DNA of 64,000 bases from Piromyces finnis finn (GCA_002104945.1 MCFH01000057.1:186001-250000); one strand, 5' to 3'. Shown: positions 1-64,000, counted from the first letter of the stretch. Numbers and translations are program-made. Notes: generated by a model not told the origin, from the sequence alone.

Positions 1-1159
1 CAACTTTTTATATGAATGATGTAATTTTTAAAGGTAAAATGATTAATGTATATAGACAATATACGATGCAATTAATTTTAGATACTATACTATACTATAA
101 TTTACATTACATCTGGGGTGGGTTTCATTTTCCCTTATCATTTTTTTTTAAAAAAAAGAATATTTATTAATATGATTATGAATAAAGTTTATTGGTTATA
201 TGCATGGTTTTATTAGTCATATCATATTATATTTCAATATTATGTAAAAAATTGTTTTGATATAGTTTATTAATATTTCATTTTTGAATTGTCATGCTTT
301 AAAGTTCAATCTTTATTTTTTTTTTAAAATAAAAAGTGGTAGTAAAGCTTATTCTATTATTAACTATAACATTTAATATTTAAAAGTCAGTTGTAAAATT
401 TCCATTTTTTTTTTTTTCAATTCATTTTTAATACTCTTAATAATAAAATGATATCCATTAATAATAAAAAAAAAAAAAGAAAAAGAAATTTATACATTAC
501 AAGACTAACTATTTTTATTATTACTATTACTATGTTAACATTTATCTTTTTTTTTATCAATGAAATTAATGCACATCCATTTCCATTTAAAAGCTTATTA
601 ATTGATGTTTTTTTTTTCGAATTATATTTCAAGGATTAATAATGCAATTTAATAAATGAATAGTATAGTAATTAATACTATTATAATTGTTTTGCTTTCT
701 TTTCTTTTTTTTATTTTAAAATTGAAAAGAATGCTTTTCCTAAAGTTTTTGTTCTTTTTTTTATGGTATCACTTCTACCTACAGTTCTTTTTTCTTTGCT
801 GAAAATTCTGTTCCAATAATGTAATACAGCCACCACCACCACCTCTTTCTTATTTTACTAAATTTTGTACTATAAAACTATATATTACAATATATTTCTA
901 TATATTATTAATAAATAATAAATTCTATTGTTTTATTTAAAAAACGGTAATTTCAATTATAGTAAATTTCATTATTTAAATTAATTAGATTAAATTAATT
1001 TAAATATAAATAAAGTTTTGAAACTAAAAGATATACCGATAATATATTATAATATATATTGTATGTATTCCAAAATATAATAAATACATTTAATATTCAT
1101 TTTTAATATATTATACATTATAATACAATACATCAATGTAATTCATTCATTCTACTAAT

Positions 1160-1230
1160 TAATAAATAAATAAATAACTAGATAAATAACTAAATAAAGA
1201 AATAAATAACTAAATAAATAAATAAATAAC

Positions 1231-1261
<31 letters not shown>

Positions 1262-1305
1262 ATAGATAAATAAATAAATGAATAATTAGATAAATAAATG
1301 AATAA
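1160..1305. repeat. Degenerate (TAAA)n microsatellite
   Basis: TAAA units interrupted by TAAC, TAGA and TGAA variants, read directly. Confidence 0.85.
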
Positions 1306-2536
1306 TACATATTATACATATTTAAATGTTAATTAATATATAATACTATAATAATAATATTATTATTATTTTTAGGTATTATTTAAATATGTATTATTAT
1401 TTAATTTGTTAATAAATTAATAAATCTAATCTATTAATTGTTCTATAAATAATTAAACATTTTTTTTATTTTATTTATTGTATTATTCATAAATAAAGAA
1501 AAAAAAAAAAAAAGGTAAATCTGTTCATCAATTTTAAATTTTTGTAAGAAATATTTTGAATAAAAAAAAAAAAATATTTTTGCTTTTTAGATATAATAGA
1601 AAAGTAGAGGATAATAAAGATTATTAGGTAAAACCCAAAAGTATTATAAGAAAACAACAATAAAAACAGTAAAATTTCAAAAACAACATCAAAGGAAAAC
1701 ATGGCAATAAACAATAAATAAACAAAATTAATTCAATAAATTAAAAAAATTCTAGTTGTTTAAAAATAATTTAAATAAAAAGTTTATATACATATATTAC
1801 ATATATAAAATAACTTTTAACTATCGGTATAATGTATTAAAAAGAAATGAAAAATACAACAATTAATAAAAAAGTAAATTATAAACATTAGAAATAAACT
1901 GATTTTAAAAGAAATTTAAATTATTGAATGAGTGAAAGAGTCAACACAAGTTTCTTTAACGTTGATATTATTTAAAAATAAAAGGAAATAATAAATAATA
2001 TATTTTTGCTTAAAATTAAAAATAGTAAATTAGTAAACATTTATTTTTGTATGAAACAATAGATGAATAATACCTTTTTTACTATAAACAATAGATTTAG
2101 AATGACATCTTTTTCGAAATAATAGGATGAAATCTAAAACTCTCGATAAATTATAATTTTCTTAATAAATAGAAAATTAAAAAGTTGATGAATATATAAA
2201 TAATAGTAACAATAGTTAAGGTGTTAAAACTCTAATAAACATCAATTTTAATAATTATAACATTTTTAAAAAAATAGTTTTAAATACAATATATTTTTGC
2301 GTATAATAAGTAATAACAATAAATAATAATCAATAGTATAATAGTAATAACAACAATATTATTATTTTTATCGTATTGAAATATTAAAAGCACTTTTTAT
2401 AATTTTTATAAAAATTAAATATTTAAAAATATTTTCTATATATATATATTAAATGATCAATATATTTTGATAAATAAATATTAATATTAATATTTTTTCT
2501 CTTTTTATTTTTTTTTTATTTGTATAATTAGAAAAA

Positions 2537-3829
<1,293 letters not shown>

Positions 3830-5005
3830 ATGAAATTTTATATATATTTTTTGTAAAAATTAACAAAAGCTTATCTTTTAAAAAAGGATTTCATTCTTCC
3901 TGCTTAATAGAATTATGAATTAATTAATTTTAATAATATTATGAAAAAAAAAAATTGTAAAAAAAAATTTGCAACTATTTTTATATAAATTATAAAAAAA
4001 AAAAAAAAACTAAACAAATAATAATTAATCTTTTAAAAAATAAAACAAAAAAAAAGAAAAAGCAATATTATTTTTTTTTTTAATAAATAATTAATATTAT
4101 TATTTTAAATTATATAGTTTTTTTTTATTTTATAATACTTTCTAATGTTGGAAAGGAATATTAAAATGTATTTTTACTACTGCTAACAATAATAGATGAG
4201 TGAATTTGTAAAGCCAAGTAGTAATGGCGACCCTAAAGTTTTTACTAAAAGGGTATTTTTTTTGGTGGGAATGAATATTAATACAATTAAATGATACCTA
4301 TTCCTTTTTTTTTTTTTTCCTTAAAAAAGCAATTTTGTATATTGTGAAATTTTCTTCTTTATTATTATTCTTTATTGGTATATGTAAGATTTCAAATTTG
4401 GTTTATGAATATGATTTTTTGAAATTATTCATTTTTCTTTATACTTTTTATTACTCTATATTGTTGTTTTAAAAAAAAAAAAAAAAATGGATGAAAGAAT
4501 AAAATATCAATAATAACAACAAAGGAATTCTATTATTTGTTATTTAAAATAAATTATACTATTATGCATTCCTTACAAAAAAAAAAAAAAAAAAAAGGTA
4601 AAAAACTAGCTTTTTTTTTCTTTGGTAACGAACATCACTCATGAAATTTTTATATGTCAAGAAAAAAAATTTAAATTTATTTTTTTTACTTTTCTTTTTT
4701 TTTATTAAAAAAAAAAAAAAAAATTATTCAAACACACACAAAAAGAAACATTTTGAAATTAATTTTTATAAAAGTTTTTTTTTTTTTTTTTTTAGAATTA
4801 TTTTATTATATATATATATATATGTATTATATATATATATTTTTTTTTTTTAAAAAAAAAAAGATAATCTGATGTGTAATGATAAAATTGATACTCGTAG
4901 TTTTATTATTCTATAAATAATATAAAGGTTAAAAGAATTTTTTAAAGTATAATAATTTATAATCTATTTTTTCCTTTTCTTTCCTCTTTTTTTTTTTTTT
5001 TTTAA

Positions 5006-8000
5006 TTAATATAATGTTTGTATGTAGGCAATTCTTTGATTTGTATTGACCAATTTAATTTTTTTGTTTTGAATTTCAAACATTACCGAAAAATATTTAT
5101 ATAAAAATAGAAACTTTTTTAAATTCTCTATTTCATCTTTCTCGGATTCATCCTTGAGACATCCACAAATATAGGATCGATGAAAAAAACAAAAATTCAT
5201 TTTAGGACAAATAAAATAATCTGATATTTTAACATTCTTTTTAAATGCTACATAAAGGAAATCAAAGATTACCATTATATAAATCATACTATAACATATA
5301 TTACTGATGATCAATAAAAAGGGTATTCTATTAGGATTATTTGTTAAAACCAAATCACTAATAATCTTTATTATTTTTTATGAAAAAAAAAAAAAAAAAA
5401 AAAAAAAATCATTAGTTTATCTATTTTTGAAATATATAAATTTAATTTTTATTTGAATACATATATATTATTATTATTATTTTTTTTTTTCGAAAAAAAA
5501 AAAAAGACTTACATTTGGTGGAATTCCAATGGTTAGTAAAAGAATCACAGAGTAATATATTTTTATATTAATTTTAAATATACCTTCATATTTCCATATA
5601 AAAGAAGATTTTGTAATAAAATAAATTAAATATAAATATTCGGCAAAATGAAAAGCAGTATTAAGTCGGGATAATGGATTAATACACATCCATTTTTTAT
5701 TTGTACTAATAACATGCGTTTTACGGAAATAGGCTTCATTGTTAAAGATTGAACTATTTTTATAGATATCTTTATTATATTCAATGACACTATTAATTCC
5801 CAGTATTATTAATACCGTAATACAAAAAACGCACAGAAACATTATTTTAAAGTTATTCTCATAAATTTCTTTTATTCGCTTAAAAAGATTTTCGTAAACC
5901 AAGAAATCATTAGAAATCGATCCATTTTTATTTAAAGTAAAGGAATTTTCACGATCATTGTCGTAGTTTGTGTAGAATTCACAACTTTTGTTGTTATAAC
6001 GAGGTATATACGACGTTTTTGCTATTTTTTTCCTTTCATTTCCTTTATGATTTAAAAACCTTATTTTTGATCTTTTACTTTTTTTCGATCCAAAACTAAA
6101 GGATATTTTTGAATGTTTCGTAAGATCAACGGTTCGAATTTCCAACATTTTTATTTCATAATCTTTATTCGGAATTCCTAATTTACGTGAAATATTGATG
6201 ATGCAATGGAAAACGGAAATTAAAATGAATAACCCTGTGTGTCTCGATATCGAATTTAAAAAATTCATAAAATTATCATTATGTCCGTCAAATACAACAC
6301 TAACTGTAATACATATTAAAGCAATATGAAGTAATAATAATTTATAATAGCCAATTTCTGCTATAACTTTGTTATTTTTTAAATAAATGGAAAAGATGAA
6401 TATACTTGTTTCTAATCCTACAATTGTATATTGCATCGTTCTTGTTCTTGTCAGCATATTACTTTTTTTTTTTTGGTGTTTAAAAGTTGAAAAAAAAAAG
6501 TATATTTTAATTAATGATGATGATGATGATGATGATTAAAATTGTTTTTTTAAAACAAAATTATTTAAATATAAAATATATTTACCTTAAGGATTCATAC
6601 GAAACATTATTACAAGTTATTCCGTCGAAACCGGCATAACATTTACAATAATTATTGGTATGATTATCTATTGGTGGCATACATATTCCGTTTACACAAC
6701 CATTTTTACATTTAGGTTTTTCACAATACGTGATATTGTAGTTATTATAAGTTTTATTATTTTTAATTTCGGTATTTTCACAATCTTTAATGGTAATTGG
6801 TATATCATTGATAGCAAAGGTTATATTATATGGATCATTTTCCATGGAAAAATGGATGATGTAATCCTTTGGGTTGGCATATATTTTTAAGTCGTTAAAA
6901 ATACATTCTCCATTATTAAAAGTTTTAATATGATTTTCTAGGATATAAAAAGGTTTAATATATCCATTGGTATCACCAATATCATATTTACTAATTTCGA
7001 AAAGTTCTGCTACTAGTTGAAAATTAGAATGTAATTTAGGCGTATCTCTAATTTGTTGTCCATAAATATCTTTAACGATATATGAAATTGACACGGAATT
7101 TCCACTTGAAATTTTAAAATTACCTGTTTTATTTATAGGTAAGGCTAAGGAAGGAAAACTTGCATAATTTTTACCGTACGCTTTTGAGGTATTATTTACA
7201 AATGCATCAAGATTTGAAAAAATAAGGGTATTAATTGATTCATTTGTTGTAAATATTGCTCCACCAGCTATATCTGCTGTATTATTTTTAAAAACGGAAC
7301 CTGTCATACTTTTTAAATAATTTAATGAATTTTTAAAATAAATGGCACCCCCAAAATACGTTGCTACATTATTTTGAAAAGTAACATTATGTAAACTTAT
7401 TGATCTATAATCGATATCTTCATAGTCATTCATTGATAAATAGATCGCTCCGCCATATTTACTATTATTTTCAATAAAAAAGGTATTGACTATATTAAGA
7501 TTTAAATTTTTGATATCCTTAAAATATCTTTTATCATTATTAAAAAAGAAATAAGATAAAATAAATTAAATTAAAAATACATATATAAAGGTTCAAAATA
7601 ATAATTAATAAATGTAATTATTTGTAATTTATATAATTTATAATTTTCATTAAGAAATCTATAGAGTAATAGTATATAAAATTAATTTTTACTTACAAAG
7701 TTCCGCCATAATCAGACTTATTATATAAGAAATGTGAATTACTTATCGTTATATTAACATTATTTGCAAACGAAAATATACCATGATTATCTCTATTATT
7801 CTTACAATTCTTAACTTCTATATTGGTGATCGAAATTTCCGACTATTTTGTTTAATTTATATATATAAAGTTTAAAAAAAATATATATATATATATATAA
7901 ATTATTGTTGTAAGAATCATATCCTATTAATAATAATAATTATTATTTATAAATATAAATTTTTATGCATTAATACATATTGAGGTTCAAATTTTATTAA

Positions 8001-10128
8001 TGCTCCTCCAATAGTATTTTCGTATAATTTTAGGCTATTTAAATAAATTTTTGTATCATTTCCTGTAATTTTCATAATCGAATCTGATACTATACAATAG
8101 GCAAAGATAACATTATTTATAATTAATTTTCTTTTTTCATCGCCAGAATCATAAAATATAATGGAAGATTTAGGTGATGAACTTTGATTTAAAGCATAGC
8201 TAATAACTACATCTATCATTGCTAGGTCATGGTACAAACATTTTATCATATAGTCATAATCAGACGTAAGATTTAGAAATTGTGTATTGAGAATACTGAA
8301 ATCATTTAAAGAATTAAACATTAATTTTGATGTTTTTGTAAGACTGAAATAGATAATATTTATGAAATTGTTAATTATTTTTTTATAATATTATTTAATA
8401 ATTAATTAATATCTAATAATAATAATAATAATAATTAATTAATTAATTACTTTAAAAATCTAAATTTTGAATTGCTTATAGTATAATGAGAATCTGTTGT
8501 ATCAAAAATGACTGAAGGAGTATTTGTAATTTTCGGTTTTTGTATTATTGTATTATTTAAGTTAATATTATTTTTTGTTCCCCCAATAACGACAGAATTA
8601 GCTTGATAATAAACAGATATTTATTTAGAAACTATTAAAAAAAAAAAAACATAAATTTTTAAAATTTATTTATTATTATTACATTGGAAGAAAGAATCAT
8701 TAATTTCTAGTGGTTCATAATTTTCATTTTTTGAAATGTTTATTAAATAGTTTGTAGATGATACACATGAATTAAATTTTGTGTTTTTTATGCTATAATA
8801 ATAATAATAGTAATAATAATAATTTACAGGAAAATTTTAGTAAAGTTCTATTAGAAAGATTAAAAAAAAAAAAAAAAAAAAAATCCTATATATATATATA
8901 TAATTTGAATTACTTTAATTTTGAAGAGTATATTGTGAATAGTGGAAAACTATATGTATATAATTGAGTAAAAATACAGTTATTTACATAAATATTATTT
9001 ATTGGTTTATAGGATGTTAAAATTAATGATTCATCCATTTTTAAAGCTGTTGTTTCCAATTCTTTTGAAAGGTTGGCGTTAGTAAATATATCTAGTGTTT
9101 ATGTTAAACAATAATACTTAATATTTATTTATTTATTTACTTTTTTTTTTTTTTTGAATGCATCAAGCGAATAATATTTATTTTATTCAACTTACCATTT
9201 TCAAAAGTGACATTTCCATAATATATAGATGCAATACTATCAAACCCATTAAAGATAGAATTTGATATTTTCACATCATAACACGCTTTGTCTTCGATAT
9301 TAAAATAATCTTCACTTTGACTTAGGTTTATCAACTTATTTTTGTTATTACTTTATTATTATTATTATTATTAAAAAAAACATTTTGATAATAAAGAATT
9401 CATTTATTTTTTTACCATTGTTTTCCCATATATTTATACAAAATTAAAAGGTATAATAGAATAACAAGTATATATATAAAGAAATATTTTTTTTTTTTTT
9501 TTGTTATTAAAAGATATTTTTATTTAGTAATAGAATTAAAAAACCAATTTTTTTTTAATATTTACATAAATTCGCAATTATTGAATTTGACGTATTTTTC
9601 TCTCTTTTCTTTTCCACAAAATGTATTAACTGTTAGAATGGATTCATTATTTTCAAAAACGCAATTTTCAAAAACTAATTGATAATTATATTCTTCCTTG
9701 TTCTTTATAATATTGAAAAGAGAATAGGTTTTACGAGTAGTGTAGTTTTTTATAATAAGATTTTTAAATTTTAATGTTATATTTTTAGTACTAATAAATC
9801 TAAAATTCAATAATGACGCGGCATTATGTTCACCAAATTCTATTACAGTTCTATTTCCTTCATTTCCAATGAATGATACATCTATATTTATATTAAATTC
9901 TGTAACAGAAGCAAAGCTTAAATCATAATATGGTTCACTAAAAAGAAGATTAATATTTTCTTTTTCATCGTTATTTAGTATATTATGAATGAATTGATAA
10001 ATTTTATTAGTACTTGTTATTGTTATATTTCTACAATTAATAATTTTCAAAATCAAAAATATCTCAAATATAATTAAAATGATTTGATTTTTATAAGTAT
10101 TAAACATTTTTTTTTCTATTATTTTCAT
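5006..10128 (-). CDS. Multi-exon receptor-like membrane protein: signal peptide, pectin-lyase-like/parallel beta-helix ectodomain, EGF-like Cys region, C-terminal multi-pass (7TM, class C GPCR-like) domain
   Basis: ORFs 9562-10128, 9137-9334, 7947-8321, 6582-7433, 5477-6457 and 5006-5353 are same-strand exons (about 10 in total). Repeats such as FQNNVATYFGGAIY and FKNNTADIAGGAIF; CKNGCVNGIC...CKCYAGFDGITC (EGF); then several hydrophobic helices. Matches the non-rhodopsin GPCR-like architecture described in anaerobic fungi. Start is 10128 or 10107. Confidence 0.75.
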
Positions 10129-10234
10129 AATAATATTTCTAAAAGTTTTACTATTTGACTATAAATTTAGTAATTAATGATACACATTATAACGACAACA
10201 CTTTTTTTAATTCTTTTATTTTTTTTATAATTAT

Positions 10235-10269
<35 letters not shown>

Positions 10270-11994
10270 TTTACTTTATAAAAGATTCTTTTTTTTTTTT
10301 TTTTTTAATTTTTTTTGATTATGTCATAATGTCTACTTTACAATCAATTAACAAAAATAAAAGACAATCAATTATTATTTCAAACTAGTCAAAAAAAAAA
10401 AATAGAAAGAATTATTATATATATTTTTTATATTTAGCTTTAATAGTTTTAAAGTTAAAATCCATACATTACTCTATTTCGTTTATTTCTACTTTGATAT
10501 CTTTTAAAGTTTTTGTTTTGTAGCTTGTAATAAAATTTAAATAAATCCAAAACTTTATTTCAATAAATTTTATAAAAAATAAAAATAATAAAGTATCAAT
10601 ATTTATTAAATTTCTTGGAGACTTACTAAAAGATGAAGAAAAAAAATTCATTTTTTTTTTGTCATTCTATCCATTGTATATTATCATAATCAATAGTATT
10701 GTTTTTATTTAGTTAATACATATTAACAAGAAATGAAATAAAAAGTATTATTAGTAATTATGAAGATAATAATTATTAATTGCATTTAGTAAAAGTGTAA
10801 CTATTTTAAAAAAAAAAAAAACTATATTATCTTTTTTTTTCTTATGATTTAGAGTTTTAAAAATCTATACAAGTTCTAAAAAAAATACTTTTAATACATA
10901 TTATCTCTTCCATAATCACCTAAATACTATTATTAATATTCACCTATTATCAATTCTAGTAAAAGATCCATTTTTGATCTACATCACAATAATAGACTTT
11001 TAATCCTCTCTATCCATCATTGACCATATATTATAATTTTAATAGTATTTGTAGCTTACCAAACAAAATTATATATGATACTTTAATAATGTTTAAAGGT
11101 ATCAACTAATATTATGTATGATAAGGAATAATAATAAAAAAAATAAAATTTTTTCATCTTTTCTAAAAAAGAAAAATAAGCTTTTTACTATTAATAAAGA
11201 AAAGTTTTTTTTTTTTAACCTTTAGAATAGAATTTTATTTGAGTATAGTTATTTAAGTATTAAAACTCAAATAGAAAAATTATTATAAACTTAATAAAAT
11301 GGATGTTTTATTTAATAATTTTGCTAGAAATAATAATCACATTTTGTATTTATATGCATTTAAATTCATTTATTTATTCTTTATCCCTTTTTCTTTTGCA
11401 ATAATAAACTAAAATAATAAACATACATTAGTTTTTGTGAAAATAGTATTTATTTTTTTTTAATTATTTATCCTTTTTATTATGCTTAATAAATAATTAT
11501 AATAAAATTTTATGATTATTAAATCTTAATTGCACCTAATAATGGTTTATTCCATAATGAAAACATTCAATTTAATACTATTTAATTAAAAATGAAGGTT
11601 TATTCAATCATTAAATAATGTATAATACTATCCTACACCTTTTTTTTTTTTTTTTGTGTATGTTCCATCATCCTAATTCTTATATTCTCTTAACAACACC
11701 CATAAAAAAAAATAAATGCAAAATTGTCAAACCATATATATAAATTATTATGATTGGCTAAGTTTTAAAAAAAAAACTAAATTATTAAAAGAAATTCTAA
11801 TACATGTCTATCATATGAAAATAATAAAGTATATGTATTTAAGCCCTTTTATTATTGCCTTCTATACTTATTACTTATTAATTAGTTATTTCACAAAGCA
11901 ATAAATATTTATTACATAGACATTTTTTTTATTATTTATTGAATTTTTTTTTTAGATTTTGTCATGTGTTTTTTACATGATAATGTAAAGGACG

Positions 11995-12280
11995 ACACAC
12001 CATTGGGGATTGGGGGGTGTTCTTTTATCATTCCAGTATTGTTGTCGGTGCTTGCAATGCCCTAAGATAAGGGTAGCCTTTCAGGGATATGTCTTTAATG
12101 ATCCTTTTTTGTGAATTGGACTGAATACAATTCAATATCTTTATACCTCCCTCGACGACATTAACTTTCAGGTGTGATTAACAAATATATAAAATCTACA
12201 AATTGTCCTATTGGTTGAAACAAACTTTACTTAACAGGTAAATATACCCTAATCCATAAAATATTATTTATTGGTAAAAT
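11995..12280. promoter_or_regulatory. GC-elevated upstream island with five same-orientation ATTGG (reverse CCAAT) motifs
   Basis: ATTGG at 12002, 12009, 12115, 12210 and 12270, about 430-700 bp upstream of the chitin deacetylase ATG. Regulatory role is inferred only. Confidence 0.3.
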
Positions 12281-12706
12281 CTTTAAAATCTTTTCTGTTA
12301 AATTCTTTTACCGAAGTTGGACAAATTTAATTTTTATAATTAACCTTAATTAATAATAAAATTAATACATTATTGTACTTAAAATAAATTAAAAATAAAT
12401 TAATACAATATTATAATGTAGGCATTAATGTATTTTTTTTGAAAATGATCCAACAAATGAGAAAAGGAAAAAGAAAAAAATTTTATTATAAAAAGAGAAT
12501 GAATTTCTTTTTTTTTTCTTTTTTTTTTTTTTTTTATTTATTTCTTTACAATTTACTTTTTTTTTTTTTTTTAAAAAAAAAATAAAGATATTTAAAATTG
12601 ACAGAATTATTTTTTTTCATAAAATAAAATATTATAAAAGTTCATTTAGTAAAGTTATAATTGTTAATTGAAATTTAAAAAAGGAAAAAGGCAAAACAAA
12701 CAAACA

Positions 12707-14053
12707 ATGAAATCATTTAAAGACTTATTATTATTAGCATTTATTGCTAGTACAGTAGCTGCTAAATGTGGTTCAGGTTATGGTAGTTGCCCAAGTGGCC
12801 AATGCTGTTCAAAGTATGGTTACTGTGGTACTTCTTCTGCCTACTGTGATGCTGGTTGTCAATCTAGCTATGGTAAATGTAATAGCTCTGCTTCTACACT
12901 TTCTTCTGATGGACGTTGTGGTACAGGCTACGGTACTAAATGTCCAAGTGGCCAATGTTGTTCAAAGTATGGTTACTGTGGTACTACTTCTGCTTATTGT
13001 GATGCTGGTTGTCAATCTGGCTTTGGTAAGTGTAACAGCTCTTCAACAACAACAACAACAACTTCTAGTGATGGACGTTGTGGTACCGGCTACGGTACTA
13101 AATGTCCAAGTGGCCAATGTTGTTCAAAGTATGGTCACTGTGGTACTACTTCTGCTTATTGTGATGCTGGTTGTCAATCTGGCTTTGGTAAGTGTAACAG
13201 CTCTTCAACAACAACAACAACCACCTCTAGTGATGGACGTTGTGGTACCGGCTACGGTACTAAATGTCCAAGTGGCCAATGTTGTTCAAAATATGGTTAC
13301 TGTGGTACTTCTTCTGCTCACTGTGATGCTGGTTGTCAATCTGGCTTTGGTACTTGTGGAAGTAGTAGTACAACTACCACTACCACCACCACCACCACTA
13401 GTGGTAAGTTACAATATTATACTCAATGTAAAAACAAGAAACATTGGGCTCTTTCTTTCGATGATGGACCATACGATTATGATACTGCCTTACTTGACTT
13501 ACTTAAGAAAAAGGGTGTTAAAGCTACTTTCTTCCTTAACGGTTCTAACTATTTAGATATTAAATCTGATAAGGCTAAACAAATTGTTAAAAGAATGTAC
13601 AATGAAGGTCACGTTATTGGTTCTCATACTTGGAGTCATGTTGATTTAAATACTGTTAGTGAAAGTGTAATGAAGGAAGAAATGGTTAAATTAGAAAATG
13701 TTCTTTTAGATTACATTGGTAAGAAACCAGCTTTAATGCGTCCACCTTATGGTTCTGGTGAAGGTAGTAGTACTATTGCTTCAATTTTAGGTAAACTTGG
13801 ATATACTGCTGCTTGTATCTGGAATGTTGATACTATGGACTGGAGTAATAAGGGTGATAAAAACTATGCTCTTGCTGAATTTAAAAAGGCTTTAGGCGGT
13901 TCTATTATGTCCTTAAACCATTCTGCTTATACCGGTATTACCAGTGATAAGTTGGTTAATTTAATTAGTGCTGAAATTGATTATATGATATCAAATGGTT
14001 ACACTCCAGTTACTATGGATGAATGTCTTGGTCTTAAGGCTTATCAAAATTAA
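12707..14053 (+). CDS. Secreted chitin deacetylase (CE4/NodB) with four N-terminal CBM18 (hevein) domains, intronless
   Basis: The ATG at 12707 gives signal peptide MKSFKDLLLLAFIASTVAA. Four C-x-CCSKYG[YH]CG...C...CQS..G.C domains with Thr/Ser linkers. CE4 motifs SFDDGP, HTWSH, RPPYG, DTMDW and LNH are all present. Confidence 0.95.
   Translation: MKSFKDLLLLAFIASTVAAKCGSGYGSCPSGQCCSKYGYCGTSSAYCDAGCQSSYGKCNSSASTLSSDGRCGTGYGTKCPSGQCCSKYGYCGTTSAYCDAGCQSGFGKCNSSSTTTTTTSSDGRCGTGYGTKCPSGQCCSKYGHCGTTSAYCDAGCQSGFGKCNSSSTTTTTTSSDGRCGTGYGTKCPSGQCCSKYGYCGTSSAHCDAGCQSGFGTCGSSSTTTTTTTTTTSGKLQYYTQCKNKKHWALSFDDGPYDYDTALLDLLKKKGVKATFFLNGSNYLDIKSDKAKQIVKRMYNEGHVIGSHTWSHVDLNTVSESVMKEEMVKLENVLLDYIGKKPALMRPPYGSGEGSSTIASILGKLGYTAACIWNVDTMDWSNKGDKNYALAEFKKALGGSIMSLNHSAYTGITSDKLVNLISAEIDYMISNGYTPVTMDECLGLKAYQN
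12907..13360 (+). repeat. Three near-identical 162-bp coding tandem repeats (CBM18 domains 2-4)
   Basis: TGATGGACGTTGTGGTAC starts at 12907, 13069 and 13231 (period 162 nt = 54 codons), with few substitutions between copies. Confidence 0.95.
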
Positions 14054-15299
14054 GATTTTTAGATTTATTTATATCTAGAAATGAAAAATATATATAATAG
14101 TATATATATATTTAATAATAATAATAATAATTAATTGACATTTAAATTTTTTTATTTTATAAGAATAGACTTTTTTGAAATAATGACATAAACAAGAAAA
14201 AAAAATAAATATTTATAGACTTTATGTAGCATTTTAGATTTATTTTTTTTAAAAAAATTAAATAAAATTCATTTTTTTTAATAATAATAATAATTTGGTT
14301 AATGAGGTGTTGTTTTAAAGTGTTGAAAGTTTTTATTATTTTATAATGGTGGTGGTGATGGTGGTGGTGATGATGGAGTATTAAAGTGTGCCTTCTTTCA
14401 AAAAAAAAAAAAAAAGCATTTACCATTACCTTTTTTAAAATGGAAGATTTAAAAGTTGCCTTTTTTCCTAAAAATCATCCCATCAATCTCCTATCATTAA
14501 ATAATATATTATGAAATATATTATTATTATATATAATTACATAATATAATATATATTCAATATATTCTATCCTATTGACATATCAAATTAAAAATATGCA
14601 ATCATCAAATAAATTAATTTTTTTTGATAAAAAAATTTTTTAAATTAAAAGAATTTCTTTAAGCGATTTGTCACAATAAAAAAAAAAAGTGGCCTTTTTA
14701 CCATTTTATAATTTTACGAAAAGAAAATTATGAAAAGGATCAATGAACCTTTTTATATAGAAAAAAAAAAGGTAGACATTATTTATTATAATAGATGGTT
14801 TTAAAAGGAATAAATGATGAAAAAAAAAAAAAAAAAAGAAGATGACAATGAAAATATATATCATATTTTTCTTTATTTCTCTCTATCCTTTTTGTAACTG
14901 TAATAGAAAAAAAAAAAAAAAAAAAAAAAGTTACAAGTAAATTTAGTAATATATTTTAATATTTTATAAAATTATTATATTCGGAAAAGAACAATATCAT
15001 TAAAAAACTAGCATTGGGGTATAGGTAAATTAATGATTTAATTGCATTCCTTATTATGTTATTTTGATGATACTAGGGAATGCAATTCTATATCATATAT
15101 CATTGATATTATCATTATCATTATACTTGAAAATAATTATATATATCATTGATATTATCATTATAAAGAATATAACTTTATAAATTTTATTTTTTGTTTT
15201 TTATTAAATTAAAAGTGAAATAATAGATATTTTAAGTCATAATATGTTATGAATAATAATATGAAAAAAAAAATAAAAATAAATAGAATAAGTTGTTTT

Positions 15300-18200
15300 C
15301 TATTGAATAAAATCATAAATCATAGTAATTATTATATCTAATCTCTCTAACGGTACATAATATCCTGAATTTTCAGCAATTTTAATATCACAATTATCCC
15401 ATTCACAGAAATCGTTAACTAGGTTAAAATAATTAATATTATGATTATTTTTAATTCGACATTCATCTCCTTCAACACCTTCAATACACGAATTTTGATT
15501 TATCGTCTGGTCTCCAAGAATAATTTTTATTGGAATATCATAGACTAATTCTTTTAATGAATTTAAGGATTCATTATTTTGATTTAAAAGAGTATTGTAA
15601 TTTTCTATTTCACTATAAACTGTCTTTTTGATTTTTTAATTTTTTTTTTTAAAAAAAAAAAAGAAAATAGTTAATAGCTATATTATTAATTTTTTGTATT
15701 ATTATTATTATTATTATTATTGTTATTATTATTCTAATTATTATTTTAATTATTATTATTATTATTATTATTACTAATATTATTATTTTAATTATTCTAA
15801 TTATTATTACTATTATAATTACTGTTATTTTTTTTTTCAAAAAAAAAAAAAAAAAAAAAGTAAATTATATGTATATATATACTTACTTTAAATAATTTAG
15901 TATTTCTTATTAATTGTTTTTCAATATTATTGGAAAGAATATCCATGGGTAAACCAATATTATTCTCTATTGTTGAAATAGAAAATATATCTTTACTGAT
16001 GGCTGAATTAAAACCACTCCAATATAAAGTATTTTTTAAATTATTAAAATTATAAAATAAATAATTGCTAATATTAAAGTTTGAAGTTACAAAGAATGGT
16101 TCTACAAGTATCATTCCTTTAATCTTATTTTTATTATGGATTGCAAAAGATGTTGATAATAAACTTTTTAATTTTTTTTAATAATAAAATTTAAAAAAGA
16201 TTTAAATATTTTTAATATTTTTAATAATTAAATAAAAAGTAATATGTAATGTGCATATAAAAACAATTTTTTTTTTCTTGACAAGTTATATTTCTTTAAA
16301 AAAAATGATTACAATTTGTAATAAAGAATTACCTTCCATAGGAATGACTAACTAATAAAAAAGGTCCATCTAAATTTGATTGATTTAATAATTCAGTAAG
16401 TTCGTTTATTTCTTGTTCTTGAGTTCTTGGTAGACTACCCATTTCTGACCATCCATATCTATAATAAATAGGTAAATATATTAGAACATAAAAAAAAAAA
16501 AAAAGGAATAAAAAATATATAAAAAATATATAAATTTGTTATATATATATATTATTTTATTCTTACCCAGCTCTATCATAAATACAAGATTTTGTAAAAG
16601 TTGATGTTCTTTGATACGTTTCTTGCCATAATAAATAGGATGAAATAAATAATCCTGATTCAAATAATATCTTTTTTATTTTTTTATATTGAAAAAAATT
16701 TAATATTATATAATAAAATTTGAAGAATAAAAAATTTATAGATACCCACAGTGACTGGACCTTGACCTAAACATTGAATGTGAAGAGAATACTCTTTATC
16801 CTGACTATTTATTTTAGTAATTTGTCCCGGAATAGTATAAAGAATCTTATTATCAAAATAATTTATAATTCCACGGTACACTAATAAAATCAATATACTA
16901 AAATAAACCATTTGACATAAAAACAGGAATAATTTATAAAATAAACTTATTTTGGTTTTTTTTATATTTGATGAAGATGAATTTATAGTAGATGAATGGT
17001 TGTGTATATTATTATTATTATTGTTGTTGTTGTTACCACTATTATTAATGTTATTATTGTTGTTATTCATAGTTTTAATTTTATTATTGTCATTATTGTC
17101 ATTATTGTCATTATTATTATTATTATTATTATCAGTAGTGGTATTATTATCATTATTATTACTACTATTAATATTTCTATCATTAATATTTATTATTGAG
17201 GAATTTGAAACTAAAGATGGTGTTTGAATAGAGGATGATGTTTGTGATGATTTTGTTAGAGGTGAAATAGTAAAAGATAGTGGAGGGATTTTACCTAGTG
17301 GTAAAGAGGATATAGAAAAAGAGGAAGATGTTTCATTTATCATTTTTATATTATGTTGTTCTTTTTGTAGGATATCATTAACAAACCATTCATTTTCTTT
17401 TGACCTATCCGGATTTATATTATTTGTTGGATCAGTATTATTAATTCTTTCGTTTAAAGTAGATGAATCTGTTGTTGTTAAAATTTTATTACCATGTAAT
17501 TTTTGGTTATGGTTATTTAAAGAAGGAGGCAGTGGTGAGGCTGAATGACCAAAAGAATAAAATTGTGTTTCATTATCAACTTTAGTGATGGCCTTATTGT
17601 AATGAACGTATGAATTTATTTCCTTTTTCGGTTCATTGGGTTTTAAATTTTCTTCTTTAGCCATTTTTTTATAATCTTTATCATTATTACTAATGATGTA
17701 ACTGTTGCTATCTTGACTGTAATCATAACTTTTTACAGTTATGTTAGAATGTGTTCCATTTTGAAGAGAATTACTATTCTGTTCTTGTATTTTAATTTCT
17801 AAAGAACCAATTTGTTCAAAACTATTGATTTTTTCTTTATGCTTCATTATTTTATTTAAAAGATAATCTTCTACTTGCTGTATCCAATTATTCATTTTTT
17901 TAACCCATTTACCTCCAGAAAATTCCATTAATATGAAAATAGTATAGGTACATTGGCCCATACCAATAATGAGGTAGAGTAAACGTAAAAAGGAGAAATT
18001 AGAAAGTAATAGGAATAATAAAATTTGAAGAAGAAAGAATTCAAAAATATGTAATCCAATTAAAACTAAAAATATATATTTATTATAAAACTTATTGTTT
18101 AATCTTTGATGTAAAATGATATTAATGCTTTGACACAGAATAATGAGTGAATAATAGGTATTGAATGAATGAAAAGGTTCATTTTTAAGGAGTGATACAA

Positions 18201-18321
18201 CAGCATGGGAACAAAATATTGTAAAATAAATTCCAGTTGTTAAGATTAATAATATGAGTGATGTATTGGAAAATATTTTTTTCCTATTCTTTACGAATTT
18301 ATTTTTATTTTCATTTTCCAT
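15300..18321 (-). CDS. Membrane-anchored alpha/beta-hydrolase-fold protein (N-terminal TM helices, Ser/Asn-rich loop, C-terminal hydrolase domain), 5 exons
   Basis: Exon 1 is most of ORF 16684-18321. Spliced continuation reads HIQCLGQGPVT|ILFESGLF...CIYDRAG|YGWS...GPFLLVSHSYGS|LL...IKGMILVEPF...|...IAENSGYYVPLERLDIIITMIYDFIQ*, the typical abhydrolase motif order. Stop at 15300-15302. Confidence 0.8.
15697..15827. repeat. (ATT)n microsatellite in the last intron of the alpha/beta-hydrolase gene
   Basis: Direct reading; it generates the poly-Ile ORF 15649-15840. Confidence 0.9.
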
Positions 18322-18985
18322 TTTAAAAATCTTTTCAATTTTTTGTATAATATTGTTAAGTTTTATTTTTTTTTAAAATGAATAATTAACCATTAATAAA
18401 TAAAATAAAATTTAAAAAACTATTATATAAAGAAAAAAAAAAGTAATATAACCTATATATATATTACAGGTAATTATAAACTTAATCAGAGTTAAAAAAA
18501 AAAATAACAAAGAAATAAATAATTAAATCAAAAATGTGGATAATTTAAATAATATTAAAATAAAAATAATTATAATTAATATTATGTAACTTTTTTTTTT
18601 TTTCCTTTTCTTTACTTTTTATTTTTCTTAGATACCATCTTCTATATTGGAGAAATTACCAAACTATAAAATAAAAAAAAAAAAAAAACGTTCAGTATAT
18701 AAAAAAGTTTAATGATGAGCGAATAATTTTTAATATTGTTTAACAAAGAAGTATTAATTAATATAATTAATTGAAAGTAAAATAATTATAAAATATAAAA
18801 CCTTTATAAATCGCAATGAAAAGTAAAAAGTAAAATATGGCATATATATATATTTATTACTAACTAACTAAAATGATTAATATTTAAAACTCCTTTTTCT
18901 TTTCTATAAATACTTTTTTTTTATTTTTGATTAAATATAATGAATACAATGTGATTTATTAACAATATTTATATTACAGATATAC

Positions 18986-19024
<39 letters not shown>

Positions 19025-19239
19025 AAAGAAAAAAAACTATTTAATACATTTTTTATAAAATATAAACATTAATTAAATATATATATATATAGTTTGTAGT
19101 TAACATTATTAAATATTACTACAATTTTCATACATTAATTACATAGAGATATTCATATGCTATTTATATTATTTATATTTTAAATAAATAAAAAAAAAAA
19201 AAAAAAGATTTTTTTTTCCTTTTTTTTTTTTTAGTAATA

Positions 19240-22200
19240 TTAATAAATATTTTCATATAAGAAATAAGAAATAATAGTTAGTATGAAAATAAATGTAATA
19301 TTTGAAGTGTATCTTGAATAGGCGAAACTTGGATTACACTTTCCTTTGTTATTTTCATCATCAATACATTCTACATATCCAAGTTGAGAAATTGAACAAA
19401 TTTGTGCATTATCCTCTTCATCTAGGGTAACATAATTATTAATACATACTAAATCAAATTTTGTGGTTTTATCTTCAGAGTTATAGGTACAATTTGTAAA
19501 TATACCAGGAATAACTGTTAAATAATTTTTCACTTTACTATTGATAATTGCGGTAGAGTTATTGTTTTTAGCAATTTTTCTAATGGCATTATTTATCTCT
19601 TGTGGATATTCTGAATTCATTGCTGTTGGGAAATTAACCGTTATTTTTTCATTGTAATGACAATATTTTGCCGATATATAATTATATATGGATCCGGATT
19701 CACAACGATAATACGTACCATCAATATAGTAATATTGTCCTGTAGAACAATTTTGTTTGACACATGTTGTTTTTTCTAGTCCTTCTGAGTCGTATAAACA
19801 ATAATAAATTTCACCATGATTGGTAAAGTAATATCCATTATCTGATATCTTTTCACATCCATTATTTTCATCACAATCGTACATTTCATTATCCACTGTG
19901 TAATAATAGCCACTCACAGCTTTTCCTTCAAGCGTCACCTTATTCATCGTCGTACTAAATTTATAGACATAGAGGTCATTTGGCATGGTACTAGCAAAGA
20001 CATATCCAGAGGTTTGAGGGGTGGTCCACTCTCCATGGGCATACTTATACAAGTGTCGACTTGAATAATCGTAATAATAAATATCTTCGAGGGGTTGATA
20101 TTCTTTACATTGAGATTTTTTACAACCATAAATTTTAATTTTATTGTTTTTGTTATTGTAATCTTTATAGGTAGCGGTGCTATTGGTTGCTAAACTTACA
20201 ATATAATATCCGGTGGCATCCACGATCTGAGCAGCGTTAGAATTCATTTCATATAAATGCTGAGAATAGCCAAAAGTATTGGAAATAATATTATTACTTT
20301 TAAAGCAATCCCCGGTTTCCCGAGATTTTATATTCTCTCCGGCTAAAACTAACTCCCCTTTGTAGGTAATACAAAATTCTTTATCATTTAAATCGGCATT
20401 AGGGGTACACTTGTTATTTTCATAGATACATGTGATATCTTTTTCGTATGGGAAAACATAGGTATCACTATCGACATTATATTGAATAATTTTTTTATTG
20501 ACATCGGTATAATACGTTGTACTTTCGGGTTTATCCATTTGGAGACAGGCGTTATCATTGCATTTAAATACTTTAACATCCGGATGATTATACTCTTCTA
20601 TCGTCTTACCACTAACTAGACTGTTCGTTTTCACATTAATGAAATAATATCCTGAATTTGTTTCTTGTAAAATACAACCATCATCTATACGGAATATGTT
20701 ATTATTAATAACATAATAGTTAGAGGAATAACCACCAGAGATATCTAAACAATTAGTGGTGGTAGTGGTGGTGGCATATATGGAGGATATACCGTCAATA
20801 ACGTCTGAATCAATAACAATAGTGTCGGTAGCAAAATAAATAATAGAATGATCCAAGTTTGTACAATAACCTCCAGCAGATACTGAATTTACCGTATTGA
20901 TATTTGATGGAGAATATTTAGTGGTGATGTAACATTTATTTTTATCAAAGGTACAAATAGGTACGGCTGCTAATTCTACGGCACTTAATTGAGAACATCC
21001 GGTAATGGAACAAGTAATAATATTATAAACGACCTTTGTATTTCTTTTATAATTAGTGGTGGTGGTAATGGTTGTTGCTGAATGAAATATTCCATTATAC
21101 GTTTTAAAGGTGACACATTTTCTACCCATACAATTTATCAAAACATTACTTATATTTGAGATGTAATATCCTTTTTCAGCATTTATTTTCTCACAAGATA
21201 CCGTTACTTTTGCCTTACATTCAATGATTTTTTTAGCCTCTTCATTACCATATTCGGATGTGTAATAGAAACCGGCGGAGGCTTTTATTGTTGAACATGA
21301 GCTAACATTTTCACAATAAATTAATTCCTCAGGATTTCCAGAAATAAAGTACCCAATAGTGGTTGCTACGCTTTGACATGCTCCATTTTGACATCTAATC
21401 AATGCTTTTCTACTTTTATCAATGCCAGAATTAATGTAGTAGGATTCGCTTAATGGTTTTTTTAGTTCACATTCATTGGTTGATTTACAATAAATACATC
21501 CATTATTGATGGTGTTACTATAGGTATCTGAACCTCCGGCAATATAATAACCAGAGGAATCTACTTTTTCAGCTATACTACATCCATAGGTACTACAATA
21601 AATTAAGAAATCTGCCAAGGATTCATTGGACGATCCATTAGACAATGATTCCGTTGAAGACGATGACGGATAACGACTACCACCATTAATATAATAATTC
21701 AGAGGTTCTGTTATGGAAATACAGTTATTTTTATTGATACAATAGATAAGATGATGATACATGCCATTCATATTTAAACTTGCTGCATCCAAATAATAAC
21801 CAGAGTCAATAACGTCTAACTTATCTCCTTCACATTTAAAACCTGTTCTATTGATCATGTCCAAGTAATAACTTTTCGTTTTACATGAATTTTTTTTTTC
21901 ACAAATCATTTTAGTTTTGTTACATTCGTAAAAGGAAGTTTCATTGGAAAGAGAAGTTGAATTCAAATTCAGGATATGACTATTATCATTAACAGAGAGG
22001 ATACCATCACGAACTACTCTTGTAATCGAAACAGGTGATACTCTAAAGAGGGTTTTTATTACTGATGCCGAGGTAATACTAGGGAATTTTGAATTTCTTT
22101 CTATTTCTAAATAATAGAAAAGATCATCCCCGGTAGAATAAAGATGATCATGATCATGTTCATTTTCATTGTAATCACCAACCATTATAATATAATTATT

Positions 22201-23487
22201 ATTGGTATAGCATGTACCAGGGATGTTAAATGATGTTATGGAAGAAATGGGTATTGAATTACATGTATCCTTACAACTAAAAATAGAATGGTCGGAATCA
22301 CTGGCATCCATATAATAACCGGGTTCATCAATCGATTTTGTTAAACAATGGGTACTTGAACTACAATAAATAAGAGGATTTACCCTGAAATCTGAACCAG
22401 AATTTTTATAGAAACCTTTATCCACTTGAGTTATTTGACTACACGTATTATTATTACAAAAAATTAAAATAGTATCCGTTTTTTTTAGGCCAACATAGTA
22501 TTGTTGATCTCCTGGTTTAATGGAGGAACAACTGGAATTTATACAATAGATTAATAAATCTTGTTGTTGCTGTTGTCCACCGGCATTTAAATAATAATTA
22601 TTTCCTTGATTTGATATTGGAGTACAAATGGTATCATCACAATAAATTAAAGGAGATGATGATTTATCTGGACCCGAGTTGATGTAATATTGCATATTAC
22701 TGGATGCTTTTCGTTGACACTTTGTTATTTTTCTACCTCCTGAATGACTAACACTACTGGAATCTACTTCTTGTAAACATTGAATAACATTTTTTTTATT
22801 TTCACTGTCGATGTAAAATCCATTGGGATAGGTAGAAACACTACAAAAATCTTTACATAGTATGATGGAGGATTCATTAAGATAGTAAACGGCATGTTTT
22901 ATTGCCTCGAATTTCTTATACTCAAGAATATCACGTGAATTTTTTTCAGCATAAATATAATATTTTGGATTGACGATACTGTAATAATAAAGATTTTCAT
23001 TTGTAATACGATCACACGAATTATCTTGATAACATTTAAATCCTGCTAGAATGGCGGTATCAGTTTTGTTCAATAAATTATACCTCTCACTAATAAAAAT
23101 ATTGTTATTAGAAAAGTTTTGAAGAGTACAGGTAAAGAGGTTATTTTCATCCGGTTGATGAGATTCATTATTTACTTTATAAAAGTTTTTTGTAGCACTA
23201 CTGTAACATAAAAAATTTTCATCAAGATCATCAACCGTTCTATCAAGTTGACATTTGTTGGAACTATAGGTACATTGAATAATATCATTATCAGCAATTA
23301 CTTTTTTAAAGACTATTAAATTTAAAAAAATTAATCTTTTATATAAATGATAAACGAAAAATAAGTAAATATTTATAAATTTTGATATATATATATATAT
23401 ATATATTTTTAAAATATTTTTATATAATTTATATGTAATTTATATATTTTTATAATTATACATTTTTAGATAGTTTTTTATCTCCAT
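19240..23487 (-). CDS. Anaerobic-fungal scaffoldin-family Cys-rich repeat protein, about 1373 aa, 2 exons (23487-23462, 23335-19240)
   Basis: The frame of ORF 19240-23073 stays open to 23335. A 26-nt first exon supplies signal peptide MEIKNYLKILIFLNLIVFKKVIA. Roughly 20 repeats of G-[YF]-[YF]...LIxC-x4-7-C, the motif described for fungal cellulosome scaffoldins, and a C-terminal KCNPSFA plus hydrophobic tail (membrane/GPI anchor). Confidence 0.85.
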
Positions 23488-25810
23488 TTTTATTTTTCTT
23501 TTTTCAAAAAAATGAAAAAAAAAATATTATATACACCTATTAATATAACTCTTTTTTTATTACTTTGGATAAGAATCAATATAATATAATTAAATTGTTT
23601 AAAATAAAAAGATGTAATGTTTTTTAATGAACAATAATTCTATAATTATAAATTATATACAATTAATTATATACAATATCTAAAATTTACTTTAAAAAAA
23701 AAAAAAAGAAGAAATTTTTACAAATAAATTTTATGCTATTTATAAAAAAAATTGTTTTATAATAATATTATTATCCTATATATATATTACTATCAATTTA
23801 AAATAAAGACTTTTTTTTTTTGGATTTTTGAAATTTTATCATCAATGTAACATTTCTTATAATGCTTTTTTTTTTTTTTAAATGTCAACCAACGATTAAA
23901 AAAATATTATAATATATATATTTTTTAAACTTTTTTTTTTTCTTTATTTCTTATAAAATTAATAAAATTATTAAAACCAATAATAATCAAATTTATTTTT
24001 AAAATGGCACAGAAAATTTTGTTTTTTTTTTATTTTTTTCAAAAACTTTTAACCATCATAGTAAAAATGTATTATCCAAATATTTTATTTTTAATTTGTC
24101 AAAAAGAGAAAAACAATTTAATAAATTCATCATGTATAATCCATATTGAATGATTTAAAATAGTAATTCTTTTTTAAATAACTATCACTAACATTTATTT
24201 ATTTATTTATTTTTAAGTAAGTAATAATAATGTAAATACTATTTACTTTTAGAATAAATTTTTATAGTCATAGTATATTGATAGATAGATAATAACTTTA
24301 ATAAAGGGTTATAGGAAAGAATGAATGAGTGAATGAACCATTATATCTTTTTTAAATTATTATAAAGATTAGACATAAATTAAATTTGTTTCCCTTTTTG
24401 TTTTTTTATTAATTAGTTTTTTTCATTTTATTATTTAATAAAATTTCTAAAAAAAAATATTTATTATGGAGATAAAATTATCATGAAGAATAAATGTATT
24501 AGAGACATACATAATAATAATAAACATTTTCTAATATTTTTATAAAAATAAAAATATATAATTAAAAATAAATATGTATTTAATAATTAATTAATAATCC
24601 ATTGTGATGACATTTCTTTTTTTTTTTTTTATAATTTTAATTTGATATTTATTATTAAAACTACAATTATTAGCTTATAAAGATTTTAATAGATTGATCA
24701 CATTATAATTCAAGTCATTTTAAATCATAATATTGAACAAATTAGAAAAAAAAATAATATATAAAGTTTCTGTTTTTCTATATGTGATTTCTTTTATTTT
24801 ATTTAAACTATTATAATAGAAAAGAAAAAAAAAAAAAAACATAAAGTTAATAATATTATAAAAATCTTTGTGGTATAAACTTTTTCATTTGGTGGATGAA
24901 TTATTTAATATTATTTAAAAAGTTTTTTTTTTTTTTTAATAATTTTAATTTATATCTATAAAATTCTTTTTTACAGTTGTATCATTAAAATAACTAAAAA
25001 AAAAAAAAAACAAATTAAAAAGAATTAATATAGATATTAAAAAGGAAAAAGAAAAAAAAAAGATATAATTTAATATTTAATAGAAAGATAATATTTATTA
25101 TGAATTTTTAAATATATAAAATAACTTTCTTGAAAACTTTTATATATGGCTAATAATATTTATTATTTATAAATGATTATTTTTTAAATATATAGAAAAA
25201 ATAATGTAAAAATAAAATAATAATCAGTGATAATTCTGTGAATTAACATATAGAATAAATGTAAAACCGTTTGAAATAAAATTAGAGAATTCTTAAAACA
25301 TGTATAATTCATTTTAAATAATATTGTAAATAGTAAATTTATATTTATATATTTTATATATGCTGTTGTTGTTGTTGTTATTGTTGTTATTTTTAAAAAG
25401 ACATTGAAATTCCTTTTATAAAAATAAACATTTAAAAAAATTTTTTTTTATTGTATATCAATACTAAAAAAAAAGAGAATACCTTTATATAAGACATTAT
25501 TTATTAAGGTTCATAAATGTCATTAAATGAATAATAATTAAACCATTAAACTCTTTTTAATTTACTTTTTATAATTTTAAATAATATTTTATTTTATATT
25601 ATTATTTTAGTTAATTCTATATAATAAAGAATTCAAAGAATTCTTTTTTAAAAATTAAATATAAGACATTTTTTCTTATTTAATACTGTGATCATTTTAC
25701 ATTATTAATATATATATATATATATTTAAAAAAAGGAAATAGAAAATATATATTTTTCTTTAATTTTTTTTTTCTTTTTTATTTAAAATTTAAATTTTAA
25801 AATACAAAAT

Positions 25811-27150
25811 ATGAAACTATTTAATATTTCAAAGATAATTTTAATTTTTATTGCTAGTTTTATTGGTATCATTAAAGCTAGTTTTCTTACTCAGCAAATT
25901 GAAGAATTGAAAAAGGTTAAAGAGGATCTTGATGAATATAATAATGCAAATTGTATTTCGTAAGTTTTTTTATTTTTAAATATTGTATTTAAATTTATTA
26001 AAAAAAAAAAAAAAAAAAATGATAAATATATATATGTGTTATTAAATATTTGAAAGTTCATAAAGTAAGAATAATAAAAAATTAACCCATTACTAACTTA
26101 AATATTTATATGTATCAGTCGTAATATCAGTTTCAATAATAAAAGTCAACTAGATGTTTACTTTGATCCCGAAACTATGGAACAAAAGAAACCAGTTGTT
26201 ATAAATATTCATGGTGGTTCCTGGTATAATAATGATAAAATGAATAGTGTTTCAACTGGTTTATTACTCCATGAAAATGATTTTGTTGCTGTTATTCCAA
26301 ATTATGTTCTTTTCCCATATGGTCAAGTTGAAGATATGATAAATGATGTTTATACTTCTATTAAGTGGACATTTGATAATATTGATAAATTTGGTGGAGA
26401 TACTAATAATATTACTGTTGTTGCTCATTCTTCTGGTGCTCACCTTTTAGCTCTAACTCTTATTAAAGCTGCTCTTTCAAGAAAGAATGGTAATACTACA
26501 TTAGTTCCACTTCCAGATATTAAACGTGTTGTCTTGTAAGTTTTTTTTTTTTAATTTTATATTTAATTTGATAGACTATTAAGGTAGAAAAAAAAAAGAT
26601 AAATTTTTATTAATTAATTGTTTTATATATAGAATGAATGGTCCATATGAATTTGATGAAGCAATGTTAAAAAATATTAATAAAGAAGAAAATGAAGATA
26701 ATGAAGATAATCTTTTCAAAGAAATTTGTAAGTTATTTAAATGCTAATTAAATGTTTTTTATAATAATTAAAATAAACCAATTTTTTTTTTGATATAATA
26801 ATATTTGATATATAATCTTTTTATTTTTTATTTAAAAAAAAAAATTTCAAATAGCTTTAGCTATTCTTGGAAGTAATGATAGTTGTCCAATTGATATTTT
26901 AAAGGAATACGATGACAATACTATTACTACTTTTGGTGTTGAAAAATTCAATATTGTATATGCCTCTGGTGATAATGTAGTTTCTGAAACATCTGCCAAT
27001 AGTTTAATGGCTCAAATGAAACGTACTTGTCCATCTACCGATATTCAATACTTTTATCTTGAAGGTATTGGTCATGATGGAATTGTTAATGGTATAAGAG
27101 AAAAAGATGAAGAAATACAAACATCTTTCCTATTATTAATTCAAAATTAA
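25811..27150 (+). CDS. Secreted alpha/beta-hydrolase, carboxylesterase/HSL (BD-FAE/ICME-like), 4 exons (25811-25959, 26119-26535, 26633-26727, about 26855-27150)
   Basis: Signal peptide MKLFNISKIILIFIASFIGIIKA; QLDVY; PVVINIHGGSW oxyanion motif; nucleophile elbow AHSSG; candidate Asp in ASGDNVV and His in GIGHDG; consistent splice phases. Confidence 0.9.
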
Positions 27151-27703
27151 GCTTTTATTGTTCTTTAGCAGTAACTTGTTTTAAAGTATATTTAAGTATA
27201 ATATGAAAATATAATCAACTAAAAATAAGGAAAAAATGAATATTTTCATATTTTTTTTTTACTTTTATTTTTTTTATCAAATTAGAAGAATTAAATATTA
27301 TTTTATTACTATTCAAATAAAATTATATATAATAATAACTTTTTAATAGCAAAGAAAATATAATAAATAAAGCCTATTTATTAAAAAAAATAATAAAATG
27401 ATTTAGTAATGTATAAAATTATTATTTTTTTTATAATATATATATAAATATATATGTTTTTAATTATTGCAAAATACTTTTGTTGTTTATACAATTACAA
27501 ATTAAATTAACTATCCAAAAAAAAAAGAGTTAAAAATGATATGTCTACTAAGATTAATAAGATAGATTTAACTATTTCTATTTAATTTTTATTAAAAAAA
27601 ATATAGTACAAGTTTAAATACATTTATTTCAGAATATTATTATTTAAAACATAATTACTTTTATAAAGTAAAAACATTATTAATTGAATATTTTTGTATA
27701 ACA

Positions 27704-27865
27704 TGCGTCAATGCTGAAGAAACAGTAAGAAAGGCCAGGAGGGCCAGCGCAACCAATGGAGATCATGATTTTGTCCCATGACAAAATTTTGATCTTTGGC
27801 TCGGTGTCCCATTGAAAGTCAAATACAATTATTATACTTTGGTATCATAGTGGCTTTCTTACTTT
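27704..27865. ncRNA. Candidate structured non-coding RNA or foldback element (unidentified)
   Basis: GC-elevated intergenic island with nested complementary segments: 27724-27733 with 27854-27863 (10 bp perfect), 27760-27765 with 27790-27795, 27768-27775 with 27780-27787. No convincing ORF. Confidence 0.3.
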
Positions 27866-29711
27866 ACTAGAATACATTCTACCCAATTTTTATTCATTTA
27901 TGTTTATTTAAATATGTTTTTTTTAACTTTTATTTTTAATTTTTATAAAATGTAGTATAATTTTAATTAATAAAGTTTAAAAATATTTTGATGCATTAAA
28001 AAAAAAAAAAAAAATTCAGAGTGCATTTCTCCCATCCATCCACCCATCAGAGTAAGCACCAATGGTAGTTCTTAGAGAATCGTTGGCTCTTTCCAATTAC
28101 TAGGTGGTTGTGACCCTCCAGGTCTATCATACTGAATCTTCAGCTTCGATCTGTCTATTTTTTCTATTTTCATTTTCTTTCTATAATATATATTTTTCCT
28201 CATTAGATATAAAGTATTATCCATAAAAATATTTTCCATTATGCAAATAAATAATATGCAGTATTTTCATTTTACAGTAATATTTAAAGTAATTAATAAT
28301 TTTTGTTTTTTTTTTTTTAAATAAAGTTTGACACATAATAATATTTATTAGAATTGGCCTAGATTTGTTTATGTTTGTGGTATGCATTTTATACATGCAT
28401 TTTATGTATGTATTTTATAATTTTATACATGCCTTTTATATATGTATTGAATTGTATATTTATTAATGGCTAATTTTGTTTTTCTCTTATTATAATAATG
28501 AATATTAAAAAAAAAAAAAAAGTTATGTTCCTAAACATTGTATAAACTAAATAATAATATGAAGAGCAAAGTTTAAATTAGTACTTTTTTTTAATATTTA
28601 ATTCATTTGTTCAACATATAAATTATGTATATTTTGTTTTTTTTTCTTTCTTTTTATTCAATCAATTATAGTTTTCCATCTTTAGTATTTTAAATTAAAT
28701 AAATTATAAAAGTTTTTTTTTTCTTTTTTTTATTTTTAATATTATTATCTTTGTTAAAAAAGTGACCTTTTTTCTCATTTAGAAAGTTTGAATTTGTTTC
28801 AATCAAACCTATCATGAGATATAACATGTGATATACAAATGATTTTTATATAAATTTTAATTATTATATTTTTATTTATTATTATTTATATTATTAATAT
28901 ATTATACTATTTAAATTAATTTATGATAATAGTTCTATGTTCATAAATCTATTAATAAAATTAATTAAATTTATTAAAAATTTTAATTAATAATAAAATT
29001 AGTCATTTTCCAATTTTTTGTTAATTTTAAATTCTATCTAATTGAAATATTTGAAAAAAAAGTTTTGTTAAAAAGTTTTAAAGTTCATTTCATTATTTTC
29101 CCTTGGTACCTTGTTGGAATAACCAAGAAAAGAAAAAAAAGTCAATGATTCAATGCTAATAATCAAGAAAAGAAAATCAATGATTCAATAAGATTCAATA
29201 CTAAATTAAAAAGATTTAATACATTAATCTTTATTTTTTTTTTTTTACATCTTTTTTATTATTAAAATCATTATATCTTTTATTAATATTATTTTACATC
29301 TTTTTTTTTCTTTTATTTTTTTATATCTTTTTTCTTCATTTCAACATTTGTCGTTTTTTTTTTTTTTTAGGTAAAATTCTGCCTAAACTTTAAATAAAAT
29401 TCTTGTTAAAAATTCTTAGAATTAAAGTTTGAAAAAAAAAATTTTTTTTTTGTGATACATTTTATAATTAAATTTTTTTTTTTTTTTTTTTTTTTTTTCT
29501 TTTAAAAAACAAAACAAAGCAAATTAACAAAATTGTACATTTTATACAAAAAGCAAGAGATTTATTATTATTTTATTAAAAAAAAAAAAAAAAAAAAGAA
29601 AGAGAAAGAAATATATAAAAATAAAAATAAATATAAAAATAAAAATAAAAATAAATATAAAAATAAAAATAAATATAATTTTAAAAAAAAAGAATATTAA
29701 AAATTAAATTA

Positions 29712-29713
<2 letters not shown>

Positions 29714-29745
<32 letters not shown>
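29714..29745. repeat. (AAT)n microsatellite
   Basis: Direct reading. Confidence 0.85.
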
Positions 29746-29749
<4 letters not shown>

Positions 29750-30214
29750 TTACAAAAAAGTATTCCATTGATAGTATGAATTAAATATAACTTTTAATAC
29801 AAGGAAATTAAAAAAAAAAAAAATATATATATATATAATTTGTATAGTAAAGAAAACAACAAAGATATAGAAATACCTTTCTTTTTTTAAAAAAAAAAAC
29901 ATTTCACAAAAAATTATTAAAAAAAAAATAAAAAAAAAAAATTTCAACTAAATTTTAAAAAAAAAACTAGCCAAAGAGGTTTCATTATCTTTTATAATTA
30001 TAAAAACATTATATAGTCTATTTCCATAATAAGGAATAAATAATGTATATTCAAATAATATTTTATTAAGAAATAAAATACTTAATAATACGAAAAATAC
30101 TCTCTATATTTTCAAATATTACTATTATACTTTAAATAATAAATTAAAAAAATTCCAATGGTTTTTTTTTTTTTTTAATGAATTTAAAGTCAAAAAACTA
30201 AAACGCCAATCAAA

Positions 30215-33200
30215 ATGAGTAATAATATATCAGTAGTGTCTTCTCCTCTTAAGGAATCTGTAGAAAATAATGAATTATTTCCAAATTATGATAAAATAGA
30301 AAATAACACTGGAAATAGAGATAATGAAAGTATCAGTAATAAAAATAAAAAAGAACAAAATGTAACTTTTATGAGTGATAAAAGTAGTAAAAAGAAAAAA
30401 CGTGCTCTAAGATACAGAAATCAGATAAATCGTCTTATGAAGCAATCCAATGATATTAAAAATTCATATAAACCTGGAATTTTTGAAGAAGTTATTAATG
30501 GTCCTCGAGGACCGGATATTCGTTTACATAGGCATAATCTTATTGTAGGTTTATTAAAATTATTTTTAATATTATTTCTTACAGCAGGTATCGTTCTTTT
30601 AAGTGTTATTATGTTATGTATTATTATCAATGTTGGTTATGTTTGTGTACAGATTGATAATGTAAACTCAGCATTACAACTATTGTTCTTTGCCTTTTAC
30701 TATGATGCAATTTATTATATTTCAAAATCTTTTTGGAGAACGTATTTAAGATCATTACATACTATTATTAATGCAAATTTTGGCGCATCTATTTATGATA
30801 TCTTTATCAAAAGAATTTTGGGTTATTTTATTAGTTTGAAAATTTCAGTGTGGACTATGCCTGAAAGATATCAAAGTCATCCAAAGGATTGGTATGAAAA
30901 AATAAATTTAATTGTATTTATCCTATTTCTTTTCATTTTAGCTTTACCTGTTCTTATCATTGCTATTGTTTGTGGTTATTGGAAGGTTACAGAAGTGGTA
31001 TGTTTAACTTTTGTAGGCGGTGGTGCAATAACCATCGTCTTTTTAAATTTATTTTCTCGTGTTGTTCTTTTCACCAAATTCTTTAGAAGATTAGATGAAT
31101 TTTATTATAATGCTCCCTTCTTTGTTGATATCAACGAACGTATTGATAATCAAACTAGCTATTTACGTTTAACATATTGTACAACGAATGGATTGGATGG
31201 AGGTGAAAAATCAATCAACTATATCTTGGACCTCATCATTCATATGATCATTGTAATTGGTGTGGCAGCTTTCATTTTTGGAAGCTTTGATCCAGATGTA
31301 TGGAAGATCACCGCAATTATTGTTATACTTATTATTTTGTTACCTATTAGATACAGGGTTCAAGTAAAAAAATTTTTAGTAAAATTGCATATTCTTTCCC
31401 AGGATAAAGAAAACAAGAAATATGAAAATACTAAAAATAGAGTAAATGCAGAAATGGATGCTATGCGAAAAACTTATTTAGATAATAGAAAAGTCGATCA
31501 AGATCTTGGCTCCAGCGCATCTATTAAAAGTCCACGCTCCGTAAGTTCAATTTCATCAAGTCAACCAACCAGTCCTTCAAATCCCCTACCAAAAAGCGGA
31601 TGGAATAGAATAAATATAAGAGAAATAAAAAATTTGGAAAATAAAGAAACTCTTTCCCCTCAAATTAATGCAACAAATGGTCAAGAGGGATCAGAGAGTA
31701 TTCAAATAAATATTACTTCGCCAGACGATCCATCTTCTCCATCGATCAACAGTAGTCGTCCTTCATTAACCCCAGTCAAGGATAAGAAACACAGTATAGA
31801 TAGTAGTCATAGTGTGGATGCATCATCTCCTGTGAAATCTATAAGTTCTTCCTTCCCGGAAATTCGTGGTAAGCCATTAAATAACGGCCAAGATTATTTA
31901 AATTCCAATTTAAGTCTATCCAATTCTATAAAATCTTCTGTCTATTCCTCCAATATAGCCATTGCTTCCAATGAAGATCATTTTGCCTATATTTTACAAT
32001 CGGATAAATCCTACATTCGTCGTAAAGCACTTTTAACTTGGGATATTAAAACTTTAATTTCATGGAAAGGTTGTCTCACCGTTTTCTTATCAAGATGTGT
32101 AAAATATATTGTTGGTATTACTTTAATGGCCATATTAAACTACTACAGATATTCTGTAGGTTCTGATGAAGTTACCACAAGTCATCATCTTTTAAAAGAT
32201 ATAATTACTCATATTGTTTTCATTATCGTTGTATTATCCCAAGATATTATCTATTTAATCCCTATGAATACTAGTAAATTTTCCATGAAAGTAAGAAAAA
32301 TAACGTTCCTCCTTCTATTAATATTTGAATTGATCTTGGTAGTTAGTATGCGTGTTATCATTAAAAATATTTATATTCCAATGGCTTTTATTGTATTGGC
32401 TTATGCTAACTTCACAGTTTATCCTGATCCTCGTTATACCTGGGACGATGAAAATGTACCACGTAAAACTCTCTTTGATCTTTTCAGGCCGCAAATTGAT
32501 TTACGTTCTGATATTTCATTTAGACATTTTGTAAAACAAAAAGGATATAACAAATCAAAAGCACGTAAAATGTACAGGAAAAATAAAAAATATCGTCCAG
32601 TACAAATAACCGGTAAACCAAGAGAGAATGCCAAGACCAAAGATGATAACAATAGTTCGGAGACGAATTCCAATTCTAATGCAACTGAAAATAATAGTAA
32701 TTTACAACAACAGGCGGGAGAACAAACAAGTATTCATTCAGAGGAACATAAAGATACACCAAACCAGACCCTTCCTACAGCAACTCTGGAATTAACAGGA
32801 TTAAATGATGAAGCTATCCATGTCAATGAAAATAAAGAAAAGAATTCCGTTTCCATTCGTTCCGATAACAATGTCTATATTGATATTCCAAATGCCAATC
32901 CCTATGAATTCCATAAAAAGTATGATCCTTCTGCCGAATTTAATAAGGTGGTCAACTATATTAAAGATGAAATGCAATATAAACGTAATACTCGTGCTCG
33001 GTATAACAGTATCGCCATCATTATTGTTATCGCCATAACTATTTTATTGTCCATTATCATTGGTATTATTTTTGCCCAAACCACTCAAGAAGAAGATTAT
33101 TCCCTAGACCCTGAAACCACCATATTTCATCAAAAGCCTGCCATATGTCAATGGCGTGGTAATGATATTTCCATTAATGAATTTGCAGCGCTTTCTTGTG

Positions 33201-33976
33201 CCTGTTACTATTCAACCATGGAAGATATTACCTATTCTTGGCAGTATGGTCGTCCGCAATCCTCTTCGAATAACTTTACGATTGGAGAAAATAGTCTCAA
33301 TTCCAATTCCGGAGGTGTACAATATGTTGATTTTGTTAATAAAGAAAAAGATATCATTGTAGTTGCCGTTCGGGGTACCAGTACAGTGGAAGATATTTTC
33401 CAAGATATATATATTTGGAGTGCCTCCTCCCTACTTCAACTTTCTGGATTCTTTGGTACTTTTATAAAATTTTGGCCACGAGATACCATAGCTTCATTGG
33501 TTCGTTTTATTGTAAAACAATTTACCAATCTTCAATTGTTATATTGGGTGAATGTTGAAGAACATATCAAAAAATTACAAGAAACCACCAATTCTACCAT
33601 TTATTTAACTGGTCATTCTTTGGGTGGTGGAGTAGCCGGGGTAATATCAGCCCATTTAAATATACCAGCCATTACTTTTTCTTCTCCTGGTCTTGGTTTT
33701 TCCTATAAAACCTATGATATTGAATTAGAAAAATTAATTAGAAACTTTGTAAATGTTGTTCCGATGTCTGATCCTGTACCCCTATTAGATAGTCAAGTTG
33801 GTCAAATTCAAAATATTGAATGTAATACAGAACAACCTTTATCTTGTCATAGTATTTATAATACCATGGATACATTAAATGCCATGTGTCATGAATCCTC
33901 CGTCTATCGCTATTGGGATGATACTGCTGAAGCAAAAATTAATGGAGAAGACCTTCCATATATTATGCCATATTAA
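30215..33976 (+). CDS. Intronless 1253-aa multi-pass membrane protein with a C-terminal class 3 lipase domain
   Basis: About 11-12 hydrophobic segments by eye, then IVVAVRGT, nucleophile motif GHSLGGG, FSSPG, candidate Asp in SDPVP and His in CHSI. Confidence 0.9.
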   Translation: MSNNISVVSSPLKESVENNELFPNYDKIENNTGNRDNESISNKNKKEQNVTFMSDKSSKKKKRALRYRNQINRLMKQSNDIKNSYKPGIFEEVINGPRGPDIRLHRHNLIVGLLKLFLILFLTAGIVLLSVIMLCIIINVGYVCVQIDNVNSALQLLFFAFYYDAIYYISKSFWRTYLRSLHTIINANFGASIYDIFIKRILGYFISLKISVWTMPERYQSHPKDWYEKINLIVFILFLFILALPVLIIAIVCGYWKVTEVVCLTFVGGGAITIVFLNLFSRVVLFTKFFRRLDEFYYNAPFFVDINERIDNQTSYLRLTYCTTNGLDGGEKSINYILDLIIHMIIVIGVAAFIFGSFDPDVWKITAIIVILIILLPIRYRVQVKKFLVKLHILSQDKENKKYENTKNRVNAEMDAMRKTYLDNRKVDQDLGSSASIKSPRSVSSISSSQPTSPSNPLPKSGWNRINIREIKNLENKETLSPQINATNGQEGSESIQINITSPDDPSSPSINSSRPSLTPVKDKKHSIDSSHSVDASSPVKSISSSFPEIRGKPLNNGQDYLNSNLSLSNSIKSSVYSSNIAIASNEDHFAYILQSDKSYIRRKALLTWDIKTLISWKGCLTVFLSRCVKYIVGITLMAILNYYRYSVGSDEVTTSHHLLKDIITHIVFIIVVLSQDIIYLIPMNTSKFSMKVRKITFLLLLIFELILVVSMRVIIKNIYIPMAFIVLAYANFTVYPDPRYTWDDENVPRKTLFDLFRPQIDLRSDISFRHFVKQKGYNKSKARKMYRKNKKYRPVQITGKPRENAKTKDDNNSSETNSNSNATENNSNLQQQAGEQTSIHSEEHKDTPNQTLPTATLELTGLNDEAIHVNENKEKNSVSIRSDNNVYIDIPNANPYEFHKKYDPSAEFNKVVNYIKDEMQYKRNTRARYNSIAIIIVIAITILLSIIIGIIFAQTTQEEDYSLDPETTIFHQKPAICQWRGNDISINEFAALSCACYYSTMEDITYSWQYGRPQSSSNNFTIGENSLNSNSGGVQYVDFVNKEKDIIVVAVRGTSTVEDIFQDIYIWSASSLLQLSGFFGTFIKFWPRDTIASLVRFIVKQFTNLQLLYWVNVEEHIKKLQETTNSTIYLTGHSLGGGVAGVISAHLNIPAITFSSPGLGFSYKTYDIELEKLIRNFVNVVPMSDPVPLLDSQVGQIQNIECNTEQPLSCHSIYNTMDTLNAMCHESSVYRYWDDTAEAKINGEDLPYIMPY

Positions 33977-35704
33977 GAAAGAAAGAAAGGAAAAAAAAAA
34001 AAAGAATTTTTTTTTCCCTTCAATCTATAGAGTAATTAATATATATATACCAAAGTATAAAATTTTTATTTATAAAAAATACACCCCTTTTTTTTTTATT
34101 TATATTTTTAACCTACAAAATAATATACCTACCTACCTACCTACCTACATATATATACACACCTACATTTATATAAATATCTATATACAACAAATAATCT
34201 ATATTAGTATAAGCTTAGACAATTTGAAAATCTTTTTTTTTTTTATATTAGTATTGTTTATTATTCCCATGAATATTATGAATAATAAAAAAAAAAAAAA
34301 AAAAGCATAGTATATAATTTTACATTTATTATTTTTCAATAGATAATATATTTTTTTTAAAAAAAAAAAAAAATTAAAGTGGTTTAATTTACATTTATAG
34401 TAATTATTAAAAGAAAAAAAAATAAAAAAAAAAAAAAAAAAAATTTCTTATTATAAAGGAAGTTATTCTATTTTTTTTTTTTTTATTATTATTGAAAAGA
34501 TATATAAAAAAATAAAATAAAAATTAAAAAACTAAATAAAACTCAAATAAAAAAAAAAAAAACACTTTAAAAGTATTTTAGTTTTAATACATTAAATAAA
34601 AGGCTTTTTCATTAATTTTTTTATTAATATGGTAACATTAAAAAAAAAAAAAAAAAAGGATAGTTTATAATATTAAACCAATAAATGACTTTTTTTTTTA
34701 TATATATATAATTTTGTTAAAAAAAATTAATAATTATTAAAAATAGATATATTTATTTTCTAGTCATGTAATTTTACTATTTGGAATTAGTTTTTGAAGG
34801 GTATAGTGATTTCATAAACTATTAAATATATAAATCACATAGTTCGTTTTTAGTATTTAAAAGAATTATTTTAAAAAATCATAACATTAAATAAACCATT
34901 TTAACTCTTTTTCCCTAATTTCTTTTCAATCAATAATGAATAAAAGACATATATTTATATTTATTTATATATATATATATATTTTTTTAATAATATACAA
35001 CTTTTTTATTTTTTCTTTTTTTTTTTTTTTTTTACCTGTAATTACATACTTTAATATTTTTTTTTTAAAAAAAAAAAAGGCGTACAAAAGAAAAAAACTT
35101 TATAAACCTTTTGTCCCATCATTTCAAAGTTTTTGAAAAAAAAAAAAGATTATTTTTATTTTTTAGTGTAGTATTGTCAATTAAATGTGTATAATAATAA
35201 TAATTATTTAACAGATAAGTTAAAAAATTATGTATGTAGATGCTGTTGTTATTTAAGAATATATATCGGTAATGAGAAAAAATTGTAAAAACCATTTTAA
35301 TATCAATAGATGTTAAAATATAAGGATATGAAATTAAATTAATAAAAAAGATAATAATAATAAAATAATAGTTGGAAAAAAAAAAAAAACTATGAATTAT
35401 AGATAATAAATTATTTTAAATAATGATTAATAAATTAAAATTTAAAATAATGAATGTTAAAAATTATACTTTTTTTTTTTTTATAAAATAATTATATATA
35501 ATAGATATTAATACGGATAATAATTAAAAATAGATAAATATTATAATATTCTTAGGTAAATGTCTTTATAGAATTTTTAAATAAAGGGGAAAAAAAATTT
35601 AAAGATATATATCTTGTTGTCCATAGAGAAGAATTTCTATATCGTCCTATTTTTAAAAATCTCCCTTTTTTTTTTTTGGTTTTAATTATATATATATATG
35701 CTTT

Positions 35705-37035
35705 TTAATTTAAACATTTGCCGTATTTTGGTTGACAACCCTTAGCACAGTAATCCTTAGCGGAGCCACACCAACCATATTTACTACAACATAATCCTTT
35801 TGGACATTTTCCATAACCTTCACCACATTTTCCTGCAATCTTTTTAATGGTAGAAGTTGTTTTAGCTTTTTTAGTCAAAGTTTTGGAAGTTTTTTTAGTT
35901 ATGGTATTTTTGGTAGTAGAATTGACTTTTTTAGAAGCGCTAGTCTTTTTTGAAGTAGTAGTTGTGGTAGATTTTTTGGTTTCTTTAGTAGATGAACTAT
36001 CATTTTGACATTTACCAAATTCAGATTGACAACCCTTAGAAATGTAGCAATGATCCTTTGTAGAACCACACCATCCATACTTACTACAACAATGTCCTTC
36101 ACTACAACTTCCAATATCCTTACCACACATACCTTTAACAACCTTTATAGTTGGTGTTGGAGTGGTGGTTGTAGTAGTTTTTGAAGCAGTTGGAATAGAT
36201 AAGGTAATAAACTTTGTTGCTAAAGTTGAAGTCATTCTATTACCTTCATCACAGAATTCCTTGGTAGTACCACAGTAACCATATTTAGAACAGCAAGCAC
36301 CTAAATAAAAATAATAAATAAATTTTAGTTTATGTAAAGTAATAAATAGATACAACCCTATATTTATATCTATTTATAGGTCTATTATTTTAAAAGATAT
36401 TTACCGTTTAAGCAAGGACAATCATTAGAACATCTATTTTGAAGGTATAAGGAGTGACAAACAAATAATTGACGAGTTTGGTCTTTGTATTCGGGTAAAC
36501 AATCACCAAATTGACAACCAACACCACAATATTCGATAGATTCACCACAATGACCTTGATTCATTTGATTAATTTCAAAAAAAAAATTTTTTTTAATCAT
36601 TATATATATTTTCAATAAATTATATTAAAAAAAAAAAAAGGGAATCGTTATTTTAATGTCTATCATTATTCATATTGAATACATACTGTAGTATGAACAA
36701 CATTGATGATATTTATCTTTTTCTAATTCCTTTTCAGATAATTTTGAATTTCTATATTGTTCTTTTAATTTTTTTTTTTTTTTTTAAAATATATATATAT
36801 ATATTAATTAATATTATAGATAATAAAATTAATATTGGTAAGTTTTAGTGTATTGTATTTTTTAATTTTTAATAAATCAATATTTATATATATAAAAAAA
36901 CATACTTTTTAAAGGACATTTCTTGTAAACGTTACATCTACCAACTCCTGGATCTTGATCTGGACCCATTTCTTGGTTAGCAAAAGTACCAAAAATGAAT
37001 AAAGTAAAGGTAATAAATAATGTATAAAACTTCAT
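35705..37035 (-). CDS. Secreted multi-CBM18 (hevein) chitin-binding protein with no catalytic domain, 4 exons
   Basis: ATG at 37035, signal peptide MKFYTLFITFTLFIFGTFA. Spliced RCNVYKKCPLK|NKYHQCCSYY|SHCG...CQFGDC...RCSNDCPCLNG|ACCSKYGYCG, then two canonical CCSKYGWCG domains separated by Thr/Lys-rich linkers. Confidence 0.88.
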
Positions 37036-37473
37036 TTTTTAAAAAAAAAAAAAAATAATAATAATAAACTTGAGAGTCTTTTAAAATATTATGAATTAAA
37101 GTTGTTTTAAATGATATATTTAAAATAAAAAAAAAAAAACTAATAATATTATAAATAATAATAAATTTAATTAAATAGTTCTTAAACTGATATATTTATG
37201 CTTATATTTTATAACTAATTTCAATTATTAGTTTCAATTGAATTTTAATTAAAAAAAAAAGTTTCTTTTTCTTAACTATTTAAAAAAAAAAAAAAAAAAT
37301 ATTTTTTGGTTTAAATATTAAAATTAATTTTTTTTTTTTTTCCTTTTTTAAAAAAAATATTTTTTTTTTTTATAATTTATATATTTTTAGTAATTAATCT
37401 TTTTTTTTTTTTATTAATTTTTATTATATATTTGTATTGAAATGTCGAAAAATATTAATAAATAATATATATA

Positions 37474-37507
<34 letters not shown>

Positions 37508-38467
37508 ACATTACATATATTACTTTTCTGTTTTATTGCCTATTTAAAATAAAAGTTGCAAAGGACTACATAAAAATTAGTATCATTTGGATGTTGTTAC
37601 ATTTAGAATCAAAAGTTTTTTTTTAATACTATACTATATTATTAATATAATACAAATAATACTATTATAATAAACATATTTATTTAATATTTCTTAAAAA
37701 AAAAAAAAAAGCACTCTTCTTTATACGAACAAGTGTAATAATAAAAAATAATACCTTTTTCATCAATCTTTTTTTTTTTTTTGCATAAAAATCGCTTGTA
37801 TCTTTTTTAATTAATTATTCCTTTTTTTTAAATTAAATTCTTTTAATGTATGATACATTAATTGTTTTTTATATTAAATAAAGTTTAATAATTTAATTTA
37901 TTTATTAAATGTAACATAATTATGTATACAAAGTGGCTAATTATGCAATACTTACATTAACTAATGTAGTAGTAAATCAATTAAAAACTTTAAATGTTTC
38001 AAATTTAATACAAATAAAAATATATTAAAAGCATATATTAATAGTATATTCATAATATATTTTAATATATACTAATTAAATAGAAAAATTTATTCATTTG
38101 ATAGATTAAATATTGTAAAAAAAAAAAAGTGACAGATAATGAAAAGGAAAGATATTATATATAAAATAAAACAAAAAAAAAAAAAAGAAAAAAAAGAAAG
38201 GAATACTATAAGTAATATGAATAAATAAGAAAAATGAAATGAGAAAATAATTCTATTCTATAATTTTAAAAAAGGTTTAGTTAAAAAAGTTAAAATGATT
38301 AAGAAAGTAATTTTTAAAGTATTTAAAAGTTTTTTTTTTTTGACACTAAATAAGTTCAAATTTATTTTTATTTTTATTTATTTGATATTTGCTATAGAAA
38401 GTTATATATAAAGAGTTAAAATTCCTTTTTTTTTTTTTTTTTGATAGTTTGATAATAAGAGTATGGC

Positions 38468-39841
<1,374 letters not shown>

Positions 39842-40590
39842 TTATTTAATTTTTTTTTTTATTTTCTTTTGTATATACTTTAAAAAAATGATATTAAAAA
39901 TGTCAATAACTATAATAATAAAATAAAAAAAAAAAAGATTAATAGAAAAATAGGCAAAGATAATTATCAATTTTTATATTAACATAAAATATAAAGGTTT
40001 TTAATAAATACTTAATTAAATATAAACTTTAATTTATTATTTTTTTTTATTAATATTAAAGAGAATAAGAAAAGAAATAATTATTGCATTTGAATTATTA
40101 TAATAATTTTAAAGTTGTAAAGTTGTTAAAAAATAAACTTTTCATTATTTTAGAGTTTAATAAATTCATTAATGTTAATTAAAAAAGAAATATCTTTTTA
40201 ATTTATAATTAAAAAAAAAAAAAAAAGCATTTTTATTTATTATACTTTTTTATAAATATTTTAAATATTTCTTTTTCTTACTTTTTAAAAAAATATTTCA
40301 AATTAAACAATTAAAAATTTAATTATATCGATAGACTAAAAGATCAATAATAAAAGTATCAATTCAATTCCGAAAAAAAAAACTTTTAATAAAGAAAGAA
40401 AATAAAAAAAATGCTAGATTTTAACATTACTATATTTATTAAAATAAAGTTAATTAATTAGCCTATTAAACAAAATGATAATTAAATATTAAAATTTCAT
40501 TATTATCATTATGATGATACTTATTATTATATAAATGAAACCTTATCCTATTGATTTAAATAAAGTATTTATAGGAAATGTTGAATAATA

Positions 40591-40835
40591 TTTTATTTTA
40601 TTTTATTTTATTTTATTTTATTTTATGTTATTTTATTTTATTTTATTTTATTTTATTTTATTTTATTTTATTTTATTTTATTTTATTTTATTTTATTTTA
40701 TTTTATTTTATTTTATTTTATTTTATTTTATTTTATTTTATTTTATTTTATTTTATTTTATTTTATTTTATTTTATTTTATTTTATTTTATTTTATTTTA
40801 TTTTATTTTATTTTATTTTATTTTATTTTATTTTA
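40591..40835. repeat. (TTTTA)n pentanucleotide microsatellite, 49 units, one variant
   Basis: 245 nt of TTTTA with a single TGTTA at 40626-40630. It explains the ILFYF ORFs 40578-40862 and 40625-40876. Confidence 0.98.
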
Positions 40836-41037
40836 TGTATAAAGAGATTTTTATATATTTAATTTTTGAATTATAAAAGGAAAACTATTGTTATTTACTA
40901 TATATATTATTTTTTTAAAAAAAAAAAAAAACAGTGTGAACTTCTCCATCCATATATTACACATATAATATACATTTTCTTTTATATATAATTTTATATT
41001 TATATCTATTTATAATTATATATATATATATATTTTT

Positions 41038-42521
41038 TTAATTATTGGTATAACAAAAAATAAGAGAATCCAAGAGTTCTCTTTTATAATCTTGTCCAAT
41101 TTCCCACATCATAACACCCGCTAAATTTTTCATTTTAACATAAGCAATACGTTCACACATAGAATCTTTATCATTATACGATATATATTGCATAGTATAA
41201 GGATTGAATAAAGATGGTGATTTAGCATCAGAATGCCATGTACGGAACCATGGTTTTGAAGTCATTTTTTTAGAAACAAGAATATTCTGTTCACGTAAAG
41301 CCATATATGTCCATATACCTTCCGTATTACCTGGTTGACCTTCTGTATTTGTAGTTCCTTTCTGATTAAATCCATTATTAGCAGAGGATTGAACTTTCCA
41401 TGCTTGTCCACTAAAAGCAACTCCAAGAACAAGTTTATTAGATGGAATACCTTCATTCAGATAACTATTAATAGAAATATCACAGGATTTTTGATGATTT
41501 AAATCATTTGTTGGACTATAAAGTGGCGAACCATGACCACTATATTTATTCCAACTTCCGGCAAAGTCATAAGTCATCTTTTTTAATTTATTAATTTAAA
41601 ATAATAAAAATATATGAATATGAAGAAGAAAAAAAAATTTTTTTTTTATATTTATACTTTATATTATACTATATAAAACTTGACTTTTTAAAACTTACAA
41701 TATTAAACCAGTTAATATAATTCATATATGTTTTTGCATAACCATTATATTTATTGGAATTATATGCTGCTGAAATAGTTAGAATCTTATTATTACCAAT
41801 ATTTGATCTAATTTCCTTTAATAATGTACCATAATTTTTACTTTGAGTACTATCCGTAGGAACTATTCAATTTATATTATAATATTTTATATCAATTGTA
41901 TAAAAGATTAACTTAAATTGTTCTTTTTTTATATATATATAATTTTTAATAAAAAATCATTCTTTATTCTATCATTATTATAATTCTTTAGAATAAATTA
42001 TAATAAACTTACATTCCCAATCAATATCTACACCATCAAAACCATGAGTAGTCATAGTATCTGCAATTTTTTTTGCAATATTACTAATTTTATCTTTACT
42101 ATTTAAAATTGTACCAAAATTTTTTGAACCAGAGGCACCACCAAAACTAAGTACAGTACGAAGATGTGGATACTTTTTTTTAACATCATTATTTAAATAA
42201 TAAATGGTTTTCTTTTTTATATCCACTGAAGTATTGGAGGAATATGGCTCTCCGTTATCGTCAATACGGAAGAAACAATAAATAATCACATTAATATTTG
42301 TGAAATCAAATTTTTGAATATCAATAACATCTTTAGCTCTGTAGTTTGGCAAATAAACAATAATACCGGCAGATTCGGCATTTGTATCTCTTCGAATTTT
42401 TGTTAAATTACTTTTTAGTTGAATGTTTTTTTTTTTTTTTTTGTCATCATTTCGGATGAAAATTCGTTACAATAGACAGAATTGTGTTGATTGCCACCAT
42501 CTTCTGAATAACATTCATTCG
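41038..42521 (-). CDS. GH18 chitinase, at least 3 exons; 5' end unresolved; apparent frameshift in a 17-nt homopolymer near the N-terminus
   Basis: IIVYLPNY, VLSFGGA, intact FDGVDIDWE|FP (DxxDxDxE), WFNI|MTYDFAG, GVAFSG, ISYND, GVMMWEIGQD. An upstream exon begins at the acceptor at 42521; no convincing start exon found. Confidence 0.9.
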
Positions 42522-42682
42522 CTATTATAATTTATATAAAAAAAAAAAGAGAGAAAAAATAATTTTAATAAAATTTTTCAAAAAAAAAATAATAAGAAAT
42601 TATAATAAAATATTTCATTAATATCTATTGATTGATAAGCTATATTAATATACAATAGTAATAATAATATATATATGTATAA

Positions 42683-42733
<51 letters not shown>
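42683..42733. repeat. (TTA)n microsatellite
   Basis: Direct reading. Confidence 0.9.
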
Positions 42734-42736
<3 letters not shown>

Positions 42737-45348
42737 ATTCTTTTGTATAAAATATCTATCAACAAAAATGAATAAATATATTAATTGTTATATCATTAAA
42801 TTATAGCAATGTATATACTTCTTTGAACAAGGTGAGATGTTATATTTATTTGACTTTTTAATTTCTCGAGTTGGGGAATTGTCATAGTTAAAGCTTTGAC
42901 AAAAAAGATGGTACATAAAAATAATTTTATTCTCATTTTCAAATTTTAAAAAAAAAAAAAAGAAAGTTTATATATGTTTGATATTATTTGAAATTTCAAT
43001 TTTTTTTATTTTTCTTTAAAACATAAAATATAAAAAAAGATGGTTAAACAAAAAAAAAAAAAAAAAAAAAAAGAATGGTTTTTTTTTTATATTTTCAAAT
43101 TTATATATAAAAAAAAAATCATATTTGATTAACTATATATACAGAATTATTTTTAAAAAAAAACGGTTTTTAATCTATTATTATAATATATATTTTAAAA
43201 AAAATTATAATTTTAAAATATAATATTTTATAATATTTAATTTTAAAATAATAAAAACTAACTTTTTTTTTTTTCTTTTCTTTTCATCCTCCAATATTTT
43301 ATATTATATATATATATATTTTTTTTACCATGATTAATTATAAAAAAGATTTATTGATTAAAATTATAGTTTTTCTAATCGTTAAAGTTAATATTCTTTT
43401 TAAAATAAATAAATAAAAAAAATAGTAACAAAGATTTAAAACTAAAATTATTAATGAAATCAATGATTTTATTAATTGGGGTGTTTTTTATTTTGATATG
43501 AAAAAAGTATAAAGTTTGAAATATAATATATAAATTATGAAGAATGAAATACCAAAAAAGATGTAACAATCCATTTAAATAGTATATAAAAATGTAAAAG
43601 TATATTATTTACAATTCTTTTTTTGAAATATAGAAAATGGATTATATAGAATTATTACAAATTAGGGAAATATTTTATTAGTATATAAAGTGTAAATAGT
43701 TATTGTATCTCATATTATTATTAATTATTTAATATTATTATAAACATTTAATTATTCCTTCCTCTATATTTTTTTTCCTAAAATATGTATTGTTTTAATT
43801 TCACATATTTTAATAATAAAAAAAAGTAATTATTTAATGATAGTTAAAAAAAAAAGCTATAACTAATATAATATAAATAGTAATGAATAGTAAAAAAATC
43901 TCTTATTAAAGGATAAAAGTTTAAAAAAAAGAATAAAAAAAAAAATTGAAATTATTTTTTTTTAAAGATCATCACAAAAGGTTTACTTTTAACTAATATT
44001 GATTCTTATACTATAAATGCGGAATTATTTCCGAAAAAAGGCATGAATTCATTAACTTCTATTGAAAAAACCAAGGTTTCTTTATATATAAACGCTAGAC
44101 TATCAATTTTAAAAGTATTCGTCCAGTCCTAAGATTAGTTTTAATCGTTATATCATTATTCTTTGAAAAATTAATTTTTTATATAATTATTATATTCTCT
44201 CTATTTCCAACTTACCATTGATTTGTTTATATAATATTTGAATATTATTAAAAGTATTAGTTTATATATATATATATTTCTAGAGGATGGTATCCTAATA
44301 TTTAATACAATAAAAATAATTGAATAGTATTAGTTATCTATATGTATCCATGTAAAATTTATTATACTTTTTATTTTCTATTAATATCATAGAAATTCAG
44401 GACAATATTACTTTTTTGTAAAGTATAATAATAGTTAATCTTTAAAGTGAGAGGATTTGGCTTTTACTTCAAATAAAAGAGAAAACTCGAGCTATTCATG
44501 AAAATTTAGAAAGTTTGAAAATATATAAAAATCATTTATATTCTGTTATAATACTAACAAAGCTTTTTTTTTTTTTTTTAATTATACATGTGAATTATAA
44601 TACATTCTTTCTCTTAATTCCTTTATATACAATTCTTTCAATAATATCGCGCTTTAATAAACAATATTAAATCATACTCAAAAAAAGATAATAATATACA
44701 ATTAATTTTATATTAATAGAAAAAGTTTTTTTTTTTTTTTTTTTTTTTTTTTTCCTTTTCTAAATATCCTACCCAAAATCATTAAAGTACCCTTTTATTT
44801 TATTTTTATTTATTTATTTTTTATTTATTATTTATTTATTTATTATTGCTTTTTATATATGATAAACTATGTTTTATTTATTTAATAATTTTTTTGTTTT
44901 TTTTTTAATATTATAATGAAGATGCTAATGTACAAAGAGAAAAAAAAAAATATAGATTATTATTATTATTTTTTTTTAAATCATTAAAAATAGTAATGTT
45001 AGTTTTTTTTTTTTCTTTCTTTTTATTTTAATGATTTCATATTTCATATAAATTCATATAAATATAATATTAAACTTTTAGTATTCTTTATATTTAACTT
45101 TTTTTTTTTTTTTTTTTTGTTTTGGTTTTGATATATTATATTTATAAATGTAGTTTATAGATTAAATTTATAATAATGTTATTACAATTTTTTTTAAGGT
45201 AAAAAAAAAAAAAAAAAATTTATAAATGATATACAAAGGTATAAATAAATATTTTTTTTTTTTTTCATTTTCCTTTTTTTATGTGTATATATATTATATT
45301 TTTTTTTCCTTTCCTCTATATTTGATTTATAAATATGTTAATTTAATT

Positions 45349-47510
45349 TTAATCATCGCTATAAACATCTGGTAAAGACTTGATTTCTTCTATTTTGCTT
45401 TTATAACCTTCTCTCCTAAATTTTTTTTAATATGTTATTAAATAATATTAAAATAAAATTGGTTAATTATTATTCAATAATAATAATAATAATAAATAAA
45501 TAAATAAATTTTAAAGTTTTTATTTCTTATTCTTAATCACGAAATCTAAGCTTATTTTTGATATTATTTACCATCTTAACCATTTCATTCTTTGACCACT
45601 TTGACTTGTTTCATGAACCTTAAAACCAAATATCTTTGGAGTATAAATGTCATAGGTACGTTCTTCAATCTTATCTTGGTTTTCATCACTATCGTTTTCT
45701 TGAAGTTCATTCTTTTCTTCATTTTCTTGAAGTTCGTTTTGTTCTTCTAATTCATTATTTATTGGATTTGCTAGTGAATTTTTTGGAAGAAGTTCTGGGA
45801 AAGTTAAAAAGTATAAATGTGGGAATGTAGTTCCAAAGTAGGCACCATCAATATTCTTATATTTTTTCTATTTACATATTATATTGATAGAAAACATAAA
45901 TAATAATATTTTATTAATTTTATATTTTAATTGTTAATTTCATTATTTATAATATTGTTTTGATTTTTATGATTTTTGTTTTTAAAAAAAAAAAAAAATC
46001 TTTGGAGAAGAAGGATATTAAATTATATTGTTTATAATATCAATTAATTTTAATGTTTTTTTTTTTTTTTTTTTTTTTTTTAATAATAATAAAAATAACT
46101 AAATATTGGTCAGAATTTTATACATTTTTTTTATTTCATTATGATTACGAGTTTTTCCTTTTTAATTGATACTGATAAAATTTAAATTTTTGATGTTTAG
46201 GTATTTTTAATTCTTTTTATAATTTCTTTTTATTGTTGTTATTTATTATTTTATTTTAATTACTATTGCTTTATGCTATAATTATAGAGGGAATAAAAAA
46301 ATACTATCTTGGCTTTATTGTAACAATATTTAGAAAACGTATTATATGTATTATATATTGGATAAACAAGTTAAATTTTTATTATTCTGATGAAACAATC
46401 AAATTCTTTTTTAAAAAAAAGCATGATCATTTTTTATTTTTATTTTTTTTTAATAAAAACTTTTTCTTTTTTGATGAAGAGAATTGAATTATATTTATTA
46501 CTATTTTTGAAAGTTTTTTTCCCTCTCTCCTCCTCCTTCTTTTTTCTTTCGTTGATACTTTTATTATTGTATTTTAAAATAATAATAAAATATAAAAAAA
46601 ATAAATATTTTTTTTAATTTACCAATTTTGGAGTGTATAAATCACCACAACGAGGACAATAAAGTTTAACATTAACTTTTCCTGGTATATCAGTCATACC
46701 ACATGGTAAGACTGGGGAATAATAACAATAGACTCTTGGGCATACACCAAATCTAGCTTCTTTATGCTTTAATTTCATTAATGAAAGACCTAATTTGGTT
46801 AAAATAAAACGTTGATGAATAAGTCCATATAATAATTCTGCGGAACGTTCGATATTTGGTAATTCTGTAGATGGTGGTGGATTTTCATCATCTAAATCTA
46901 ATATCATATCTAATGCTTCTTCATACATTGGAACTATGGTTCTTAAACCATATAAATTAAATTCATCTTCAATAAATTCTTCAGGAACTTCAATGAAGAA
47001 TTCATGACCTTTTTATTTTATTATATATCATTATATTATATAGAGTGTATAAAACTGTTATTATTTTTGTTTGTCTATTAAAAAGTATATCCAATTTTCA
47101 AAATAAAATTTTTATTTTTTTTATTGTGATATTTACCTGGTAATGAACAATACCAAGTAATCCATGATATTACTGAAGTAGAAGTTGAAGAATCATAAGA
47201 ATCATTACTGTTATCTATTTATTAATATAATATTTATATTTATTTGGTTATTTTTATTATTAAATTTAAATATCTTTTAATTAGTTTACTGAAAATATTT
47301 ACATTCTTCTTCTTTTTCTTCCTGATAATCATTAAGATTTTGGAAGTTTGGATCGTCTTCTTGATATTGTACTTTAATATTGAAATTATAAAAATAAAAT
47401 ATATATATATAATATATATAATATACAATTCATAATAGTTAATATATACAAATTTTATAGTTTTATTAGAGTATTTTTGGGAATACTAATTGAAACTTAC
47501 TGTTTTCCAT
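45349..47510 (-). CDS. CKB1: Casein kinase II regulatory subunit beta, 5 exons
   Basis: Spliced MEN|NNS...SWITWYCSLP|GHEFFIEVPEEFIEDEFNLYGL...ALDMILD...AELLYGLIHQRFI...FGVCPRVYC...KLYCPRC...YTPKL|KKYKNIDGAYFGTTFPH...YTPKIFGFKV...MKWLR|W...DD*. Four zinc-finger cysteines intact. Confidence 0.95.
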
Positions 47511-49177
47511 TTATCTTAATTACTAATTATTAATTAGTAAAATAAAATGATTATTATGTAAATAAATTTTTATTTAAATTATTAGTATTATTTTTTTTAT
47601 TTTTTTATTTTTTGATACTTTTAGTATATACATATATACATATATTTATACATTATAAATTTCTTTTATATCTATTCTTTTTTTTTTTTTTTAATTATTA
47701 TTATAATTTGGTTTACCTTTTAATTGTAATTTAAATTATTTATATATATATATATATATAAAATGTATATAAATATATTTAAATAGTATTAAAAAAAAAA
47801 AAAAAAAAAAAAAGAATTTTAAATTTAAAGGTTTTATTATTATTTTTCTTTTAAATAAATTAAATTAATATTAATAAATTAATAAATAATTAAAAAATTA
47901 ATAATTAATTAATATATAAATAAATGAATGAATAAATAATAAAATAAATAAATAATAAAATAAATAAATAAATGAATAAATAAATAATAAAATAAATAAA
48001 ATTTAAAATTTTTAAATACTTTGAAGAAAAAAAAACTTGGGTAAAAACTTAAAATGTAAAGGGAGGAAAGAAAGAAACAATAATTATTAATAGTAATTAT
48101 GAAGTTTAAAAATATTATATTTGGTTATGAATACTTGTTAGATTCTTATAAATGTGATATTATTTTAAACGCCGATAAGGCTTTTAATATTGAACCAATT
48201 TTTTTTATAATGATAATTATAAATTGTTACTATTTCTAAACATTAATATTGTAATTACAATTCGAATAATATATATATTCTTTTTTACAAAATATTAAAA
48301 GAACCCAAATAAAAGTTTGTTGTTAAGTTAAAATAATATTATAATAATGACTTTTTATTTGTTATAATTATTTTTAAAATATCTATTCTAATAGCATTCC
48401 ATTAGATTAAAGGTTCAATTATTTTTTTCTATTATATTTTTAATGGTTTTTTTTAAAATAAAATAATAAATGTTTAATAAAAAAAAAAGAATAGTAACAA
48501 GGTCAAAAAACAAAAAACTTTTATAAAGTGGTCTCTTACCCATGATAGAAAATTAATTAATTAATCAATGTTACACAAAAATATATAATTAAATATAGAT
48601 ATTAATGAATAAATAAAATATAATTAAATAATTTATTATATAAAAGTAAATGAATAAGTAAACCTATAGATAAATAAAGGATAATTCATCCATAGGAAAC
48701 TTTTTAATAATATTCTTTTTATAAAATCAAAGAGTTAACCATAAAAGACAAAGAGGATTGAAATAAAATATACTAAAAAAAAAAAAAAAAAAAATAGTAG
48801 AATAAATACATTATACAATTTTATATCTATAATTTTTTAAATATATATATAGTAATGCTTTATAATAAAATTATTATATTATTATTTAAACTTTAAAATT
48901 TCTATGTTTATTACAGTTAAATAGGAAATTAATTCGTTATACAAAGTCATTTCAATTGTAAATTATAAATATTTTAATGCAAATTTTATTATTATAATTA
49001 TTGAAAAAATAAACTTTTTGGATCCATTTAATTTTTTTAAATTATCATTATCCTTTTTTTATTTTATAATTAATTTGGTAAATGAAATAAAATATTGAAA
49101 TCTTTATTTGTAATACCTATATAATGATGTAGAAAAAAAAAAAATTTCAATTTAAAAAATTTTAAAATTATTAAAGT

Positions 49178-50534
49178 ATGAAAAGAATACATTTTATTTT
49201 TGCAGTAGGTTTAACTTTATCAACTGGCACTTACGCATTACGCGATATTAGTTCTACTGAATTGGTAAAAGATATTAAATTAGGTTGGAATTTAGGTAAT
49301 ACTTTAGATGCAGAATGTACAAATTGGTTGGATTATAAATATGATCAAGTTGCTTCAGAAACTTGTTGGGGCAATGTAAAAACAACTGAAAATTTATTTA
49401 TATCTCTAATTAATAAAGGATTTAATCTTTTTCGTATACCGGTAACATGGAAAGGTCATTATGGAGCAGCACCGGGATATAAAATTGATAAAGATTGGTT
49501 AAAAAGAGTTCACGAAATTGTTGATTACCCATACCAAAATGGGGCATATGTTATTATTAATACTTATTTTGAAGATTGGATAAATACATATCCAACTAAA
49601 TTAAAGAAATCAAAAGAAATTTCAAAAAAGTTGTGGGAACAAATTGCTGAAGAATTTAAAGAGTATGATGAACATTTAATATTTGAATCCATGAATAGTC
49701 CAAGAAAGATTAATAGTCATGAAGAATATGGAATTGGTGATGATGAATCTTGGAAATTTATTAATGAAATTAATAAAATATTTATTAACACGATTCGTAA
49801 TGGTAGAGGAAATAATCCAAAAAGACATTTATTAATACAACCTTATGCAGGCATTCTTCATGAAGAAACTATTGATAAACTTAATATTCCAGATAATGAT
49901 AAGAAAATCATGGTTTCACTTCATGCTTTCATTCCAAACGACTTTACCAGTGGAAGTAAAAAATCGTTTACTGGAACATCCGATATTGATTGGACCATGA
50001 AGGTTATCGATAATAAACTACTATCTAAGTCTGTTGCAACAATAATTTCAGAATTTGGTGCCACTCATCATAATGATGAAGATGAACGTCTTAAATGGGC
50101 TGATTATTTTATATCCAAGGCAACTGAAAAAGGTATACCATGTTCATTATGGGATAATGGCAAATTTGAAAGGGGTAATGATAGCTTTGGAATTATTGAT
50201 AGATCATCCTTTGAAATTAAATACCCTGACTATGTAGATGTTCTATTAGAAGGAAGTTACAATTCTAAAGTAGAAGAGAATAATTTTTTTTTTTTAAACA
50301 TGTATTTAATTTTAATTATAAATCATTAATTAGATTTCTCCATATTAATAATAATAAAAATGTAAAATATATTAGGATTCTACAAATGAAAAAGTTAATG
50401 ATAATGTGAAAAAAGATGAAAATAATAATAATAATGACTTTATTAATGGATCAATATTAAAAGCAAGTATATGGTCATTATGTTGGATGACAAGTCTATT
50501 TTTCTTTTTTATACTCATAAAAATTAGTATTTAA
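49178..50534 (+). CDS. GH5 subfamily 4 cellulase-fold protein lacking the catalytic acid/base Glu, predicted GPI anchor, 2 exons (49178-50269, 50376-50534)
   Basis: Signal peptide; GWNLGNTLDA, FRIPVTW, FESMNSPR (normally NEP), SEFG, WDNG. Exon 2 reads DSTNEK...FINGSILKASIWSLCWMTSLFFFFILIKISI*. No dockerin or CBM visible. Confidence 0.9.
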
Positions 50535-50863
50535 CAAGTTATGCTGTGAAAGATTTATAAATTCATTTCTTTAAAATTTATTATTTCAGTTTCAATATTA
50601 AAACAATGTTTATTATCAATTTTATAGAATAAAAAAATAAGATATTTTAACTTTTCAAAAATATCCAAATTATTTTTTTTTCAAAATATAAAACGTTTTT
50701 TTAAAAAAAACACTATAATTTAAAAGTATCAGGTAAAAATGTATAGATTGATTTTCTTATTTTATTTTTTTTTTAAAATAAAAAAGTTTTATAACATTAA
50801 TTTATGTATGACCATGAATATATGAATATATTGTTTTTTTTTTTTGTTTTTTACATCTATATT

Positions 50864-52294
50864 TTAAAAAATATTATAATAAGAATTTAAAATGATACAA
50901 ATTAAAATTAAAAATAGATTAATAAAACTAAAATAATAAGAATTATTAATTGAACTATTTTGATTTCCTATTACTTCCTTATCTGAGTTATTTTGTGTTT
51001 CTACAGTTTCTTTATTTGAATCAGTTTGATCTGTTTCACTTTTATTATTTTGATCTTCGATGTATTCTTTATTTTCAAGTATAATATTTATAATATCATT
51101 GATACATAAACTATTATTGTCATTATTTCCCCATTGATAAGATTTACAAATTTCATTGCAACAATCATTCTTTCTTAAAACATATAAATGTTTAATAGCA
51201 CGATTATAATTTTTTTCAGACCAATTAGAATTTAACGACTTTAAATCTATATTTTCCCAATTCTTATTTATTATATCATTAAAAATTTCTAAATTCTTAA
51301 AATCTTCACATCCCATACTATGAGCTAAAGATATTAATATTGATTGACGTTCTATTGAACATGTATTATATGCCTTTTTACATAAAGTACACTCTTGAAT
51401 ACAGTTAATAGCTTTATCGATATCCCTATATAACCAATTTATGGCATTATCTTGAGTACAGGTATCAATCAAGTCTTTACATTGTTCATTTAAATCATCA
51501 TTACTTGAAACCTTATTTTCACTACATAATTTTCCATAGCCAATTAATGGTAAGTTCTTATAATTAATATAGGGAGTGCAAGCATTAAGATTTTCTGTAT
51601 TTTCTTCATTTTTTATTAATAAAAATGATTTTTCATATTCAGTAATAGGAATATAATTTTTATAAAAATCCATAAATTTAGTAATACTTGTTTCACTAAA
51701 AATATTCTGTTGTTTTTTTTTCATAATTAACTATAGACATCATTCTTTTATTACAAGTATAGTCTTTGTAGTCTCTAGTAATCACAGCCTTAAGATTATC
51801 ATTTATATTTGTATTGTTTGTATTGTTAATCAAGTCTTCTAAATCCTCTACTTCATCTATATTAATACCTTTATTTATATAATTTATAATGTATTTTGAT
51901 AGAGGGCATATTTCTCCTATATTATTTTTAGTACAAAAAATAAATTATATGCTTTCAAATTCATAATATAATGTCCAACCTTTCTTTCATTTGCATCATC
52001 ACTTTTATAACATTCTGAGTCTATATTAAAAGATTCATCTACAAAAACTTTGCATTCATCATTATCTAAAATTTTACATACTTCTTCAATATTATTTTTT
52101 GTCATATATTCAAGACTTTCAAAATATTCTGTATTAAATAAATTTATATTTTTAATACAATTTTTAAATTTTATATATTCAGTTATACATTTATTCTTTT
52201 CAAGTGTTTCGAAATTCTTTAGTTCAATACCATTGACAACTCTACTTGTATAGTTAAATAATATAACGATGAATGTAATTAAAACCGATTTCAT
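50864..52294 (-). CDS. Secreted Cys-rich domain fused to a T4-type (GH24) lysozyme-like domain with a GPI-type tail; interrupted by two compensating homopolymer frameshifts (pseudogene or sequence error)
   Basis: ORFs 51917-52294 and 50864-51724 share a frame. The intervening DNA is open in a shifted frame (CTKNNIGEICPLSKY...TCNKRMMSIVNYE). Domain at about 51170-51620: LIKNEE...PYINYKNLPLIGYGKLC...LYRDIDKA...RQSILISLAHSMG...NW...SNW...NRAIKH. Confidence 0.7.
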
Positions 52295-53469
52295 CTTTCA
52301 CACTATGATTTACAGACAATTTTTAAGTAATAAAAAATATTATAACAATTTTAACAATAAAAAAAAAAAATAAAATAAATAATTAGATAAATCAAAATAT
52401 TATTAACAACAATTTACATAAATACTATAGTATAAGAACAAAATAGTAACTAAAATTGAAAATCACTTCTTTATATATACATGAAGATTTTCATTCTTCT
52501 TATATATCTATTAATACTAAGATAATTAAAATTATTATTGTTTATAACCATAATTCTTTCAAAAAATTAATATTATATGAAATACTATAAATTATTAATG
52601 ATTTAGTTTTAATATTTGTAGTATAACTTTGATACTAAATTAATTTAACTTTACTAAATGGTTTTAAACTTTATAATTTTTATCTTCATTTAATATATTA
52701 ATAAATAAATAATATATATAATAATTTTATCATTGTTAAAACTATTTTATTTTCTTTTTTATTTATACTAAACGTCATAAACCTTTTTTTTTTTTTGTGA
52801 AATTAATAGAAAAAAAAAGGACTGATATTGTTATAATAAATGAATGATAATAAAATTGATGATTATAATTAAAAATCAAATGAAAAATAATATTGTATAT
52901 ATATACATTTAAAGAAAAGAATAAATTATAAGTGTTTCCTTAGACATTGACATTGATGTATTATATTCAAAAGAATATTGTAACGCTTTTTATAAAATAA
53001 ATAAATAAAAGAAATTAAACTAATTTATTTTGTTTAATTCTTTTTTTTTTTTATATTTACTTTTTATTCTTAAAAATTTTTTATTTTTATATAATTCCAT
53101 AGTAATTCCTTAAACTTATTTATTTGTTTAAATAAATTATAAAAAATAAAATTATTTTAAATTTTGATGTTTAATTTAGGATTTCTTTCATTTTTTTAAT
53201 ACAGTTAATTATAAGTCAACTGAAAGAGGAAATATTAAAAGTAATAATGAAAAATGTAGAATAAAAATAATTAATACCATTAATCTATTATGATTCTTAC
53301 AGAATTTTTGGAACTACAAAAACTTTTATATTTCTTAATATAACTATCGTACTAAGTTAATCACCTAATTAATTTTCAGTAGATTCATGAATTGAATTCT
53401 ATATATAATTTATGTGTTTAAAAATCTTTAGTTCATATATTTCTTAGTCAAAATTACTTATTAATATTT

Positions 53470-53760
53470 TCCTGATTATCATGTACTATTGCTCGAACTA
53501 ATTCAAAATATTCTGTATTAAAAATTCAATTAAAACTGCATATAATATACTGTCAAATCTATATTAATAAGTGGATCAAGAAGGGAATTATTATAACCTC
53601 CATATTTCCTAGTATTTATATCATTATAAATATCATTTTTATTCAACTTCCTTCTAATAGTTTAGGTTTCTATAAAATTATTTCCACATAATTTTAAAGA
53701 ACTATTAATAAATATTTTGTAAATTCAAATATATCTTTATTTAATTCTATCTTTTCGAAA
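53470..53760 (-). pseudogene. Possible degraded coding remnant, family not identified
   Basis: Short protein-like fragments in shifting frames (FEKIELNKDIFEFTKY; IRRKLNKNDIYNDINTRKYGGYNNSLLDPLINIDL; NTEYFELVRAIVHDNQE) separated by stops. Confidence 0.25.
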
Positions 53761-55204
53761 TTTTTTTATTTTATAAAAGCTCTAATTATTATTAATTGAT
53801 GCTGTCTAATTGTTGTTTTAGTTACAATAACAGAAAATCCAATAGTAAAATATATTTTTCATATTTTAATTACTTTATAAAAATTAATTATAGATCTTTC
53901 AACTATACAAAGAATTTAAAATTTAAATATAGTAAAAAAATGAAAAAGGCCAATAATATATCAAAAAACAATAAGATTTAGAGTACATAAAATTGTATTA
54001 GATAATTCTAAATATTATAGTTATTTATTATTTTTAATTATTATTGTTTTTTATAATTATAATAAAACTTTTAGTTTTATTCATTTTTGATGGGTTTGTG
54101 TATCTGTATTTGTTAAATAGTACCAATAATACATTTCTTTCTAAAAATATTTCAACAATAATTTCAGAGTTTATTATCATCTATTATAGTGACGATAAAT
54201 GGTTTAAAAAGAAAAGAAACCTAAATAACAATATAATAATTAAACATAATACAAATTCCGGAAAAGTTATATTTAAAATTATAAATATAATTTTACCATT
54301 AAATAATACCAAAATAAATGAAACAAATTGAAATAAAATTATATAATATCATATACACAAACCATCATTATAAATAAAAGAAACTTTTTTAAAATATATA
54401 GTTTGTTTTTAATTATAAATTATTAATTAGATTATACTTATTTACTAAACTGTAAAATATAGATTAGGATTATGTAGATAAAAAAGGCATAAACCTTTTT
54501 TATAATAATACAATAGATGAAATAATAATGATGATAATATTTTTATTAAAAAGATCATTATATAATAGAAGATTAATTTCTTTTTTCTTTTTTTTTTTTT
54601 TTTTTTGTGAATACTAATTATATTATATCAATATTATTTTATATATTAATATATAGTTATAGATTTTAATAAAACTTTTAAAACCAAATAAAATGTAGTA
54701 GTGGAAAAAATGAATAAATAAGAATATATTGTAAATGTAAGAAGGAAATGATTAGCTTTATTATTTATAAATTTTAATGTTATTATTAGAATTTTAAAAC
54801 TTTATTATACAATAATGTTATATGTAAGATAATGTCATCGATTTTTTTTTTTTCATTACTACATGAATAAAAATATACCAAAAACTTTAAAAATATATAT
54901 GTAATTAAAAATAAATATGTAATTAATTGTTAAGGAGAAATAAAATTTGTGGTTTGATTTATAATAATAAATAAAATTATAATTTTATTTTAAAACTTTA
55001 AAATTTAAACTTAATATGTTTTAATAGTTTTTATATTACTTCAGTTAATAAACAACAATATTATTTATTGTTATAATATAATCATTATTAACATATTGTT
55101 ACAATTAATTGTTTTAAAAATATTATTTAAATCATCAGGTATATATTTATGTATATATATTTTGAAATATTAGCTCTAAGAAATATAAAAGAATATTATT
55201 AAGA

Positions 55205-58052
<2,848 letters not shown>

Positions 58053-58573
58053 TTGAGTATATCCATTTTCCTTTTTAATAATACTATATTAGTGATTTAT
58101 AAAATATATATTATTAGATATTATAAAAGGGGGGATTTTTATTCATTATATAAATATAAATTTTGTATTTTTTAAATAAGCAATATTGTAGAACTTTTAA
58201 GCATAATAAGTAGATATCTTTTAATAAGATTTATATTATTTAAAATTATACTGAAAAAAAAAAAAAGAAAGAAAATAGATTAATATAAGTTTATAACTTT
58301 ATATTTTAAATATAAATCCAATTTATTTTTCTTTAATATTTTATTATATTATTATTACAATTATTGTTTTTATATATATAATTTTTCTTAATTATTAGCC
58401 TATTAAAATATTATAATTTTATAAAATACTAATATTTTAACAAGAATAATTACCTTTTTAATGTCAATTTATTTGAAAAAAATATATATATATATATAAT
58501 AAATTAATCATTATATATTTATTAAAGAATATATATGAAATATAAAAATTAAATAAAATAAAACCTATAAAAT

Positions 58574-58608
<35 letters not shown>

Positions 58609-59188
58609 TTTAATTACTTCAACTAATTTATCTATTTATGAAATATTTAATTACTTCATAGAAAATGAAGTTGAGAACTTAGAGCTTCATTTTAAGTATG
58701 TATTTGCTTGTTATCCAATAATTAATAGGCCAACTTCTATTTTTCTTTTCTCTTAATTATGTTTTAAAATTAAACTAATATAAAATAGGGTAAAATACCC
58801 AGTAATATTTTAAAAACAATAAGGAAAAAGGCTAAAAATACTAAAAACATCAATATTTTATGGTGGTGATGAAAGTAACTAACAACCAACCTTTATTCTT
58901 TTTAATAAATGATATTTAATAACAAGCAAAATTTTTAGATCATTCTCCCTTTTTTTTTCATTTAAAGATTTTGGTAACACAAATAAAATAACAATAACCA
59001 ATTGTTATTGTACCACCAAACCTAGGGAAAATATAAAAAAAATATATAAAAAAAAAGCAATATAAAAAAGTTTTAAAAATTGTAATAAGACCAATTACAA
59101 ATGTTAAATAATAAAATATACCAATTTCAAATAAGTTTTAACATATTCTTACTCTAATATATAATAAAAATAAATATTGAAATTAAAT

Positions 59189-60517
59189 ATGAACTTAAGT
59201 CATACATACTATAGAAAAAAATTCTATGAATATATTCACAATAAGGAAGAATTCAAAAAGTATATTGAAACACTTGACATTGTAAATAATTTTTAATATT
59301 ATATTTTATAATTAATGTAATATATATAAAATATAATATCTTTTTTTTTTCCATACAAGTATATAGTTTAATAATTATTTTAACTATAATTCATTTTGTA
59401 TATATATATATATAAAATTGTAATTATTAATTTCTATAAATAACATATCTGAAATATATATCAAAAATTTAATTAGGACGAACTTTTAAATTTAAATTTT
59501 ATTATTGATTACCATATATATGATTTATATAAAGAATTAAAATGTAAAGTTAGAGAACAAGGAACAATAATTAAACCTTATCTATCTTTGGAACAAAGAC
59601 AATTTATCTTAGAACATAATTCAAATATAGATTTTAGTGATTTACATGATGGCGACATTATACATATACCCTTTTCATTATATGAACAAAAAATTACATT
59701 ATTAATACTCGGATTTAATGATAATGTTGTTATCGGAACTTCATTGGAATTATTGAATAAATTCTTGCCCGATAGATTAACTAATGATATATTAGAATTT
59801 TATAAAGATATAAAAAACAGGTATATATAATTAATTTTTAATAATTTAATTGACTTTTCCAAAATTTAAATAATAAAATTAAAAGATATAATATTAAATT
59901 GAAAAAATTTAATATTACAGAGGAAGTTTCATAACTGATGATTGTGATGTTTTAGTATTTAAAAACGCAAAAGGTATATATATATATAACAATTAAATAT
60001 TAATTCTTTTAAATTTAATGCTTTCATTATATTAAAATTAATAATAAATGTTATTTCATTTATTATAACAAAATATACTATTTAAATTTATTTTTAGTTA
60101 TGTCAAAACCACTTTCTTCATCATCATCCTTTTCTAGTACTTTTAATAATCAGGAATTATGTTATAATAAAAGTGTAAATATACACATAATCTATAGTTT
60201 TTGTTTAAAAAAAATTTATATATTATTTTTTTTAACATCAAAATAATATATAATTCTTTTTATATTATATAAAAATTAGTTCAATCAAAATATAAATGAA
60301 AAAATACCATTTTTATTTAATCCTATAAGTACTATCAAACATAATAGTGGACCTATTACAGAAATAGCTTTATTTACTGATTATAGTAATCATTCAAAAA
60401 AGACATATTTTGCGGCAGGTTGTTGTGTAAATCAACCAGATGTACAAAAGGATAATTTTTTAACATCAATTTTAGAAGATGGTAATAATAAGCATAATAA
60501 TAAGCATAACAACAATA

Positions 60518-60552
<35 letters not shown>

Positions 60553-62391
60553 AATAATAATTTTATTAAAATTCATTTAAAATTTTTTAATTTTTATTTT
60601 TGTATATTATGAATATTTAAAAGGTTATGTAAATGTTCTTTCAACCCACAATGAATCTACAAATGAAAATGGTATTTTTTATAGTATTTTATAATATATA
60701 TTCTATTACATTTTCAATATTAATATATAAATTATTTCACTTTTATTAGATGAAAACTACTCAACTATATCAGATATTAAAATATCAAACAACGGGAAAT
60801 ACATTTATACCTCAGGGTTTGATAAAAGAATTGAAGTTTGGGATCGAAAGAATTTTCGTCGAGAATATATTATAGGTAAATTATTTTTGGAATTAAATTT
60901 TTATTTAATATTATAATAACTTTATTTTAATAATAATAAATAAATAAATAAAAAAAAGGTCAACAACATAGAGCTAATATTAATAGATTAGCAGTCCATC
61001 CAGAATATTATGATAAGGAAATTGTTGCTTCTTGCTCTGATGACGGGTAAAATAAAATATAATTATTTTATTTAACTATCTTCTTTTTTTTTTTTTTCTT
61101 TAATTATTATATACTAAAAAAAAAATTAATATTATTTATATAGAGTTGTAATTTTATATAGTGAAAGATGTGATAGTGATAATGATAGTGAATTATCGTA
61201 TAGCAGTAGTAATAGTAATGATGTTTGGCATCAAAATAAAATTGGTTATCCATCTAGTTATTCTGCATGTGATATAACATTTGGTATAAAAAATTGTAAT
61301 AATTTATTATTTACAGGATTTGAATGTGAGCTTGGAGGCATTGTTTGTATCTTTTAAAAAAAAATTAATTGTTTTTAAATTTTAATAAACTAATCAACTA
61401 ATTATTACTATATTACTATATATACAATAGATAAAACTATATAATATTGATATATGCCAAGTGGTTTATAAACGAAAATTTCCAGGTCGTATATCTTGTA
61501 TTTCTTTATCACCTACTGGTAAATTTTATTAATTGTTAACCTTTTAACTTTAATAAAGATAAAAAATTAATTATTATTTAAAAAAAATTTTTTAAAAGGA
61601 AAGTTATTAACATGTGGAACATTTATTGGAAGTGAAGAAGATTATAGTAATAATGGTATATATTTGATTGATACAGAAAATCAGCAATATATAAAAAATA
61701 TAGATACCCCTCAAAATGATATAAATGTAATTTTATGGAGGTAACGACAACAATATAATAAAAAAATAAAATTATGTTAAAATACGAAAAGTTTAAAAAT
61801 GTTTAATCTTTAAATGTATTACTATATAAAAATTAAAGTCGTGATGGTCAAAAAATCGTAAGTTGCTCAACAGATGATTGTGCAATAATATATGATATAC
61901 GTTATTTGTCAACTCCATTAATTACATTAAAGCATGAAGGTGAATAAATATTAATAAAAAAAATTTTTTTAAACCTTAATATATATTCAATATAATAATA
62001 TTTATAATTATAATTATTTTTGTTTTATAGGATATTTAGAACCTGATAGTTGTGGTATTGTTTCTGCGAAGTGGATGAATAAAACAAATATTTTGATTAC
62101 TGGAGGAACAGATTCTACTCTTAGATTTTGGGATATAAGAAGAGGGGAACCAGAAGTTCATAATATTTTTTTAGATGATAGTTCAGTATCAAGCATATCA
62201 TTAACAGATGGTAAACAACAATGATGATATTATATAATATATTTTCTTTTTTCATTTATTATTAATTAAATTATATTATATATATATATATATTAAAATT
62301 TAAAGATGATGAATGGTTATGTGCTGGAACAAATAATGGATGTGTAAAATTACATTCAATAGATAGAGATTATATTTCTTTATGGAATTGA
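59189..62391 (+). CDS. WD40-repeat protein, about 14 exons, resembling the Raf1/Dos1/Clr8 (DIM-9/DCAF26) family
   Basis: Mostly missed by the ORF track. Spliced peptides: KPYLSLEQRQFI...GDIIHIPFS; YTSGFDKRIEVWD; HRANINRLAVHP...VASCSDDG; QNDINVILWSRDG...STDDCAIIYDIR...PLITLKHE; CGIVSAKW...ITGGTDSTLRFWDIRRG; LCAGTNNGCVKLHSI...WN*. WD40 call is firm; the family call rests on remembered motif order. Confidence 0.88.
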
Positions 62392-63601
62392 AATAATAAT
62401 AATGATGATGAATATAATAATTTTCAAAATACAAATATTGGAATATTAGAATAACACTTAAATTATTATAGAAAAATTATTTAAAAAGTTAAATTCATAA
62501 ATTTAATATAAATTTTAAGATTATTTTGTAATATGAAAGTATTTAAATTTTTATATTTTCATATTACAAAACAACCTTAAATTTAAAACAGGCTAAATAG
62601 TATATATATTAATTATAAATATAAATTATAATTAATGAATGGTATGTTTTTTACCTTAATTTTTTAATAAATAATATTTTTCAAAGTGGAGACTTTGGAT
62701 TTTAATAGAAATCGTAATTTGTAATTTTTTCAATTATGAATTAATAATTAATATTATTCATACCTTAACCAAAAAAGAAATAAATAAAATTAAATTAAAT
62801 AAAAAAAAAAAAACAATTTATATGTTTTTAGCTTTCTTTATCAGAATAGGAATAATTATTAATTATATTTATTCAAACTCTATTTAAAAAAAAAAAATTA
62901 ATTCATTATCACAAAATAATGAATAATAAATAATTTATTAATAACTTAGATATAATGTATATAATAATATATAAATGATCATGAAAAAAAAATTTATATT
63001 AATAGTTTACAATTTTTATAGATCAATTAAGATATAATTATAAACTTTTTTTTTTCTTTAATTCTATAAATATATTTATCAAATTTAATTATAATATTTT
63101 AGTTTTATTGAACGCCTTTATATTCAATATTGTTGTAAAAAGTTGAATTATTAATTTACTTTATTTTATTTTAATAGATTCATCTTTAAATAAAATATAA
63201 AAAGAATCAAAATTAATTCTTTTTTACCTATTCATTGTTTTGTTACTTTTTTTTTTTTTTTTCCAACATTCCTGTAATATTTATTATATTTATTTAAAAT
63301 AAATATATAGTATTTTTAATGATTTACTTAAAAGTATTTTATTCTATTTTTATTTTTTGTTTTTTGCTTTTCCATATGAAATAATTATTTACTAATTTCA
63401 ATATTTAAATATATAGCTAACTTTCAACATAAAGTTCCAGATAAAATATATATAATAAAAAAAAAAAAAAAAGACATCATTCTATAATGAAAAAGTGAAA
63501 ATAAAAATAATTATTTTTTTTCTTTGTTGGCAATAATAAACTTTGAATATAAAGATATTTTTCAATGATTAATTTATAAAATAAAGTTTTTAAAAAAAAC
63601 G

Positions 63602-63632
<31 letters not shown>

Positions 63633-64000
63633 ATTGTGGTATATGATAAAGTTAAATTTTAATTAATACTTTTTTTTAAGGAAGCTTTTTTTTTTTTGTT
63701 TCTATTTTTAATGTTTGTTATTTATTTAGAATTTACTTTTATTAATAATAGTTATAGTTTTATTATTATTTTTAATGTTTCATCATTAACTAAAAGGTTA
63801 AATAATAATTATATTTATATATTTTATACAACCTAAAATAAGTATTACAAATTTCTTTTTCAATAATTTTATTTTTATTTAAATTTTATTAACACTTAAT
63901 ATTTATAATTATAAAATTATAACTAATAAAAAGATTAATATAAAATTTAACTATTTTTAATTCTTTTAATTCAAATTTTGTTAGTTATAATTTCTAAAAT

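Follow-up and report, generated by a model that had tools for sequence, protein, structure and literature searches.

Anaerobic gut fungi live crowded among rumen bacteria, and to our knowledge almost nothing is known about how these fungi sense bacteria or defend themselves against them. In the protein SpmX, a phage-type GH24 domain lies at the N-terminus and the protein is anchored in the membrane at its C-terminus via a linker. The co-option of GH24 in SpmX is a precedent for the reuse of this domain (Randich et al. 2019, as cited in PMC10394673). In T4 lysozyme, Glu11 is the acid, and Asp20 and Thr26 are found across the cleft (PMC5606550); in goose-type lysozymes and lytic transglycosylases, catalysis is accomplished with Glu alone (PMC5674055). 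The occurrence of GH24 in fungi and active fungal GH24 muramidases are already published (PMC8778642, PMC10394673), as is an expansion of GH24 in Piromyces (PMC8778642). We found no description in the literature of anchored or degenerate GH24 proteins in gut fungi, and what appears to be new here is a gut-fungal GH24 clade predicted to be both anchored and catalytically degenerate.

We analyzed a locus on the minus strand of a 64,000-nt stretch of Piromyces finnis DNA (the window), which has a GC content of 19.9%; stops make up about 10% of random codons in this genome. The features of the locus are as follows.

52294-51917, minus strand: ORF A, 125 codons, with its ATG at 52294.
51980..52294, minus strand: ORF A exon, a signal-peptide-like N-terminus (MKSVLITFIVILF...VNG) and then a 5-Cys region.
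51917..51979, minus strand: candidate intron of the GenBank model, 63-nt GT..AG, with donor GTTGGA and TACTAAA 12 nt before the AG.
52002, minus strand: alternative donor GTGATG, giving a candidate 86-nt phase 1 intron (52002-51917) that would lead into the ORF M frame.
51699..51917, minus strand: ORF M, 73 codons without a stop, in a frame that differs from those of ORF A and ORF B.
51713..51721, minus strand: A9 homopolymer, at which the coding signal leaves the frame of ORF M for that of ORF B.
51724-50864, minus strand: ORF B, 286 codons (286 aa), with its ATG at 51724 and its stop ending at 50864.
51124..51643, minus strand: GH24 (T4-lysozyme-type) domain, ORF B residues about 28-200.
50951..51123, minus strand: acidic, Asn/Ser/Thr-rich stalk, two predicted helices and then a disordered segment.
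50864..50950, minus strand: C-terminal hydrophobic tail (YYFSFINLFLILICIIL), resembling a GPI signal or a transmembrane anchor.

GenBank probably mis-models this locus as two fragments, with ORF A and the GH24 region in separate, unjoined models and ORF M absent from every annotated model. The first (BCR36DRAFT_374175, P0076) is a protein of 115 aa comprising ORF A, spliced across a 63-nt intron (51979-51917) to ten more codons, as implied by its C-terminus, ...ANERK/EKYALYQNTL, and its exact match puts the window on P. finnis scaffold MCFH01000057.1; the second (P0001) is a partial model of 178 aa for the GH24 region (51619-51086) with neither start nor stop. A convergent gene next to the locus belongs to the GH5 cellulase family (49178-50329; Pfam Cellulase, 1.7e-54), and upstream of the lysozyme locus there are genes with ankyrin repeats. 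No paralogs were detected by tblastn within the 64-kb window.

ORF B has a genuine GH24 (T4-lysozyme) fold, in agreement with the initial annotation of this DNA, which had recognized a phage-type lysozyme domain. The Pfam family PF00959 (Phage_lysozyme) matches ORF B residues 50-171 with 25.8 bits, compared to a gathering cutoff of 22.3 (E 1.4e-5), and also matches 23 of the 28 aligned relatives. ORF B itself gives only a weak phmmer match to T4 lysozyme (E about 1e-3), but the family profile A1, made from ORF B and 27 relatives, matches residues 3-163 of T4 lysozyme at about E 1e-37. The AlphaFold2 (AF2) model of ORF B based on A1 has a mean pLDDT of 83, with values >90 over residues 30-200. 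The Foldseek comparison to T4-like lysozymes that the initial annotation had proposed returned T4 lysozyme with a probability of 1.00 and a target TM of 0.76-0.79. Similarly, the VIA exhaustive structural scan yielded Z scores of 17-18 for T4 lysozyme structures (for 201l, Z 17.5, with 158 residues aligned at 2.9 A); the scores were lower for other GH24 enzymes (DLP12, 11.7; FAHEc1, 11.0; P22, 10.4; SpmX, 10.2; Trichophaea saccata GH24, 9.7), and chitosanases scored about 8.

The catalytic motif of this domain is degenerate, as had been suggested from the sequence: Glu is kept, Asp is changed to Asn and Thr to Leu. The ORF B motif reads ...KNEENTENLNACTPYINYKNLPLIGYG, in which E41, N54 and L60 correspond to Glu11, Asp20 and Thr26. 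These equivalences were taken from the alignment of A1 to T4 lysozyme (T4L) and a table of its columns, and the phmmer ranges likewise place residue 60 at T4L residue 26. The degeneration extends beyond the motif that was initially described, since the positions of Gln105 and of Gln141/Thr142 are changed as well.

T4L Glu11, ORF B E41: kept, in an NEEN motif aligned to EEG in the family and DEG in T4L.
T4L Asp20, ORF B N54: replaced.
T4L Thr26, ORF B L60: replaced.
T4L Gln105, ORF B S136: replaced.
T4L Gln141/Thr142/Pro143, ORF B K171/N172/Y173: replaced.
T4L Trp138 and Arg145, identical residues in ORF B: kept.

Gln105 is invariant in all 24 of the sequences outside the tail-bearing group, including those from phage. 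The loss of Asp and Thr speaks against hydrolysis of the T4 type but does not prove inactivity, because enzymes that use Glu alone exist (PMC5674055); the additional loss of Gln105 and Gln141/Thr142, as judged from the alignment, argues against normal muramidase activity, again without proving inactivity. The domain also differs in spacing and in cysteine content. A clade-wide insertion of four residues places 12 residues between the Glu and the Asn position, compared to 8. Eight Cys residues in the GH24 domain are common to the eukaryotic clade and absent from its phage-like relatives, and four more are shared by the window protein and its closest relative; the ORF B GH24 domain has 13 Cys. 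This Cys pattern fits an oxidizing, extracellular setting.

When the GH24 domain was scored against 1.84 billion representatives, 30 matches were obtained at an E of 1e-3 or better, many of them on metagenomic contigs; searching with the profile A2 added no further sequences to the anchored clade. The closest relative, P0002, is 52% identical and is encoded on a 1.4-kb metagenomic fungal contig with a GC content of 23%. P0002 has the same EEN and YINY..LPAIGYG motifs, a stalk and a hydrophobic C-terminus, and in the same exon, upstream of the domain, about 100 residues of a Ser/Thr/Glu-rich linker. This exon begins at an acceptor-like TTTCAG, and therefore at least one further 5' exon probably lies off the contig. 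Two other relatives, from Neocallimastix californiae (P0006, ORY27137.1, annotated as 'Lysozyme-like protein') and Pecoramyces ruminantium (P0005), are each encoded in one ORF and have a signal peptide, GH24 domain, Asn-rich stalk and hydrophobic tail. Thus, the layout of domain, stalk and tail that the initial annotation had reported is present in other gut fungi. Next to the N. californiae homolog lies a gene for a secreted protein that contains a PG_binding_1 domain; this is suggestive but may be a coincidence.

In a maximum-likelihood tree, the window protein groups with P0002 (support 100/96) and, with P0006 added, the support is 97/84; P0005 falls inside a Cys-rich clade of 17 members (98/97) but has no supported placement within it. 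Most other members of the Cys-rich clade, which come from rumen eukaryote-like contigs, retain Glu, Asp and Thr. The bacterial module SH3_3 (Pfam) is found in three members of the clade and Phage_lysozyme2 in one. One SH3b-GH24 gene is found on contigs of 19% GC, adjoining an intron-split RINT1 gene, and is therefore likely to be eukaryotic and gut-fungus-like. The comparison shows a gut-fungal GH24 family that appears to fall into two groups, one intact-looking with respect to catalysis and often carrying SH3b modules, and a small, putatively anchored clade that lacks the Asp, Thr and cleft residues. Between the window protein and P0002, dN is 0.34 and dS is 0.92, which is near saturation, such that these values are only a rough sign of constraint. 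The single difference noted in another run, 51158 G>A, is synonymous, affecting by our reading the third base of the Cys189 codon.

The non-Cys sister group, on which the tree was rooted by assumption, includes an endolysin encoded on a Mu-like phage contig, alongside Mor, GemA, Portal_Mu and Mu F genes, as well as a protein from a second phage-like contig. By sequence comparison, then, the nearest non-eukaryotic relatives are phage endolysins, and the tree fits what may be an old phage or bacterial origin of the whole rumen-eukaryote clade. The initial annotation had envisaged horizontal acquisition of this muramidase; phage proteins as nearest kin are compatible with this proposal, but an acquisition specific to this gene is not indicated, as the fungal copies lie inside the wider Cys-rich clade. 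The GH24 domains of Dikarya, exemplified by T. saccata, might be of separate origin, a hint that comes from the absence of T. saccata GH24 among the sequence matches and its greater structural distance.

The relatives differ in which catalytic residues were lost. At the Glu/Asp/Thr positions P0006 has Lys/Gly/Val, and has thus lost the Glu, while P0005 has Glu/Asn/Thr, and the Asp and Thr positions of P0002 are Asn and Ala. This variation between clade members in the replaced positions looks like relaxed constraint on catalysis. These data bear on the possibility that the protein is an active glycan-cleaving enzyme that relies on the Glu acid alone, either in the manner of goose-type lysozyme or a lambda-type lytic transglycosylase or with chitin as substrate, and that, anchored at the surface, serves in antibacterial defense or wall remodelling. 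The window copy, P0002 and P0005 all conserve Glu41, catalysis by Glu alone is established (PMC5674055), fungi do have active GH24 muramidases (PMC10394673), and the GH24 proteins of early-diverging fungi have been classed as wall-remodelling (PMC8778642). However, the Glu is lost in the sister P0006, replacements affect both the invariant Gln105 and, in the cleft, Gln141/Thr142, and the replaced positions differ among clade members; we consider an active enzyme to be distinctly unlikely. We favor instead a pseudo-muramidase, a member of the gut-fungal GH24 fold family in which the domain would bind a glycan rather than cleave it efficiently.

The stalk and tail of ORF B have the properties that the initial annotation ascribed to them. 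The stalk is acidic, with 13 Asp/Glu and 4 Lys/Arg among its 63 residues, 19 of which are Asn/Gln, and equivalent low-complexity regions are present in P0002, P0005 and P0006. In the AF2 model, helices in the stalk span residues 208-237, pLDDT drops below 50 at residues 239-261, and a helix at 259-285 covers the tail. The tail contains a hydrophobic segment of 17 residues (Kyte-Doolittle mean 2.45), preceded by the small residues NQNSSINNS and followed by seven residues, NSYYNIF, and the stop. We consider a C-terminal membrane anchor likely and a GPI anchor plausible, where both the signal peptide and the GPI signal were judged by eye and by hydropathy. The P0002 and P0006 proteins terminate inside the hydrophobic stretch, as is GPI-like, but P0059, a longer Pecoramyces form, continues after this stretch into a charged Lys/Arg tail (KLYRNM...), as is typical where a transmembrane helix is followed by a tail in the cytosol. 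Of the GPI-anchored surface protein initially proposed, the hydrophobic C-terminal tail stands, and the GPI assignment, which comes from heuristics, is a plausible candidate, the Pecoramyces relative looking instead like a transmembrane protein.

ORF B itself lacks a signal peptide, and the family is secreted and disulfide-rich. ORF A, upstream, begins with MK, an 11-residue hydrophobic core and a cleavage-like VNG site, and has coding-like codon usage (LLR = 0.51 per codon). Its AF2 model, made from the single sequence, is helical but of low confidence (pLDDT 51). A word search for relatives of ORF A found only the GenBank model of ORF A itself, the best score in the Atlas (0.81) was within noise, and there was no Pfam match above cutoff; the 'DUF19' label in UniRef was not reproduced. 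ORF M is an acidic, Asn-rich linker with 2 Cys and no Pfam match, and its codon usage is coding-like, with an LLR of +0.40 per codon compared to -1.17 and -1.31 in the other two frames. When 51979-51731 was shuffled 20000 times, only 35 of the shuffles had an open run as long as the 71 codons of ORF M (p about 0.002); we infer from this rarity that ORF M either still is coding or has only recently ceased to be.

The coding signal changes frame twice across the locus. Based on a codon-usage log-odds score trained on the ten longest ORFs in the window, it follows frame 0 as far as about 51980, frame 2 between 51944 and 51720, and frame 0 once more from about 51730. The first change is explicable by the 86-nt GT..AG phase 1 intron at 52002-51917; the segment 51917..51979 has the lowest GC (0.167) and the lowest coding score (LLR 0.13) of the locus. 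The second change falls within 51730-51699, at the A9 run, where there is one base too many (+1) for a continuous frame. No canonical intron bridges this second change, as the region contains only GT..AG pairs of 25-55 nt with non-consensus donors. A short intron joining ORF M to ORF B was rejected on this basis, as the only donors are GTTAAT, GTCTAT or GTGATT, compared to GTAAAT in the local CK2-beta gene; indeed, no candidate donor at the lysozyme locus begins with GTAA, although CK2-beta is the one local real donor that was checked.

An assembly error at the A9 run was considered as the main explanation for the +1 shift and is ruled out by an independent short-read contig. This contig (X1, 1346 nt) comes from another public run and spans 50957-52302, where it has 0 gaps and 0 differences relative to the assembly. 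As the sole contig spanning the locus, X1 is colinear with the genome and has no splice joint, but the runs that match the locus, available as contigs, are only guessed to be RNA, and X1 is uninformative on splicing and expression if it derives from DNA.

A 249-nt GT..AG pair (51979..51731) would bring together ORF A and ORF B, which lie in one frame, and would leave out ORF M. Thus, the locus might instead be an intact spliced gene, in which a phase 0 GT..AG intron of 249 nt (or 273 nt), from 51979 to 51731 or 51707, yields a protein of about 390 aa that runs from the signal peptide and Cys-rich domain through GH24 and the stalk to the anchor, and ORF M is intronic, either a relic or an alternative exon. 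Such a gene would supply the signal peptide that ORF B lacks and that its secreted, Cys-rich homologs would lead one to expect, would use in-phase GT..AG pairs that are indeed present, and would account for an ORF B that is uninterrupted. However, the would-be intron has 23% GC, is coding-like in one frame and contains the 71-codon open run; its donor, GTTGGA, is unlike the GTAAAT of CK2-beta; and there are 26 in-frame single-intron combinations joining ORF A to ORF B, so that one match is unsurprising, all of these joined models having been examined for open frames only. Moreover, the X1 contig, of a molecule type guessed to be RNA, has no joint, and the two GenBank models are unjoined. We therefore regard an intact spliced gene as unlikely, if the least unlikely of the alternatives.

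The separate GenBank models, and the ATG at 51724 that starts an ORF of 286 codons, could also be explained if there were two independent genes, one encoding a small secreted Cys-rich protein (115-125 aa) and the other a GH24 unit that is either a cytosol-facing, tail-anchored protein or untranslated. The gap between the ORFs is only 192 nt, though, and is coding-like in composition, the GenBank GH24 model is incomplete, lacking both start and stop, and the cytosol is an unlikely place of action for a domain that contains 13 Cys and has signal peptides in all its relatives. We consider two genes to be very improbable.

The initial annotation had described the signal peptide and Cys-rich region of ORF A as fused to the lysozyme domain. 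The sequence as it stands does not support this fusion: GenBank has separate models, stops intervene, and the frame is broken at A9. With respect to the recurrence of this fusion in other gut fungi, which it had proposed as a check, the GH24, stalk and tail recur but the N-terminal Cys-rich module is absent from the N. californiae and Pecoramyces homologs. Given the +1 frameshift, the P. finnis copy would have to be a young pseudogene or would require unusual splicing or recoding. The present copy is most likely either a recently frameshifted pseudogene or dependent on such splicing or recoding; against the reading of a broken copy, ORF B is intact for 286 codons.

Taken as a whole, the best explanation, to which we give about an even chance of being correct, is that the locus represents a surface glycan-binding pseudo-muramidase whose P. 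finnis copy is frame-interrupted. The ancestral single gene would have encoded a signal peptide, a small Cys-rich N-terminal domain, an acidic linker, the disulfide-rich GH24 domain, an acidic and Asn-rich stalk and a membrane or GPI anchor. At the cell surface, the GH24 domain would bind, rather than efficiently cleave, a beta-1,4 GlcNAc/MurNAc glycan, which might be peptidoglycan from bacteria or chitin of the fungus itself. The P. finnis copy, which changes frame twice, the second time in the verified A9 run, would then be a pseudogene or be expressed by unusual splicing or recoding.

The receptor or decoy role put forward in the initial annotation is hypothetical. A more specific proposal, which we consider improbable, is that the small gut-fungal clade displays a catalytically dead, disulfide-stabilized phage-lysozyme fold either as a peptidoglycan sensor or adhesin or as a decoy for lysozyme inhibitors, with expression in P. 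finnis gated at the A9 run. As a decoy, the protein would soak up bacterial lysozyme inhibitors and thereby shield the intact GH24 paralogs of the fungus; gating would mean that the frame is restored through transcriptional slippage or ribosome sliding at A9. If the anchored clade does bind peptidoglycan, it would be a fungal, lysozyme-derived counterpart of the peptidoglycan-recognition proteins of animals and a eukaryotic parallel to bacterial SpmX. The value of the individual P. finnis copy is lowered by the possibility that it is broken.

The window protein can be compared to four kinds of known systems. It resembles T4 lysozyme (gpe) and T4-type endolysins in the two-lobe fold over about 160 residues, and has the general-acid Glu, the IGxG turn and equivalents of Trp138 and Arg145. 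It differs from T4 lysozyme in the replacement of the equivalents of Asp20, Thr26, Gln105 and Gln141/Thr142, in four extra residues that separate the Glu from the Asp position, in its 8-12 cysteines, and in a putative eukaryotic context of secretion and anchoring, with no phage lysis cassette.

Trichophaea saccata CWBD-GH24 (PDB 8b2s; PMC10394673) is likewise a fungal secreted GH24 protein, and its SH3-type wall-binding modules have a parallel in relatives of the window protein (SH3_3, in 3 members). However, CWBD-GH24 of T. saccata is active as a muramidase, whereas the catalytic residues of the window protein are degenerate and a putative C-terminal anchor takes the place of an SH3-like module. 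T. saccata GH24 is also structurally farther from the window protein (Z 9.7, compared to 17-18 for T4L) and is absent from the 30 sequence matches.

SpmX of Caulobacterales (PDB 6h9d; Z 10.2) is similar in that a phage-type GH24 domain has been reused, in that case for a non-lytic role. SpmX is a bacterial cytoplasmic-membrane protein in which the catalytic residues are kept, whereas the window protein is eukaryotic and disulfide-rich and has lost the Asp, Thr and Gln; there is no sign of common descent between the two beyond membership in the family.

Finally, the proteins from N. californiae (ORY27137.1) and Pecoramyces ruminantium (Orpsp1_1 1181984) differ from the P. finnis locus in that they are encoded by single ORFs that have neither a linker nor the additional Cys-rich module at the N-terminus, in that each has a different set of lost residues, and, for the Pecoramyces form, in an apparent transmembrane helix with a charged tail. 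These proteins share with the window protein a Cys-rich GH24 domain, an Asn-rich stalk, a hydrophobic C-terminus and degenerate catalytic positions, their signal peptide has a candidate counterpart in ORF A, and ORY27137.1 belongs to the same supported clade.

At the alignment column of the catalytic position Asp20 of T4 lysozyme, 5 of the 7 phage-like relatives of ORF B (the degenerate GH24 ORF of the window) carry Cys, as do two further relatives, P0015 and P0019. Two contigs, L005:1-5562 and L007:1-12603, carry the GH24 relatives P0010 and P0077, the latter a member of the P0019 cluster, amid long, intron-free, close-packed genes of eukaryotic type (PH domain, LRR and RING). This organisation looks closer to that of rumen ciliates than to that of fungi, and thus the Cys-rich GH24 clade may be spread over several groups of rumen eukaryotes.

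The JGI model of the Pecoramyces ruminantium GH24 homolog (P0005) ends within a hydrophobic segment, whereas the product of a Logan contig (P0059) runs 25 residues further. Given this extension, which includes Lys and Arg, the homolog probably belongs to the type I transmembrane proteins, and the P0005 model is probably truncated.

In Neocallimastix californiae (MCOG01000195.1, contig L002), the degenerate GH24 homolog has as its neighbour a gene for a secreted-looking product of 259 aa with a peptidoglycan-binding domain:

L002:3884-4663, divergent to the GH24 homolog: PG_binding_1 gene (domain match E 4.8e-12)
L002:6001-6813: degenerate GH24 homolog, 1.3 kb from the PG_binding_1 gene

The two may form a small peptidoglycan-related gene pair, or their adjacency may be due to chance.

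In the window itself, the GH24 locus is convergent with a GH5 gene:

49178-50627, + strand: GH5 gene (Pfam Cellulase match, 1.7e-54)

The GenBank model of this gene gives 406 aa across 1450 nt, which implies that it contains an intron and that its last exon is spliced; therefore the hydrophobic ‘tail’ of the GH5 ORF, which comes from reading on to 50329, may be absent from the true product. A clear case of an intron lies in the nearby CK2-beta gene, and it serves as a local yardstick for genuine introns in the P. finnis genome:

47137-47010, - strand: CK2-beta intron of ∼128 nt (donor GTAAAT, acceptor AAAAAG, very low GC)

In its 5′ part, ORF A, the signal-peptide-like ORF, shares only two short stretches with a 257-nt contig, the second record of the public sequencing run X1:

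52280-52302: 23 bases in common
52118-52138: 21 bases in common

The rest of this contig is dissimilar to the window, and the contig may derive from another copy of the signal-peptide region, related or rearranged, at a different place in the genome.

One member of the alignment of ORF B and its relatives matches Phage_lysozyme2 (PF18013); this member is probably P0011 (515 aa), in which a long N-terminal region precedes the GH24 domain. If so, this rumen eukaryote-like sequence would have a double-lysozyme architecture. A preprint (bioRxiv 10.1101/2021.12.02.471044) mentions ORX49608.1, a P. finnis protein with PF18013, as a xenolog.
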